A stretch of DNA of 63,971 nucleotides, counting the filler, from Acidimicrobiia bacterium (GTDB taxonomy: Bacteria; Actinomycetota; Acidimicrobiia; Spongiisociales; CAZKJJ01): assembly GCA_046759765.1 (NCBI GenBank). It is 3 parts of 3 records of this genome, joined end to end, with 100 filler letters (N's around TTAATTAATTAA, not from the genome) between each part and the next. Parts side by side here need not be neighbours in the genome. Positions count along the whole stretch, not along the records: positions 58,521 to 63,971 come from JBHICV010000154.1; 2 more parts are not named here. The stretch is one strand, 5' to 3'. The position numbers and the translations under genes were made by a program. Shown here in pieces: positions 1 through 63,971 of this stretch. Every line of letters starts with the position of its first letter. The first letter of the stretch is position 1. The notes below the pieces were generated by a model, which worked only from the letters and a program-made list of their open reading frames with translations, was not told the origin of the DNA and searched no databases.

Positions 1-740
1 GCTCACCGACTACGCCCGGAGAATCCGCTGAGGACCTCGGCCTTCCCGTCGTGGTCTTGGAAGACGAGGACCTCAGAGCAACCGAGATGACGAGGGGCTG
101 GATCTTCGTGGAGCACGCTGGAGGCGCTCCGTACTTGGCTCCTGGACACTCAATTACCAGGGCCGGCGAGCACACGCTCTTCGTCAACGAGAGCAGCGTC
201 CTAGCCCTAGCAGAGCCCGGACACACCGAGGTCCTCCGGGCGCGCGACCTGTCGGCCGAAGAAGTACTCGCAGTTGCCGGAATACGTCACAGCATGTTCG
301 TTCTCACCGAAACCGGCGGCCGAGGGGCCCTCTATCACATACCCCTCTGGAGCGATGTGCTGCGAACGCCGCTTTCAGACGTCGAGAGCCGGAGTGCTTC
401 ACCTTTGGTCGTGTTCACTCTCGATCCACCGTTTACCGAAGGCCGGATTCTCGTAGCACCGGATCAGTCGACTATCGCCGTTGAGGCTGTCTCTGACGGT
501 GACGTATCTCGTACGTCAGTCTTGTGGGTCGGCGACGGCCCGCCGCCGTGTTGGCCGGCTTTCAACGGCATCTGCCACCTGGCTCAGGTGCAAGGCACAC
601 CCGTCGACTTTTCACCCGACGGCCACTGGCTGCTGGCACGGGATGGTCAGGGCCGGGCGCTGCTCGTTTCGACGCGGGGCCGCGGGGCGGTACCGCTCGA
701 CCTGGAGATCCCAGACCGGGTCGCGTGGACGGCCCCTTAG
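1..740 (+). CDS. Hypothetical protein, 5'-truncated; C-terminus resembles TolB/WD40-like beta-propeller blades
   Basis: Frame is open from the window edge to TAG at 738-740. Contains VAPDQSTIAV and FSPDGHWLL motifs. Confidence 0.6.
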   Translation, partial: SPTTPGESAEDLGLPVVVLEDEDLRATEMTRGWIFVEHAGGAPYLAPGHSITRAGEHTLFVNESSVLALAEPGHTEVLRARDLSAEEVLAVAGIRHSMFVLTETGGRGALYHIPLWSDVLRTPLSDVESRSASPLVVFTLDPPFTEGRILVAPDQSTIAVEAVSDGDVSRTSVLWVGDGPPPCWPAFNGICHLAQVQGTPVDFSPDGHWLLARDGQGRALLVSTRGRGAVPLDLEIPDRVAWTAP

Positions 741-791
741 GTTCAGACGAAGCAGAGGAAGCCGACCGACCGCTAGCTACCATGCCGCGCG

Positions 792-1658
792 ATGGTCGCC
801 CTCCAGCACGCCGGCTCGGGCAAGGTGAGGGAGATCTTCGCCCTTGGAGAAGAGCGCCTGCTCATCGTGGCGACCGATCGCATTTCGGCCTACGACGTAA
901 TCCTTCCTGATCCGATCCCGGACAAGGGAAGGGTGCTGACCCAGTTGACGGCTTTCTGGCTCGACCACTTACCGGGTCCGCACCACCTGCTGTCGATGGA
1001 CACCGCCGGACTCGAAGTGCCAGGAGTGGACGACCTCGACGGGCGGGCGATGATCGTCCGCCGCGCCGATCCCATACCTCTCGAATGCGTGGTTCGGGGC
1101 TACCTCTACGGATCGGCATGGGACGAATACCGGGGCGGAGGCGGGCCTACCACCGAGCATCTCCCGGAGGGGCTCCGCCTGACGGACAAATTGCCGGAGC
1201 CGATCTTCACTCCCGCCACGAAAGCCGTGGAAGGCCACGATGAGAACTTGACCCGGCATGAGGCACGACGCCTCGTCGGGCCGGAGACCTATGACACTCT
1301 CCGCCGACGGTCGCTGGCTCTCTACGAGCTAGCCGCATTACACGCAGAAGCGGCCGGCCTGATTCTGGCCGACACCAAGTTCGAGTTCGGAACCGTTGAC
1401 GGCGAGTTTCTCCTCATCGACGAAGTACTCACTCCCGACTCGTCGCGTTATTGGCCTGCCGCCAATTGGAATCCGCCGGACGATGTTCCGTCGTTCGACA
1501 AGCAATACGTTCGAGCCTGGCTCGACGAGATCGGGTGGGACCGCAGGCCGCCAGCTCCGAGCCTCCCGCCGGAGATCATCGCGGGAACGCGCGACCGTTA
1601 CCTGGAGGCATATCAGCGGATCAGCCAGCAGCCCTTCGAGCAGGATCCCGGAACATGA
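792..1658 (+). CDS. purC: SAICAR synthetase
   Basis: GKVREIF, ATDRISAYD, ECVVRGYL, ADTKFEFG, DEVLTPDSSR and SFDKQYVR motifs; first gene of the pur operon. Confidence 0.97.
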   Translation: MVALQHAGSGKVREIFALGEERLLIVATDRISAYDVILPDPIPDKGRVLTQLTAFWLDHLPGPHHLLSMDTAGLEVPGVDDLDGRAMIVRRADPIPLECVVRGYLYGSAWDEYRGGGGPTTEHLPEGLRLTDKLPEPIFTPATKAVEGHDENLTRHEARRLVGPETYDTLRRRSLALYELAALHAEAAGLILADTKFEFGTVDGEFLLIDEVLTPDSSRYWPAANWNPPDDVPSFDKQYVRAWLDEIGWDRRPPAPSLPPEIIAGTRDRYLEAYQRISQQPFEQDPGT

Positions 1659-1897
1659 GGGTGCGAGTGTTGGTCAAGCGCCGAGCCGACATCTCGGATC
1701 CGCACGGGCAGACGGTCGCGAACGCCTTGCACGATCTCGGGTATGAGGACGTGAGAGACGTCAGGATCGACAAACTGATCACCGTCGTCCTTCCCGAGAG
1801 CGACCCGTCCTCCGCACGGGCTCGCGTAGCCGAGATGTGCGAGAAGCTGCTGGCCAATCCCGTCATCGAGGACTTCGAGGTGGAAATCGAATCGTGA
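1655..1897 (+). CDS. purS: FGAM synthase subunit PurS
   Basis: 80 aa from an ATG overlapping the purC stop; DPHG and MCEKLLANPVIEDF motifs. Confidence 0.95.
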   Translation: MRVRVLVKRRADISDPHGQTVANALHDLGYEDVRDVRIDKLITVVLPESDPSSARARVAEMCEKLLANPVIEDFEVEIES

Positions 1898-2568
1898 AAA
1901 CTGCCGTGGTTGTCTTTCCGGGAACCAACTGCGAGCACGATGTCGCCTACGCGCTCCGCGCGGTCGGAGCAGACCCCGAGCTCGTATGGCACCGAGAGTC
2001 CGATCTTTCCGACTTCGACGGCGTGGTCCTTCCTGGCGGGTTCGCTCATGGCGATTATCTGCGAACCGGCGCGATTGCCCGATTCTCACCTGTCATGGTG
2101 GAGGTGGCGCGCCTCGCTACCGAAGGACGGCCTGTCTTGGGCATATGCAACGGATTCCAGATCCTCTGTGAGGCCGGGCTGCTACCGGGCGCGTTGATCC
2201 AGAACCAGCAGCTCCGTTTTATCTGTCGACCCGTGCATGTGCGGGTGGCATCCACCGAGTCGATGCTGACACGCTCGCTGGAAGTCGGCGCCGTGTTGCA
2301 ACTCCCCCTCAACTCATACGAGGGCAATTACACGGCCCCTGACTTCGATCTCAATAGTGTCGTCCTCCAATACTGCAGCCCCACCGGTCAAGTGACACCT
2401 TCGGACAATCCCAACGGGGCCATAGGCAATACGGCTGCCGTGACCAACGAGACAGGAAACGTGGTCGGAATAATGCCGCACCCGGAAAGAGCAATCGAGT
2501 CCGCTCTGGGCTCTCGCGACGGCCGCCTTCTCCTGGAAGGCATGCTGACGGCCCTCAGTCATGCTTGA
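1894..2568 (+). CDS. purQ: FGAM synthase glutaminase subunit PurQ
   Basis: [26 protein letters not shown] (catalytic Cys) and MPHPER motifs; GTG start overlaps the purS stop. Confidence 0.96.
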
Positions 2569-4756
2569 CACCCGCCATCATGAGCTCGGGCTGACCAACG
2601 ACGAGTACCTGCTGATAACCCGGACGCTGAAGAGGCCGCCCGAGGACGCCGAGCTCGCCCTGTTCTCGGTGATGTGGTCAGAGCACTGCTCCTACAAATC
2701 CTCCCGCGTTCTGCTCGATCGCCTCCCGGACGAGGCCCCTTGGGTCGTGGTCGGACCCGGCCAGAACGCGGGCGTGGTGGATATCGGCGACGGCTGGCTG
2801 GCGGCTCTTCGAATCGAGAGTCACAACCATCCTTCTTTCGTGGAGCCTTACGAGGGCGCCGCAACTGGCATAGGGGGGATCCTCCGAGATGTGTTCACGA
2901 TGGGAGCTCGCCCGATAGCACTCTGGGATCAAATCCGATTCGGGCCCCTGGAAGACGCGACGTCTCGCTATCTCTTCGAGGGGGTCGTAGCCGGCATCGC
3001 CGGATACGGCAACGCCGTTGGCGTCCCGACGGTTGGTGGCGAGGTCGACTTCGATGATTGCTACCGCCAGAACCCGCTCGTCAACGTCATGGCTCTCGGC
3101 CTGCTACGCCGCGACGATCTCGTCTTGGCCGAGGCCGGCCCAGAGGGAACCGTGGCGGTCCTCCTCGGTTCGGCCACCGGACGAGACGGGATCGGTGGGG
3201 CATCCGTGCTGGCCTCGGCCGGGTTCGATTCCGCTGCTGCGAGCAAGCGTCCCTCGGTCCAGGTGGGCGACCCGTTCGCAGAAAAGAAGCTCATCGAAGC
3301 ATGCCTGACCCTCTACGAGCGGGGACTCGTGGTGGGAATCCAGGACCTCGGCGCCGGTGGTTTGGGCTGCGCTTCCTCAGAGCCTGTAGCCCGCTCCGGC
3401 GTGGGACTCGACCTCGATCTCGATTCCGTTCATACCCGGGAATCCGGTATGACAGCCGCTGAGCTGCTGATCTCCGAGTCTCAGGAGAGGATGCTCGCCT
3501 TCGTTCGTCCGGAACATCTCACCGCCGTCCAGGAGGTCGCCGCGCGATGGGAGATCAGGGCCTCAGTCGTTGGCGTCGTGAAGGAAGATGAGACCCTGAG
3601 GGCGAGGTTGGCCGGCGACGTGGTCGTCGACTTGCCTCCGAGTACGTTGACTGCCGGTGCACCCACCTATCGGAGGCCGGCTGAGCGCCCGGCATGGTTA
3701 CGAGACCTCTGGGACGACGAACCGTCTCCCGAGGCCCCCGACCTGGCGGACACCCTTTTTACTCTGCTCGACGAGCCTGGCCTTGCCGACCGCTCGTGGG
3801 TATACGAGCAGTACGACCATCAGCTGTTTCTCAACACCCTTCTGGGACCCGGCCACGATGGCTCGCTCCTAAGAGTGAAGGGCACCGCCAAGGGACTGGC
3901 AGTGAGCACCGATGGCAACGGGCGGGCATGCCAGCTAGATCCACGCAACGGAGCGTCCCGCCTGGTGTTTGAGGCCGCTCTCAACGTTGCAGTGTTGGGC
4001 GCCCAGCCCTGGGCAGTTGTAGACAACCTTAACTTCGGAAGCCCCGAGGACCCGACCGTCATGTGGCAGTTCGCCGAGACCGTCGAAGGCATCGCCACGG
4101 CATGCGAGGCGTTGGGAGTTCCGGTGGTCGGCGGGAACGTCTCCTTCTACAACGAGACGGCAGGTACGGCCATTTTCCCGACACCGGTCATTGGCATGCT
4201 CGGGCTCTCGGACCCGGCTCCAGAGAGGGTCCCTCGACTCGATCGAGCCAAAGAAGGTGCTGAGGTCTGGCTGCTCGGTCCCCGCTCCGTGGACTTGGCC
4301 GGGACCGCCTTCGATCACCTGGCGCGAGGACACCTCGGCGGACGCCCCGAGCCTCCCAGCTCGGCCGCCGGACGAGCCACAGTTCGCGCGGCCAAAGATC
4401 TAGCAACCGGCGGGCTGTGTCCTGTGCTCCACGACCTATCGGCGGGAGGACTCCTCATAGCCCTGGCCGAGATCTGCATCCGATCAGGCGTGGGGGCAGT
4501 CCTCGCCTACGAGGACTGGCGGGAGCTCTTTTCGGAAGGACCACATCGACTGCTGGCGGCCATTGAGCCCGAAGCCGCTCCAGAGGTAACGGCGATCGCC
4601 AGGAGCCACGACCTCCCCGCCCGTTGCATTGGACGCTTCGGGGGCGATCACATCGCGATCGTTGGAGGCGATGCAGGCAAAGCTTCGATACAACTCCGCC
4701 GCGCCGCCACCGTGTGGCGGGACGCCATACCTCGTCGGTTGAGGAGAAACTCATGA
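2561..4756 (+). CDS. purL: FGAM synthase subunit PurL
   Basis: [32 protein letters not shown] and GGNVSFYNE motifs. Confidence 0.97.
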
Positions 4757-6198
4757 AACAGCTGCCGGCGGTACGGCAGGTTCCGATCGAGGGCCTCGAT
4801 CGTCTCGGTGAAGCGTGTGGCGTCTTCGGCGTATACGCACCCGGAGAGGAGGCCGCTCACGTCACCTACTTCGGCCTGTTTGCGCTGCAGCATCGCGGGC
4901 AGGAGAGCGCAGGCATCGCCGTTTCCGACGGGATGACGGTCACGGTCGCCAAGAACATGGGCCTGGTTGCTCAAGTCTTCGACGAGCGGGTACTCGCAGG
5001 CCTGAGCGGACACTTGGCCATCGGGCACACGCGTTACTCGACGACAGGCTCCAGCAAGTGGGAGAACGCACAGCCCGCCTTCCGGCAGGTGGGCTCCACC
5101 GGGCTGGCACTAGCTCACAACGGAAATCTCACCAACACGGCCGAACTCTTCGCCCGGTTCGGAAGCACCGGGGCGACAACCGACTCCGAACTCATGTGTG
5201 CCGCCATCGCGTCCGCCGTTCATGACGGACGCTCCGACGATCGCCAGCTCGAGCGAGCGCTAACCGAAACCCTTCCTACGTTTCAAGGTGCTTTCTCTCT
5301 CGCCCTGATGGACCAAGGCCACCTCATCGGCGTGCGTGACCCTCACGGCTTCCGTCCGCTGTGCCTGGGCAGGATCGGCGATCGAGGCTGGGTGATCGCC
5401 TCGGAGACCTCGGCTCTCGACCTCGTCGGGGCCACGTTCACGCGTGAGATCTCGGCCGGCGAGATGGTGATCATCGATGCCAACGGGCTCCGAAGCTTGC
5501 ACCCGTTCGGTTCGGTCTCGGAAAGGCTCTGTCTCTTCGAGTTCGTCTACTTCGCCCGGCCGGACAGCCTTCTGTACGGCGAGAGCATCCATGCGGCCCG
5601 ACTGCGGATGGGCAGGCAGTTGGCTCGAGAGGCTCCCCAGGACGCCGATGTCGTGGTTCCAGTTCCCGAGTCCGGTATCCCAGCTGCTCAAGGCTTCGCC
5701 GCCGAGAGCGGCATTCCGTACGCCGACGGGCTGGTCAAGAATCGTTATGTCGGGCGTACGTTCATCCAGCCCAGCGCATCGCTTCGTGACCGCGGCATCC
5801 GGTTGAAGATCAACCCGATCCCGGCCACTCTTGCCGGCAAGCGACTCGTGCTGGTCGACGACTCGATCGTCCGCGGCACGACGACACGGAAAATGGTCGA
5901 GCTGGTCCGCGAGGCCGGTGCCCGCGAGATTCATCTGCGTATCTCCTCCCCTCCCTACCGCTGGCCCTGCTTCTACGGAATGGACACCTCCGACATAACT
6001 CAGCTACTTGCCGCCGAGCGGGAGGTCCACGAGATCGAGAAATACCTAAGCGTTGACTCCCTCTCCTATCTGTCGCTCGAAGGGCTGTTGGAGGCAACCG
6101 GGGCACCGGAAGCCGGTTTCTGCACGGCATGTCTGTCCGGCAACTACCCGACGTCCATCCCAGTCGAAGGTGACAAGTTGCTCCTCGAGCGACGGTGA
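4753..6198 (+). CDS. purF: Amidophosphoribosyltransferase
   Basis: Propeptide followed by [32 protein letters not shown] and C-terminal CTAC motifs. Confidence 0.97.
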
Positions 6199-7202
6199 CC
6201 ACCTACCGCGGAGCCGGAGTAGATGTAGGCGCCGGCGAGCGCCTAATCGCGTCGATTAGCGATCATGTTCAGGCCACGTGGGGGCCATCAGTCACAGGAC
6301 CCTTCGGCTCGTTTGCCGCCGGAGTTCGGCTGCCTCCCGCCATTGAAAGCCCCGTTTTGATGATGACCACGGACGGCGTCGGGACAAAGCTCGACCTGGC
6401 TCGCAGTGTCGGCATCATCGATGGCCTCGGGTCCGACCTCGTGGCCATGTCCGTTGACGATCTCGCCGCGATGGGCGCCTCACCGATCGGGTTCTGCGAT
6501 TACCTGGCCGTCGGTCAACTGCACACGGAGAGGGACCGTCTGCTGATCGGCTCGATTGCGGAAGCTTGCCGAAGGGCCGACTGCCCGCTTTTGGGCGGCG
6601 AAACGGCGGAACATCCGGGTGTTCTCCGGCCAGACCAGTTCGATCTCGTGGGGGCCGCCCTCGGCGTGGTATCAGAAGGTAGTCAGGTCACAGGATCGGC
6701 GATCCGGTCGGGGGATGTCATCATCGGGCTGAGCAGCCCCAACCTGCGCTCTAACGGCTTCTCGCTGGTCCGCTCTGTGATCGAGGGGCTGAATCTGGAT
6801 GAGCCTTTGCCGGGGACGACGGAGCCGGCGGCACAGGTCCTGTGCGAGCCTTCCGTCATATACGCGCCGACGGTGCTGAAGCTGCTGGAGTCGGTGGAGG
6901 TGCATGGTTTAGCTCATATCACCGGCGGCGGCCTGGTGCGGAATCTTCGGCGGATCCTCCCCGATGGCTATCGGGCGATCGTCGATTCCGACAGCTGGGA
7001 GGTTCCGAGGGTGTTCGAGGCCATAAGGCAGCTCGGCTCGGTCACCGACGACGAGATGATGAGTACCTTCAATATGGGCGTCGGTTTCTGCATCGTCCTT
7101 GCGGATAAGGGTGTCGACGAGGCACTGGCTGCGCTCCGAGAGCACGAGCCTTCTGTTATTGGGAGAGTCGAGCCAGGACCGGCGAGCGTCGAATTCGCCT
7201 AG
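6195..7202 (+). CDS. purM: AIR synthetase
   Basis: TYRGAGVD, TDGVGTK, GGETAEHPG, SNGFSLVR, HITGGG and TFNMGVG motifs. Confidence 0.96.
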   Translation: MTTYRGAGVDVGAGERLIASISDHVQATWGPSVTGPFGSFAAGVRLPPAIESPVLMMTTDGVGTKLDLARSVGIIDGLGSDLVAMSVDDLAAMGASPIGFCDYLAVGQLHTERDRLLIGSIAEACRRADCPLLGGETAEHPGVLRPDQFDLVGAALGVVSEGSQVTGSAIRSGDVIIGLSSPNLRSNGFSLVRSVIEGLNLDEPLPGTTEPAAQVLCEPSVIYAPTVLKLLESVEVHGLAHITGGGLVRNLRRILPDGYRAIVDSDSWEVPRVFEAIRQLGSVTDDEMMSTFNMGVGFCIVLADKGVDEALAALREHEPSVIGRVEPGPASVEFA

Positions 7203-7239
7203 CCGTCTGCATGCCACAATGGCTCCGAGAGGAGCACCA

Positions 7240-8505
7240 GTGGATCTGATCGCCCGTCACCGCGACGTCGTTGCACCCGTGATGGGATTCGAGACCGACA
7301 TCTTCATCGAGCGGGCCGAGGGTCTGTGGGTCTACGACCGAGACGGCAACCGTTGGGCCGACTTCGGCTGCGGAACCGCGGTCACCAACTTGGGCCACAA
7401 CCACCCTGTACTTATCGAGGCCGCACGGGCCCAAATGGAGCGGCTCGTTCACGGGGGTGGAGTCTTCCACTACAAGGCGCTGGTGGAACTGGCCGAGAAG
7501 CTCCGCGACATAACCCCACCGACCATCGACATGTTCGGCTTCGCCAACTCCGGATCAGAGGCGGTGGAAGCGGCCGTCAAGCTGGCCAGGTATGTGAGCG
7601 GCCGCCCGGCAGTCATCGTCTTTCGAGGTGGATTCCATGGCCGCACTATGGGCTCGGTCGCTTATACCACCTCGAACGCCAAGTACAGGGACAACTACCA
7701 CCCGGTCCTCGGAGCGGTGTTCGTGGCTCCTTTCCCTCACCCGTTCCGTTGGGGCATGTCGGAGGACCGGGCCACCGACATGGCCCTTTCTGAGATCGAG
7801 CGCATGTTTCGGCATGAGGTCTCACCTCAAAGCGTCGCCGCCTTCCTCATCGAGCCCGTACAGGGCGAGGGCGGCTATTACCAGGCGCCGGCTCGTTTCC
7901 TCGAAGAGGTTCGGGCGATGTCCGATCAGCACGGAATCAGACTCATCCTCGACGAAGTGCAAACCGGATTCGGGCGTACGGCTCGCTGGTTCGCCTCCGA
8001 ACACTACGGGATCGAGCCCGACATAGTGGCCCTAGGCAAGGGGATAGCCAACGGTCTGCCGGTCTCGGCCTATGGGGCATCGCGAGAGATCATGAAAGGC
8101 TGGCCTCAAGGAGCCCACGGGACGACGTTTGGGGGCAACCCTGTCGCGTGCGCGGCGGCCAGCGCCGGAATCGAAGTCCTCCGAGACCTGCTACCGCAGG
8201 CGGAGGAGCTCTCCCGAAGGGCGTTCGAGCGATTCGGCAAGCTCCAGGCCACCTACGAGACGGTGGGTGACGTGCGGGGCCTTGGACTGATGATCGGGAT
8301 CGACCTAGGCAAAGCTGGCGAACCCGACCCCGAGGCGATGCGAGCGGTGCACCGCCACGGACTGGAGAGTGAGCTGATCGTGATCCCGTGCGGTCCTGAC
8401 GACAACGTGATCCGTTTCATCCCGCCTCTCGTCACGGAGATGGACGAACTTGATCGCGCCATCGATGTGATCGAAGAGGGCCTTCGCCGCTACGAGCTGG
8501 GCTGA
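7240..8505 (+). CDS. Class III PLP aminotransferase (4-aminobutyrate aminotransferase-like)
   Basis: SGSEAVE, FHGRT, EPVQGEGG, DEVQTGFGRT, LGKGIANG and HGTTFGGNP motifs; GTG start after an AGAGGAG RBS. Confidence 0.9.
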   Translation: MDLIARHRDVVAPVMGFETDIFIERAEGLWVYDRDGNRWADFGCGTAVTNLGHNHPVLIEAARAQMERLVHGGGVFHYKALVELAEKLRDITPPTIDMFGFANSGSEAVEAAVKLARYVSGRPAVIVFRGGFHGRTMGSVAYTTSNAKYRDNYHPVLGAVFVAPFPHPFRWGMSEDRATDMALSEIERMFRHEVSPQSVAAFLIEPVQGEGGYYQAPARFLEEVRAMSDQHGIRLILDEVQTGFGRTARWFASEHYGIEPDIVALGKGIANGLPVSAYGASREIMKGWPQGAHGTTFGGNPVACAAASAGIEVLRDLLPQAEELSRRAFERFGKLQATYETVGDVRGLGLMIGIDLGKAGEPDPEAMRAVHRHGLESELIVIPCGPDDNVIRFIPPLVTEMDELDRAIDVIEEGLRRYELG

Positions 8506-9549
8506 GTGGCGTCCGAGCAGCCCCGGCTGTTCCAACTGGCGGAGGGCCTGCGCCGCGTCCATGGGGCGGTGGCGGAGCAAGACCAGGAACTCTGGCACTC
8601 ACCAGACGCTCCTGTCGGCCGTCCGGTTGTTCTTGCGTTCGGAGGCAACGCTCTTCTCCCTGATCCCGAGGCCCCGGAAGCTGCGGATGCACAGGCCCGG
8701 GAGTTTGCCACGGCAGTACTTGAGCTTCTTCCCGAAGATGCCGGCCTCGTGCTCGTCCATGGGAACGGACCGCAGGTCGGCCTCATTCTCCTGCGGGTGG
8801 AGGCAACCCGCGACTAGCTTCCCTCGGAGACTCTCGATGTCATGGTGGCCGAGACGCAAGGCAGTATCGGTTATCAATTGGCGCGGGCCCTGCGAAACGC
8901 GTTCGCAGGAGAGAACATCGAGGTAGAGGTCGCCACATTGGCCACCCAAGTGGTCGTCGATCCCGACGATCCCGCCTTCGCCAATCCGACGAAACCCGTA
9001 GGGCCTTTCTACACAGCATCCCAGGAGAGCGAGCTGCGCGCCAGGTTTCACTGGGACCTGACGGAGATTCCTGGTCGTGGTTGGAGACGGGTCGTGCCTT
9101 CACCCTCACCGCTAGACATCGTGGAGCTACACACCGTTGCCGACGCCGCCACACACGGTCACATCGTCATCGCCGGAGGCGGCGGTGGTATCCCAGTTCA
9201 TCGGACGGATCGCGGCGAGCTGGTCGGTGTGGAGGCGGTCATCGACAAGGACCGAACGGCGGCATTACTGGCCATGAAATTGCATGCTTCTGCCTTTTTC
9301 ATCCTGACCGGCGTCTCCGAGGTCTACACGAGCTTTGGGCAGGCCGACCAAGAGCCGATTGCTTCCATGACCGTGGACAACGCGCGTCGCTTGCTTGACG
9401 AAGGCGAGTTTCCGCCGGGATCGATGGGCCCGAAGGTGGAATCCCCGGTCGCCTTCGTAGCCGCCACGGGCAATGACGCACTAATCACTGATGCCGAGCA
9501 CCTGTCCGACGCGCGGGCGCGGCAAGCAGGTACGTGGATCGTGCCCTGA
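8506..9549 (+). pseudogene. arcC: Carbamate kinase interrupted by an in-frame TAG at 8815-8817 (nonsense mutation, consensus error or readthrough)
   Basis: One continuous frame: AFGGNAL, VHGNGPQVG, then TAG, then ETQGSIGY, NPTKPVGPFY, RRVVPSP, EAVIDKD and GSMGPKV. Confidence 0.85.
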
Positions 9550-9555
9550 TACCCG

Positions 9556-9607
9556 AGTTTTCTGTCAATCTGAACCGCGTAAAACGCGGCTGAGACTGAC
9601 AAGAACG
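9556..9607. repeat. REP-like palindromic element, copy 1 (divergent)
   Basis: TTTTCTGTCAAT-ctgaaCCGCGTaaaACGCGG-ctgagACTGACAAGAAC, a few nt after the arcC stop; same outer arms as the copies at 12069, 16512 and 24700. Confidence 0.7.
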
Positions 9608-9708
9608 CGTGGCCAGAAGTCCGCCCGCAGGCGCGTGTCCTTCCAATCCGCTAGAACTAAAGCGACCGGCTAGTCCCTGGCGAGGGCATGAACCCTCGGG
9701 CCGGCAAC

Positions 9709-9741
9709 GGAAGGCCACCGGACGCGGTGGCCTTCCACTTT
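9709..9741. terminator. Perfect 12-bp hairpin; likely terminator, possibly bidirectional
   Basis: GGAAGGCCACCG-GACG-CGGTGGCCTTCC followed by ACTTT, directly at the lnt stop. Confidence 0.7.
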
Positions 9742-11219
9742 CAGGGACCTACTCTGGCCGCCTCACGGGCGGCGACTCGCCGCCGGATCTCGAAGACGAC
9801 AGCCAGGCCGATCAGGACCAGCACCACCCAATCGCGGAGCCGGAAGTAGAGGGTGTCACCACCCTGGCTGAAGCGCAGCGTCTCCTTGATCACCTCTGCG
9901 CGGTACAAGCCGGTTCTATATCCGGTCTCGCCCGCGGCATCGATGAATGTCGACCGCCCGGTGACAGCGGAATGGGCGATGTCGATGCCAAGCTCCGCAG
10001 CTCGCATCCTTGTGATCCCGATGAGCTGGTCCGCCGCCGGAGCCATGCCGTAGCTCGATTGGTTGGTGGCCACCACCATGAGATCGGCACCCGCGGCTAC
10101 GTGATCTCGGAAGTAGCGATGGAAAGCGGCTTCAAACGAGATGACCGATCCGAAGCTCCCTTGGGGGAGCTGGAATACCACTGGTCCTGCCCCCGGGATC
10201 ATGTCGCGGGGCACCCGATCCAACTCCGGAATCCAGTCGAAGAGAGGACGCGCAGGCACGTACTCGCCGAAAGGCACCGGATGCACCTTCCGGTATTCGT
10301 CGACGACCTCGCCGTCCGGCGAGAACAGAATATTCACGTTGACGAATTGGTCCTCGCCAACTGGTCGATCGCTTCCCATGATCAGATATGAACCGAGGCG
10401 TCTTGCCTCGGCCGCGACCTCGGAAGCCACTTCCGGGTTGATCGCAGGGTCAGTCAGAAAGCCGGCCGAGCTCTCAGCCCAGACCACGAGATCGACCTCT
10501 CCCGGGGAGACAGACTCTCGGGTCAATTCGAGGTGGTTCCTATACACGGTCTGCCGCTCGCCCACGCAGTGCGTAGCGGGACACGGGTTCTCGGCCTGCA
10601 CTATCGCGACTCGAAGCTCGGTCCCATCGGCGCCGGGGGTCGAAATCCAGCCGATCAGGGCCAGGCCGGCCACGATGGCTGCCATGGGGATCATGAGCTG
10701 CCATCGCCGACGTTCGATCGCCAGGGCCGCCGCCGCCCCGGCTGCAACGATCACAACAGTCCAGCCGGAGGTGCCGATCCATTGGGTGGCGGAGCGCGTC
10801 ACCGCGTAATCACCCATTGTGAACCCCAGCGCACCCCACGGCAGCCCGCCCAGCGGAAACCGCACCCGTATGAGCTCCAGCAGCCCCCACCCTGCCGCCG
10901 CGGTGATCACCCAGACCCAGTCGGATCGGGATCGAAAGGCAGATCCGACCAGCGCGGCGATGGCCGGGAATGCTGCCAGCGCCAAGGTCAGGGGAACCCA
11001 CGCGACCCAGCCAAGATTCGCTATCCACCACATCAGAAGCCCGTAGAAGACGAACCCGGCTAAGAAGCCGGCTGCCGCGGCCCTCCAGGCCGTCGCGGAC
11101 CGACGGACAGCAAGCCAAAACAGGGTGGCTCCGACGAACGACGCCAATCCGATGGAGTAGGGCGGGAAGGCGACCACGAATGCCAGGCCTGCCGAAGCGG
11201 CCAAAAGGAACGGGATCAC
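9741..11219 (-). CDS. lnt: Apolipoprotein N-acyltransferase with Ser at the catalytic Cys position
   Basis: Multi-TM N-terminus; FPLGGLPW, VVWAES, YRKVHPVPFGEY, VISFE and RMRAAE motifs; GTG start 6 nt after TATACT. Confidence 0.9.
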   Translation of the reverse strand: MIPFLLAASAGLAFVVAFPPYSIGLASFVGATLFWLAVRRSATAWRAAAAGFLAGFVFYGLLMWWIANLGWVAWVPLTLALAAFPAIAALVGSAFRSRSDWVWVITAAAGWGLLELIRVRFPLGGLPWGALGFTMGDYAVTRSATQWIGTSGWTVVIVAAGAAAALAIERRRWQLMIPMAAIVAGLALIGWISTPGADGTELRVAIVQAENPCPATHCVGERQTVYRNHLELTRESVSPGEVDLVVWAESSAGFLTDPAINPEVASEVAAEARRLGSYLIMGSDRPVGEDQFVNVNILFSPDGEVVDEYRKVHPVPFGEYVPARPLFDWIPELDRVPRDMIPGAGPVVFQLPQGSFGSVISFEAAFHRYFRDHVAAGADLMVVATNQSSYGMAPAADQLIGITRMRAAELGIDIAHSAVTGRSTFIDAAGETGYRTGLYRAEVIKETLRFSQGGDTLYFRLRDWVVLVLIGLAVVFEIRRRVAAREAARVGP

Positions 11220-11273
11220 GCGCAGAGTATATGAATGGGATCGCGCTACAGACTGGCTGCCTAAGGTGCGGCG

Positions 11274-12065
11274 ATGACAGATCAGGAGCTGGCGATCGAG
11301 GCCGCTCACGCCGGGGCGGACGTGGTCAGATCGTGGTTCGGGCGAGAACCGGACGTGGAGCTCAAGGGCGCGGTCGATCCCGTTACGGTCGCCGACCAAG
11401 AGGCCGAGCAGGCCATCCTCGGCGTTTTGAGAAGCGCCCGCCCCGATGATTCCTTCCTCACGGAGGAGTCAGGAATGTCGGGTCCGGAGCGTTCTCGACG
11501 CTGGATCGTCGACCCTCTCGACGGCACCATCAACTTCATTCATGGAATACCTCATGTGGGTGTGTCCGTGGCCTTCTACCAAGACGACAGCCCTTCGGCG
11601 GCCGCGGTAGTAGATGTGTTCCGAGATCAGACCTTCTCCGCGGAGGCAGGCGGCGGCACCATCCTCGATGGGCAGCCAGTCCGTGTGAGCAACCGAGAGC
11701 ACCTCGTTGAGGCGCTTATCGTCACCGGGTTTCCATACGACCGTCAGGAGCACGCCACCCGTTACGTCCGATCGGTGGCGGCCGTGCTCGAGAAGGCGAG
11801 GGGCGTGCGGAGAATCGGTAGCGCGGCGCTCGACTTCGCCTTCGTGGCGGCCGGCCGCTTCGATGCCTTCTGGGAGTTCCTTCTCGCACCCTGGGACACA
11901 GCAGCCGGTCTGCTGCTAGTCCGGGAGGCCGGGGGCTCCGTCGTCGACGAGCAACGCAAGCCCTATCAGCCCGGCGGACCTGTCGTGATAGCCGGGAACC
12001 CCTCCATTACGGACCAGCTGGCTCCACTGATCGCGGCGAACCTGCCACCACACATGGTCGCGTAG
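11274..12065 (+). CDS. suhB: Inositol monophosphatase family protein
   Basis: DPVTVAD, TEE, WIVDPLDGTINF, RRIGSAALD and WDTAAG motifs. Confidence 0.92.
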   Translation: MTDQELAIEAAHAGADVVRSWFGREPDVELKGAVDPVTVADQEAEQAILGVLRSARPDDSFLTEESGMSGPERSRRWIVDPLDGTINFIHGIPHVGVSVAFYQDDSPSAAAVVDVFRDQTFSAEAGGGTILDGQPVRVSNREHLVEALIVTGFPYDRQEHATRYVRSVAAVLEKARGVRRIGSAALDFAFVAAGRFDAFWEFLLAPWDTAAGLLLVREAGGSVVDEQRKPYQPGGPVVIAGNPSITDQLAPLIAANLPPHMVA

Positions 12066-12068
12066 CGC

Positions 12069-12116
12069 GTTTCTGTCAATGCCCGCGTGTTTTCCGACGC
12101 GTCGATTGACACGAAG
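12069..12116. repeat. REP-like palindromic element, copy 2
   Basis: GTTTCTGTCAAT-gccCGCGTgttttccgACGCG-tcgATTGACACGAAG, just after the suhB stop. Confidence 0.8.
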
Positions 12117-12136
12117 CCAGTTCTTAAGATGCTCCG

Positions 12137-13720
12137 ATGACCTCTCGTCTCGTCGTCGCCGATCGGATCGTCACCGCCCGAGGGGAGGCCGGCAACGCCC
12201 TCCTGATCGAAGACGGTCGAGTGGCAGCCGTTGGTGAAGCCGAGTTGCTCCGTCAAACAGCAGTGCTCGAGGAGTCATACCCAGGACGTGTGATCGCGCC
12301 TGGGCTACGCGATGCACATTTCCATCCGGTCGTTTATGCGGCCGTACTCAATCGGCTGACGCTCAAAGACGCCGCCGACCTTTCCGAGGTGAGAGACCGT
12401 GTTTCGGAATGGTCCGCGGGCCTCCCTCCCCGTGAGCCTTTGATCGGCGCGCGGCTTGACGACGAGAGCCTTGCGGAAGGTCGGCTACCGACTCGACACG
12501 ATCTCGACCTCGCGGTCTCGGACCGCCCGGTCCTACTCCACCGTTACTGCGGCCACATCGCCGTTGCTAACACCGCCGCACTCGAAGCAGCCGGAATCGA
12601 CGTCGACACCCCGGATCCTGTGGGTGGATCCTTCGACCGGGACCCACAAGGCCTTCCTACCGGCGTTCTGCGAGAGACCGCGGTCTCGGTCGTGGGTCGA
12701 GTTGTCGGGTCGCGAACCTCGGGCGTCAGCAGCGACCAACTGCTGACCGCGTTGCGGGGACTCCTGAAGTTCGGCTTGACATCGATGGGGGCGATGGTCT
12801 CCTACGAGCTCGACCCGTGGTGCGGGTCCCCGGCGGAGCTGGAGACATTGGTCGAAGTCTCGGAGGATCTTCCCTTCGACGTGGGCGTGTTGCTCATCGC
12901 GTCGACGCCCGAGCAACTGGCCAATGCAGCCGAGCTCATCTCGGGCGCCCGGGGGCGCCTCCGTTTCCTCGGTCTGAAGGGCTTCGCGGACGGAGGGCTC
13001 GGGGGTCACACGGCCGCTTTGCGCGAGCCGTACGCCGACGCGCCGGGTGAGCGCGGCACCGTCCGCCTCAATCCTGAACAGGCCGCTGACCTGGCGAGAG
13101 CATCATTGGCGCTCGACGGCATGGTCGCCCTCCATGCCATCGGTGACTTGGCATGCGAGCAGGTTCTGGACGTCTTCGAGGTGCTGATCTCCGAAGGTGC
13201 CGATCCTGAAGATCTCCGCATAGAACACGCTTCGGTCCTTACGCCGGCTGACGTCGAGCGGCTGGCCTCACTCGGAGTCATCGCCTCAGTGCAGCCCGCC
13301 TTCATGCCCTCGGAGACGACGTGGCTCGAAAAGCGACTCGGACCGGACCGCGTTCGGATCACCTACCCCTTCGCAACCATGCTCGAAGCCGGTGCTCGCC
13401 TGGCTGGAGGCTCGGATTGCCCTGTCGAGCCGCCCAACCCCTTCATTGGACTGGCGGCCGCTCGAGATCGGGCCGGCATCGTCCCTGAGGAGGAGCGTTT
13501 GGGCCCACACGAGGCCCTCGAACTCTTCACAGGCGGTGCTGCCGGAGCACTGCGGGAGCCGGAACCGCTCGCCGAAGGATCGCCTGCCACGTTCGTCGTT
13601 CTGGATCGCGACCCGGTGGAGAGCTCTCCTTCAGAGCTGCGACTCACCGAGGTCGAGTCGGTCTGGATCGATGGTAAGACCGTCGAGCTGCCGGCCGAGC
13701 CGCCTGTGTGGCCGGGCTAG
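12137..13720 (+). CDS. Amidohydrolase 3 family protein (YtcJ-like)
   Basis: PGLRDAHFH, KGFADG, HAIGD, RIEHAS, SVQP and GSDCPV motifs. Confidence 0.9.
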   Translation: MTSRLVVADRIVTARGEAGNALLIEDGRVAAVGEAELLRQTAVLEESYPGRVIAPGLRDAHFHPVVYAAVLNRLTLKDAADLSEVRDRVSEWSAGLPPREPLIGARLDDESLAEGRLPTRHDLDLAVSDRPVLLHRYCGHIAVANTAALEAAGIDVDTPDPVGGSFDRDPQGLPTGVLRETAVSVVGRVVGSRTSGVSSDQLLTALRGLLKFGLTSMGAMVSYELDPWCGSPAELETLVEVSEDLPFDVGVLLIASTPEQLANAAELISGARGRLRFLGLKGFADGGLGGHTAALREPYADAPGERGTVRLNPEQAADLARASLALDGMVALHAIGDLACEQVLDVFEVLISEGADPEDLRIEHASVLTPADVERLASLGVIASVQPAFMPSETTWLEKRLGPDRVRITYPFATMLEAGARLAGGSDCPVEPPNPFIGLAAARDRAGIVPEEERLGPHEALELFTGGAAGALREPEPLAEGSPATFVVLDRDPVESSPSELRLTEVESVWIDGKTVELPAEPPVWPG

Positions 13721-13732
13721 CTACCTGGTCCC

Positions 13733-13966
13733 TCAGCCGAGCCGTTCCCGTATGGGACCGGCAAGCTCTTCGTATTCCGCGTGCCGTCCCGTTTCCAGTT
13801 TCGAGTAGATCAAATCGTCATCAGCCGAGACTTCGAACTTCCCTCCCTTGTCCGGTATTAGCGTCACGGGAAACTGTTGAGGGAATTCATCGAGCAGTTG
13901 CTCTGCCATGCCCACGGCACGGTCCGTGTAGTTTCAAGCCCGACAGAAGACGATCGTGACGTGCAT
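13733..13966 (-). CDS. Rdx (SelT/SelW/SelH) family selenoprotein, 77 aa; Sec at codon 11 (TGA at 13934-13936)
   Basis: Reading through the TGA gives MHVTIVFCRAUNYTDRA...GGKFEVSADDDLIYSKLETGRH, with the CxxU motif plus the GxFEV/IYSK Rdx signature. A SECIS-like hairpin lies downstream. Confidence 0.9.
13904..13919 (-). promoter_or_regulatory. Putative bacterial SECIS element of the Rdx gene
   Basis: TGCCGT-GGGC-ATGGCA stem-loop; the loop begins with GG, 20 nt after the UGA. Confidence 0.6.
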
Positions 13967-14026
13967 TGCGGGCGCTAGGGTAGCCCGCCTGCCGCGCTGA
14001 GCCGGCAGCCGGCCCGAGGCCACCTA

Positions 14027-15979
14027 ATGTCCATTTCGTACAACGTCAAGTCGGCCGACGAGGTCGACGCCATGCTCTCCGAGGCCATCGAGGCGTGCGA
14101 GGAGCTGGTAGATGAGGTCGTCGAAGTCGAAGAGCCACGAACCTTCGAAAACACCATGCGGCCGCTCGAGAAGGTCGCAGCGCGCCTATCCGATGTGGGT
14201 GGGCACGGCCCTTTCCTCGCCCACGTCCACACCGACGATCGCGTTCGCGACGCAGCCAGAGAATCGGAGCAGCGCCTGAGGCAGTGGGCAACCGACCTCG
14301 AATTCCGAGAGGACCTCTACGAGGCAGTGAAGGCCTTCAACGAGACGAAAGAAGCCTCCGAGCTGAATGGTGAACAACGGCGTCTGCTCGACTTCACGAT
14401 GCGGGACTTCCGCCTGGTGGGTCACGAGCTGGCGCCCGAACGCAAAGCCCGGGCCCAGGAGATCCGTCAGCGTCTGGTCGAGCTGGAGGTGGACTTCGCT
14501 CGCCACATCGCCGAGGACGACTCGCACCTGTTGGTGCGCCGAGAGGACCTAACCGGGCTCCCCGACGATTACATCGAGAGCCTGGAGGCGGGTGAGGCGC
14601 CGGACACATTGAAGATAACGATGGCGTACCCCGAGGTGCTTCCGTTCCTCGACCACGCCGAGCGGCGCGATCTACGGCAGGCTCTCTCGCTGATCTACAA
14701 CAACCGAGCCGTGAAGCCCAACCGGCCCATCTTGGAGGAAGCTCTTGCTCTGCGGTTCGAATTGGCTCATTTGTTCGACCTCGAGTCGTGGGCGGACTAC
14801 CGGTTCCAGACCAAGATGGCTAAGAAGGTCGACCGAGTGCAGGAGATGTACGGGAGTCTGACGCCACGCCTGACCAAGAAGGGTCAGGAGGAACTCGGCG
14901 TTATGACGGATCTTCTCGAGGGTGATGAGCAGGACCGTGGCTTCCGAAGCTGGGACTACCGCTTCTACGAAACCAAGCTGCGAAAGACCGCGTTCGGCGT
15001 AGATCCGTTTGAGGTGGCCCAGTACTTCCCATTGGATCAGGTTCTGGACGGCCTGTTCTCGATCACGGGCGAGGTCTTCGGCCTTTCCTACGAAGCATTG
15101 GACAACGGAGGTGCCTGGCATCCTGACGCCAAGCTGTTTTCGGTTTCCGACCGGGCCACCGGGGATTTCATCGCTCACTTTTTCATGGATCTCCATCCCC
15201 GCCGCGGCAAGTTCACTCACGCGGCGGCCTGGCCGCTGCTGCCCGGTCACGCCGCCGAGGAAGGGGCGGTGCACCCGATCAGTGCGATCGTGGCCAATCT
15301 GCCCAAGCCCGGCGCCGAGAGACCATCGCTTCTCAAGCATGACGATGTGGTGACTCTGTTTCACGAGTTTGGCCATGTCCTGCACATGTCGCTATCGCGG
15401 GCGCGGTTCACGCGTTTCTCAGGAGCCGAGACTGAGTGGGACTTCGTGGAGGCGCCTTCCCAGATCATGGAGCACTGGTGCTGGCAGACCGAGGTGCTGA
15501 GGCGCTTTGCTCGGCACCACGAAACCGGGGAACCTATCCCCGAGAAGCTCGTCTCTCAGCTCGTAGCAGCGAAGAATCTCAACACCGGGCTCTTTCACCT
15601 CAGGCAGGTCTCCTTCGGTCAGCTCGATCTCTCCTATCACGGAGGAGATGAGCAGAAGGACCTTGATCGGATCCTTCGAGAGACGTACGAGATCGGGCTT
15701 ATCCCATTCCCGGAAGGGACGTTCTTTCCCGGCAGCTTCGGTCACTTGATGGGCGGATACGACGCCGGCTATTACGGGTATCTGTGGGCCAAGGTCTTCG
15801 GAGACGACATGTTCAGCCGCTTCGAGGCCGCGGGTTTTACCGACCCGGAAGTCGGCGCTGACTACCGAGCCAAGATTCTCGAGCCGAACGGCACCCGAGA
15901 CGCCGACGATCTGCTCAGGGACTTTCTGGGAAGAGAGCCTTCCACCGAGGCCTTTCTCCGCTACAACGGGATCGACTAG
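14027..15979 (+). CDS. M3A family oligopeptidase (thimet oligopeptidase-like)
   Basis: FHEFGH zinc motif; DFVEAPSQIMEHW and FGHLMGGYDAGYYGYLW motifs. Confidence 0.93.
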   Translation: MSISYNVKSADEVDAMLSEAIEACEELVDEVVEVEEPRTFENTMRPLEKVAARLSDVGGHGPFLAHVHTDDRVRDAARESEQRLRQWATDLEFREDLYEAVKAFNETKEASELNGEQRRLLDFTMRDFRLVGHELAPERKARAQEIRQRLVELEVDFARHIAEDDSHLLVRREDLTGLPDDYIESLEAGEAPDTLKITMAYPEVLPFLDHAERRDLRQALSLIYNNRAVKPNRPILEEALALRFELAHLFDLESWADYRFQTKMAKKVDRVQEMYGSLTPRLTKKGQEELGVMTDLLEGDEQDRGFRSWDYRFYETKLRKTAFGVDPFEVAQYFPLDQVLDGLFSITGEVFGLSYEALDNGGAWHPDAKLFSVSDRATGDFIAHFFMDLHPRRGKFTHAAAWPLLPGHAAEEGAVHPISAIVANLPKPGAERPSLLKHDDVVTLFHEFGHVLHMSLSRARFTRFSGAETEWDFVEAPSQIMEHWCWQTEVLRRFARHHETGEPIPEKLVSQLVAAKNLNTGLFHLRQVSFGQLDLSYHGGDEQKDLDRILRETYEIGLIPFPEGTFFPGSFGHLMGGYDAGYYGYLWAKVFGDDMFSRFEAAGFTDPEVGADYRAKILEPNGTRDADDLLRDFLGREPSTEAFLRYNGID

Positions 15980-16096
15980 GCCCGAAGACCACCGCTCTGT
16001 CTTAGAATTGACTAAGAAGCTCGGAATCCGGGAACTTCCGGGCACTTCCTGACGTCATAGTCCAAACAAGCGATCCGAACGCGGGTTCGCTCCGTA

Positions 16097-16124
16097 TCAA
16101 GAGTGAGGGGGATGCTGCCGACAT
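16097..16124 (+). promoter_or_regulatory. Putative sigma-28 (FliA/WhiG-type) promoter
   Basis: TCAAG-N15-GCCGACAT upstream of the small Cys/His protein. Confidence 0.45.
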
Positions 16125-16163
16125 AAATATCCGGGCTCCCCCGGGGCGGTGCAGAAGCCTCCT

Positions 16164-16179
16164 TGTGAAACAAATCACT
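16164..16179. promoter_or_regulatory. CRP/GlxR-type operator
   Basis: TGTGA-AACAAA-TCACT, a 9/10 match to TGTGA-N6-TCACA, in an AT-rich intergenic patch. Confidence 0.55.
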
Positions 16180-16206
16180 ACCCACGGACGTTGACCGTGA
16201 GGAGTT

Positions 16207-16407
16207 ATGAACATGACTGACACTCTCAAAGGACGGCGCATCAGCGGCGGAGTGAGGCCGAGCCGAAACTTCGGCGAAGGCCGGCTGTGCGCCAAAAGGG
16301 GTTGTGATACCAAGCTTTCTCGCTACAACCGCCGCGAGTTCTGCTATGTCCACGCACCGATACGCTTCCCCCGGGTGCGCGGCAAGATCCTTCCCGAAAG
16401 TCCATAA
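16207..16407 (+). CDS. Small basic protein with a putative C-x4-C...C-x2-H zinc finger
   Basis: GAGGAG RBS; LCAKRGCDTKLSRYNRREFCYVH. The start could be 16213. Confidence 0.75.
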   Translation: MNMTDTLKGRRISGGVRPSRNFGEGRLCAKRGCDTKLSRYNRREFCYVHAPIRFPRVRGKILPESP

Positions 16408-16454
16408 GGTCTCGGCGCCTAAGCAAATCCCCTCCCAACCGACGGCGCCACCTC

Positions 16455-16490
16455 GAGGAGAGGTCCCGAGCCACCGCGGGGCCTCTCCTC
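16455..16490 (+). terminator. Strong hairpin downstream of the small protein
   Basis: GAGGAGAGGTCCCG...CGGGGCCTCTCCTC inverted repeat. Confidence 0.55.
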
Positions 16491-16511
16491 ACGTATAAGC
16501 GCTGCTCGTCG

Positions 16512-16562
16512 AGTTTCGTGTCAATGCCCGCGTCGGAAAGCGACGCGCCGATTGACAGGAAC
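16512..16562. repeat. REP-like palindromic element, copy 3
   Basis: GTTTCGTGTCAAT-gccCGCGTCGgaaagCGACGCG-ccgATTGACAGGAAC. Confidence 0.8.
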
Positions 16563-16590
16563 GCGCGGTGTTTAGTCCTCATCTGTTGTG

Positions 16591-16609
16591 ACCCCACCCC
16601 AGGTGGGGT
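16591..16609. promoter_or_regulatory. CsoR operator
   Basis: ACCCCACC-CCA-GGTGGGGT G/C-tract palindrome just upstream of the -10 TATCAT of csoR. Confidence 0.75.
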
Positions 16610-16630
16610 AGGATGTGCTATCATGGGAGC

Positions 16631-16930
16631 ATGCGAGAACAAAACAAACGCGATGCTCTCAACCGCCTTCGCACCGTCCGCGGTCATATGGACGCGGTGA
16701 TTGGGATGGTGGAAGAGGAGCAGTACTGCCCCGATGTAATGAAGCAGGTCTCTGCGCTCCAGGGCTCGCTTGAAAAGGTGAATCGGGTCCTGCTCCAGAA
16801 TCACCTCGAGACCTGCGTGGCGCATGCGGTGGCGGACGGCCGCACCGAGGAGATCGTCGACGAGCTCATGGAAACGATGAAGTTCACGGCCGCGGTCACC
16901 GGTCCGGCACACACGGGAGGCCACAGATGA
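16631..16930 (+). CDS. csoR: Copper-sensing repressor CsoR
   Basis: NRLRTVRGH, YCPDV and NHLETC (Cys/His/Cys ligands); upstream of copZ-copA; apparently leaderless ATG at 16631. Confidence 0.92.
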   Translation: MREQNKRDALNRLRTVRGHMDAVIGMVEEEQYCPDVMKQVSALQGSLEKVNRVLLQNHLETCVAHAVADGRTEEIVDELMETMKFTAAVTGPAHTGGHR

Positions 16931-17133
16931 CACAGCTGACCATCAATGTGCCCGAGATTCACTGCGATCACTGCAAGGAATCGCTCGAGGCTGCCGTCGG
17001 CACTCTCGATGGAGTCGTCAGCGCAGAGGTGGCCATTGATGCCCACACGATCGACGTCACCTACGACGAGAACGTAACTCCATACTCGGACATCGTGACC
17101 GCCATCGAGGACCAGGGATACGAGGTTCCTTGA
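16927..17133 (+). CDS. copZ: Copper chaperone (HMA domain)
   Basis: 68 aa; IHCDHC motif; ends IEDQGYEV. Confidence 0.92.
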
Positions 17134-19280
17134 AAGAGGACACGCTCACCTTTGATGTCGAGGGGATGACCTGTGCCTCGTGCGCGGTCCGAATCGAGCG
17201 CATCCTCTCCCGTCAGGAGGGAGTAGAGAGCGCCGTCGTCAACTTCGCCGGGTCCGAGGCATCCGTTGAGCTGGCAGAGCCCGTTGATCCCGGCGACCTG
17301 GTTTCTGCTGTCGAGCGGATCGGCTACCGGATCGAGCTGATCGAAGCGGACGACAAGCGGCCCGACCACGTCGGACGTTACGGCGAGGAGGCACGAGCTC
17401 AGCTGCGTCGAGTTATAGGCGCCGCCGCACTCAGCCTGCCCTCGATGGCCCTAGCGATGCTCGGGCCGGAGGCAACCTGGAACCCGGTCCTGCAGTGGGT
17501 GTTGATCACGCCCGTCGTCTTTTACTTCGGAGCGCAATTCCATCGCGCCGCCCTTGTTCGGTTGCGGTCCTGGAGCGCCAACATGGACACCCTCATTTCG
17601 CTCGGCACCCTCACCGCCTATGGCTATTCAGTCTGGGCCGTGCTGGCGGGAGCCGAGCCCTTCTTCGAGACCGCCGGGATGATCGTGACCTTGATTCTGT
17701 TGGGCCGCTACTTCGAAGCGCGAGCTAAGGGCCGAGCCTCCGCTGCAATCACCAAGCTGCTCGAGCTCGGCGCTAAAGAAGCACGCGTCATCCTCGACGA
17801 CACAGAGGCGACGATTCCGATCGATCGAGTCGCGGTCGGTGATCTGTTGTTGATCCGACCCGGCGAGAAGGTCCCTACCGACGGCCTAATCACCGAGGGC
17901 CGTACGTCTCTCGACGAATCGATGCTGACTGGTGAGTCGTTACCTGTGGACAAGGGTCCGGGAGATGAAGTATTTGGAGCCACCGTCAACCAGCAGGGTC
18001 TCATACGCGTGGAGGCGACTGCGGTGGGATCGCAAACCGCCCTCGCTCAAATCGTCCGTCTCGTGGAAGAGGCCCAGGCTTCCAAGGCGCCCGTTCAGCA
18101 TCTCGCCGACCGCGTGTCCGGTGTCTTTGTTCCGGTGGTAATTGCCATCTCCCTCTTGACGTTGGCAGCCTGGGCCGCGCTGGCAGGAGACACGCTCGGC
18201 GGACTGCGAGCCGCAGTAACCGTGTTGATAATCGCCTGCCCATGCGCTCTGGGGCTCGCCACTCCCACTGCCATCATGGTGGGCAGTGGCAGGGGGGCCC
18301 AGCTGGGATTGGTCTTCAAGCGGGCCGACACCTTTGAGCGGGCCAAGGACGTAGACGCCGTCCTGTTCGACAAGACCGGGACCTTGACCCGCGGAGTCAT
18401 GAGCCTCACCGACGTCATTGCCGACGACCAGACGGAGTTCCTTCTCAGGGTCGGGTCTCTCGAAGCCGCCAGTGAGCACCCGATCGGGCAAGCCGTAGCT
18501 CTGGGAGCCGAGGAGCAAGGCCTCGATCTCGTCGAGGTTACCGACGTCGAGGGGGTTCCTGGTCTTGGCATTCGGGGCAGGGTGAACGGCCTCGAGGTCC
18601 TGGCCGGGAAGCCAAAGTTTCTTGCTGATCACGGCGTCCAGATTCGCGACGAGCACCTGACGTCGATGGAAGCGTGGGAGGCGGAGGGTAAGACGGCCAT
18701 CGGGGCAGGGTGGCAAGGTGAGAGCCGGGGTGCGCTTGCCCTTTCAGACGATCTTCGTCCCACCTCAAAACCCACCGTCGCGGAGCTCTCCGAGGAAGGG
18801 CTCCATGTGGCATTGATCACCGGCGACAATCAAAGAACCGCAGATGCCATCGCCGGCCAAGTCGGCATCTCGGATGTGATGGCGGAAGTGTTGCCTTCGG
18901 ATAAGGGAGAGGGAGTTGCAAGCTTGCAGGCCGACGGCAAAGTCGTCGCTTTCGTCGGCGATGGGATCAACGACGCTCCGGCTCTCTCGCGCGCGGACCT
19001 GGGCATGGCCGTTGGTACCGGAACAGATGTGGCGATAGAGGCGGGCGACGTGATTCTCATGTCAGGAGACCCAAGGCTGGTGGTTACCGCCCTTGGGTTG
19101 GCGGGTCGGACCTTCCGGACCATTCGACAGAACCTCTTTTGGGCGTTCTTCTACAACACGATCGCTATTCCGATTGCGGCCCTGGGGCTGCTGAATCCCG
19201 CCATCGCGGCGGCGGCTATGGCCTTCTCCAGTGTGTCGGTCGTGACCAACAGCCTCCGCCTCAGGCGGTTCGCGGCCTAA
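17130..19280 (+). CDS. copA: Cu(I)-translocating P1B-type ATPase
   Basis: [40 protein letters not shown] and MAFSS motifs. Confidence 0.96.
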
Positions 19281-19328
19281 GAGCTAGAGCCAGGGAATCA
19301 GCTCCGTGTAGGTTCGGGCCCGGATCAC

Positions 19329-20453
19329 ATGGCTGACCACCGCCCACCCGACGACTTACGTGTCTCGCCACTCGAGCTCTTCTTCGATCTCGTCTTTGTC
19401 TTCGCGGTCACGCAGGTATCGGTCCTGATACGCCAGGATGCCTCCGCCGGGGCTGTTCTGCGCGGGCTCCTCATCCTGGCGATGCTCTGGTGGGCATGGC
19501 AGCAATACACCTGGACGATCAACGGCGTGGGGACTACCAGGCTGAGCGCCCGGCTAGTGCTGGTCGTGGCCATGGGCGCCACGCTGCTAACGGCCATGGC
19601 CGTCCCCGACGCCTTCGGCGATAGCGGTCTCAGGTTTGCGGCCGGGTACGCCGCGGTTTTGCTACTTGCTCTCGCCTTCTACTGGATCGCAATACGGGAC
19701 CTCGAGGGCCTACGTGCTGCCTTCATGACGTACCTCCCCTTGGCGACTATGGCAGCCGCCATATTCCTCATCGGTGGCCTCGTTGACCCTCCGCTGCGAA
19801 CGGTTCTTTGGGTCGCCGGCATCGCGATCGAGCTCGTGGCGGCCGCCAACGCCAACCAAGCCGACTTCCAGATTCGGCCCGGCCACTTCGCCGAGCGCCA
19901 CCAACTATTTGTCATCTTGGCGCTCGGGGAGTCGATCGTGGCCATCGGACTGGCGGCTGCTACCGAAGAACGTACCCTCGAAGTCGGCCTGGCGATGGGA
20001 GCTGCCTTCGTGGCTACGGCCGCCATCTGGTGGGCGTATTTCGATCGCATCGCCGACGCAACAGAGACTGCGCTTGGCCGCGCGACCGGCCCGGAGCGAA
20101 CTAGAGCTGCCAACTTCCTGTTCACTTCTGGCCACTTCCCCCTGATAGCCGGCATCGTTCTGTTTGCGGTGGTGGCCGAAGAGGCCGTGGCTCACCCGAG
20201 TGACCACCTCGAAGTATCCGCCCGCGTGATCCTTGTCCTCGGCTTCGCTCTCGTGCTGGGAACGTTGGTCGGGATCGGTCGCCTATCAGGGTTACCTGTG
20301 CTCTGGGAACGGCTCGTCGCCGTCGGAGCCATCGTCGTGCTCGCCTTGGCCGGAGCGGGCCTGGTCGGGTGGCTGCTACTCGGAGTTTCGGCGACTTTCG
20401 TCGTCCTGGCGCTGATCGTCGAAAGACAGCGATTGGTTTGGGAGCCGGCCTAG
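19329..20453 (+). CDS. ltrA: Low temperature requirement protein A family membrane protein
   Basis: VSPLELFFDLVFVFAVTQ and HFAERHQLFVILALGES motifs; multiple TM helices. Confidence 0.88.
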   Translation: MADHRPPDDLRVSPLELFFDLVFVFAVTQVSVLIRQDASAGAVLRGLLILAMLWWAWQQYTWTINGVGTTRLSARLVLVVAMGATLLTAMAVPDAFGDSGLRFAAGYAAVLLLALAFYWIAIRDLEGLRAAFMTYLPLATMAAAIFLIGGLVDPPLRTVLWVAGIAIELVAAANANQADFQIRPGHFAERHQLFVILALGESIVAIGLAAATEERTLEVGLAMGAAFVATAAIWWAYFDRIADATETALGRATGPERTRAANFLFTSGHFPLIAGIVLFAVVAEEAVAHPSDHLEVSARVILVLGFALVLGTLVGIGRLSGLPVLWERLVAVGAIVVLALAGAGLVGWLLLGVSATFVVLALIVERQRLVWEPA

Positions 20454-20465
20454 AAGGAGGAGGGC

Positions 20466-20924
20466 TCACGACTCTGAGTCGGCCTCTTCGCCGATGTCCT
20501 CGTCCCACACCTCGGGATGCTCAGCCATGAACATCTCCATCAGCTCCACGCTCCGTGCATCGTCCAGGATCTCCAGCTCGACGCCGCGGGCTCGCAGATA
20601 TGCCTCCGGTCCATGAAAGGTCCTGTTCTCGCCCGCGACGACCTTAGGAATCCGATAGAGAAGCACGGCTCCCGAGCACATGTCACACGGCGACAGGGTC
20701 GAGTAGAGAACGGATCTCCGATAGTCGGCCGCCGGTAACCGCCCGGCATTCTCGAGCGCATCGATCTCGGCGTGCAGTACCGCGCTTCCTTGCTGGAGCC
20801 TCCGGTTGTGGCCCCGACCGACGATCTCCCCGTCCAAAACCAACACCGAGCCGATAGGGATGCCACCTTCCGCGCGGCCCTTCTGAGCCTCTTCCAGCGC
20901 TGCCTCAAAGAAGGGATCTGCCAT
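20466..20924 (-). CDS. Cytosine/nucleoside deaminase (CDA fold, yeast Fcy1-like)
   Basis: EGGIPIGSVL, GHNRR, HAE and LSPCDMC motifs; ends WDEDIGE. Confidence 0.9.
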   Translation of the reverse strand: MADPFFEAALEEAQKGRAEGGIPIGSVLVLDGEIVGRGHNRRLQQGSAVLHAEIDALENAGRLPAADYRRSVLYSTLSPCDMCSGAVLLYRIPKVVAGENRTFHGPEAYLRARGVELEILDDARSVELMEMFMAEHPEVWDEDIGEEADSES

Positions 20925-21103
20925 CGGCCCGGCACGGTAGCCGTCTGGGCTAGAACCCACGAGGATCGACTGTTCTACAGTTCCCGCCATGCAGGATTTG
21001 GTCCAGCGGGGTCCCTCCGGGGACCTCGCTCTTTATTGCATATCGCCGTTCTCTGGCCCCCTGTTGAGAGACTAAGTTTGGGCCGGACTCGAAAGGAGAC
21101 TTC

Positions 21104-21946
21104 ATGGCCAACGTCGTGCGCGCCGCGCTACTGCAGGCGGAGTGGACCGGCGACAAGGACTCGATGGTCGATAAGGCCGTCAAGTACGCCCGCGACGCCG
21201 CCGCCCAGGGAGCGAAGGTCATGTGCTTCCAGGAGCTGTTCTACGCGCCCTATTTCTGCCAGGTGCAAGAGGATGACAACTTCGACTACGCCGAGCCCGT
21301 TCCGGAGGGGCCGACCACGAAGCTGATGCAGGAAGTGGCGGTAGAGACCGGCATGGTCCTCGTGGTGCCGCTCTTCGAAAAGGAAGACGACGGCTTCTTC
21401 TACAACACAGCCGCCGTGATCGACGCCGACGGCACGTACCTGGGCAAGTACCGCAAGACCCACATCCCCCATGTGAAAGGGTTCTGGGAGAAGTACTACT
21501 TCCGGCCGGGCAACACCGGCTATCCGATATTCGACACGGCGATTGGGCGCATCGGCGTTTACATCTGCTACGACCGGCACTTCCCCGAAGGCTGGCGGGC
21601 TTTGGGCCTCAAAGGAGCCAAGATCGTGTTCAACCCCTCCGCCACCAGCCGCGGGCTCTCCATGTATCTCTGGAACCTGGAGCAGCCAGCCGCGGCAGTG
21701 GCTAACGAGTATTTCATCGGGGCCATCAACCGGGTCGGCCAGGAGCCGTTCGGAGACAACGACTACTACGGGTCGTCCTATTTCGTGAACCCGCGCGGCC
21801 AGATCGTGGACGAGGCGGGCTCGGACACAGACGAGGAGCTGGTTGTCCGGGACCTCGACATAGACATGATCGACGAGGTCCGCAAGCAATGGGCCTTCTA
21901 TCGGGACCGCCGACCGGACGCGTACGAAGACCTGGTCGCTCCGTAA
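21104..21946 (+). CDS. Nitrilase-family carbon-nitrogen hydrolase, probable beta-ureidopropionase
   Basis: E-K-C triad (FQELF, YRKTHIP, YICYDRHF); in an operon with hydA. Confidence 0.88.
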   Translation: MANVVRAALLQAEWTGDKDSMVDKAVKYARDAAAQGAKVMCFQELFYAPYFCQVQEDDNFDYAEPVPEGPTTKLMQEVAVETGMVLVVPLFEKEDDGFFYNTAAVIDADGTYLGKYRKTHIPHVKGFWEKYYFRPGNTGYPIFDTAIGRIGVYICYDRHFPEGWRALGLKGAKIVFNPSATSRGLSMYLWNLEQPAAAVANEYFIGAINRVGQEPFGDNDYYGSSYFVNPRGQIVDEAGSDTDEELVVRDLDIDMIDEVRKQWAFYRDRRPDAYEDLVAP

Positions 21947-23241
21947 TGGGCGCTCACGCCGAACTCCTGGGCCGGCACCGTCAGGTCCTGCCGGACTGGC
22001 TGGCCCTCTATTACGAAGAGCCGATCTCACTGATCGGGGGTGAAGGTCGCCGCGTTTGGGACGCAGAAGGAAACCACTACCTGGATTTCTTCGGCGGGAT
22101 TCTCACCACCATGTCGGGATATTCCATCCCAGAGGTCACTCAAGCGATCCAGGAGCAGGCTGAACGCATGCTCCACACGTCGACGCTGTACCTGATCGAA
22201 CAGCAGATCGACCTGGCTGAGAAGATCGCGGGGCTGTCGGGGATTCCCGACGCCAAGGTTTTCTTCTGCAATTCGGGCACCGAGGCCAACGACGCCGCAC
22301 TGCTGCTGACCACCACCTTTCGGCGCTCCAACCAGGTGCTGGCGCTGCGCAACAGCTACCACGGGCGCTCGATACCCGCGGTCTCCATCACGGGCAACCG
22401 GACGTGGTCGGCGTCATCGCTGACGCCGTTCTCGGTGACGTACGTCCACGGTGGGTACCGCTACCGCAGCCCTTTCGGCCATCTCCCGGACGACGAGTTC
22501 ATCGCCGCCTGCGCCGCCGATCTCGCTGACCTGCTCGACGTTGCCACCGCCGGCGACGTGGCCTGCATGATCGCGGAGCCGATTCAGGGAGTGGGAGGTG
22601 CCATCACACCGCCGGACGGTTTCTTCGGAGCCATGAAGGAGATGCTCGACCGACACGGCATCCTCTTCATCTCCGATGAGGTCCAGACCGGCTGGGGGCG
22701 GACGGGCGAGAACTTCTGGGGGTTTGAGGCGCATGGGATAACGCCCGACTTGATCACTTTCGCTAAAGGGGTGGGCAACGGCCTGGCTATCGGAGGTGTG
22801 GTCGCCAGAGCAGAGATTATGGACTGCCTCCAGGCCAACTCGATCTCGACCTTCGGCGGCAACCCACTGGCAATGGCCGGGGCACTGGCCAACCTCGACT
22901 TTGTGATCGAGAACGACCTGCAGACGAACGCGCTCAAGGTCGGAAACCATTTGAAGACGAGGATCGATCACCTGGCGGACGAAGTGCCGATTGTCGGTGA
23001 CGTGCGCGGCAAGGGCTTGATGCTCGGGATGGAGCTGGTCAAGGCCGGCGGCAACGACCCACATCCGGACGCCGCTGCTCTGATTATGGAATCGTCGAGA
23101 GCAGACGGACTCCTTCTTGGAAAGGGAGGGCTCCACGGAAACATTCTTCGAATCGCTCCGCCGCTGACGCTGACCGAAGACGAGGCCGACGAGGGCTTCG
23201 AAATTCTGAATCGGGCTGTTTCGAAGGCAGCCGAGCTGTAG
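21946..23241 (+). CDS. Class III aminotransferase, probable beta-alanine transaminase
   Basis: SGTEAND, SYHGRS, EPIQGVGG, DEVQTGWGRTG and FAKG motifs; operon context. Confidence 0.88.
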   Translation: MGAHAELLGRHRQVLPDWLALYYEEPISLIGGEGRRVWDAEGNHYLDFFGGILTTMSGYSIPEVTQAIQEQAERMLHTSTLYLIEQQIDLAEKIAGLSGIPDAKVFFCNSGTEANDAALLLTTTFRRSNQVLALRNSYHGRSIPAVSITGNRTWSASSLTPFSVTYVHGGYRYRSPFGHLPDDEFIAACAADLADLLDVATAGDVACMIAEPIQGVGGAITPPDGFFGAMKEMLDRHGILFISDEVQTGWGRTGENFWGFEAHGITPDLITFAKGVGNGLAIGGVVARAEIMDCLQANSISTFGGNPLAMAGALANLDFVIENDLQTNALKVGNHLKTRIDHLADEVPIVGDVRGKGLMLGMELVKAGGNDPHPDAAALIMESSRADGLLLGKGGLHGNILRIAPPLTLTEDEADEGFEILNRAVSKAAEL

Positions 23242-23250
23242 GGAGGAACT

Positions 23251-24696
23251 ATGCGCGTCCTGATCGAGAACGGAACGGTCGTCACGGCAACCGAAACCCA
23301 AAAGGCTGACGTGCTAGTTGATGACGGGAAGGTGAGCGGAATATTCAGCTCAGAACCGGGGGGTCTCGCAGACAAGGTCGCGGACGCGGTCGTGGAAATG
23401 TCGGCCGACAAGAGAATCGATGCCACGAATAAGTACGTGATACCCGGCGGGATCGACGTACATACGCACATGGAGCTTCCTTTCGGGGGGACGTTCGCCT
23501 CCGACAGTTTCGAGACAGGCACTCAGGCCGCGGCCTGGGGCGGAACGACCAGCATTATCGACTTCGCCGTCCAGACCAAGGGCCAGAACCTCATGGATGG
23601 GTTCGAGGCTTGGATGGGGAAGGCCGAAGGCAATTGCGCCATCGACTATGGCTTTCACCTGATTGTCGGGGACGTCAACGAGCAGTCAATCAAGGAGATG
23701 GACACTGCCGTGGCCGACGGCGTGACCAGCTTCAAGATGTTCATGGCCTATCCCGGCGTCTTCTACTCGACCGACGGGGAGATCTTCCTCGCCATGCAGA
23801 AGGCCGCCGAGAACGGGTCCACGATCATGATGCACGCCGAGAACGGCATCGCCATCGACGTGCTCATCGCCCAGGCGCTCGCGCGCGGGGAGACCGACCC
23901 GATTTACCACGGCATCGTGCGCAAATCGGTCCTCGAGGGAGAAGCCACGCACCGGGCGATCAAATTGGCCGAGCTGGCCGGGTGCCCGGTCTACATCGTG
24001 CACCTGTCGGCTTCCGAGGCCTTGTCTGAAGTGACGGCGGCCCGGGATTTCGGGCAGAACGCGTTCGCCGAGACCTGCCCTCAATACCTATTTCTTTCGC
24101 TGGACGACCTCGGCAACGGCTTCGAAGGTGCCAAGTTCGTCTGCTCACCGCCGCTGCGAGATCGGGCAGCCGGTCACCAGGAGCACCTGTGGAAGGGACT
24201 CGCCACCAACGATCTACAGGTCGTTTCGACCGACCACTGCCCCTTCTGCTTCAACGAGTACGAAGGGCTCCCGGCGCAGAAGCACCTGGGAGAGGGTGAT
24301 TTCTCGAAGATCCCGAACGGGTTGCCGGGGGTGGAGAATCGGATGGAGCTGATCTATCAAGGGGGGGTGGCCGAGGGCCGGCTCGGCCTCAACCGCTGGA
24401 TCGAGGTCTGCGCCACGACCCCGGCGAAGATGTTCGGGCTCTACCCGAAGAAAGGCACGATCGCGGTCGGCTCCGATGCCGACATCGTGGTCTTAGACCC
24501 GAACGGGACCCACACGATCTCCGCCGAGACCCACCACATGCGGACCGACTACTCCTGCTACGAAGGGCTCGAGGTGGCGGGGAAGGTCGAGACGGTCCTT
24601 TCCCGGGGCCAGGTCATCATCGAGAACGACGAGTACCTCGGCACGGCCGGCGACGGCGAGTACCTGCGGCGGGACTTCAACCAGTACCTGATCTGA
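23251..24696 (+). CDS. hydA: Dihydropyrimidinase
   Basis: PGGIDVHTH, SFKMFMAY, MHAENG, IVHLS, AETCPQYL and STDHCPF motifs. Confidence 0.94.
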   Translation: MRVLIENGTVVTATETQKADVLVDDGKVSGIFSSEPGGLADKVADAVVEMSADKRIDATNKYVIPGGIDVHTHMELPFGGTFASDSFETGTQAAAWGGTTSIIDFAVQTKGQNLMDGFEAWMGKAEGNCAIDYGFHLIVGDVNEQSIKEMDTAVADGVTSFKMFMAYPGVFYSTDGEIFLAMQKAAENGSTIMMHAENGIAIDVLIAQALARGETDPIYHGIVRKSVLEGEATHRAIKLAELAGCPVYIVHLSASEALSEVTAARDFGQNAFAETCPQYLFLSLDDLGNGFEGAKFVCSPPLRDRAAGHQEHLWKGLATNDLQVVSTDHCPFCFNEYEGLPAQKHLGEGDFSKIPNGLPGVENRMELIYQGGVAEGRLGLNRWIEVCATTPAKMFGLYPKKGTIAVGSDADIVVLDPNGTHTISAETHHMRTDYSCYEGLEVAGKVETVLSRGQVIIENDEYLGTAGDGEYLRRDFNQYLI

Positions 24697-24699
24697 TTT

Positions 24700-24757
24700 C
24701 CGGGTTTCCTGTCAATGCGCGCGTCGCTTTACGACGCGTCGATTGACACGAACCGGG
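24700..24757. repeat. REP-like palindromic element, copy 4
   Basis: CCGGGTTTCCTGTCAAT-gcgCGCGTCGctttaCGACGCG-tcgATTGACACGAACCGGG, just after the hydA stop. Confidence 0.8.
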
Positions 24758-24811
24758 AGCTCGCTTCACTGCCTCCCCCTCTAGGCTGAACGTGCCACGC
24801 AGGAGACAGAT

Positions 24812-26305
24812 ATGAGGCTCATCCAGCACTGGATCAACGGCAAGCCCTACGACGGCGTACCGGAAAGGACCGGACCGGTTTTCGATCCCGCCACCGGAAA
24901 ACAGCAGGCGGACGTGGCCTTCGCCAGCTCGGAAGAGGTCGACCTGGCGGTCACGGCCGCCCGGGACGCCTTCGAGACTTGGAAGGACAGTGCCATCACC
25001 CTGCGGGCGGACATCATGTTCCGATTCCGCGAGCTCGTCGTTTCGCACAAGGAAGACATGGCGCGGATCCTCACCTCCGAGCACGGCAAGACGCTGGCGG
25101 ACGCGATGGGTGAGGTGCAACGAGGGCTCGAGGTCGTCGAGTTCGCATGTGGCATCCCACATCTGCTCAAGGGCGATTACTCAGAGAACGTCTCGACCAA
25201 CGTCGACACTTATGTCATGCGGCAACCGCTGGGGGTGGTTGCCGGTATCACGCCGTTCAACTTCCCGGCCATGGTCCCGATGTGGATGTACCCGATCGCG
25301 ATCGCCTGCGGAAATGGCTTCGTCCTCAAACCTTCGGAGAAGGACCCGTCCGCCTCGATACTCGCGGCTGAGCTGTTGGCCGAAGCCGGCCTTCCCGACG
25401 GAGTCTTCAACGTGGTCCACGGAGACAAGGTGGCAGTTGACGCGGTACTCACTCACCCCGGTATAGCCGCAGTCAGCTTCGTCGGCTCGACACCCGTCGC
25501 TCGCTACATCTACGAGACGGGGACAGCCAACGGAAAACGGGTGCAGGCACTAGGCGGTGCCAAGAACCACATGGTCGTGCTTCCCGATGCCGACATGGAG
25601 TTGGCAGCCGACGCGGCGGTCTCCGCCGGCTACGGCTCCGCGGGCGAGCGGTGCATGGCGATCTCCGTCGTGGTGACAGTCGGGGATGCCCACGAAAAAC
25701 TCATCCCGAAGATGCGCGAGCGTATTGCGCACCTCAAGGTCGGCCCGGGACTCGAGCCCGAGGCCGAGATGGGACCGGTCATCACCAGCGAGCACCGCGA
25801 CCGGGTGACCGGATACATCGACATCGGTGTTGAGGAGGGGGCGACGTTGGTTAGCGATGGCCGCGGGTTCATCCCGGAGGGCACCGAAGGCGGTTTCTTC
25901 GTCGGGCCCACCTTGTTCGATGGGGTGACCCCCGACATGAAGATCTACCAAGACGAGATCTTCGGCCCGGTGCTGTCGATCGTGCAGACCGAGCATTACG
26001 AAGATGCCATCCGGTTGATCAACGAGAACCCCTATGGCAACGGCACGGCAGTCTTCACTAACGACGGCGGCGCTGCCCGTAAGTTCCAGAACGAGATCCA
26101 GGTGGGGATGGTGGGTGTCAACCTGCCGATCCCGGTCCCGTTGTCCTTCTACTCCTTTGGTGGTTGGAAGAGCTCAATTTTCGGCAGCCACGCCATATAC
26201 GGGCCGGAGGGAGTCCACTTCTACACCCGACCCAAGGTGATCATCGGCCGCTGGCCCGACCCGATCCACCGCGGGGTCGATCTCGGCTTTCCCCAGCACC
26301 GTTAG
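24812..26305 (+). CDS. mmsA: CoA-acylating (methyl)malonate-semialdehyde dehydrogenase
   Basis: ITPFNFPAM, KPSEKDP, FVGST, GGAKNH, GERCMA and EIFGPV motifs. Confidence 0.94.
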   Translation: MRLIQHWINGKPYDGVPERTGPVFDPATGKQQADVAFASSEEVDLAVTAARDAFETWKDSAITLRADIMFRFRELVVSHKEDMARILTSEHGKTLADAMGEVQRGLEVVEFACGIPHLLKGDYSENVSTNVDTYVMRQPLGVVAGITPFNFPAMVPMWMYPIAIACGNGFVLKPSEKDPSASILAAELLAEAGLPDGVFNVVHGDKVAVDAVLTHPGIAAVSFVGSTPVARYIYETGTANGKRVQALGGAKNHMVVLPDADMELAADAAVSAGYGSAGERCMAISVVVTVGDAHEKLIPKMRERIAHLKVGPGLEPEAEMGPVITSEHRDRVTGYIDIGVEEGATLVSDGRGFIPEGTEGGFFVGPTLFDGVTPDMKIYQDEIFGPVLSIVQTEHYEDAIRLINENPYGNGTAVFTNDGGAARKFQNEIQVGMVGVNLPIPVPLSFYSFGGWKSSIFGSHAIYGPEGVHFYTRPKVIIGRWPDPIHRGVDLGFPQHR

Positions 26306-26350
26306 AAACTGAACTCCTAGGCGCATCCTTGACCGCCCACTGGAAGCAGA

Positions 26351-26377
26351 GGAACCTTTACTACGAGGTCGATCGTC
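26351..26377 (+). promoter_or_regulatory. Putative ECF-sigma promoter
   Basis: GGAACC-N17-CGTC upstream of the lipoprotein gene. Confidence 0.45.
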
Positions 26378-26410
26378 CAAGAACTGAAGCGTCGAAGGAG
26401 CTGGTAGGAC

Positions 26411-26833
26411 ATGAGACGGCTATTGGGTATCGGCGCACTGACGCTGATTGTTCTTTTACTGGCGACTGCCTGTGACGGAGGAACGACAGGTGTGGAGCCT
26501 CGCGACTCGAACGGTGACGAACCCGCTAGTGTGTCCGGTTTCGGGCCGGGAATCTCGGTTAGTGAGGCGCTCGAATCGACACTGGCCGGTCCACTGTTGG
26601 TTAACGGCTTCATCATCACGACCCCGGAAGGCACGGTGTATTTGTCCGAGGCCTTGGCCGAGTCGCTTCCGCCGCAGCCTGTTGGCGAGAAACTGGTCGT
26701 CGAAGGGCTCGACCTCAATGAATTCGAAGGGCTTACTTCTGCACAGGGCATCACCTGGTCCGACCAGATCGTTCAGGTTCTAGGAGACGTCCAGGACGGC
26801 GTTTTGACCGTATCCGTTACGGCCAGCAGCTGA
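26411..26833 (+). CDS. Hypothetical lipoprotein
   Basis: Signal peptide ending in a lipobox-like LATAC, followed by a beta-rich domain. Confidence 0.75.
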   Translation: MRRLLGIGALTLIVLLLATACDGGTTGVEPRDSNGDEPASVSGFGPGISVSEALESTLAGPLLVNGFIITTPEGTVYLSEALAESLPPQPVGEKLVVEGLDLNEFEGLTSAQGITWSDQIVQVLGDVQDGVLTVSVTASS

Positions 26834-26921
26834 GTCGCCTCACTGAGCCGCAGCCCGAAGCCCGACGCATATCCGGGGCTCTTTGGCCGCGTAGCCTCGG
26901 TCGCTGAGACGGAAGGTGCCG

Positions 26922-27542
26922 ATGGCCGATGTAAGGGTGGTTCTATTCGATGTCGGTGGAGTCCTGCTTTCGAACGGATGGGATCGCCGCCAACGCCTTA
27001 AGGCGAGTGAGCACTTCGCCATCGACTCGGACGAACTGCGTGAACGTCATGACCTGGTCTCGGCCCACTTCGAGACAGGACAGCTGACTCTCGACGAGTA
27101 CCTCCAGCGGACCGTGTTTCATCGCGCCCGAGACTTCACGCCCGATGACTTCTTCGAGTTTATGAAGGCCCAGTCTGAGCCGTACCCCGAATCCCTGGCA
27201 CTACTTGCAGGATTAGCTGAGTCGGGAAAATACCTTCTCGCGACCTTGAACAATGAGTCCCGGGCTCTGAACGACTATCGAATCGAGACGTTCGGCCTTC
27301 GCGACTACTTCTCTGTGTTTCTCTCCTCCTGCTATCTAGGAGTGCGGAAGCCGGAGTTGCGGATTTTCGAACTGGCGAGAGACATCGTGCATGTCCGGCC
27401 TGACCAGTGTTTGTTCATCGAGGACCGTCTCCTCAATGTCGAGTGCGCAGAACTTGCTGGTATCACCTCCATCTTGTTTCAGGATGTCACTCAACTGCGT
27501 TCAGCACTAGCGGATCACGGTGTCGAGACACCACCGGTTTGA
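26922..27542 (+). CDS. HAD-superfamily hydrolase
   Basis: LFDVGGVL, TLNN, RKPE and FIEDR motifs. Confidence 0.9.
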   Translation: MADVRVVLFDVGGVLLSNGWDRRQRLKASEHFAIDSDELRERHDLVSAHFETGQLTLDEYLQRTVFHRARDFTPDDFFEFMKAQSEPYPESLALLAGLAESGKYLLATLNNESRALNDYRIETFGLRDYFSVFLSSCYLGVRKPELRIFELARDIVHVRPDQCLFIEDRLLNVECAELAGITSILFQDVTQLRSALADHGVETPPV

Positions 27543-27725
27543 CTTCGCCCTGATCCATCCCGCGGAAGGCCCACATCGACACCCCTGGGGATGGCCTGAC
27601 GTGCCGGTAGTCTGGCCGCGGTGTCGTGGGGGAGGCATCCGTCGCGATGCTCAGTGAGCCTCGATTGGCTGCGTCGCGGTCGACCGAGGACCACCCTGAT
27701 TGGCCAGTCTCGACGAAGGATGACT

Positions 27726-28097
27726 ATGGGGAACATGCACCTGCTGCACGATTTGCCACCCAAACCTGTGTGGGAAGGCGTGGCGGCACGCATCGTGGAG
27801 GGCGAAAGGATCACTTTGGCGGTTATGGAGCTCGACCCAGACACGCTGGTCCCCGAGCACTCGCATCAGAATGAGCAGATCGGCATTGTGGTGACTGGGA
27901 GTATTCGGTTCACGGTAGACGGTGAGGAACAGGAATTGGGTCCCGGTGGTAGCTGGCGGATTCTGAGTGGGGTCCCTCATGAAGCTCTATCAGGTCCTTC
28001 CGGAGCAGTCGTCGTGGACGTTTTCTCACCCATCCGGTCGGACTGGCGCGACATAGAGGATGAGGAACCCCGTATAGCCCCGTGGCCGCCTGCGTAG
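27726..28097 (+). CDS. Cupin domain protein
   Basis: PEHSHQNEQ, GVPH and VDVFSPIR motifs; GAAGGA RBS. Confidence 0.88.
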   Translation: MGNMHLLHDLPPKPVWEGVAARIVEGERITLAVMELDPDTLVPEHSHQNEQIGIVVTGSIRFTVDGEEQELGPGGSWRILSGVPHEALSGPSGAVVVDVFSPIRSDWRDIEDEEPRIAPWPPA

Positions 28098-28172
28098 CGT
28101 GGCGAGCTATCCCTGTCATAACGCGGGCGCCAAGTTCAGGCCATCAGACCCGCCCAGGTCAGCTTGCTCTGA

Positions 28173-28862
28173 TCAGTTTTTGGACTCTGCTTGCGCCCGT
28201 TTCTTCTCCTTGAACAGGCGCCTGGCGTTGTCCATATACCGATCCATTTGGACGATGTAGTCGTCCGCTTCTTGTTGTATCTCGGGACGGCGATGGGCCA
28301 ACGCAACCACGGCAAATCTCGCCCCCCGGAAATACGTATAGAGCAGATCCGAGGGCATCGCGTTGGGTCCCGGCACTGCCGGTCCGATCTCGAGCGGCTC
28401 AGCCGCCGCCGGTGTCAGCTCGGCCCGGCGGAGCGTCTCGATCAGCTCGTCCTCCGCCAGACGATCGGCGTAGTCCCTCGAGACAAACCGCCAGGCTTCC
28501 TCGCCCTCCGTCGTAATCAACACCATGGCTGGCACAGCGAGGTTCCGCGGGTCCTTGTCGTCGGCTAGACCGTATGGCCTGATCGCGGCCTCTCGGTCGG
28601 GATCGCTCAGCAGAGGAAACGGGAGCCGGAGCTGCTCGACCATGGCGGCGTTCTGCTCCGGGGAGTCGATACTGATCCCGGCAAGACGTGCACCCAGCTC
28701 GGTGATTTCGTCATATCGGTACGCCAGGCTGACCAGCTGGCCATTGCAATACGGTCACCAATCACCCCGCAGAAAGACCAGCACTATGGCCGCATCCAGA
28801 TGCTCGGACAGCGTCCAGGGCTTTCCGGCTTGATCGACGACTGTGAAATCCGGAGCTGCCAT
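28173..28862 (-). CDS. AhpC/TSA (peroxiredoxin-like) selenoprotein, 229 aa; Sec at codon 36 (TGA at 28755-28757)
   Basis: Reading through the TGA gives MAAPDFTVVDQAGKPWTLSE...VLVFLRGDWUPYCNGQL...GISID...FPLLSDPD, a redoxin fold with UxxC. A SECIS-like hairpin lies downstream. Confidence 0.9.
28723..28741 (-). promoter_or_regulatory. Putative bacterial SECIS element of the AhpC-like gene
   Basis: GCCAGCT-GGTC-AG(C)CTGGC stem-loop with a single bulge; the loop begins with GG, 20 nt after the UGA. Confidence 0.65.
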
Positions 28863-28903
28863 GGGTACCTCGCGGGGCCGCGACACTAATCAGTACCAAC
28901 GAT

Positions 28904-29195
28904 TCAAGGGTCGAGTAGAACCTTGCCTACCGTCTTCCGGCCCTCCAGCGCTCGATGTGCTTCGGCCGCCTCGGGCATGGGAAACCGCTGCCCGATCAGG
29001 ACTTCGAGCCGGCCCGCTGATATCCATTCGAAGAGATCGCCAGCGCGTTCGGTCAGCTCGGATTTGGTCGATAGGTAGTGGAACATGGTCGGTCGGGTCA
29101 GATACAGAGAGCCGAGCCTCATCAAGAGCAGTGGGTCGATCTCCGGCGGCCGTCCACTGGCGTTGCCGAACGTAACCATCATCCCCCGCGGACGC
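28904..29195 (-). CDS. NADPH:quinone oxidoreductase (Qor-like), C-terminal part only; 5' end lost at the contig gap
   Basis: VTFGNASG, GSLYLTRPT and AHRALEGRKTVGKVLL motifs. Confidence 0.85.
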
Positions 29196-29295
29196 NNNNN
29201 NNNNNNNNNNNNNNNNNNNNNNNNNNNNNNNNNNNNNNNTTAATTAATTAANNNNNNNNNNNNNNNNNNNNNNNNNNNNNNNNNNNNNNNNNNNN
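29196..29295. other. Artificial contig linker
   Basis: N-run containing TTAATTAATTAA (stops in all six frames); genes on both sides are truncated. Confidence 0.97.
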
Positions 29296-29751
29296 CACGG
29301 TGTCCGCACCGATCACCAAATGGACTTTCGGACCCAACAGCGCCAGAACTCGGTGGTCATCCACCAGCCGACGGATTATCTCGGGAAGCTCGCGGCAGGT
29401 TGCTTGCGCGATCGCTTCGGCTACGTGGGTTAGTCCCCGCTGCGCGGACGCGAGCTCGGCCTGAAGCTGCGCTTTATGTGGCCGCGTCAGATAGCTATTC
29501 GAAGCGACTGCTTCCTGCAGACGGTTGATCGCCGCCAGCTGCTGTTGGATCGCGTGAAAGGCTCTCTCCTTCAGGGCCTGGCAGGCGTGATCGCGTCGGT
29601 CAGTGACCCGGTCGATCGGCTGGACTTCGTCAGTCGTGGCCTCCGCAGGCCGTGTCTCGTCGGTTTCCTGAGCCAGCGCCACACCCGGGGTGGCGAGCAG
29701 CATCAATAGCACAACCGCGAATGCGGTCAGTCGCAGGATCCGGGTTTTCAT
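29296..29751 (-). CDS. Secreted helical hypothetical protein, 3'-truncated
   Basis: Signal peptide MKTRILRLTAFAVVLLMLLATPGVALA; the frame runs into the gap. Confidence 0.7.
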
Positions 29752-30053
29752 CAGATGTCTCCTTCGTCTTCGGAGAGCGCTTCGTCGAGCTCGGCCAAGC
29801 TGCCTTCGAGCTCCGCCAGAAGCCGGCTCAGCTCCTCTTCGAGCGGGGCGAGCTCATCCCCCGACGGGACGATCGCTTCGGACGGTTCGACGACCGAGGT
29901 CGACGTAGTTGTCGGCCGGACGGTCACCGCTACCTGCTCGGAGGCCGGCTCCGTCAGCGCAGAGTCCGGAATCGTCGAGTCCTTCGTCACGCGGTCGCCG
30001 GTGGCACATGCCGCCAAGCAGACGGCGAGTGCCAGTCCGAGTGCCCGTCTCAT
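29751..30053 (-). CDS. Small hypothetical lipoprotein
   Basis: AAGGAG RBS; LAAC lipobox; Thr-rich linker and acidic helix; stop overlaps the next ATG. Confidence 0.7.
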   Translation of the reverse strand: MRRALGLALAVCLAACATGDRVTKDSTIPDSALTEPASEQVAVTVRPTTTSTSVVEPSEAIVPSGDELAPLEEELSRLLAELEGSLAELDEALSEDEGDI

Positions 30054-30130
30054 GCGCTCTCTCCTTTGCTTCTGGCCTTGCACCTTCAGTCAGCATCGGA
30101 GGCGGGCGTCAGGAAGCGATGAGTTACGTG

Positions 30131-30874
30131 TTAAAAAGCGGTGAGCTGTGAGGCCCAGAGCGCGGCCCCGGCCAGACCAGCATCGTTTCTCAGTCGGGCC
30201 GCCACCACCGGCGTTTGGACTTTGATACGGCCGGAGAATTGGTCGAAGCGTCTGCTGATGCCACCTCCGACAATGAAAAGCTCCGGAGACAAGACCCCAT
30301 CGAGGTGGCTCAGGTACTCGTCCACGCGATCGCCCCAATCCTCGAAGTTGAGATCTTCCCGGTTCCGAACATCGGCAGAGGCATAGTGCTCGGCCTCCAT
30401 CCCGTGAAGCTCCAGATGACCGAGTTCCGTGTTCGGAATCAGCACGCCCCGGAAGAACAAAGCGCTCCCGATGCCGGACCCGAACGTGAGCAGAAGCACG
30501 AGCCCGTCGTGCCCGTGACCGGAGCCCCAGCGCATCTCCGCGAGGCCGGCAGCGTCGGCATCGTTGAGGATTGCTAGCGACCGGCCGGTGGCCTCTTCGA
30601 GAAGAGAGAGGGCGTCCACACCGATCCAGGCGTGGCCCAAGTTAGGGGCAAAGTGCACGACCCCGTCTCGGATGACTCCCGGGAACCCACAACCGACTGG
30701 CCCAGGTCTCCCAAACTGGTCGATTATCTCGGCCACCGCCCTTGCTACCCCGCTTGGGGTCGCCGGCTGGGGGGTAGGGATCCGGTGGCGGTCGTCCTTC
30801 AGCTCGCCTGTCTCAACATCCACCGGAGCAGCCTTAATGCCCGAGCCACCGATATCGATACCCAGGATCTCCAT
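30131..30874 (-). CDS. ppgK: Polyphosphate glucokinase (ROK family)
   Basis: [34 protein letters not shown] and IVGGGIS motifs. Confidence 0.9.
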
Positions 30875-30962
30875 GTCCGTGAGATTAGAGGGGTGCACCG
30901 ATCCGCCAGGCTCGCGGCGCCGTGACCCCGTTAGCCTCCGAGAAGATCTCGAAAGGAGCCAG

Positions 30963-32408
30963 TTGGCTGACATAGGCATCGTCGGTCTGGGCGTCATGGG
31001 CGAAAACCTCGCTCTCAACTTCTCGGATCATGGATACGTTCCGGCCGTCTACAACCGCACCACCTCGCGGGTCGACGAGTTCCTGGCCGGAGTCGGCTCG
31101 GATTCGAAGGCAGTCGGTTCCCACTCACTGGAAGGCTTGATCGATCAGCTGTCTCCGCCCCGGAAAATCCTCGTAATGGTCAAGGCAGGATCGGCGGTGG
31201 ACGCCGTTGTCGACGCCCTGGCCCCGCTTCTCTCGCCCGGCGACATCGTTATCGACGGCGGAAACTCGCACTACCAAGACACGATCCGGCGTACTGCTGC
31301 CCTCGGGGAGCGAGGGCTTCACTTCATTGGAATGGGAGTATCAGGAGGCGAGGAGGGTGCCCGCCATGGTCCGTCGATCATGCCGGGGGGCTCGACCGAT
31401 GCCTGGCCCCATGTCAAGGAGATGCTTCAGGACGTGGCCGCCAAAGTCCCCGACGGCAGCCCCTGTTGTGACTGGCTCGGACCCGACGGCTCCGGTCACT
31501 TCGTGAAGATGGTCCACAACGGCATCGAATATGGAGATATGCAAGTCATTGCCGAGGCCTACCAAATGATGCGAGACGGACTGGGCATGACCCACGACGA
31601 GATGGCCTCCGTTTTCTCGGACTGGAATCAAGGAAGACTCGACTCGTTCCTGGTTGAAATCACAGCCGAGATTCTCCGATTTCGGGACGAGGACGGAGCA
31701 CCGCTGGTGGAGAAAATCCTCGACTCCGCCGGCCAGAAGGGCACCGGCCGGTGGACCGTCGAAGCCGCGCTTGGGCTGGGCATGGCGCCGACGCTGGTCG
31801 CGGAGGCCGTATTTTCCCGCAACGTGTCGGCACTGGTTAACGAGCGAGCGGCAGCCTCGAAGACGCTGGCCGGACCACACTTTGGTGTTTCTGGCGACCA
31901 GTCCCTCTTCGTCGATGCGATCCGCGACGCCCTGTATGCGTCCAAGATCACCTCCTACGCCCAGGGTTTCATGGTGCTGAAGGCTGCCTCGGAAGAGCAC
32001 GGGTGGCACCTCGACTACGGGCGCACCGCATTGCTGTGGCGCGCCGGGGCGATCATACGAGCGGGCTTCCTGGACGACATCGCGGCCGCCTACCGCAACT
32101 CGCCCAGCCTCGACAATCTGTTGACGGATCCTTTCTTCTCGGAGCAACTGGCCTCAGCACAGGACGGTTGGCGTTGGGTCGTTTCGGAGGCGGTCAGGGC
32201 GGGCATCCCGGTTCCGGCGTATTCGACTGCGCTTGCCTTCTACGACGCCTACCGATCCGATCGGCTGCCGGCAAGCCTCATCCAGGCTCAGCGCGACTTT
32301 TTCGGCGCTCATACCTATGAGCGCATAGACGCGGCTCGGGGAGAGTTCTTCCACACCGACTGGACCGGCAGCGGTGGCGCAACCACCGCCGGGGCGTATG
32401 AGGCCTGA
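30963..32408 (+). CDS. gnd: 6-phosphogluconate dehydrogenase, decarboxylating
   Basis: [39 protein letters not shown] and [10 protein letters not shown] motifs; TTG start after GAAAGGAG. Confidence 0.96.
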
Positions 32409-32453
32409 CCCGGTCGGCCGAGGGCCAGGACGCGACGGCTAACCTCTCGCCGG

Positions 32454-35030
32454 TTGTCCGATAACCCTTATCGCCTTCCCCGCACTGCGGTTCCGTCCCG
32501 GTACGAGCTCTCTCTCGAACCGGACCTCGACAGCGCCTCCTTTGAGGGAACCGAGGTCGTTCATCTCGAGATCCAGGAAGGGACAGAAAAGCTTGTCCTC
32601 AACGCCGCGGAGCTTGAGATAGTGGAGGCGTTTGTCGTCACCAAAGGTGGACGTCGACTGGCAGCCGACCCCACGTACGACGAAAAGCTCGAACGGGTCA
32701 CGCTGTTGCTGGAGGATCAAGCCGAGCCCGGCCCGGCCCAATTCCATGCCCGGTTCCGTGGCGTTCTGAACGATCAGCTACGCGGCTTCTATCGCAGCGT
32801 CTTCAATGACGAGGACGGCATCGAACGGCCCATCGCCACTACCCAGTTCGAGGCCAGCTCAGCCCGGCGGGCGTTCCCCTGCTGGGACGAACCAGATCTC
32901 AAGGCAACCTTCTCCGTCACGCTCGTAGTCCCCGAGCAGCTGATGGCGATCTCGAACGCCCGGGAGATAGGTCGGGAAGCGGCAGGCGACGGAAAGGTGG
33001 CAGTTCAGTTTGCTGAAACCGTCCGCATGTCCACCTATCTGGTCGCGTTCGTGGTTGGACCCTTCGAGGTCACGGAACCCATCGACGTCGACGGCGTTCC
33101 CATGCGGGTGGTCTGCCCGACCGGGAAGCTTCACCTCACGTCCTACGCACTCGAGGCGGGTGCCTTCAGTCTTCGGTACTTCACTGACTACTACGGAATC
33201 CCGTATCCAGGCGACAAGGTCGATTTCATCGCCATCCCCGACTTTGCCCACGGTGCGATGGAGAACCTGGACACGATCACCTATCGGGAGTCGCTCCTGC
33301 TTGTCGACCCCGATCGGGTCGGGCAGCACGAGCTGATGAGGATCGCCGACGTCATCGCGCACGAACTCGCTCACATGTGGTTCGGGGATCTGGTGACTAT
33401 GAAGTGGTGGAACGGCATCTGGTTGAACGAGGCCTTCGCCACGTTCATGGAGATGAAGGCCGTCGATGCCTACCGGCCCAACTGGAAACGCTGGCTGTCT
33501 TTTGCCACCAAGCAAGGGCTGCTCCGCTCCGCCGAGCGATTCGATGCGCTCGACAACGACGCCCTCGAGGCCACGAGGCCCGTGGAGTACGAAGTGATCT
33601 CCCCGGACGATGCAGACGGCATGTTCGACGCACTCACTTACGGAAAGGGAAGCGCCGTCCTGCGAATGCTCGAGCAATACCTCGGCGAGGACACCTTCCG
33701 AGACGGGATTCGCCACTACCTCCAGAGTCATCGGTACGGCAACACCGAAACGGCGGATCTCTGGCGGGCTCTCGAGGAGGTGGCGGGGGAACCGGTCCGC
33801 GACATGATGGACACATGGATTTTCCAGCCCGGTTTTCCCTTGGTGCTGCTCAAGGCCACTGAAGGAGGATTCGAGGCCTCGCAGCGCCGATTCACCTACG
33901 TCCAGGGAACCCATCCGGAGCGGTGGAAAGTGCCTCTGGTAGTCAAGAGCGCCGAGGGTCGAGCTATTTCCGAGTCCCGAACGTTGCTCTCCGACCCGGT
34001 AGTCGTCTCGTCACGAGAGAGCAGATACGTGCTGGTCAACGGAGGTGGGTATGGCTTCTTCCGGACCTCCTATCCGGATGGGATGCTTACGAGCATCACC
34101 GCGTCGCTGGACGACCTGTCCGAGCTGGAGCAGTTCGTCGTAATTGACGACGCCCGGGCTCTGCTCATGGCCGGGGAGGTCTCCGGGCCGGACTTCCTGG
34201 ATCTGGCATTCGCCTACCGGGGGTCAGAAGAGGTCGCCATCTGGCAGGTTCTCTTGGCGGGGATCGAAGAGCTCTTCCATATTCTCGATCCTTCCTCACA
34301 ACAGGACCTGGGGCGATTCGTGCGGGAGCTCTTGTCCCGGCAGTACGAACGGCTCGGCCTGGAGCCGGTGTCTGGTGAGGACGACCTGGCCAAGCGGCTG
34401 CGGGGATCGATCGTTATGGCACTTGGCCGCCTAGCCGACGATCCAGCCGTTGTGGAGGCCGCCCGCACGGCCTTCCACAAGACGGGCGACGAACCCGGCG
34501 CAGTCGACCCCGAGGTGGCCTACGCCTCGATCTTCATAACTGCCTCTCACGGCGATGAGAAAACATTCGATGAGTTCGTCGACCGCTACGAGTCGGCCGC
34601 CACTCCTCAGGAACGCAATCGGTTTCTGTTCGCGCTTGCCGAGTTCCCCAGCCCAGACCTGGCCGCTCGCAGCGTCGCCATGACCCTCGATGGAACAATC
34701 CGGAGCCAGGATGGTCCCTACTTCGTCTCGCGGCTGCTCTACAACCGCAAACTCCATCCTCCGGCGTGGAACCTCGTCACCGAGAACTGGGAGCAGATGC
34801 TCGCCACCTACCCACCAGTGTCTTTCAACCACGTGTTGGACTACATGCCTGCGCTCTCAGAGCCCGATCTTGCCCACGCCATAGAGGCCTTTCTGGACGG
34901 TCAGACCTTCCCGCACAGTGATCAGTTCCTAGCGCGGCGACTCGAGGAGCTAGCGGTACATCGCGCCCTGCGACAGCGGGAAAGCGGCCGGCTGGCGGAG
35001 TATTTGGCGATAGCCGCCGGTCACAAATAG
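32454..35030 (+). CDS. pepN: M1 family aminopeptidase with ERAP1-like C-terminal domain
   Basis: TQFEA, GAMEN, HELAH...WLNEAFA and YGKG motifs. Confidence 0.92.
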   Translation: MSDNPYRLPRTAVPSRYELSLEPDLDSASFEGTEVVHLEIQEGTEKLVLNAAELEIVEAFVVTKGGRRLAADPTYDEKLERVTLLLEDQAEPGPAQFHARFRGVLNDQLRGFYRSVFNDEDGIERPIATTQFEASSARRAFPCWDEPDLKATFSVTLVVPEQLMAISNAREIGREAAGDGKVAVQFAETVRMSTYLVAFVVGPFEVTEPIDVDGVPMRVVCPTGKLHLTSYALEAGAFSLRYFTDYYGIPYPGDKVDFIAIPDFAHGAMENLDTITYRESLLLVDPDRVGQHELMRIADVIAHELAHMWFGDLVTMKWWNGIWLNEAFATFMEMKAVDAYRPNWKRWLSFATKQGLLRSAERFDALDNDALEATRPVEYEVISPDDADGMFDALTYGKGSAVLRMLEQYLGEDTFRDGIRHYLQSHRYGNTETADLWRALEEVAGEPVRDMMDTWIFQPGFPLVLLKATEGGFEASQRRFTYVQGTHPERWKVPLVVKSAEGRAISESRTLLSDPVVVSSRESRYVLVNGGGYGFFRTSYPDGMLTSITASLDDLSELEQFVVIDDARALLMAGEVSGPDFLDLAFAYRGSEEVAIWQVLLAGIEELFHILDPSSQQDLGRFVRELLSRQYERLGLEPVSGEDDLAKRLRGSIVMALGRLADDPAVVEAARTAFHKTGDEPGAVDPEVAYASIFITASHGDEKTFDEFVDRYESAATPQERNRFLFALAEFPSPDLAARSVAMTLDGTIRSQDGPYFVSRLLYNRKLHPPAWNLVTENWEQMLATYPPVSFNHVLDYMPALSEPDLAHAIEAFLDGQTFPHSDQFLARRLEELAVHRALRQRESGRLAEYLAIAAGHK

Positions 35031-35120
35031 CGGGCTCCTCGACGGTCCAGCTCGAAGGTAAGCCATCACCGGGTACGAACAGAGCGGACTACCGTCTCTG
35101 GCCCCGATCGAGAGCACGAC

Positions 35121-35909
35121 GTGGCAAAGATCCGCATCGCCGTCCAACTTCATCCACAGCAGTCCGAGTACTCCGCGATTCGAGAGGCTGCCCTGCGCTA
35201 TGACGAGGCGGGAGTGGACATCATCTACAACTGGGACCACTTCTTTCCGCTCTACGGGGATCCGCACGGTGCCCATTTCGAATGTTGGACCATGCTTGCC
35301 TCCCTCGCCGAGGTGACCCGTCGGGCGGAGATCGGGGCGCTTGTGACCTGCAACTCGTATCGCAATCCCCAGCTCCTGGCCGACATGGCGCGCACCGTCG
35401 ACCACATCTCTGATGGCCGCCTCATCCTCGGCATCGGCTCAGGGTGGTACCGGCGTGACTACGACGAGTATGGCTACGAGTTCGGAACCGCCGCCTCGCG
35501 GCTCAGGGATCTCGACGCCAACCTGCCGCTGATTAAGGATCGCCTCGCCAAGCTGAACCCGCCGCCCATTAGAGAAATCCCGATCCTGGTCGGGGGCGGT
35601 GGTGAGAAAGTCACTCTGCGGATAACTGCGCAGCACGCGGATGCCTGGCACGGGTACGGCAAGCCGAAGGTGATCGCCCGCAAGAACCAGATTCTCGACA
35701 CTTGGTGCGCCAAGGTGGGACGGGACCCGTCCGCCATTGAGAGAGCCTGTGGTATTCGTACGGGCAGTGACCCTTCGAGAGGGTCTCGCTACGTCGACGC
35801 CGGAGCAACCCAGCTCGCTTTCGGCCTGAACGGGCCGGATTACCAAATGCCGCACGTGGCCGATTGGATCGCCTGGCGGGACGATCAAAACAAAGGACCT
35901 GCAAGGTGA
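35121..35909 (+). CDS. LLM-class F420-dependent oxidoreductase
   Basis: WDHF, ECWT, LVTCNSYRNP, GRLILGIGSGW and GGGGEK motifs. Confidence 0.9.
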   Translation: MAKIRIAVQLHPQQSEYSAIREAALRYDEAGVDIIYNWDHFFPLYGDPHGAHFECWTMLASLAEVTRRAEIGALVTCNSYRNPQLLADMARTVDHISDGRLILGIGSGWYRRDYDEYGYEFGTAASRLRDLDANLPLIKDRLAKLNPPPIREIPILVGGGGEKVTLRITAQHADAWHGYGKPKVIARKNQILDTWCAKVGRDPSAIERACGIRTGSDPSRGSRYVDAGATQLAFGLNGPDYQMPHVADWIAWRDDQNKGPAR

Positions 35910-35974
35910 CTGCCTCCGGCCGATCGAATTGTTACCGGTGCCGCGCACTCCAGCCGGTCGCCGCCGGCAGCTGA

Positions 35975-36910
35975 CTATCTAGCCTCCGCCCAGGCTCGAA
36001 CCGCCTCCTCTGTGGTGTGGTCGGCGTGCCAGCCGAGCTCCTTCGCGATCCGGGTAGTGGACGCCAGCCACGGGTAGCGGATGTAGGTGATGCCGCTGGC
36101 CGGGGAACGACTCTGAAGGCGCAGCTTCCAGGTGGTGTCAGTCAGCCACCGCAATAGAGGTTCAGGAACGGAGATCACACGACTACCGGCAATCCGGGTG
36201 AACTCTCGCACGGTCACTGTTCCGAGCCCGGCAATGTTGTAGGTGTCGGAGACCGATGCACCGAGTACAGCCTCAACCGCCTTGACGTAGTCGTCGACGT
36301 GCAGGAACTGCATGGGCGGGTTGGTGCCCGAGGGCAGAGGCAAGACCCGCAGGCCGAGCGATCGCGAGATGAAGTTGTCTGCGCCCGGCCCCAGGATGAC
36401 GCAGCTGCGAAGTATCACCGTCGTCAGCTCAGGCGTGGTCCTCTCTCGCAGAGTTCTCTCCGCGGCTGCCTTGTGCAGAGGGTATTGAAAGCCGCTAGCT
36501 GGGCGGAGAGGCTCGTCCTCGGTGTGGGCTTCCGAATCTGGCCAGGCCCCGTATACCGATGTGCTCGACGGGTAAACGAAGCGTCCCACCTTGGCAAATA
36601 GAGCTTCCTCGGCCAGCGAACCAGCTGCTTCTACGTTGATCCTGCGTGCGGTCTGTTCGTTTCTGGAAGTTTGCAGCTGGAAGGCATGATGAGCGATGGC
36701 CTCGATCTCGTATTCGCGCATCAGGTCTTCGAACGGCTCTCGGACGTCACGCGCTACGAAGCGGGTCTTGTCGCCGTGCTCGCGTAGGAAGACCCGGTCG
36801 GTAGCTAGAACGAGTTCAACGTCGGAACGAGACTCGAGATGACGGGTGAGGATCCGTCCTAGGAAACCCGCCGCGCCGGTGACAAGGATCCGCCGCGGGA
36901 ACGCCGTCAC
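35975..36910 (-). CDS. NAD-dependent epimerase/dehydratase (extended SDR)
   Basis: VTGAAGFLG, SSTSVYG, YxxxK (YPLHK) and QFLHVDD motifs. Confidence 0.9.
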   Translation of the reverse strand: MTAFPRRILVTGAAGFLGRILTRHLESRSDVELVLATDRVFLREHGDKTRFVARDVREPFEDLMREYEIEAIAHHAFQLQTSRNEQTARRINVEAAGSLAEEALFAKVGRFVYPSSTSVYGAWPDSEAHTEDEPLRPASGFQYPLHKAAAERTLRERTTPELTTVILRSCVILGPGADNFISRSLGLRVLPLPSGTNPPMQFLHVDDYVKAVEAVLGASVSDTYNIAGLGTVTVREFTRIAGSRVISVPEPLLRWLTDTTWKLRLQSRSPASGITYIRYPWLASTTRIAKELGWHADHTTEEAVRAWAEAR

Positions 36911-37269
36911 GCCACCTCATCGCTGAAGTCGAACGCGAGGCGGCCAATGCCGGGGACCTCGAACGCCATCTCGACAGTGTGAGTACCGAGCGCGAGCGGG
37001 TGCCCGTTCACTGCGATGACGATGTCACGGCCGGATTGCAGGCCGAAACGCCGTTCTTCGGACACTTGGTCGAACGAGATGGGCTCTCCCTCATGAATGA
37101 AGAAGCACTGCCCCGCGGTCATAGCCCGACCATCGACGATGAGCGGTTCCAGGCCGGTGGCCTCTCCCCCGGCAATGGAATTGTTCAGAGTGAACGCCCA
37201 CCCGCTATCTGTGTTACGCAGACTGCCGCGCACATACAGGCGGCGCAGCAAGAACGCCGGCACCTTCAC
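36907..37269 (-). CDS. Conserved beta-rich hypothetical protein
   Basis: 120 aa, translationally coupled on both sides. The N-terminus VPAFLLRRLYVRGSLRN resembles a small domain I recall from proteins associated with HMG-CoA reductases (not verified). Confidence 0.7.
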   Translation of the reverse strand: MKVPAFLLRRLYVRGSLRNTDSGWAFTLNNSIAGGEATGLEPLIVDGRAMTAGQCFFIHEGEPISFDQVSEERRFGLQSGRDIVIAVNGHPLALGTHTVEMAFEVPGIGRLAFDFSDEVA

Positions 37270-38273
37270 GCGGTCAGCTCCCCAAGCAAGCCGCGGACTT
37301 TTTCCTCGGCTCTGGTGATGGGGTCATTGCCCGAGGTCATCGCCTCGATCACCTCCATGGTCGGGTAGCCCTGATCACGCTCGTCTTGGAGAGACTGAGC
37401 GAAGTGGCCGGAGCGGATGTCTTCGATCGTCGCTCGGAATACGGACTCCATCTCGTCGAGATCGATGTCGCCGAAGCGCAGATAGCCACCGTATTGGGCG
37501 ACTACGCCGTGCCACGATGTCGAGCGGTAAAAGCCCTCCGTGGCAAACGTCCCAAAGGTCCTCGCCATCTCCCCCGACATGTAAAGCTCCAAGACCATTG
37601 CTTCGGGAGGAAGGCCCGCATCGACGCCGGCGTGGAATGCCGTAATGAGGGCGCCTCCCAGCACCGGGCCGAACGTCTGCTCAACGAGCAGGTCAATAAG
37701 CGCCTCCTGCTCGGCCGAAAGAACCATCGCTCCCCTTCGGAGTGAGCCCACGGCTCCGGCCAGGGCCAGCAGCAGCTCCTCCGCTGATCCGGTTGCGTTC
37801 TGCTCGACCGACACGTATGAGAAGAACCCGGTGCCATCTTGATAGCTGCGGCGGACCTCTTCGCCGAGCATCCGTGGTGCCAAGAGCAGAACATCGATGT
37901 TTCCGGGCAGCTCCACCGAACCGAAGGCAATGACATATCCCGACGCGAAGCAGAGGGTGCCGCCGGGCCGCAGGCTCGGTGCGATCTCGCGTTCTAATAC
38001 GTCAGAGATCTCCTCGTCGGGGATGAGCAGAAACACGACGTCGGCGGAGGCCACGGCAGATCCGATGTCACGCACGTCGAACCCGTCGGCTATGGCGTTC
38101 TGGCGGAATTCGTCGTCGATGTTCCCAACGACCACCTTCACATCGGAGTCCCTGAGGTTGAGCGCCACGGATCTGCCCAAGTTGCCGTATCCGATCACGG
38201 CCACTGTTCGCTTTTCTAAAGCCCCGCGATCAACCCTGTCTGACTTGTGAACGACGACGGCTGGTTCTGACAT
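37266..38273 (-). CDS. Ketol-acid reductoisomerase-like protein (divergent IlvC paralog)
   Basis: VIGYGNLG, ALNLRDS, LIPDE and DLLVEQ motifs; divergent FASGY, APRMLG and ELYMSGE. Confidence 0.85.
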   Translation of the reverse strand: MSEPAVVVHKSDRVDRGALEKRTVAVIGYGNLGRSVALNLRDSDVKVVVGNIDDEFRQNAIADGFDVRDIGSAVASADVVFLLIPDEEISDVLEREIAPSLRPGGTLCFASGYVIAFGSVELPGNIDVLLLAPRMLGEEVRRSYQDGTGFFSYVSVEQNATGSAEELLLALAGAVGSLRRGAMVLSAEQEALIDLLVEQTFGPVLGGALITAFHAGVDAGLPPEAMVLELYMSGEMARTFGTFATEGFYRSTSWHGVVAQYGGYLRFGDIDLDEMESVFRATIEDIRSGHFAQSLQDERDQGYPTMEVIEAMTSGNDPITRAEEKVRGLLGELTA

Positions 38274-38379
38274 CGTGCACCTCCGCCGCGCATGCTACGG
38301 ATCGACACCTCGGGAAGGCTTACGACGGCGTTAGCCCGTTGCTTCTATTGCTTGGGTCAGGGCCTGGCCGGAACGCTCT

Positions 38380-38886
38380 CTACCAGTAGCCCTGGTCGCA
38401 CTCGGCGGCAGTATCAACGTCTGCTAACGATGAGTCACTGTCGTAGCTCACGCTGGCCGCGGCATCGTCCGATATGCAGAACCAGATCCCGGTGGTGCTC
38501 CGAAGAGTGAACACAACTTGTTGATCGCCCCGGACGAAGCCGACGACGCTCTGGCTCGCTGTGGCCATTGGCCCGAAGTTGATGCTGGGTGTTAGAGCTT
38601 CCAGGTCGGACTCGAAGGCAGCGTCACTCGAAGTGACGCCGTAGTTCTCGTTGTCCGCGTAATACACCTTCGCCGTTGTCAGGCTGTCTCGGAGGACGGC
38701 ATGAGCCGCTCTGTCCTGAGCCCGGTTCTGTGCTTGTCGAAACGTCGGGAACGAGATGATCAACAGAATGCCGACGATGGCGATGATGACCATCAGCTCG
38801 ACCAAGGTGAAGCCGTCGTAGCTGGAGGCGATCCCCCTGCCCGCGCGTCGCAGCCAGGTCTTGAATGAGTTCACTCTCTGAGGCAT
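38380..38886 (-). CDS. Type IV pilin-like protein
   Basis: Basic leader, then G|FTLVELMVIIAIVGILL prepilin cleavage motif with Glu5; C-terminal Cys pair. Confidence 0.9.
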   Translation of the reverse strand: MPQRVNSFKTWLRRAGRGIASSYDGFTLVELMVIIAIVGILLIISFPTFRQAQNRAQDRAAHAVLRDSLTTAKVYYADNENYGVTSSDAAFESDLEALTPSINFGPMATASQSVVGFVRGDQQVVFTLRSTTGIWFCISDDAAASVSYDSDSSLADVDTAAECDQGYW

Positions 38887-38892
38887 AGGAGG

Positions 38893-38921
38893 TCATCGAT
38901 CCAGAGGACCCTCAGCTTGAG
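38893..38921 (-). promoter_or_regulatory. Possible sigma-28-type promoter of the pilin gene
   Basis: CTCAAG-N15-ATCGATGA ending 6 nt before the ATG; same architecture as the site at 16097. Confidence 0.35.
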
Positions 38922-38928
38922 CGCAGCG

Positions 38929-39411
38929 TTAGGCCGCCTCGGTTGGTTCAGTCCCTAGCGCCCAGTGGTACGCACTGGCGATGATCGTCTTGATCGCGGC
39001 CAGCTCTTCGTCGTTGCGCGGGGCGTAGATCATCAGCAACTCGTAGTCCGGCACGTGCTCGTTCATGGGATGGGGCTCTCCCCAGCCCTTCTCCAAGATC
39101 TCGTCGGCAAACTGCTTAGGGATACCCATGTGCTGGCTACCGGGCCCGGGCTCGGTGTGGATGTGGGTGAACTCTCGCTCGGCCACCGGGTTGATCGGTC
39201 CGTAAGATTCGCTGATCCAGGCGGCACGTGAGCTAGGCAAGGAAACTCTGCTTCTGCCTTCCTCGACGTGTTCGAGCCCAAACAGCCAGGTGGCCAAGTC
39301 TCGGTAGACGGCGTCCTCTGCGTTGTCGCTCAGTTGGAGATGGGGCATCCACGGGTTGGTCTTGGGCTTGGGTCCGGAACGCCCAGGCAGCGCAAAAGGT
39401 GTCTTCCCCAT
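38929..39411 (-). CDS. Luciferase-like / DUF5519-type protein
   Basis: REFTHIH, GSQH, KGWGEPHP and MIYAPRNDEEL motifs. Confidence 0.75.
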   Translation of the reverse strand: MGKTPFALPGRSGPKPKTNPWMPHLQLSDNAEDAVYRDLATWLFGLEHVEEGRSRVSLPSSRAAWISESYGPINPVAEREFTHIHTEPGPGSQHMGIPKQFADEILEKGWGEPHPMNEHVPDYELLMIYAPRNDEELAAIKTIIASAYHWALGTEPTEAA

Positions 39412-39615
39412 ACGGTCGTGCCTCCCTCGTTCGACGCCCGAGTGACTCTATGCGATGGAGCCTCGGCATCGCACGGTCCTCGCAAGCGCTCCCGTTTAGC
39501 GTCGCCAAAGAGTCGAGAAGGCGGCGCTCTTGCATCTTCGCTTCAGATAGTTGGCAGCTACCTGGCGTCTAGTAGCTACGGTGGCTGGGAGTGAGCGTTC
39601 GACCGCGGGGTAGGT

Positions 39616-40053
39616 ATGGCCGCACCTAGGCGTGGTCCTCTGCTGAAGCTGTTTTGGCGAGTGCATCGTTTCTTCTACCGGTTGTCGGGAGGTCGAATCG
39701 GCGGTCGGGTGGCACGGCTACCCGTCTTGGAACTGACCACCTTGGGAAGGAGAAGCGGACAGCCCCGGTCGGTGCTTCTCAACTATCTCGATGATCCCGA
39801 CGGCTTCTTGGTCGTTGCTTCCAACGCCGGTGATGACCGCGATCCGCTCTGGTGGCTGAATCTGCAGAGCCAACCCGCGGCCACCGTCGCCGTGGCAAGT
39901 AACCAAACCGCGGTGCGGGCAGAAGAGGTCATCGGCAGCGAATACCAAGAGCTGTGGGACCGCTTCGGGCAACTCAATCCTGGTTATCGGGACTACGCGT
40001 TATACACCGACCGGCACATAACGATCGTCCGACTGCGGACCCAAAACGAATAG
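39616..40053 (+). CDS. Deazaflavin (F420)-dependent nitroreductase family protein
   Basis: LTTLGRRSGQPR, VVASNAG, PLWWLNL and YALYTDRHI motifs. Confidence 0.92.
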   Translation: MAAPRRGPLLKLFWRVHRFFYRLSGGRIGGRVARLPVLELTTLGRRSGQPRSVLLNYLDDPDGFLVVASNAGDDRDPLWWLNLQSQPAATVAVASNQTAVRAEEVIGSEYQELWDRFGQLNPGYRDYALYTDRHITIVRLRTQNE

Positions 40054-40194
40054 GTTCCCAGAACCGCGTTGAAAGAGTCGATGTCGGCCTTCTAGGGGTG
40101 GTCGGGGATTGCATAGGGACATACCCGATAGTCATCTTCCTGAGCCTGCCGCACAATCACCTGAGACCCTTCAAGAACGGAGAGGTGACTGAAA

Positions 40195-40397
40195 ATGATT
40201 GCGTTCCTGCTGTGGTTGCTGTTGCTGGTTGTGGCATGGCCCGTTGCGGTTCTGGCGCTCATCCTGTTGCCGTTGGTGTGGCTCCTGCACCTGCTGTTCC
40301 GACTCGCAGGAATTTCTGTTCGCGGGGTCTTCGATCTCTCGAAGCGATGCTCGGTCTTCCGGCCCGACTCCTGCGAGGCAACGAAGGGACCGGTTGA
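40195..40397 (+). pseudogene. Small membrane protein (about 67 aa) with an apparent 1-nt deletion near 40338
   Basis: GGAGAGG RBS; hydrophobic MIAFLLWLLL...GVFDL continues plausibly in a shifted frame as LEAMLGLPARLLRG...TGA. Confidence 0.6.
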
Positions 40398-40445
40398 CAA
40401 GACCCGACCGCGTGTTGAACGACGCCCGATACCCTGAGGTCGCCA

Positions 40446-40811
40446 ATGTCGTTCTCCACCACGGAGCTCGAGCTGATCGCCTCGGCCAAGGAAGTGACGA
40501 TCGAGACCCGTTCCCCTGATCGCGTTCACCGAACCGTGATCTGGGTCGCGGTCGGAGACGAGACCATGTACGTGCGGTCGTTTCTCGGGGATGCGGGAAG
40601 GTGGTATCAGAGAGCGCTTGCCGACCCTGACGTAGCCCTGGTCGTTGGGGATACAAGAGTCGCCTTCCGGGCTGTCCCCGCCACGGATGCTGAGTCCATA
40701 GAGCATGCTTCGGAAGGGTTTCGGCGGAAGTACCCGAAAGGCCGCTCGCTCGACGCAATGGTCGTCCCCGAAGTGCTGCATACGACGTTGCGGCTCGAGC
40801 CGGTGTCCTGA
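40446..40811 (+). CDS. DUF2255 family protein (split-barrel-like)
   Basis: HRTVIWVA, YVRS, RWYQRA, RRKY and TTLRLEP motifs. Confidence 0.8.
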   Translation: MSFSTTELELIASAKEVTIETRSPDRVHRTVIWVAVGDETMYVRSFLGDAGRWYQRALADPDVALVVGDTRVAFRAVPATDAESIEHASEGFRRKYPKGRSLDAMVVPEVLHTTLRLEPVS

Positions 40812-40880
40812 GGCGAAGGTGCCAGAGATCATGACACCGAGCCGATTCTTCCGGTGGGGGTGGCCTAGAGCCTGAGGGGA

Positions 40881-41513
40881 TCAGTCCCGAAGGTTGACGT
40901 CGGCGCCTCCGCTCGAGCTGACACTGAACGTTGCCGGACTCCCGAACACGCTGACATCCGAACCGCCTGACGCCTCGCCTGTGATCGACTCAGAGGCGAA
41001 CACTAAGACGTCTGTCCCGCCGCTCGTGTCGATCTCGACCGAGGACGCCCGAAGATCCAACAGATCTACATCGGAGCCACCGCTTGCCTCGAGCCGGTAG
41101 CTCTCGGTAACGCCCTGACCGGTCACATCCGCGCCGCCACTTGTCGTGATTGCCTCGATGTGGTCGGTTGTAACCGTTACGAATCGTCGGGTGCCTCCTG
41201 TGGTTCGGAACGAACCCTCAGTGTCGACAATCAATGTGTTGCCCTCGAGGCGGGTGACGATATTGTCGAGGAGGTTGTCGTCGTAGGTCACCGAGACCGA
41301 CTGCGACAGGCCGGGGTCCACCTCCAGTTCGACGTTTGCTCCACCCCTGACCTCGATGCCAATAAACGAACCAACCTCACGCCTCTCTGTGACGAGATTC
41401 CCTGAACCCTCCACTCCAGGCACGTCGCAACCCGCGAACGTCATGAGAGCCATAAGCACGAGGACGACCAAAAGCAGACGGCTGGTGTCTTTCCTTTTCC
41501 GCAATCCCGTCAC
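40881..41513 (-). CDS. Lipoprotein with GIN / DUF2807 beta-helix domain
   Basis: FAGC lipobox; GSGNLVTERR; repeated SGG(A/S/T)DV units. Confidence 0.85.
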   Translation of the reverse strand: MTGLRKRKDTSRLLLVVLVLMALMTFAGCDVPGVEGSGNLVTERREVGSFIGIEVRGGANVELEVDPGLSQSVSVTYDDNLLDNIVTRLEGNTLIVDTEGSFRTTGGTRRFVTVTTDHIEAITTSGGADVTGQGVTESYRLEASGGSDVDLLDLRASSVEIDTSGGTDVLVFASESITGEASGGSDVSVFGSPATFSVSSSGGADVNLRD

Positions 41514-41677
41514 AGATCCATGCCGTGCCGACGGCTCACAGTAACCACACTCCCACTGCTTAGGTCCATCCGTAGCTCGATGGGCACCCCGGGGAGACGG
41601 AGTTTGACGGGGTCCGACTCGACCTGCCTTAGCTTCGAGGAAGGCACGGACATTCGAGCGACCGTATCCTCACCCGA

Positions 41678-42433
41678 ATGTCAGAGGGCAACCCAGGTGG
41701 TCCTGTATGGCTGATGATCGGGGCGCAGCGATCGGGTACGACCTGGTTCACAGGTTTGCTGACTCAGCACCCGGAGGTTTCGCTGGTGGGCGGGTTGGAC
41801 AAGGCCCCCTTCATGACTCCCAGCCTGGTCACCGGGACTTTTGACGGTTTCGACGAGTCCTACCTGGGCCGTTTCCGCGATGTGGCTGGCAAAGTTGGGG
41901 AGTGCGCCGCTGCATACCTTCGATGCTCGTGGGTTCCGCCCATCGCTCGACGTCTTTGTTCGCCGGACGTTGTCTTGGTGGTCTTGCTCCGTGACCCCGT
42001 CGAGCGGTTTGCGTCAGCGATGCGGATGAAACTCAGCCGCACAGGACCGTCACCCCAGGACGGGATTACGGAGTTGCATCGTTGGAGCCGCCTGCACGGA
42101 CCCGACGCTCAGTGGGGCGGAATGTATGCGACCCAGCTCGCCGCCTGGGAGGCAGCATTCGAGCGACGACACCTGATTGTTCTGCAATACGAACGCGTCG
42201 CCTCTCGTCCCGCCCAAGCCGTAAGTCAAGTGTGGTCGGAGCTGGACCTCGACGATATCCCAATCGAGGGGACCGACACGCCCAGTGCGAGCTCCAGCCC
42301 ACCGACGGAACCATGGTCGTGGGACCTTCTTCCCGGATTCCGGGAGACTCTCATCGAGATGTACAGACCGGAAGTGAGACGCCTCCAGCAACACTGGAAC
42401 ATCGACCCTCGCTTGTGGCCCAACTACTCGTAA
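41678..42433 (+). CDS. Sulfotransferase family protein
   Basis: 5'-PSB motif GAQRSGTT and 3'-PB motif LRDPVERFAS. Confidence 0.88.
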   Translation: MSEGNPGGPVWLMIGAQRSGTTWFTGLLTQHPEVSLVGGLDKAPFMTPSLVTGTFDGFDESYLGRFRDVAGKVGECAAAYLRCSWVPPIARRLCSPDVVLVVLLRDPVERFASAMRMKLSRTGPSPQDGITELHRWSRLHGPDAQWGGMYATQLAAWEAAFERRHLIVLQYERVASRPAQAVSQVWSELDLDDIPIEGTDTPSASSSPPTEPWSWDLLPGFRETLIEMYRPEVRRLQQHWNIDPRLWPNYS

Positions 42434-42481
42434 GTAGCCGCGCTGCCGAATGATCTGGCCCCCGGGTGTGGACGGATATAT

Positions 42482-43264
42482 CTAGCGCCGAACGCCGAAT
42501 CCTTGGTAAGCCAGCCACTTGCCTCGGCGGGTTACGAGCTCGATCTGCCTTGCGGTCTCAGGATGTGTCAAACGCCGAGCAAGCAAGCCGATCAGAGCCA
42601 GGGCGGCACGGGGGACGTGTCGGACCCTGATGCCCACGCCCAGCATCTCAGTAGGTTCGATGCCGGAAGCTCGCATGTAGCGTTCCATTTCGTCTGGTCG
42701 CACCAGTCGACTCCACTGGTGAGTGCCGCGTGGCACGAGACCGAGAAGATCTTGTGCAACGAACAGCAGCCCGACGCCGTTGATCACGGTCCGATTAGGG
42801 CCCGCGAAGATGAAGATGCCTCCAGGCCTGAGAACCCGGCCGGCCTCCGCGACTACCGGGGCAGCGTCGTCCACATGCTCGAGGACCTCCATGCAGAGCA
42901 CCGCGTCGAATGAAGCATCCAAGAACGGAAGAGCCTCCCCAACACCCCCGACAAACGTAATCCCCGAGTCAGTCAAAGCACTGTGGTTCTTGGCGGCTTG
43001 GAGGGAAAGCAGGGACGGATCCAGTGCTACGACTGAGAAGCCGGCGGCAACGATAGGTTCGGCAAGCAGGCCCCCGCCCGCTCCGAGATCCAGGACGCGA
43101 CGGGATTCGTTACCGAGCTCAGTAAGCACTTCGATAACGAACGGAGTGCGTACCGGAGCCAGCAGCACACCGAGCCCATGAAGAACCCCGGACTCGTCCC
43201 ACCACGTCCCGGAAAGCTCGTCGAACAAGGAGGGCTGGTCTAACCGCCGCCCACGAAGTCCCAT
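42482..43264 (-). CDS. UbiG-like SAM-dependent O-methyltransferase
   Basis: WWDESG, VLDLGAGGG, FDAVLCMEVLEHV, NRT and PRGTHQW motifs. Confidence 0.85.
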   Translation of the reverse strand: MGLRGRRLDQPSLFDELSGTWWDESGVLHGLGVLLAPVRTPFVIEVLTELGNESRRVLDLGAGGGLLAEPIVAAGFSVVALDPSLLSLQAAKNHSALTDSGITFVGGVGEALPFLDASFDAVLCMEVLEHVDDAAPVVAEAGRVLRPGGIFIFAGPNRTVINGVGLLFVAQDLLGLVPRGTHQWSRLVRPDEMERYMRASGIEPTEMLGVGIRVRHVPRAALALIGLLARRLTHPETARQIELVTRRGKWLAYQGFGVRR

Positions 43265-43376
43265 GAACACTCAACCAGTGAGCCTCACAGATTCTGATAC
43301 AAGAAGCTCCCCGGACCACCCTCGTCATGTCGATTATGGGCCGACATGGGTGGTGGCTCGTAACCTGCCTAGGTCG

Positions 43377-44201
43377 CTAGGCCGGGACCTCCTCCCGGCG
43401 CCTTCGTGTCCTGACGGTACGACTCGGCTCCCAGCGGAAGAATTGTCTCGCAACCAACGCGGCCACGATGCCCCACACCGCCATATAGGCCAGCTCGCCC
43501 CACTGCACCTGAAAGCCGGTCAGCCCGGGATTGAACGCCGCCTGGAACGCCGCGTTGAAATGCTTCAGAGGAAAGAAGTCTCCGATCAGCTCCACGAACC
43601 GCGGGAGTTCCTCTGACGGAGGGATGAACACCCCTGAGAAGAACGCCAGCGGCAGCAGGGTGGAGTTGGCGATGGCGACGGCAGCGTTCCCGGTCGGGGC
43701 GAAGGCAGCCACTACCAAACCAAGGGCCGCGAAGCATCCCACCCCGACGAGGAACGTGATGATGGCCGCCGGGACCGTACGTGCGTAGATCTGGACTCCG
43801 TAGAACAGAACCCCCGCGGTGAGCATGATCACCACCGCGATGGCGGCGATGTAGGTGGCGGATGCGATCTTTCCGGTCAGGTAGATCGAGGGAGGCAATG
43901 GGGTGCCGCGCACCCTCTTCAGTATCCCCTGATCACGCTGGAAGGCCGTACTGACACCAATATTGGTGTAGGTCGCCGAGGCCGCTGAGAACACAGCCAG
44001 TGCCGGGGCGTAGTACTGGGCAACGGTGACCCCAAGGTGTTCGATCTCCTCGCTGCCAAAGATCGCGGCGAACACCACCAGGATCAGCAGAGGAAAGATG
44101 ATGGTGAAGAACGCCGAAATGGAGGTCCGCCAGAAAATCTTGTTTTGGTAGCGGGTCTGCTGCCAGATCAAGCTGACCGTGGATGCGCGGCCGACCGTCA
44201 C
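43377..44201 (-). CDS. ABC-2 type exporter permease
   Basis: Six TM segments; RDQGILKRVRGTP, FFSGVF and FPLKH motifs. Confidence 0.88.
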   Translation of the reverse strand: MTVGRASTVSLIWQQTRYQNKIFWRTSISAFFTIIFPLLILVVFAAIFGSEEIEHLGVTVAQYYAPALAVFSAASATYTNIGVSTAFQRDQGILKRVRGTPLPPSIYLTGKIASATYIAAIAVVIMLTAGVLFYGVQIYARTVPAAIITFLVGVGCFAALGLVVAAFAPTGNAAVAIANSTLLPLAFFSGVFIPPSEELPRFVELIGDFFPLKHFNAAFQAAFNPGLTGFQVQWGELAYMAVWGIVAALVARQFFRWEPSRTVRTRRRREEVPA

Positions 44202-45091
44202 TCTTCCGCCTCACCGTCGGTCAGCTCCAGGTAGACGTCCTCCAGGCTCGGGCGAGAAACGGTCAGGTCGACCAGTTTGATCTCGTGTTGGACCGCCCAT
44301 GACGTGAGGGTGTCGAGCGTGACAGTGGGATCGCTGGTCTCCACGCGGACGCGGCCGTGAAGACCCGTGCGGAGCCCGAGTGGCAGCTGGGGCGACTCCG
44401 GCGCCACAAACTCAATCACGGTCTGGGCCTCCTTCCGGCCGCCAATCGTCTCCGGTGTGCCCTCGGCGACAATCACTCCGTTACTTATCACAGCAATCCG
44501 GTCGGACAGGTTCTGCGCCTCATCCATGTAGTGGGTCGTGAGGAGGATCGTCTTGCCCAACGAGCGGAGGTTGTCGATCACCGTCCAGGCCTGGCGCCGG
44601 GCGGAGGGATCAAATCCCGTGGTGGGCTCGTCGAGAAAGATCAGCTCCGGATCCCCGATGATGCCAAGCGCGAGCTCGAGCCGGCGGATCTGGCCGCCCG
44701 AGAGGGTCTTGACCCGGTCGTCGGCCTTCTCCTCGAGTCCGACGATGGGGATGACCTCCTCGCTGGGGCGCCGGTTGGGATAGGCACCACCGAAGATATC
44801 GAGCGCCTCACGGACCGTGAGGTCGAGCTCGACAGACCGTTCCTGGAGAACAATGCCGATCCGTTCACGAAAATCCCGATCGGCGTTATGGGGATCCTGC
44901 CCCAGAACCTCCACTTCACCCGACGATCGTCGCCGGTGCCCCTCCAGGATCTCCACGGTGGTGGTCTTTCCGGCGCCGTTGGGACCAAGGAGGGCGAAGA
45001 CCTCGCCTTCCTCGATGGTCAGGTCGATTCCCGCTACGGCCTCGAGGTCGCCATAGCGCATGACCAGATCACGTACCGTGATGGCAGACAC
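44198..45091 (-). CDS. ABC exporter ATP-binding protein
   Basis: GPNGAGKTT, LSGGQ, FLDEPTTG and TTHY motifs. Confidence 0.93.
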   Translation of the reverse strand: MSAITVRDLVMRYGDLEAVAGIDLTIEEGEVFALLGPNGAGKTTTVEILEGHRRRSSGEVEVLGQDPHNADRDFRERIGIVLQERSVELDLTVREALDIFGGAYPNRRPSEEVIPIVGLEEKADDRVKTLSGGQIRRLELALGIIGDPELIFLDEPTTGFDPSARRQAWTVIDNLRSLGKTILLTTHYMDEAQNLSDRIAVISNGVIVAEGTPETIGGRKEAQTVIEFVAPESPQLPLGLRTGLHGRVRVETSDPTVTLDTLTSWAVQHEIKLVDLTVSRPSLEDVYLELTDGEAEE

Positions 45092-45346
45092 GCAGGGAGT
45101 CTTGACCCTCGCGGCGCAGATCGCAAAAAAGCGTATCTGTACGTAGAGCAGTGGGTGCCCCGTCACCGGTTGCCTGTCGTCGGTAGGTCCTTGATCTCGG
45201 TGAACGCCCGGTTGGGGCGAGTCGCCCCCATCACAATGCTCAGGCCGGAGGGTACGTACTACCGACAGGTCGACTGCCCGCAGCTTTGATGGATATGGAA
45301 CGAGCGCTAATCGCCACCAGAAGTCTGCTGCGGCACAATGCAGAGG

Positions 45347-46327
45347 ATGGAAGAGCCAGCCGGGGAAAACGATCTGGCCAAACTGGATGGTTGGGTCGCT
45401 GAAGGCCTGATCAGCGCCGAGCAGGCTGAAGCCATCCGGGCCCATGAGGCTCGACGACCAGAACCACCGGCGCCCGCCGGAGGGGTCTCGCTGGCCACCG
45501 AGGCGCTGGGCTACCTTGGCGGGGGCTTGGCAGTGATCGCGGCCGTCATCCTGGCAGCGGAGCTCTGGCCGGATCTGGCCTTATGGGCGAAAGTGTTGTT
45601 CGCCGCGGTGATCACCCTCGTCCTGGCAGGCGCCGGTGCCCTCATCCGCGCCAGCGATGAGCCGGCCATTCGCCGCTTGAGCAGCTTCCTCTGGTTCCTG
45701 TCATCGGCAGGCGTGGCTTTCGTGTTCGGAGTGATCGCCGACGAGGTTTTCGAAGCGAGTCCGCAATCTGTTGCGCTGGCCGCCGCACTCTCGGCAGGTG
45801 CGTACTCGCTTCTGCTGTGGTTGGTAACACGCACCCACCTCCAGCAACTGGCACTGTTTGCCGCCGTACAGGCCGCGAGTGTTTCGCTGCTGCTTGTGCT
45901 GGACGACAACATTGATCCGTTCTTCGTGGGACTTCTCGTCATGGGCTTGGGCTTGGTGTGGGGGCTGCTCGGTTGGGCAGCTGTCATGGTTCCCAGCATC
46001 ACCGCGCTGGTCTTGAGCGCGGTAGCACTTCTCGTCGGAGCTCAGATCGCATCTTCCGATTCACTACGGGGATGGGGTCTGCTCCTAGGCCTGGTGGCCG
46101 CAGTGGGCCTGTTAGCCGCCGGGGTATTGCTCCGGCGCACGGTTCTGCTCGGCCTAGGCGCGCTCGGTGTGATCGTTTTCGTGCCGCAGAGCGTCAACCA
46201 CCTATTCGGGGAGACACTCGGCGCGGCCGTCGTTCTCCTGCTCACCGGGCTGCTCCTGGTTATCGGAACAGTGGCAGTGGCCCGCCTTCGGGGAAGGGCA
46301 GCCGCAACGAAAGCGAGCGGCTCGTGA
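45347..46327 (+). CDS. DUF2157-type multi-pass membrane protein
   Basis: WVAEGLISAEQAEAI followed by EALGYLGG and about 10 TM helices. Confidence 0.8.
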   Translation: MEEPAGENDLAKLDGWVAEGLISAEQAEAIRAHEARRPEPPAPAGGVSLATEALGYLGGGLAVIAAVILAAELWPDLALWAKVLFAAVITLVLAGAGALIRASDEPAIRRLSSFLWFLSSAGVAFVFGVIADEVFEASPQSVALAAALSAGAYSLLLWLVTRTHLQQLALFAAVQAASVSLLLVLDDNIDPFFVGLLVMGLGLVWGLLGWAAVMVPSITALVLSAVALLVGAQIASSDSLRGWGLLLGLVAAVGLLAAGVLLRRTVLLGLGALGVIVFVPQSVNHLFGETLGAAVVLLLTGLLLVIGTVAVARLRGRAAATKASGS

Positions 46328-47088
46328 CGTCGCGCACAAGGGTCATCATCGCCGCGGTCTCATCGGCCGTTGTCCTACTGGCGGTCGTGGGGATCATCCT
46401 TGCGTTTGGTCTTATCCCGGTACCGGAATACCCATCATTGGCCGAAAACCCAGATCCCTCGATTCCGGGAACAGTGGCCTACTCGACTTTCGAGGAAAGA
46501 GACGGAGAGTTCGGACGTGAATGTGTGTATGTGGTCCCGGCGGGAGGTGGCGACGCCAGGCTGCTGAGCTGCGGGCAGGAATTCGGCTTCGCTCTCGCCT
46601 GGACCGCAGACGGGCTACTCGCCACGGAAAGCTTCGAGTTCGGCCCGGCGATCGTGGTTCTCGATCCCCAGACAGGTCAGGAAGTAGACAGGATCGATTT
46701 CACCGGAGGCTTCAACGGCGAGCCCCCAGATGAAGAGATATTCAGCCTCGTGCATATTGATCGCTCACGAAGGCCAGACGGAGCCCGGGTAGAGACGGGC
46801 AGAGAGCACGGGCCCGGGTCCAGCATCACGGTGCGACTGCCCGACGGAACCACGCACGAGTTGATCTCGGTCACAGAAGCGCCCCCCAGCTACGCCTTCT
46901 TCGAGTCGCAATGGTCTCCGGACGGCCAATTCGTATTGACGGCCGACTCGGAGGGTCGCCTCATTGTCATTAGGGCCGAGGGCGCTCCCGAGCCGCGGGT
47001 TCTGGCTGACCGGCACGAGGGGCATGGTGCCGCCGCCTGGTACATCCCCGGTAATCCCACTTATACGGTGGAGCTGCCGAAGGATTGA
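46324..47088 (+). CDS. Membrane-anchored TolB-like beta-propeller hypothetical protein
   Basis: N-terminal TM; AWTADG and QWSPDGQF blades; GTG overlaps the upstream stop. Confidence 0.7.
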   Translation: MTSRTRVIIAAVSSAVVLLAVVGIILAFGLIPVPEYPSLAENPDPSIPGTVAYSTFEERDGEFGRECVYVVPAGGGDARLLSCGQEFGFALAWTADGLLATESFEFGPAIVVLDPQTGQEVDRIDFTGGFNGEPPDEEIFSLVHIDRSRRPDGARVETGREHGPGSSITVRLPDGTTHELISVTEAPPSYAFFESQWSPDGQFVLTADSEGRLIVIRAEGAPEPRVLADRHEGHGAAAWYIPGNPTYTVELPKD

Positions 47089-47208
47089 ATCACCAACGGT
47101 GCGTCTTACACGTGAAGAATGGGCGCAGGGAAGCTGTCGGCACCCTCATGCCGAAGCTGTGCCAATCCGTAGTCTGTGGCGCGACCCTGATGGCAGAGCA
47201 GACGAGCG

Positions 47209-48120
47209 ATGGCTGAGGTCGCGATCAGCACCGAAGGGCTGACCAAGTACTACGGCCGCAACCGCGCCCTCGACGGGCTCGACCTGGAGGTCCGGACTGG
47301 CGAGGTCTACGGCTTTCTGGGCCCCAACGGTGCGGGGAAGACGACGACTATCCGGCTCCTGCTTGATCTGATCCGACCCACCAGCGGCCGGGCTGCCGTG
47401 CTTGGACTAGATCCCAGGGCGGATGGGGTGGCCCTGCGGGAGCGTGTCGGGTATCTAGCCGACGACTTCGTCGTTGATGGCCGCCAAACGGGCGAGGAGC
47501 TGCTGACCTACTTGGGCAACCTGCGGGGTGGTGTCGCCCGCGCTCGTATTGATGACCTCGCTCAGCAGCTCGAGCTGGACCTGAGCCGCCGGATCAGCAC
47601 CTTGTCCCGCGGTAATCGACAGAAGGTTGGTTTGGTGCAGGTGTTCATGCATGACCCTGAAGTGCTCGTCTTGGATGAGCCGACCTCCGGCCTTGACCCG
47701 TTTCTCCAGCATGAGTTCGCCGCGATGGCCCGACGGGCAACGGCAGACGGGCGGACGGTGTTCATGTCATCTCATGTGCTGAGCGAGGTCCAAGAGAACG
47801 CAGACCGCGTGGGGATCATTCGCGAAGGACGGTTGGTGGCCGTCGAGAGGGTCGAGGACCTTCGTGAGCGATCCATGAGAAGTGTTGAGATCCTCTTCGA
47901 TGGTCCGGTCCCTGCCGAGGACTTCGCTGATATAGCCGGCGTCAGCGATTTGCGGATCGACGGCCCGCTGTTGCGCTGCCGGCTCGACGGGCGCGCCGAC
48001 GCTTTGGTCAAGGCGGTTGCCCGACATAGCGTCGTGACGTTATCCGTGGAAGAGGCCGACCTCGAGGAGCTGTTCTTTCACTTCTACGATCAGCGAGGGG
48101 AGGGCGGGCATGCTCGGTAG
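47209..48120 (+). CDS. ABC transporter ATP-binding protein
   Basis: GPNGAGKTT, LSRGNRQK, LDEPTSG and SSH motifs. Confidence 0.93.
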   Translation: MAEVAISTEGLTKYYGRNRALDGLDLEVRTGEVYGFLGPNGAGKTTTIRLLLDLIRPTSGRAAVLGLDPRADGVALRERVGYLADDFVVDGRQTGEELLTYLGNLRGGVARARIDDLAQQLELDLSRRISTLSRGNRQKVGLVQVFMHDPEVLVLDEPTSGLDPFLQHEFAAMARRATADGRTVFMSSHVLSEVQENADRVGIIREGRLVAVERVEDLRERSMRSVEILFDGPVPAEDFADIAGVSDLRIDGPLLRCRLDGRADALVKAVARHSVVTLSVEEADLEELFFHFYDQRGEGGHAR

Positions 48121-48904
48121 CGTCTTCGGAAAATGGCTTTGGGATGGCCGCCGGTCCTTGCTCGGCTGGTCGCTGGCAATCGTCTTAGTGGGTGGCTTCT
48201 ACGCGGCCTTTTGGCCGACCGTCGATAGTCCGGAGCTGCAGGCCGCACTCGAGAGCTACCCGCAGGCGTTGCTGGAGGCGATCAATTACACCGACATCAG
48301 CACGGCAGCCGGCTACCTAAACGCGAGTGTGTACGGGCTGATCGTGGCAGTGTTGCTGCTGATATACGCGATATCGGCCGGCACCCGGACAATCTCCGGC
48401 GACGAGGTAGCAGGCCGGCTCGACCTGATCCTCGCTCATCCGGTGAGCCGGAGCAGCGTGGCGCTGCAGCGCTTCGCTTCGTTCTTGTTCAGCGTAGTGA
48501 TCATCCTCTTTGCGCTGTGGCTGGCGATGCTGGCGTTGGTGGGCCCGGCGCGGCTTGATGGCATCTCGGTTGGGCAGTTCGGCGCCATGCACCTGCATCT
48601 AGTTCTGTTCGGTGCATTATTCGGCGCGGTGGCGTACGCGGTAGGCGGAGCCACCGGGCGCAAGTCGCTGGCTATTGCGGTCGCGACAGGTGTTGCAGTC
48701 CTTGGCTACGCGGCTAACGGAGTCATCCCGCAGGTGGAAGGGATGGAGTGGGTCCGTAACTTGTCCCCCTTCCATTGGCTCAACGCCGACAATCCCCTGC
48801 AGACCGGCGTTCACATCGGCCACGGCTTCCTGATGCTGGGCCTGACAGCTGTCTTGGTAGGGCTGGGTACCTGGATCTTCAACCACCGCGATATAGCCGT
48901 GTGA
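48110..48904 (+). CDS. ABC-2 transporter permease
   Basis: Multi-TM; GRLDLILAHPVSR and SPFHW motifs; ends FNHRDI. Confidence 0.88.
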   Translation: MLGSVFGKWLWDGRRSLLGWSLAIVLVGGFYAAFWPTVDSPELQAALESYPQALLEAINYTDISTAAGYLNASVYGLIVAVLLLIYAISAGTRTISGDEVAGRLDLILAHPVSRSSVALQRFASFLFSVVIILFALWLAMLALVGPARLDGISVGQFGAMHLHLVLFGALFGAVAYAVGGATGRKSLAIAVATGVAVLGYAANGVIPQVEGMEWVRNLSPFHWLNADNPLQTGVHIGHGFLMLGLTAVLVGLGTWIFNHRDIAV

Positions 48905-49049
48905 GTGATTAGCTACGGGGTGGTCAAACGCGTTTCAGGCGATGTGTGTCGGCGCAAAGTCGCCCACAGAAGAGGCTCTGCGCTGGTGCGCTGCGCCGAC
49001 CTGACCAGCCGCGGCAAGGTAGAAGGCGGAGGCCGTAGGCTTCCTACCC

Positions 49050-50045
49050 GTGCGCGACTTCGAGTCGATGCCGAAGGTCGAGCTGCACGTTCACCTGGAA
49101 GGGGCAATTCCGCGGACTTCCTTGTGGGCGCTAGTTGAGCAGGCGGGAGGCGATCCGGATGTTCCCAACCTTGCGGCACTCGAGCATCAGTTCAGGTTCC
49201 GGGACTTCGATCACTTCATTGACACCTGGGTATGGAAGAATCGCTTTCTCGATTCGTATGAAGCGTTCGAGGTCGGCGCGGAGGCAGCTGCTAGCGAGCT
49301 CGCTGCACAGAACGTCGTTTATGCCGAAGCTTTCTTCTCGCCAAGTGACTTCTCTCAATTCGGCCTCGCCCCCGCTGAGCTAGCTCTAGCCATTCGGCGC
49401 GGCCTCGACCGTGCGGACGGGGTCCAGGTGGCTCTGATAGTCGACGTAGTGCGTGACACGGGACCCGAACGAGCATCCGACACGTTCGAAGAGATCCGCG
49501 AAGTGGCCGAGTCGGCCGGAATCATTGGTGTTGGTCTCGGAGGGTCGGAAGCCGACTTCCCGCCCGAGTTGTTCGCTGACGTGTACCGCCGCGCGCGAGA
49601 TGCTGGCTTCAGGCTGACGGCTCACGCGGGTGAGGTGTCCGGCCCGGACAGTGTCCTCACTGCCCTCTCTGTGCTGGGCGTAGAGCGAATCGGACACGGC
49701 ATTCGGTCAGTTGAGGATCGAGACCTGCTGAAGTCGCTCGTCGAGCACCAAATCCCGCTTGAGGTCTGCCCTTCCTCCAACCTCGCCACTGGGCTGGTCC
49801 CGTCGTGGGAAGAGCATCCCATTCGGCAGCTAATAGACGCCGGAGCGATGGTCACCCTCAGCACAGACGATCCTGCCATGTTCGCTACGACGCTGTCCGG
49901 GGAGTATCGGACGGTTGCAACCCGCTACGGATACGACGACATGCTCATGCGACAGCTGGCTCAGAATGCAGTGGAGGCGTCATGGACCGACACCGAGACG
50001 CGCCTCCAGCTCCAACAAGAGCTCGACCTCTGGTGGGATCGCTAG
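49050..50045 (+). CDS. add: Adenosine/adenine deaminase
   Basis: PKVELHVHLEG, AHAGE, RIGHG, EVCPSSN and STDDP motifs. Confidence 0.92.
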   Translation: MRDFESMPKVELHVHLEGAIPRTSLWALVEQAGGDPDVPNLAALEHQFRFRDFDHFIDTWVWKNRFLDSYEAFEVGAEAAASELAAQNVVYAEAFFSPSDFSQFGLAPAELALAIRRGLDRADGVQVALIVDVVRDTGPERASDTFEEIREVAESAGIIGVGLGGSEADFPPELFADVYRRARDAGFRLTAHAGEVSGPDSVLTALSVLGVERIGHGIRSVEDRDLLKSLVEHQIPLEVCPSSNLATGLVPSWEEHPIRQLIDAGAMVTLSTDDPAMFATTLSGEYRTVATRYGYDDMLMRQLAQNAVEASWTDTETRLQLQQELDLWWDR

Positions 50046-50129
50046 CAGTAGCGATCGCTAGGACGTGACGCGACGATCCCCTCACTCCACTGGAACCACG
50101 GTTGCTATTCTCCGGCCGCAGGAGGACTG

Positions 50130-50987
50130 ATGGTGCGCACCCGGCTCAGCCTTGTTCTTTTGGTAGCTCTGTCGCTCGTCGCGGCTACTTGCGGTGAAGA
50201 GGAAGGAGCAGAGCCGCCGGCCGGAGGCGTGAGCTGCGCCAAGGCTGACCTGAATCTGGTGGAACCCGGCGTGTTAACCGTCGCAACCGGTGAGCCGGCG
50301 TTCTTGCCCTGGGTCATGGATGACAATCCGACCAACAAGCAGGGGTTCGAAGCGGCAGTTGCCTACGAAATCGCCACTGAGCTGGGGTTTGCCGACACTG
50401 AGGTCAAGTGGGTTCGGACGGGTTTCGACGAGGCCATCGCTCCCGGGCCCAAGAACTTCGACTTCAACCTGCAGCAGTACTCGATCACGCCAGTGCGCGA
50501 TGAGGTAGTTGACTTCAGCAAGCCCTACTACGTCACGAGGCAAGCTGTGATTGCCTTCCCGGACTCACCCGTTGTGGGCGCCACCACGATTGCAGACCTG
50601 AAGGACACAAGACTCGGTGCACAGATCGGCACAACCAGCCTTGACTTCATCGAGGACGTCATTCAGCCGACCCAGCCGGCAGCGGTCTATGACACGACCT
50701 CCGACGCCAAGTCGGCGATGGAAGCCGACCAGGTCGATGGAATCCTCGTCGACCTACCAACCGCCTACTTCATAACGGCCGTCGAGATCGAGGATGCTGT
50801 TATCGCGGGCCAATTCGAGGCGGCAGCCGCCGCACCCGATGAATACGGGCTTCTTTTCGCCGAGGGAAACCCTCTGGTCGCTTGCGTAAACCAAGCGATC
50901 GACGCCTTGATCGCGGACGGCACACTGGCGGCTCTGGAGTCAGCGTGGCTGGCGCAGGAAGGTGCAATTCCGACGATCACATCGTAG
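50130..50987 (+). CDS. Polar amino acid ABC transporter substrate-binding lipoprotein
   Basis: Lipoprotein signal (VAATC); QQYSIT, VDFSKPYY and GAQIGTT motifs. Confidence 0.9.
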   Translation: MVRTRLSLVLLVALSLVAATCGEEEGAEPPAGGVSCAKADLNLVEPGVLTVATGEPAFLPWVMDDNPTNKQGFEAAVAYEIATELGFADTEVKWVRTGFDEAIAPGPKNFDFNLQQYSITPVRDEVVDFSKPYYVTRQAVIAFPDSPVVGATTIADLKDTRLGAQIGTTSLDFIEDVIQPTQPAAVYDTTSDAKSAMEADQVDGILVDLPTAYFITAVEIEDAVIAGQFEAAAAAPDEYGLLFAEGNPLVACVNQAIDALIADGTLAALESAWLAQEGAIPTITS

Positions 50988-50996
50988 ATCGATCGA

Positions 50997-51890
50997 GTGG
51001 GACGAGACGTGACTCAGGGGTCTGTCCCTCCTGACGAGACAAGAGGCCTGACTCCGAGCCTGCTCGGCGCGCCACGCCGCCGGCGCGATGGACGCGAGGA
51101 GGGGGGACGGGCCGCACTCATCGCATTCGTGTCGACAGTCGTGTTCTTCGGCGTGGTCGCCTGGGTTGTGTTGACGTCGGAGGCTTGGCCGGCCGTCCAG
51201 CAACAATTCTTCAGCCCAGAGCATTTCCGGGCCGTTTGGCCGGATGTCCTATCAGCCTTTTGGCTCGACGTGCAGATGTTCATCGTCGCCGAGATCGTCA
51301 TTCTGATGTTTGCTCTGTTGGTTGCGATCATCCGCTCGTTGCGGGGCCCAGCCTTCTTCCCGCTGCGAGCGCTCGCGATCGCGTATATCGACCTCATCCG
51401 AGGTGTGCCCGTGCTGCTGCTCATCCTTCTGCTCGGTTTCGGGGTGCCGGCGCTGCAGCTGCCAGGAGTGCCCAACAGTGCTCTCTTCTGGGGACTCACC
51501 GCACTGGTCATCAGCTATAGCGCCTATACGGCCGAGGTATATCGGGCTGGTATCGAGTCGGTGCCAGAGAGTCAGCGCATGTCGGCGCGGTCGCTCGGCC
51601 TGACCCAAGGTCAAGCCCTGCGTCTCGTTCTGGTCCCACAAGCCGTCCGCAACGTGATTCCCGTCCTCCTGAGCCTGTTCGTGAGCTTGCAGAAGGATGT
51701 GGCGCTGGTGTTCGTGCTTGGAATTCGAGAGGCGGTGCGCGAGGCCCAGATCTATAACGCCCGGACGTTCAACTACACCGGCTATGTCGTCGCTGCCATT
51801 CTGTTCTTGATCGTCAGCGTTCCCGTGGCTCGCTTCATCGACTGGTACGCGGAGAGGGACCGGCGACGAAAACAAGCGATGAGTGTGTAA
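50997..51890 (+). CDS. Polar amino acid ABC transporter permease
   Basis: [19 protein letters not shown] and PQAVR motifs. Confidence 0.92.
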
Positions 51891-52636
51891 TGCCCGCCAA
51901 ACTCGAGCTAAACGACGTCCGTAAGTCGTTCGACGGGAGGACGGTTCTCCGGGGCATCGACCTCGTGGTCCACCCTCACGATGTCGTCTGTGTGATCGGT
52001 TCGTCAGGATCCGGAAAGTCGACTCTGCTCAAGTGCATCAACCTGCTGGTGCCTATCGATAGCGGACGGATCATGATGGACGAGATTGACATCACCGGAC
52101 CGAACGTAAATCCCAACCGGGTCCGCGAGTCGATGGGAATTGTCTTCCAATCCTTCAACCTGTTTCCGCACATGAACGTCTTAGACAACATCACGTTGAG
52201 TCCCCGCAAGGTCAGTGGCCTGGCCCGAGAGGAGGCCAACGAGCGTGCCCGGGAACTTCTCGAGCAGTTTGGCCTCGAGGACAAGATTGAGGAGTACCCA
52301 GATCGGCTGTCGGGTGGAGAACAGCAGCGAGTGGCGGTGATCCGAGCCTTGGCCACCGACCCAGAGGTGATGCTGTTAGACGAGGTGACCTCTGCGCTCG
52401 ATCCGGAGCTAGTGGGAGAGGTGCTGAACGTCATCCGGGGACTCAAGGACATGGGTCTGACGATGGTGGTCGCTACGCACGAGATGGGATTCGCGCGGGA
52501 TGTCGCAGATCGGGTGTGCTTTCTCGACGAAGGCGCGATCCTCGAGCAGGGTTCGCCCGAGCAGATCTTCACCAACCCTCAGGAACCCCGCACGAAAGCC
52601 TTTCTCCAGAGAATCGTTGAGTCCGGACGGATCTGA
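51890..52636 (+). CDS. Polar amino acid ABC transporter ATP-binding protein
   Basis: [37 protein letters not shown] and THEMGFA motifs. Confidence 0.94.
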
Positions 52637-52834
52637 GACTCGGTTCCCTGGAATGTGGGTGTTGGGGACGCGGACCGGTCCGATCATCATCCGGCCCGAC
52701 AGTCTCGAAGTGGTGCTCTACCGCGTAAACGCGCCTCACGCTCATCTGGCGATCAGACATCTCTCCGGGCGATCGTATACGGTTACGCCAAAGGGCCGGG
52801 CGCAGTAGCTCGGCGATAGTGACAGGGGGGAAGT

Positions 52835-53257
52835 GTGACGACGGTAGACCTCAAGGTTGAGTTGCAGCGCCTCTATGACGAAGTGGTCACCGAAGGAAAC
52901 CTCGATCTTATTGACGAGGTATTTCACGAGGATTTCGTCGAGCATGAAGAGTTTCCGGGGCTGCCGCCGGGCAGGGAAGGCCCCCGCGCCTTCATCACGA
53001 TGATGCGGGACGCGTTCCCGGATCTTTCAGCCACGATCGACGACATCATTGTCGAGGGCGACAAGGTGGTGACCCGGGTTCGCTTCTCCGGAACGCACCA
53101 GGGCGAGTTCCAGGGAATCCCAGCCACCGGAAGGAAGATCGACATTCAGACGATCGACATCCTCGCCTACCGCGACGGCAAGATAAGCGAGCACTGGGGC
53201 GTCACCGACCAGCTGGCGATGATGCAACAGCTTGGAGTCATCGAGGAGCCCGCGTAG
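52835..53257 (+). CDS. SnoaL-like ester cyclase
   Basis: AFPDL, EGDKV, GTHQGEFQGIPATG and KISEHW motifs. Confidence 0.9.
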   Translation: MTTVDLKVELQRLYDEVVTEGNLDLIDEVFHEDFVEHEEFPGLPPGREGPRAFITMMRDAFPDLSATIDDIIVEGDKVVTRVRFSGTHQGEFQGIPATGRKIDIQTIDILAYRDGKISEHWGVTDQLAMMQQLGVIEEPA

Positions 53258-53375
53258 CAGTCACAAGGGCGAAAACGAAGCTGTTGCGCCACGCGGCGAA
53301 AGGAGGGCGCAGCGAATCATCTTCATCGCGTTGTCGGCTGGCATTCCCGGTCAGCTAGGAGTCAGGAGGACATCT

Positions 53376-53813
53376 ATGTTCAAAGCGAACGCATCAGTGT
53401 GGATCAACCGCTCTCAGAAGGAGGTCTTCGACTACATAACCGACCCCGCCAATGACTCCCAGTGGCAGGGCCCTACCGAATCTTCCCGATGGACGTCGGA
53501 GGGCCCGCCCGGAGTGGGCTCAACCCAGGAGTCGGTAATCAAATTCCTGGGACGTAAGTTCGAGTCCACCCTCGAGATCACGAGCTGGGATCCACCCAAC
53601 AGCCAAGGATTCAAAGTGACCAAGGGACCAGTTCCGTTCGAGGGGACCGTGGTGCTTGAGTCGACGGGTGAGATCGGAACCCAAGCGACCGTAGAAGTCG
53701 AAGGCGAACCCGGCGGGTTCTTCAAGCTGGCGGAGGGCTTGGTCGGCAAGCAGATCGAGAAGCAGTTGGACACCGATTTCAACGCTCTGAAGCTGCTGCT
53801 GGAGGCCGAATAG
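53376..53813 (+). CDS. SRPBCC family protein
   Basis: AGGAGG RBS; VFDYITDPANDSQWQ; ends LKLLLE. Confidence 0.88.
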   Translation: MFKANASVWINRSQKEVFDYITDPANDSQWQGPTESSRWTSEGPPGVGSTQESVIKFLGRKFESTLEITSWDPPNSQGFKVTKGPVPFEGTVVLESTGEIGTQATVEVEGEPGGFFKLAEGLVGKQIEKQLDTDFNALKLLLEAE

Positions 53814-53965
53814 AGCTCGAGCTTCGTCCTCGTTCGTAAAAAGGCGACGGCAAAAGTCGCTCGCCTGGCGGCTGGCTAAGGTCGGCCGCATCGGCCAGCT
53901 GCCGGCCATGGCGCCCGTCCGCCGCCTAGGTTCAAGGGATCTCGCCGACAGGAGAAGGAGTCAGC

Positions 53966-54424
53966 ATGGCGCCGATCGTCCACACCGTTGAGATCGACAG
54001 GGCCCCCAAGGAAGTGTTCGACTACGTGACCGACCCATCTCGATTCACCGAGTGGCAGGACACCGTCAGTAGCGCTCGCGCCGAGAGCAGCGGGGCTCTG
54101 GAGAAGGGTTCCCGCATCGTCATGACGCGCGTCATGCCGGGTGGACGCGAGCAGACCATGACCAGCGAGTACATCGAATTCGACCCACCGCGGACCTATT
54201 CGTCTCGGGTGATCGACGGCCCGGTCCGGGCGTTCGGAACAGGAACCCTCGAGTCCATCGGCGAAGGGAATCGCACCCGCTTCACCATGGAACTCGACTT
54301 CGAGGGCCATGGAATCGGAAAGCTTCTCGTGCCGTTGGTGGTGCGCCGGGGAGCAAAGAAGGAGCTGGATCAGAGCCACCAAGGTCTGAAAAGAGCACTC
54401 GAGGCAAGCCCCGAAGGGGACTAG
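53966..54424 (+). CDS. SRPBCC family protein
   Basis: AAGGAG RBS; VFDYVTDPSRFTEWQ; LKRALE. Confidence 0.88.
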   Translation: MAPIVHTVEIDRAPKEVFDYVTDPSRFTEWQDTVSSARAESSGALEKGSRIVMTRVMPGGREQTMTSEYIEFDPPRTYSSRVIDGPVRAFGTGTLESIGEGNRTRFTMELDFEGHGIGKLLVPLVVRRGAKKELDQSHQGLKRALEASPEGD

Positions 54425-54446
54425 TAGAACGGAACTGACCGCGGAC

Positions 54447-54501
54447 GTCGAGGCGAACCTGGCGCTTTCTTCAAGCTGGTCGGAGGGATTGGCCGGCAAG
54501 C
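54447..54501 (+). pseudogene. Decayed fragment homologous to the 3' part of the first SRPBCC gene (53697-53751)
   Basis: gtcga-ggcgaacctggcgctttcttcaagctggtcggagggattggccggcaagc aligns to gtcgaaggcgaacccggcgggttcttcaagctgg-cggagggcttggtcggcaagc with two indels. Confidence 0.75.
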
Positions 54502-54550
54502 CCCGTGCCACACGCCGTCGCGGTAGCCAGGGCCACCGAGACAAAGCGGT

Positions 54551-54844
54551 TCAGAGAATCGGGATCGCTGAGCTCTGATTGGCTACTTCCACGTATTGGG
54601 CGGGATCGGGAGACAGCTCAGCCCGTTCCGGTGACCCGTAGTACTCGCGGTCCGCGGCCTCGAAGCCTTTGGGATGGTCATGGCCGATGATCCACACGAA
54701 CTCATCTGTTTCCTCGATCACCCACGCCCCGCGGAACTCGAATCCGAACTTCTTCCGTAGCGGAACAACGCCGTCGGTCCATGCTTCCACGAACTCGGAC
54801 ATCTTCCCTGCCTCGATCTGATATCTGCGTAGCTGATACTCCAC
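54551..54844 (-). CDS. NIPSNAP family protein
   Basis: YQLRRYQI, FVW and YYGSPER motifs; AGGAG RBS. Confidence 0.85.
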   Translation of the reverse strand: MEYQLRRYQIEAGKMSEFVEAWTDGVVPLRKKFGFEFRGAWVIEETDEFVWIIGHDHPKGFEAADREYYGSPERAELSPDPAQYVEVANQSSAIPIL

Positions 54845-54912
54845 GTCTGTCTCCTACACGGTTCACCGAGAGTCAAGCAGCGCATGGGTGCCGCCGACAT
54901 GGCTGGTTCGGC

Positions 54913-56318
54913 CTAAGGGTCGGTCCCGGACGCGTCGACGCCCCATGGATCGAAGGGCCACTCCGCGTCGTCTGGTCTGAAGTCGTCGTGGAAGAACTCG
55001 AAGTCAACCGCCCTGGCGAACAGGGTCAGCGAACTATCGGGGTCGTCGCAAACATCGGCAGCGGTCCAGGCCGAACACGGTGCTCGCCACTCCACCCAGA
55101 TGTCGTAGCGACCAGGCGGCAAACCGTCTGGGAACTCGTGGACGAACTCGTCGCACGGGAGGGGTTCCGTCTGCTCACGGAAGCCGGGACCACACGAGTC
55201 GCTGGCCACTCTGACCAGGTAATCGCTGGTGAAGCGGTACGTCTGGTCGAGCTCGAACGGGCCGTCGGCTAGTGGCGGGCCCTGCCTTCTTGTCACGTAG
55301 ACCTCGACATCGAAGTCGGGGGGAATGCCCGAACCGAGTGGAGCCTCTTCGCCGTTGACGAAGCCCTGCCGGATATGGAACGGCTCGTGCGCCAGCCACA
55401 CCCCCGTTATCTCCTCAAGCTCCGGATGCACCATGAAGGTCGAGTACTCCAACGGAAACCCTCCCGGCGTCAGGAACCGCAACCGAGGCGTTGGTGGTGG
55501 CGACTCCAGCACCGGTAGCGGGAGGTTGCGTTGGTCGGCGTGGATGTAGCTGCCGGCGGGCGCAGCAGGGCTCTGGAGTCTGCCGGAGAAATCGAGCACC
55601 TGGCGAGCGAACTGAGTGGCCGCTGCTTCGCTCTGTTGAGCCGCTGTCCACCCGCGTAGATGGCGGCTCCGATAGCGACCACCGCCAACAGAAGGAGAAC
55701 GATCCCTGCGGCCCAAGCCGTTCGGATCGTGCGGCGGTGCTGGGTCACCTCCTCTGACTCCAACTCGTCCTTAGCGACACCACGGATCGCCGAGGCGATG
55801 TCGGCGACCCCCGCCCGAAACGAGGCGTTGTTCAGGCCGAGCTGGTGCTCACTGCGGGCAAACCGGAAGTCCACCCAGCGGGGCTCAGCGGAAAACGCAC
55901 CGTGTAAGGCGGGTGGCGCAGTATCGGAGACGATATCGTCGTCAGCCCAGGAGAACTCGCCTTCGGTGAGGACCGGGATGATCCGCTCCGGATCCTTGTG
56001 CTCGAGCCAGTACTCGACCTCCCGGTTCACCCACTCCGATTGAGCAGCATCACGCGAAAGCAGCAGCACAAACCAGCCCGACTGGTCTAACGCCTTGGTG
56101 ATCGATGACCACAGATGCGGATTCGCCGACAGCGAGGCTTCGTCCCGGAAAATGCGTAAGGCCCGGCGTTTCCACCACGGCTTCGCGAACCGCTGCAACC
56201 CCGCCTGCAGACGTGGCGCCAGCAGATCACCGGCGGCATGGCTGTAGGACATGAAGCCGTCATAGACGACCCCTACCGGTGACTCGGGAGCCTGCCGTCG
56301 CTCCTCGGCCGTGTCCAT
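54913..56318 (-). pseudogene. TIR-domain / transmembrane / ectodomain protein, frameshifted near 55640
   Basis: TIR motifs YDGFMSYSH, IFRD, SEWVNREVEYW, then a TM helix. The coding-like frame switches right after the TM (…GGQR to AQQSEAAATQFARQ…) and runs to TAG at 54913-54915. Confidence 0.75.
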
Positions 56319-56481
56319 CGCACCCTCCTATGGACCGGTCCGAAGCGGATTCTGGCAAATGCCACTTGCGGGCGCTCCCGTCGACACGAAACACCAGCTC
56401 AGGGTTCGTGGTTGGCTGCTCCCCCGTCTGGCGAGCTCTTCTGCTGAGGGCGGCTGTGCGGCCCGATAAGGTCGCCCCGCA

Positions 56482-57270
56482 ATGGACGAGAGGCTCCAAC
56501 GGCGACTTGTCGAAGCTGGTGTCGACCCGACCCACATAAGTAACCCGGCTGAGGCGTGGCAACAGCTATTCGAGCTGTTCGGATTGCGAGCCACGCTGAT
56601 CGATAGATACGACATCGAAGCGGCCTATCGGGGTATGACGCCTGCCGAGTTTTCGGAGTCCGATCGCCAGAGCATGGCCGACGAGGTTCTGACGGCCCGA
56701 TATCCGGGTATCGAGCTGATCGGCTCCCCTAGCGGCGACCCGGTGCAGGTGGTGGCTTACGACGACGGCTGGCCCCAGGTGTTCGCTTCATGGCGGAAGC
56801 GCCTGTCCAGCGTATTAGGAGAAACCGCGATAGCGATCGAACACATCGGGTCTACTGCACTGCCAGGTCTAGCAGCCAAGCCCGTCGTCGATATCCAGGT
56901 AGCCGTCCCCAACGTTGGAGCCGAGAAGACATACGTTGCAGCCATCGAATCATTGGGGGTCCCGCTGCGGTCGAGAGAGCCGGACCGCCGCTACTTCCGC
57001 CCCACACCAGGTACCCCTCGGGTGGTCCAGATCCACGTGTGTACAGCCGGAAGCGACTGGGAACGAATCCACCTTCTCTTCCGCGACTACCTACGGGAAC
57101 ATTCCTCCATCCGAAGCCAGTACGCAGCCCTCAAACTCGAACTAGCCGACCGCTACCGCAATGACCGCCTCGCCTACAACGAAGCCAAAACCGGCTTCAT
57201 TCTCGACGCCATCCAGGCAGCTGAAGAGTGGTCAGAACAAACCGGCTGGACCGTAAAGCCCAATCCCTGA
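56482..57270 (+). CDS. GrpB family nucleotidyltransferase-fold protein with an N-terminal extension
   Basis: IEHIGSTALPGLAAKPVVDI, HLLFRDYLR, YAALK and YNEAKT motifs. Confidence 0.88.
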   Translation: MDERLQRRLVEAGVDPTHISNPAEAWQQLFELFGLRATLIDRYDIEAAYRGMTPAEFSESDRQSMADEVLTARYPGIELIGSPSGDPVQVVAYDDGWPQVFASWRKRLSSVLGETAIAIEHIGSTALPGLAAKPVVDIQVAVPNVGAEKTYVAAIESLGVPLRSREPDRRYFRPTPGTPRVVQIHVCTAGSDWERIHLLFRDYLREHSSIRSQYAALKLELADRYRNDRLAYNEAKTGFILDAIQAAEEWSEQTGWTVKPNP

Positions 57271-57482
57271 CCAGCGCGGGTCCCCAAAGGACACACCAAG
57301 AGTCTCTCCTCAACCTATACACACCAAACGCACAGGTGTGGGGCGGCCCGGCTCGTTACTGCAGCTGGTTAGTCGTTGAGGCGGGGGACATCGCGGGATC
57401 GCTAGATCAGCCGAGCTCACAAGTGCCTCGGCTAGCGCCTAAGTGCAGCCGATATGCGCTGTCGGGCTCGGGCGAGTCGTCC

Positions 57483-58420
57483 CTAGGTATTAGCCGAGGG
57501 TTGAGCCACCGAGTAGAGCTGCCACTGGCCCTCGATACCTTTGAGACTGTGAGTTCCGCGGTCTTGGAAGGCAATGTCGGAGCCGATGACCAGGTCTTTG
57601 ACGGTGTTAGAAACCAGGATCTCGCCGGCGGCCGCGGCGGCCATGATCCGGGCTGCCAAGTGAACTGCAATACCACCGACATCGTCATTGCGGACCTCAA
57701 TTTCCCCGGTATGAATGCCGGTCCGTATCTGGATGTCCGTTTTGGCCAGCTCGTTCTGGAAAGCGACTGTGCTTCGTATCGCCCGGCCCGGTCCGTCGAA
57801 CGTGGCCAGGATCCCGTCTCCGGTCGTCTTGACCAGCCGCCCGGCGTATGCCGCGATGACGTCGTCAGCCAGCGTGTCGTGCAGGTCGAGTACAGCCGTC
57901 CAGCCACGGTCGCCAAGTTGCTCGGCTTTCCCAGTGGAATCGACAATGTCGGTGAAAAGCACCGTGGAGAGCTGGCGATTGCTGGGCGCTTCCCTTCGTA
58001 TACCAGTGAGAAACTCCTCAATCGCATCGAAGGTCTCCTGCGAATGCTCAAAGTAGGGAACAACATCGCGGCCCGGCAGCTCCACCAGCCGGGACCCTTC
58101 GATGTGGTCAGCGATGTACTTCCCCCAGGCCAGCGGCACAAACTCGTTCTCAGGAAAATGAATCACCAGGGTCGGCACCGTGATCGACGGGAGCAAGGCA
58201 CGGGCGTCCGTCTCCTGGGCGGCTTCCTGGTACTTCTGCATCGCTCCCGGGCTGGTGATCGACCGTTCCAACTTGGCGTACCAGGCCCGGAGCCGCTCGT
58301 CGCCGGCGCGGCTGGGAACCACCAAGTCGAACGCCTCTCCGGTCCCCCATTTCTCTCCGAATCGGGCCTGAGCCTCTTCGAGCTGCTGACGGGACCACCC
58401 CATCGGGTAGTCGTCGGCCT
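57483..58420 (-). CDS. Alpha/beta-hydrolase fused to a class III nucleotide cyclase (Rv1900c/LipJ-like); 5'-truncated
   Basis: VPTLVIH; VLFTDIVDST, KTTGDG, GIHTGE and AVHLAARI motifs. Confidence 0.9.
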
Positions 58421-58520
58421 NNNNNNNNNNNNNNNNNNNNNNNNNNNNNNNNNNNNNNNNNNNNTTAATTAATTAANNNNNNNNNNNNNNNNNNNNNNNN
58501 NNNNNNNNNNNNNNNNNNNN
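58421..58520. other. Artificial contig linker
   Basis: N-run containing TTAATTAATTAA. Confidence 0.97.
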
Positions 58521-58852
58521 AAGCGGACCGCCGACGAGTGGAACGGGTGCAGACCGGTGGCCTCCATCCGGAGCGCCAGCATCGCGACGACCACCTTCTG
58601 CAGCTCACCCTGGAACCAATCGCCCCGCAAGGTCATCACCCCGTCTGCGTAGTTGATCGTTTTCTCGGTCGCATCGCGATCCCAAACGACGTCCGGCGCC
58701 GGCAGCGTCACCGTGGAGCTGATGTCCACCGCGGCCAACCGATAGTCGAGGAAGGTCGTGTCGGCGAGGGCCGCATCCACCGGCACACTGCTGTATACGT
58801 CGACGCGGATCCGTCCGGTTCCGGCGGTCATCTCTTGCGACAGCTGCAGCAT
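58521..58852 (-). CDS. Hypothetical protein, 3'-truncated; possibly an HprK-related P-loop kinase
   Basis: GAAAGGA RBS; ends GLHPFHSSAVR at the gap, similar to the H-[AS]-S-A-V segment that precedes Walker A in HprK-like kinases. Confidence 0.6.
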
Positions 58853-58891
58853 CAGGTTCCTTTCAGCCGAACGACTAGGCGCGCCGCGCGT

Positions 58892-59854
58892 TCATGTCGT
58901 GATCGGCCGTGACTGGAGCAGAAAGACCTCGTCTCCCTCGATCGCCCACTCCACGTCCTGGGGAGTGCCGAAGACGTCCTCGAGCAGCCGACCCAGCTCC
59001 GCGAGGCGAACCAACTCCTCCTCGGATAGCACCGGACGAGAGGCCTTCGCCGGGTCCACCGGAACCTCCTCAGTTCCGCCGTCCAAGGAAAGGACAATCT
59101 CAACTTTCTGTTCGGCGACGTGCCGCCGCTTCAATCGTCCATCACGCTTGATGATGTAGTGGTCGGGAATGACCCGGCCGGAGACGACGCCTTCACCAAG
59201 GCCCCAGGCGCCCTCCACCACCATCTGGTCGCGCCGCTGGCGGATCGGGTCTGTGGTGAACAGCACTCCGGCCTTATCCGGGTTCAGGAGGCGTTGGACG
59301 ACCACGGCCATGCCGAGGTCGTCGAGGGAGCTCTTGAGACGACGGTAGAAGAGTGCCCGCTCGGCGAAGAACGATCCCCAGCAGTCACCGACGCGGGCCA
59401 CAACCTGGTCGGATCCGCGCACGTTGAGGTAGGTCTCCTGCTGTCCTGCGAAGCTGGCGGCTTCGGCGTCCTCGGCACACGCGCTCGATCTCACCGCAAC
59501 CGGGGCTCCGGAGAACTGCTCGTAGGCGGCGCGGATCTGGTCGGCGATCTCCCCGCGGGGTGGGGATTCATGCACGATCGTCTGAAGTTCGGGCGCGATC
59601 GAAGCTGCGGCTGTGTCCGAATCGATCTTTCCGAGCAGGTCCCGAACCTGGGACTCCGATCCCCAGTCTCGGAGCGCAACCTCAAGCGCGTCGGCACGCA
59701 CGACAAAGCCAGGGGGGACGGGCAGGCCCCGCTTGGCCATCATCGCCAGATTCGCTCCCTTGCCTCCCGCGATCTCAGTGAGGCCGCAGTCGGGATCCTC
59801 GAACCAGAAGACCCATGGTCCGTTCTGGGCCGACGCTCCCGTCGAAGTGGTCAT
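58892..59854 (-). CDS. Stand-alone PEP-synthase/PPDK N-terminal ATP-grasp subunit
   Basis: GGKGANL, VPPGF, VAVRSSA, SFAGQQETYLN, WGLGEGVVSG, DVEWA and LQSRPIT motifs. Confidence 0.93.
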   Translation of the reverse strand: MTTSTGASAQNGPWVFWFEDPDCGLTEIAGGKGANLAMMAKRGLPVPPGFVVRADALEVALRDWGSESQVRDLLGKIDSDTAAASIAPELQTIVHESPPRGEIADQIRAAYEQFSGAPVAVRSSACAEDAEAASFAGQQETYLNVRGSDQVVARVGDCWGSFFAERALFYRRLKSSLDDLGMAVVVQRLLNPDKAGVLFTTDPIRQRRDQMVVEGAWGLGEGVVSGRVIPDHYIIKRDGRLKRRHVAEQKVEIVLSLDGGTEEVPVDPAKASRPVLSEEELVRLAELGRLLEDVFGTPQDVEWAIEGDEVFLLQSRPITT

Positions 59855-60555
59855 TCGATGGCGTCCCGCTCCGTCCGCTCATCCGCGGCGGCCAGTCGAC
59901 CCCTGATCTCAGCCGCCTCGTCGAGATGCTGGCGCATCGCGGACGACGCCGCCTCCGGATCGTGGGCCTTCAGGGCGTCGAGGATTTCGACGTGCCGTTT
60001 GGCAAGCCACGTGAGATCGACCCCTGGCACCGTGGTCGTCAGATAGGTCTGACTGAAGGGCTCGAGGAGCTTCCAGGTCCTCTCCAGCGTCTCGTGTCCG
60101 GCGGCACTGACGACCGTCGCATGGAACTCCGCGTTCTTGTGCGTCTGCTCCGGCGCATTGCCGCTCGCGGCGCAGTCGAGCATCTCTTCGAGGAGTAGCT
60201 CGAGCTTTTCGAGGTGTTCGTCCGAGATCTTGAGGGCGGCTTGCTCGGCGGCGAAGGCCTCCAGCACACCGCGCACTTGCACCGCTTCGACCAGTTCTTC
60301 TCGGCTCGGCTTGCGAACCGACGCACCGCGGTGTGGACGCATCTCGACAAGGCCGAGACTGGCGAGCGACCGCAGGGCCTCGCGCACCGGTGCCTGGCTG
60401 ATCCCGAATTCACGGGCAACCCGGGTCTCGACGATGCGAGACCCGGGTTCTAGGTCACCTTCCACGATGCGCTTGAGCAGGCGGTCCTTCACCTGCTCAC
60501 TGAGCACGCTGCGTTCGACGAGCTGCTCGGGAGCGTTCGTGGAATGGGTGGTCAT
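59851..60555 (-). CDS. GntR family regulator (FCD domain)
   Basis: HTH LSEQV...FGISQAPVREAL; NAEFH, H..I and MRQHL FCD motifs. Confidence 0.93.
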   Translation of the reverse strand: MTTHSTNAPEQLVERSVLSEQVKDRLLKRIVEGDLEPGSRIVETRVAREFGISQAPVREALRSLASLGLVEMRPHRGASVRKPSREELVEAVQVRGVLEAFAAEQAALKISDEHLEKLELLLEEMLDCAASGNAPEQTHKNAEFHATVVSAAGHETLERTWKLLEPFSQTYLTTTVPGVDLTWLAKRHVEILDALKAHDPEAASSAMRQHLDEAAEIRGRLAAADERTERDAIE

Positions 60556-62351
60556 CAGGCGAGCAGATCCGATTCCGGCTGCTCGCGCTCCTGATAGTCG
60601 TCGGCGAGGATCTCGACGATCCCGGTCGAGCCGTTGACACGGACTTGGTTACCCGTCCTGATCTTGCTCGTGGCCACCGAGGTACCGATCACCGCCGGAA
60701 TCCCGAACTCGCGGGAGAGCACCGCCGGGTGCGATACCGTGCCGCCGGCATCGGTGACGAGACCGCTGATCTTCGTGAACAGCACCACCCAGGCGGGGTT
60801 CGTCATCTGGCATACCAGGATGTCGCCCTTTTCGACCTGATCGAATTCGTCGATGGACAAGACGACCTTGGCGGTGCCCTGGATGACTCCCGGAGAGCCA
60901 GCCAGGCCGGCGATCTGATCCTCCGCCTCGGGCTGCTCGATGTAGAGCTTGTCGGGGAACCCCCACAGTCCCAGGTACGGGAAGTCGAGATGCGCCTGGG
61001 TTGCCGTTCCGATCCAGTCCCGTGGACGGATCTCGTACGACGCTTCTCGTTCGTCCTTCCGTTCCGAGATGATGCTCCGGGCATCGAAGCCCTCCGGATC
61101 CGCCATGAACACCCTCAGCTCGTTGTACTTGAGGAACACAACGTCGTCCGGATCGTCGAGCGCACCCATCTCCACCAGCTTCCGCCCGATGCAGATGAGA
61201 ACCAGGCGCAAGTGCGCGTTGGTCCCCTGGTCGATGTAGAAGTGATGGTCGGGCGTCAGCGGAGCCATCTTCAGGTTGTATCCGTTGGCGACCTGCATCT
61301 TCTCCAGCGCCTCGCCCTCGAGGCCCTCGACTAGCTCCTAGCTGGCGGCGCCGATGTCGTCGGCCAGCCTGGCCACCGTGGAGGGGTAGTCGTAGTCAGT
61401 CTCGAGATAGCCCTTCACGAGCTCGAGTACCGGCGCTGCCTCCTCGAACCTGGTCGGGAAGGCGAACTCATGGCTCCACACTGCATGCCAGCCGAACTCT
61501 CGCTGGTACGGCTTCACCCGGTCCTCCATGAACTGACGCCCGCCCTCCGAGTCCTTCAGGGCCACGAGCACGTCGGTGCCGGTCTCCCGGTCGAAGAGCT
61601 TCGACAGCTCGGGGTCGCTCTTGACCTCCTCCTTCATCTTCCACAACGCCTCGATCGAGTCCCAGTTGCGGTCCTCGGCCGAGTTCTGCAACCGTCCGAG
61701 CAGCTCCTCGTCAACCTCGCCGCGGGTCTCTTCCGATACCGCACGCAAGTTGAGCGTGGCAGAAAGCTGGGAGAAGTTGAGCATCCAGTGGATCTTCCAG
61801 TGCCGATCGTGGATGTCCATCGCGTCCTCCAGAATGGTTGCCCACTCCATGAGGCTGATCTCCTCCCACCGGTCGATCTTGTCTTCCAGGTAGTCGAAGT
61901 TCCGGCGCATCTCCGGCACGAGTCGATCCCTCCACCAATCGGCGAAGTGCTCGCCGTAGGTGGGCAGCACCGCACCCAGGTAGGTGTTGATCTTGGAGGC
62001 ATACTCCGGATCGTCAATCGGAACGCGCGCCGCGTAGCGGTTGGCGTACTCCATGCCGTCCACCTGTGACGACGGATCCGCCGGCACCGCCGCGGTGTAG
62101 AGGTAGCCGTTGACGTTCTTCGCCAGCCAATCCGAGGCGAACGGCGTGCCGAAGCGCCGGAACATGTGGTCACACGTCAGCCACCAACCGCCGATGTCGA
62201 AGTACATCGGGGAGAGCGGCTGAGGGCAGTGCAGGTCGTCGTAGACCCAGAACAAGCCCTTCTCGGCCTCGGAGTCCCACTCAACGGGAAAGCTCTCGTC
62301 GCCGAGGAACTGCTTGATGATCTCGTTGGTGTCATCGCTCACAGATTCCAT
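60555..62351 (-). pseudogene. PEP-utilizing enzyme (substrate-binding plus His-swivel domains, PpsA/Rph-like) interrupted by an in-frame TAG at 61338-61340
   Basis: One continuous 598-codon frame: FWVYDDLHCPQPLSP ... IGAAS*ELVEGL ... TPDHHFYID ... GGTVSHPAVLSREFGIPAV; AAGGAGG RBS. Confidence 0.85.
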
Positions 62352-62548
62352 CCTCCTTCTCTGACTGGTCTTACTTTCGACGCAGGCTTCGATTGGCCGC
62401 GATCTTCCTGAGTCGGCCCAAGTCGGTCCTTGTACTTGGCGGGGACCTGAGGTTCGCGATCTTCATGACCCCGAAGATGAGGCTGACGTTTCAGAGTCGC
62501 AGTGAGAAATCGCATCATCCAGAGCTACCTCTCAGCCGACCATCATAG

Positions 62549-62567
62549 ATAGTCGATAATCGACGAT
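62549..62567. promoter_or_regulatory. Putative GntR operator
   Basis: Palindrome ATAGTCGAT-A-ATCGACGAT in the AT-rich promoter region of the GntR-containing operon. Confidence 0.6.
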
Positions 62568-62624
62568 ACGTAGGTGTTCACTCCCGCGTCAACTCGGAAA
62601 ACAGACGGAACGATGGCGACCGGC

Positions 62625-63716
62625 TCAGGAGGCGAGCAGGGTCTCCGCGACGGCACTCCCGACCTCTGCGGTGGTGCTCGTTCCTCCGATATCTCTCGTC
62701 CGGGCTTCTCCAGCGGCAAGGGTTGCGGCAACCGCCTGCTCGACTCCCGCCGCAGCCTCCACCTCTCCCAGGTGCTCGAGCATCATCCGGGTCGCCTCGA
62801 TCGAAGCGATCGGGTTCACCCGGCTCTGGCCGGCGTACTTCGGCGCCGAGCCATGGATGGGCTCGAACATCGACGGAAACACTCGCTCGGGGTTTATGTT
62901 GCCGCCGGCGGCGAAGCCCATCCCGCCCTGCAACATCGCCCCGAGGTCCGTGATGATGTCGCCGAAGAGGTTCGAGGCCACGACGACGTCGAAGTAGTCC
63001 GGGTTCTTCACGAACCACATCGTGAGGGCGTCGACGAGAGCAACATCTGTCTCAACTTCGGGGTAATCCGCGGCGACCCTGTCGAACACGGCATCCCAGA
63101 AGACCATCGAGTAGTTCAGGGCATTCGACTTCGTGCAGTTGGTGACCCGTCCTACGACCTCGCCGGTGCCGAGCTTGGCGCGGGCCCGGGCCAGGTCGAA
63201 GGCGAACCGCATCACCCGCTCGCACCCCTTACGGGTGAACACCCCGGTCTGCAGGGCGAACGCGTCTGTCGTGCCCTCCTTGAAGATCCCCCCAAGGCCC
63301 GAGTACTCACCCTCGGTGTTCTCCCGAACGACGAGGATGTCGAGCGTCTCTGGGGTCGCCGTCGTCACCGGCGTCGGAACACCGGGATACAGCTTGATGG
63401 GCCGGATGTTGGCGTACTGGTCGAAGCCCTGCCGGATCCGGAGCAGCATCTGCAGCGAGATGTGGTCCGGGACCTTGGCCGCATCACCGATGCAGCCGAG
63501 GAAGATCGCGTCGTAAGGACGCAGCGTGTCGAGCGCGTCGTCGGGCATCATCTCTCCGCGCTTGAGATAGCGGTCGCAACTCCAGTCGAAGGCGTCAAAT
63601 TCGACGCCGAATCCGTACTTGGCCGCCGCGGCGTCGGCGATTCGCGTTGCTTCCGCGGCGACCTCTGGTCCCACCCCGTCGCCGGGGATCATGGCGACTC
63701 GATACTCGTTCATCAC
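62625..63716 (-). CDS. Tartrate/D-malate/isopropylmalate dehydrogenase family protein
   Basis: PGDGVGPEV, RQGFDQYANIRP, RENTEGEY, TKSN, NLFGDI and FEPIHGSAP motifs. Confidence 0.92.
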   Translation of the reverse strand: MMNEYRVAMIPGDGVGPEVAAEATRIADAAAAKYGFGVEFDAFDWSCDRYLKRGEMMPDDALDTLRPYDAIFLGCIGDAAKVPDHISLQMLLRIRQGFDQYANIRPIKLYPGVPTPVTTATPETLDILVVRENTEGEYSGLGGIFKEGTTDAFALQTGVFTRKGCERVMRFAFDLARARAKLGTGEVVGRVTNCTKSNALNYSMVFWDAVFDRVAADYPEVETDVALVDALTMWFVKNPDYFDVVVASNLFGDIITDLGAMLQGGMGFAAGGNINPERVFPSMFEPIHGSAPKYAGQSRVNPIASIEATRMMLEHLGEVEAAAGVEQAVAATLAAGEARTRDIGGTSTTAEVGSAVAETLLAS

Positions 63717-63935
63717 TCGTTCTTCGTCCTGCGGATCCGCCAGCGAGGCGGCCCCGCGTCGACACTACCCACCACAGTGGGTGCGTCGATCCAGCGTCAT
63801 AGGTGCTGCTACAGCGTCGTCGGCGTTCATGGGCAGGTCCCCAGGATGTCAGCCGGGTGAGCCCCTCCACAACTTCGACCTGCCGATGGTCACGCTGCGA
63901 TAATCGATTCCGGTCCCCGGCAGCGAGGAGAGGGC

Positions 63936-63971
63936 GTGAGCCAGCTGGACATCTACGGCCTCGACGGCCTC
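63936..63971 (+). CDS. Start of a gene truncated by the window end; N-terminus loosely resembles CofE
   Basis: GAGGAG RBS, then GTG and SQLDIYGLDGL; only 12 codons are visible. Confidence 0.35.
   Translation, partial: MSQLDIYGLDGL

Follow-up and report, generated by a model that had tools for sequence, protein, structure and literature searches.

Organization of the dikinase operon

Does the split dikinase operon at the end of the window encode a phosphorylation pathway of its own and, if so, what would this pathway degrade? The window, a stretch of 63,971 nucleotides from an Acidimicrobiia bacterium (GCA_046759765.1), was joined from parts of three contigs. All the operon parts listed by the original prediction were found on the minus strand, and their order, A–GntR–B–D, could be confirmed, under a conserved promoter and a palindromic operator. 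Subunit A (60555..62351, 598 codons, interrupted) consists of a substrate-binding domain like that of rifampin phosphotransferase (RPH) and a C-terminal phospho-His swivel (His541). It is followed by a GntR/FCD (FadR-type) regulator of 234 aa (59851..60555; Pfam GntR and FCD), by subunit B, a stand-alone PEP-synthase-type ATP-grasp protein of 320 aa (58892..59854; Pfam PPDK_N, E 1e-86), and by gene D (58521..58852), truncated by the contig end after 110 of its roughly 295 residues. At the A/GntR (TGATG) and GntR/B (ATGA) junctions, the stop codon of one gene overlaps the start codon of the next. As predicted, B is a PPDK_N protein lacking the pyruvate-type TIM barrel. Contig C154 in full makes up positions 58522–63971; what had been taken for a contig break is an artificial join, and the genes to the left of the run of N come from another contig.

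The promoter is sigma-70-like (TTGACG-18-TATCGT, 62563..62592, minus strand), and the paralogous cluster of the same genome has TTGACG-18-TATCAT in the same place. Adjoining it is the palindrome TCGAT-N-ATCGA (TCGATNATCGA, 62553..62563). In 34/78 loci an exact copy precedes A by at most 400 bp; in 1.31 Mb of loci, 106 copies were counted, compared with 11 expected from a Markov-4 model. Clearly, the palindrome is not a product of chance, and the operator proposed originally proved to be a conserved motif. A GntR regulator is encoded in 32/41 well-flanked loci, and likely binds this palindrome.

A tartrate/D-malate-type beta-decarboxylating dehydrogenase of 363 aa (62625..63716; Pfam Iso_dh) is encoded upstream on the same strand, as had been noted. 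It scores 461.2 bits with TIGR02089 (curated cut-off 470.4) and is 83% identical to the corresponding gene preceding the paralogue; homologues of 70–74% identity adjoin the system in L010, L011 and G003. However, such a gene is present in only 3/81 loci, and a promoter-like site separates it from A; it is an occasional accessory gene, probably transcribed separately.

The copy in the window is interrupted

As assembled, the copy in the window is broken. An in-frame TAG (61338..61340, minus strand) at codon 338, the single lesion found in A, splits it into open reading frames of 337 and 247 aa. Re-initiation at the ATG at 61298 lacks a Shine-Dalgarno-like site at a usable distance. It is somewhat unlikely that the copy is functional, with the TAG being a sequencing or assembly error, or being read through. 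In support of a functional copy, the TAG is the sole lesion found, dN/dS against the paralogue is 0.09 before it and 0.11 after it (about 0.1 also in GntR, D and the dehydrogenase), and the matching contig pieces of the best sequencing run are shallow, with a depth of about 3–8. On the other hand, the TAG column is variable, with no stop codon at that column in 81/81 loci, and in-frame stops elsewhere in A occur in 4/81 sister-clade loci and in G003. Programmed read-through was rejected on these grounds, and also because neither PylS above the cut-off nor a tRNA with a CTA anticodon was found in the assembly, which is 92% complete.

An intact paralogous cluster, in which the reading frame of A is uninterrupted, is present elsewhere in the same genome, and hence the copy in the window is dispensable. 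The paralogous cluster, with its intact subunit A on contig C58, is without B and has a truncated pyruvate phosphate dikinase (PPDK), encoded on contig C150, as putative donor instead. The xanthine-dehydrogenase-type trimer of this genome is encoded by contig C116; a search for end overlaps joining C116, C58 and C150 found none. The GC content of C154 is typical and its tetranucleotide distance ranks 38 of 50; this composition is compatible with an origin in a relative, from which C154 may have been co-binned. We propose that the paralogous cluster is the working version of this genome, and that the copy in the window is a duplicate, either inactivated recently or mis-assembled; it is a poor subject for experiments.

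Subunit A is a distinct branch of two-component dikinases

Two-component dikinases are a described subfamily comprising PpsAB, CreHI, HpeHI and AcvAB, with the motif T/SxxGGxxxH around the catalytic histidine (PMC12167813). In A, which contains FWVYDDLHCPQPLSP and TDAGGTVSHPAVLSRE (His541), this motif reads TDAGGTVSH. A predicted model of the intact paralogue of A (mean pLDDT 63) matches RPH (5FBT, E 1e-13, 561 columns), and across 202 A sequences 217 columns are near-invariant. A is 24–29% identical to PpsA-, CreH- and HpeH-type proteins, for which stand-ins from annotated plasmids, picked by gene neighbourhood and 43–45% identical to each other, served as references. In the tree it falls into a separate clade with 100/100 support, clustering with no characterised enzyme, be it PpsA, Rph or PigC. 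An intact A homologue reached at most 187 bits with PRK08296-type phenolic-kinase models, the cut-offs of which are 578–730. RPH and the prodigiosin synthetase PigC share the substrate-domain fold and the His swivel with A, but they are single fused proteins, distant in the tree; A is not fused and is below the model cut-off, and its locus has no resistance or biosynthetic context. Judged by its sequence, A is a distinct branch of two-component small-molecule dikinases.

PpsAB of Thauera, CreHI of Corynebacterium, HpeHI of Rhodococcus and AcvAB of Sphingobium resemble the system in their split architecture, swivel motif and PEP-synthase-type ATP-grasp without a TIM barrel, and in belonging to a pathway that includes dephosphorylation. 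They differ in that their partner is a carboxylase or a P450, whereas that of A is a molybdenum or AOR-type (aldehyde:ferredoxin oxidoreductase) enzyme, and in that most clade-1 relatives of A use a truncated PPDK as donor. Our literature search, mostly of open-access journals, returned nothing on this dikinase branch. An uncharacterised, repressor-controlled phosphorylation pathway is supported, as the gene set is conserved and A lies outside the characterised clades. The claim of an undescribed system was too strong, since both two-component dikinases (PMC12167813) and a dikinase pair with a molybdenum hydroxylase (bioRxiv 10.1101/2020.01.08.898148) have been published.

The proposed phosphate donor is exchangeable

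B is 50% identical to its T. roseum counterpart and 34–37% identical to PpsB/CreI/HpeI-type proteins. Intact dikinase pairs are encoded by T. roseum (WP_012642537.1 with WP_012642554.1) and by Moorella (WP_025773113.1 with the product of the adjacent gene). In the 41 well-flanked loci the donor is a truncated PPDK (33 loci) or B (7 loci); one locus has neither and none has both. Genomes G000 and G008 encode both donor types, and G017 neither. With PRK05878, a representative truncated PPDK scored 503 bits, above the cut-off of 456. VadK, a truncated PPDK described as a regulatory histidine kinase (PMC13400623), likewise combines an ATP-grasp and a His domain without a TIM barrel. In contrast to VadK, the donor of the paralogous cluster carries an additional winged-helix/helical domain (about 200 aa) and is linked to an A-type subunit, pointing to a phosphate donor rather than a signalling protein.

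A molybdenum enzyme accompanies the dikinase

The neighbourhood beyond the contig end, out of sight of the original prediction, was examined in relatives, which carry a molybdenum hydroxylase there. FAD, FeS and Mo subunits of the xanthine dehydrogenase (XDH) type are encoded within 10 kb of A in 41/41 well-flanked loci, and relatives with the gene order of the window continue B-D-FAD-FeS-Mo-cyclase-ADH (G029, G008). The top PDB match of the Mo subunit is 4-hydroxybenzoyl-CoA reductase (E 7e-89). A reductase role was set aside, as the representative FAD subunit (287 aa) fits the beta model of that enzyme in two separate stretches, far below the cut-off. Rieske, P450 and flavin ring-oxygenase families had no match among 46 representative neighbour proteins, and homologues occur in Moorella, an anaerobe.

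A precedent comes from Ensifer adhaerens HP1. In that strain (bioRxiv 10.1101/2020.01.08.898148), a dikinase pair is essential for the Mo-dependent oxidation of 3-hydroxypyridine, a phosphorylated intermediate was not detected, and the role of the dikinase in this oxidation was left open. By gene content, the 3hpd cluster (HpdA1-4, Orf9/Orf10) is similar to the system described here: it has a dikinase pair, an XDH-family Mo hydroxylase, GntR and an ABC transporter. A maleamate-pathway dioxygenase and an SRPBCC subunit are not among the conserved clade-1 neighbours; conversely, the sections of the study consulted make no mention of gene D or of a donor swap. SRPBCC-subunit or maleamate-pathway genes were found in none of the 46 clade-1 representatives scanned (flanks of up to 10 kb); a CoxG-like gene, judged by eye, is present in 4 sister loci.

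Gene D encodes a mini-PEPCK-fold protein

The part of D in the window, which has no Pfam match, is 81% identical to a full copy on contig C58. A fold search aligned 250 residues of full D with PEPCK (Z 11.7), and a profile match pointed to PEPCK too. D keeps G-x-W-x-x-G-E-x-x-K, H-x-S and a P-loop, and one segment matches the metal site of E. coli PEPCK (residues 196–260). As to the suggested HprK-like kinase, the P-loop GESNHGKS fits GxSxxGKS of HprK, and the C-terminal part of D matches HprK (Z 10.2–10.6). However, D includes the N-terminal part of PEPCK, which is absent from HprK, and matched Pfam PEPCK_ATP weakly instead of Hpr_kinase_C, which it did not match, so that PEPCK-like describes it better. 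HprK and PEPCK have an acidic pair (DD) after the P-loop, at the position of which D has STET(T); the Lys that D shares with PEPCK is variable among sister-clade proteins. D resembles PEPCK and HPr kinase in fold and P-loop, and E. coli PEPCK in the metal-site segment, but differs from them in its length of about 295 aa, low identity (9–14% in the top structural alignments), STET, and occupation of a phosphatase gene slot.

This slot became apparent from the neighbourhoods. Among the 81 sister-clade loci, D is present in 15, an HD/DUF4202-like protein in 24, and both in none, although these counts are not independent, as many loci are close kin and about 12 of the HD loci are Thermomicrobium-like. 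In each of the 37 such loci that show B, the D or HD gene is its immediate same-strand 3' neighbour; the HD protein of T. roseum is WP_012642976.1. Of the 13 well-flanked clade-1 loci that lack D, nine have a gene for a His-phosphatase (5) or a PHP protein (4), and in G003, which has no D, the His-phosphatase gene adjoins the donor gene. The exclusion is imperfect: two loci have D and PHP, 4/41 have neither, and 3/36 longer sister loci encode D plus another putative HD protein. In related pathways, the available parts of the sources name HpeD as the phosphatase ending a characterised pathway (PMC9618137) and list creD as a phosphohydrolase (PMC7764795).

Owing to its mini-PEPCK fold, D is probably a dephosphorylating step rather than an HprK-like regulator. 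Considering the fold and the gene-slot swap, we find it reasonably probable that D performs dephosphorylation; a PEPCK-like transfer to ADP that recovers ATP is a possibility to which we give less than even weight. We consider a regulatory or activating role very improbable, in which the phosphotransfer proteins (A, B or the truncated PPDK, together with an HprK-like D) would act on proteins, e.g., the molybdenum enzyme, and not on the substrate. The C-terminal match of D to HprK, the PRK05878 score of the truncated PPDK, the regulatory role described for VadK (PMC13400623) and the lack of a detected intermediate in the 3-hydroxypyridine study (bioRxiv 10.1101/2020.01.08.898148) would agree with such a role, but the RPH-like small-molecule domain of A is large and highly conserved, HD-domain proteins take the position of D, and D has the N-terminal part of PEPCK.

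A proposed pathway

Taken together, these results make it fairly probable that the operon serves as the entry module of a catabolic pathway independent of oxygen, in which a compound is phosphorylated, oxidised and dephosphorylated. GntR would occupy TCGATNATCGA at the promoter and be released by a ligand from the pathway. B would then bind ATP and load phosphate on His541 of A, with the release of AMP and Pi, and A would hand the phosphate to a small substrate, probably a heteroaromatic one, at an acidic hydroxyl of the phenol or enol type; the domains and motifs are those observed, and the chemistry is modelled on HpeHI, PpsAB and RPH. The xanthine-dehydrogenase-type enzyme, the genes of which are linked to A, would next oxidise the phosphorylated compound with water, while the phosphate would trap the compound and mask its electron-donating hydroxyl. 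D would take the phosphate off, for which a transfer to ADP in the manner of PEPCK, with the gain of one ATP, is the likeliest route. Finally, cyclase-family or metallo-beta-lactamase hydrolases, dehydrogenases, transaldolase/transketolase-like, MMSDH and D-malate-type enzymes may complete the breakdown. None of the accessory proteins tested could be clearly assigned as an orthologue of an enzyme from a known pathway, and the binding protein gave no informative structure match.

An unlikely alternative to a heteroaromatic substrate would be a sugar-like or enediol compound without an aromatic ring, the phospho-aldehyde of which would be oxidised to an acid by the Mo/AOR enzyme, with products entering pentose-phosphate and C4-hydroxyacid metabolism. 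It would fit the mutual exclusion of the Mo enzyme (37) and the AOR-type enzyme (10), never found together in the 81 sister loci, the transaldolase-like (22/41) and transketolase (9/41) genes, the GAPDH-II, PGK-like and above-cut-off LarAH6 malate racemase genes of the Moorella-type locus, and the sugar ABC transporters with Gfo/Idh and IolE-like genes in some loci. These sugar-type genes are patchy, however, and cyclase-family amidohydrolases (15/41; 31/81) suggest an amide or ring-cleavage product. Moreover, the split dikinases characterised in the literature consulted act on aromatic hydroxyls, as does MarK (UPF0261), a member of a second phenol-kinase family (PMC12624787) found in 8/81 and 15/81 loci.

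Vitamin B6 degradation was considered as well, as SDR, metallo-beta-lactamase, GMC and 3-hydroxyacyl-CoA-dehydrogenase-like proteins are encoded nearby, with the pathway of M. loti as the basis of comparison. It was not supported: 4-pyridoxolactonase was absent from 36 matches, the FHMPC model scored 169 vs 500, and pyridoxal dehydrogenase was absent from the best 60 of 223 matches.

Spread and meaning of the family

The family was found in at least 575 stretches in a scan of species genomes, and the cluster is a widespread bacterial degradation cluster, the design of which is known in outline. It ties a dikinase to a molybdenum enzyme in aerobes and strict anaerobes, while why aromatic catabolism begins with phosphorylation has been called unclear (PMC12167813). 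Three module swaps, those of the donor, the oxidoreductase and the gene after B, constrain the possible mechanism. A more specific proposal, that D is a minimal PEPCK-fold phosphotransferase with an aryl or enol phosphate as donor and ADP as acceptor, and would partly recover the activation ATP in a widespread oxygen-independent route for a hydroxylated heterocycle with interchangeable donors and Mo/AOR oxidases, is tentative and rather doubtful as a whole. The swaps nevertheless yield specific hypotheses on what an unnamed PEPCK-like family does and on a donor role for truncated PPDKs, and as the cultured carriers include Thermomicrobium roseum DSM 5159 and Moorella thermoacetica Y72, these hypotheses are directly testable.

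Organization and State of the Operon

The operon lies on the minus strand of contig C154, which occupies window bases 58522–63971 in full (the genome is 92% complete). The N runs around TTAATTAATTAA at 58421–58520 are an artificial join, and the window consists of three unrelated contigs (C14, C15 and C154). All parts expected from the original prediction were present: a tartrate/D-malate-type dehydrogenase, first in the minus-strand gene set, subunit A (the His-swivel subunit, Pfam PEP-utilizers), a GntR/FCD regulator between A and B, the ATP-grasp subunit B (PPDK_N), and gene D, of which 110 codons from the start are present. The stretch between the dehydrogenase gene and A holds the palindrome TCGATNATCGA as well as TTGACG-18-TATCGT, which resembles a promoter, and a paralogue of the operon retains both. 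The palindrome, proposed as an operator, was seen upstream of A in 34/78 loci (106 occurrences vs 11 expected). In the 41 of 81 loci of A's own branch (clade 1) that are well flanked (at least 7.5 kb on either side of A), 28 had both GntR and the motif, 5 had neither and 8 had just one of them, and the palindrome is a putative GntR site. Another contig of the window, unrelated to the operon, carries an apparently prematurely terminated ORF with a TIR_2 domain (55470–56318, minus strand) and, running into the end of that contig, an incomplete class III nucleotide cyclase (57483–58421, minus strand).

The window's A contains a single in-frame TAG at codon 338. A second, intact A of the same genome, on contig C58, is 86% identical to it and is followed by GntR and D, without B. 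The two copies differ by a dS of ~0.9–1.2 in all four genes, with dN/dS of ~0.1 in all four and on both sides of the TAG in A; therefore, the stop either arose recently or is an error. Its alignment column is variable, no stop was found there in 81 loci, and neither PylS nor an amber tRNA was found in the 92% complete assembly. As assembled, the window's copy of the cluster is a broken duplicate. Further decaying copies (L110, L111, L123, L124 and G003:C135) have A interrupted by in-frame stops elsewhere in the gene, and L110/L111 also have frameshifts in D and LarA.

As the cyclase gene of the sister cluster in this genome breaks off at residue 160 on C116 and picks up at 181 on C58, contigs C116, C58 and C150 are probably one cluster, though no end overlap joining them was found. 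Together (L085, L001 and L004) they probably make up the complete sister cluster: the Mo trimer (FAD, FeS and Mo subunits; C116), cyclase, ADH, MFS, MBL, SDR, transketolase, cupin, dehydrogenase, intact A, GntR, D, an ABC transporter and a truncated PPDK of 708 aa (C150), with no B. A fused RPH-like dikinase of 871 aa is encoded elsewhere in the genome (G000:C9:22259–24874, in L002).

Phylogenetic Position of Subunit A

Of 8000 scored candidates, 4471 matched A, the best 120 at 69–90% identity, and the closest relatives came mostly from Acidimicrobiia or Actinomycetota genomes. The species-genome scan gave at least 575 A-bearing stretches, 80 of which were kept; A was present in 9/40 sampled genomes of the same order. 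A sister clade, whose members include Thermomicrobium roseum and Moorella, is ~44–52% identical to A. When the family was compared with PpsA-type proteins, Rph and PigC, much as had been proposed, it formed one clade with 100/100 support that included none of them (IQ-TREE, 30 rows). PpsA-, CreH- and HpeH-type stand-ins, picked by their annotated neighbour genes, formed a separate 100/100 clade at 24–29% identity, RPH and PigC also stood apart, and FastTree with 108 rows agreed. The intact paralogue's predicted structure, with a mean pLDDT of 63, had RPH as its sole match at E < 0.001. A literature search covering few subscription journals yielded no publication about A's branch. A split dikinase 25% identical to A lies downstream of an NRPS gene on a plasmid of Bacillus thuringiensis (L090:58–9557), which suggests a biosynthetic use of another dikinase branch.

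Conserved Neighborhood and Exchange of Modules

The gene set proved to be conserved: FAD, FeS and Mo subunits were present in 41/41 well-flanked clade-1 loci, and relatives sharing the window's gene order continue B-D-FAD-FeS-Mo-cyclase-ADH. Individual modules are exchanged, the locus counts including close kin and not representing independent events. The ATP-side donor in the well-flanked loci was a truncated PPDK in 33, B in 7, neither in 1 and both in none, while the sister clade had B in 39/81 loci and the PPDK type in 0/81. Both types occur in one genome in G000 (the window's genome) and its relative G008; neither was seen in G017. The oxidoreductase of the 81 sister loci was of the Mo type in 37, the AOR type in 10 and both in none. 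An AOR-family gene immediately follows A, with no Mo trimer seen, in L102, L103, L121, L127, L131, L139, L140, L163, L168 and L170.

The position after B in sister loci was taken by D in 15 and by an HD/DUF4202-like gene in 24, never by both, and it stood directly behind B in each of the 37 of these loci where B was also seen. D was found in 28/41 well-flanked clade-1 loci; the 13 without it had a His-phosphatase (5), a PHP gene (4) or neither (4), and D and a PHP gene co-occurred in 2 of 41. In a comparison of 40 relatives, only A-bearing genomes had D (7 of the 9) or the C-terminal domain of the donor (6 of the 9). On Diaphorobacter (L172:8143–12027) and Mycobacterium avium (L174:4496–9861) plasmids, an unrelated A-type subunit lies beside a truncated PPDK and also adjoins a 200-aa gene, which in Diaphorobacter is 34% identical to that C-terminal domain.

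Proposed Function of Gene D

D had been put forward as a possible HprK-like kinase. Its predicted structure (pLDDT 89) does match HprK over ~122 residues (Z 10.6), but the match to PEPCK is longer (250 residues, Z 11.7). In a profile comparison, D matches the PEPCK segment that contains the metal-site Lys/His as well as the P-loop, at a best E of 0.003. D has STET where the acidic pair would be, and its PEPCK-like Lys varies within the sister clade. Since D occupies a phosphatase gene slot, we infer that it would be the dephosphorylating step of the pathway, most likely by a PEP-to-ADP-like phosphate transfer.

Possible Substrate of the Pathway

The characterised split dikinases described in PMC12167813 act on phenols. 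A hydroxy-(hetero)aromatic substrate is also favoured by the amidohydrolase-family cyclases of the cluster, by MarK-family kinases in 8/81 and 15/81 loci, and by the Ensifer dikinase pair in a 3-hydroxypyridine cluster, as described in bioRxiv 10.1101/2020.01.08.898148, whose supplements list orthologous clusters that may overlap with A's family. Genes for UPF0261 proteins (MarK-like kinases) and for PEP-hydrolase-like proteins turn up repeatedly in the cluster (L086:12490–14593 and others). A sugar-like aldehyde would instead fit the AOR replacing the Mo type at sister loci, the transaldolase in 22/41 and transketolase in 9/41 well-flanked loci, and the GAPDH-II/PGK genes, and is the less likely candidate. 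A Moorella-type cluster (L092:15792–21671) encodes type II GAPDH, a PGK-like protein, LarAH6 malate racemase and PDH-like E1/E2. Homologues of the window's dehydrogenase occur at 70–74% identity in L010, L011 and G003, and LarA-family genes in 5/81 sister loci, with one of these genes exceeding the cut-off for malate racemase; the dehydrogenase and LarA-family genes point to an end product that may be D-malate-like.

Although put forward as a candidate for an undescribed system, the cluster follows a known design, of which it is a genuine and conserved but uncharacterised variant. Its main points of interest are that the role of D can be tested, that its donors are swapped, and that cultured bacteria carry it.
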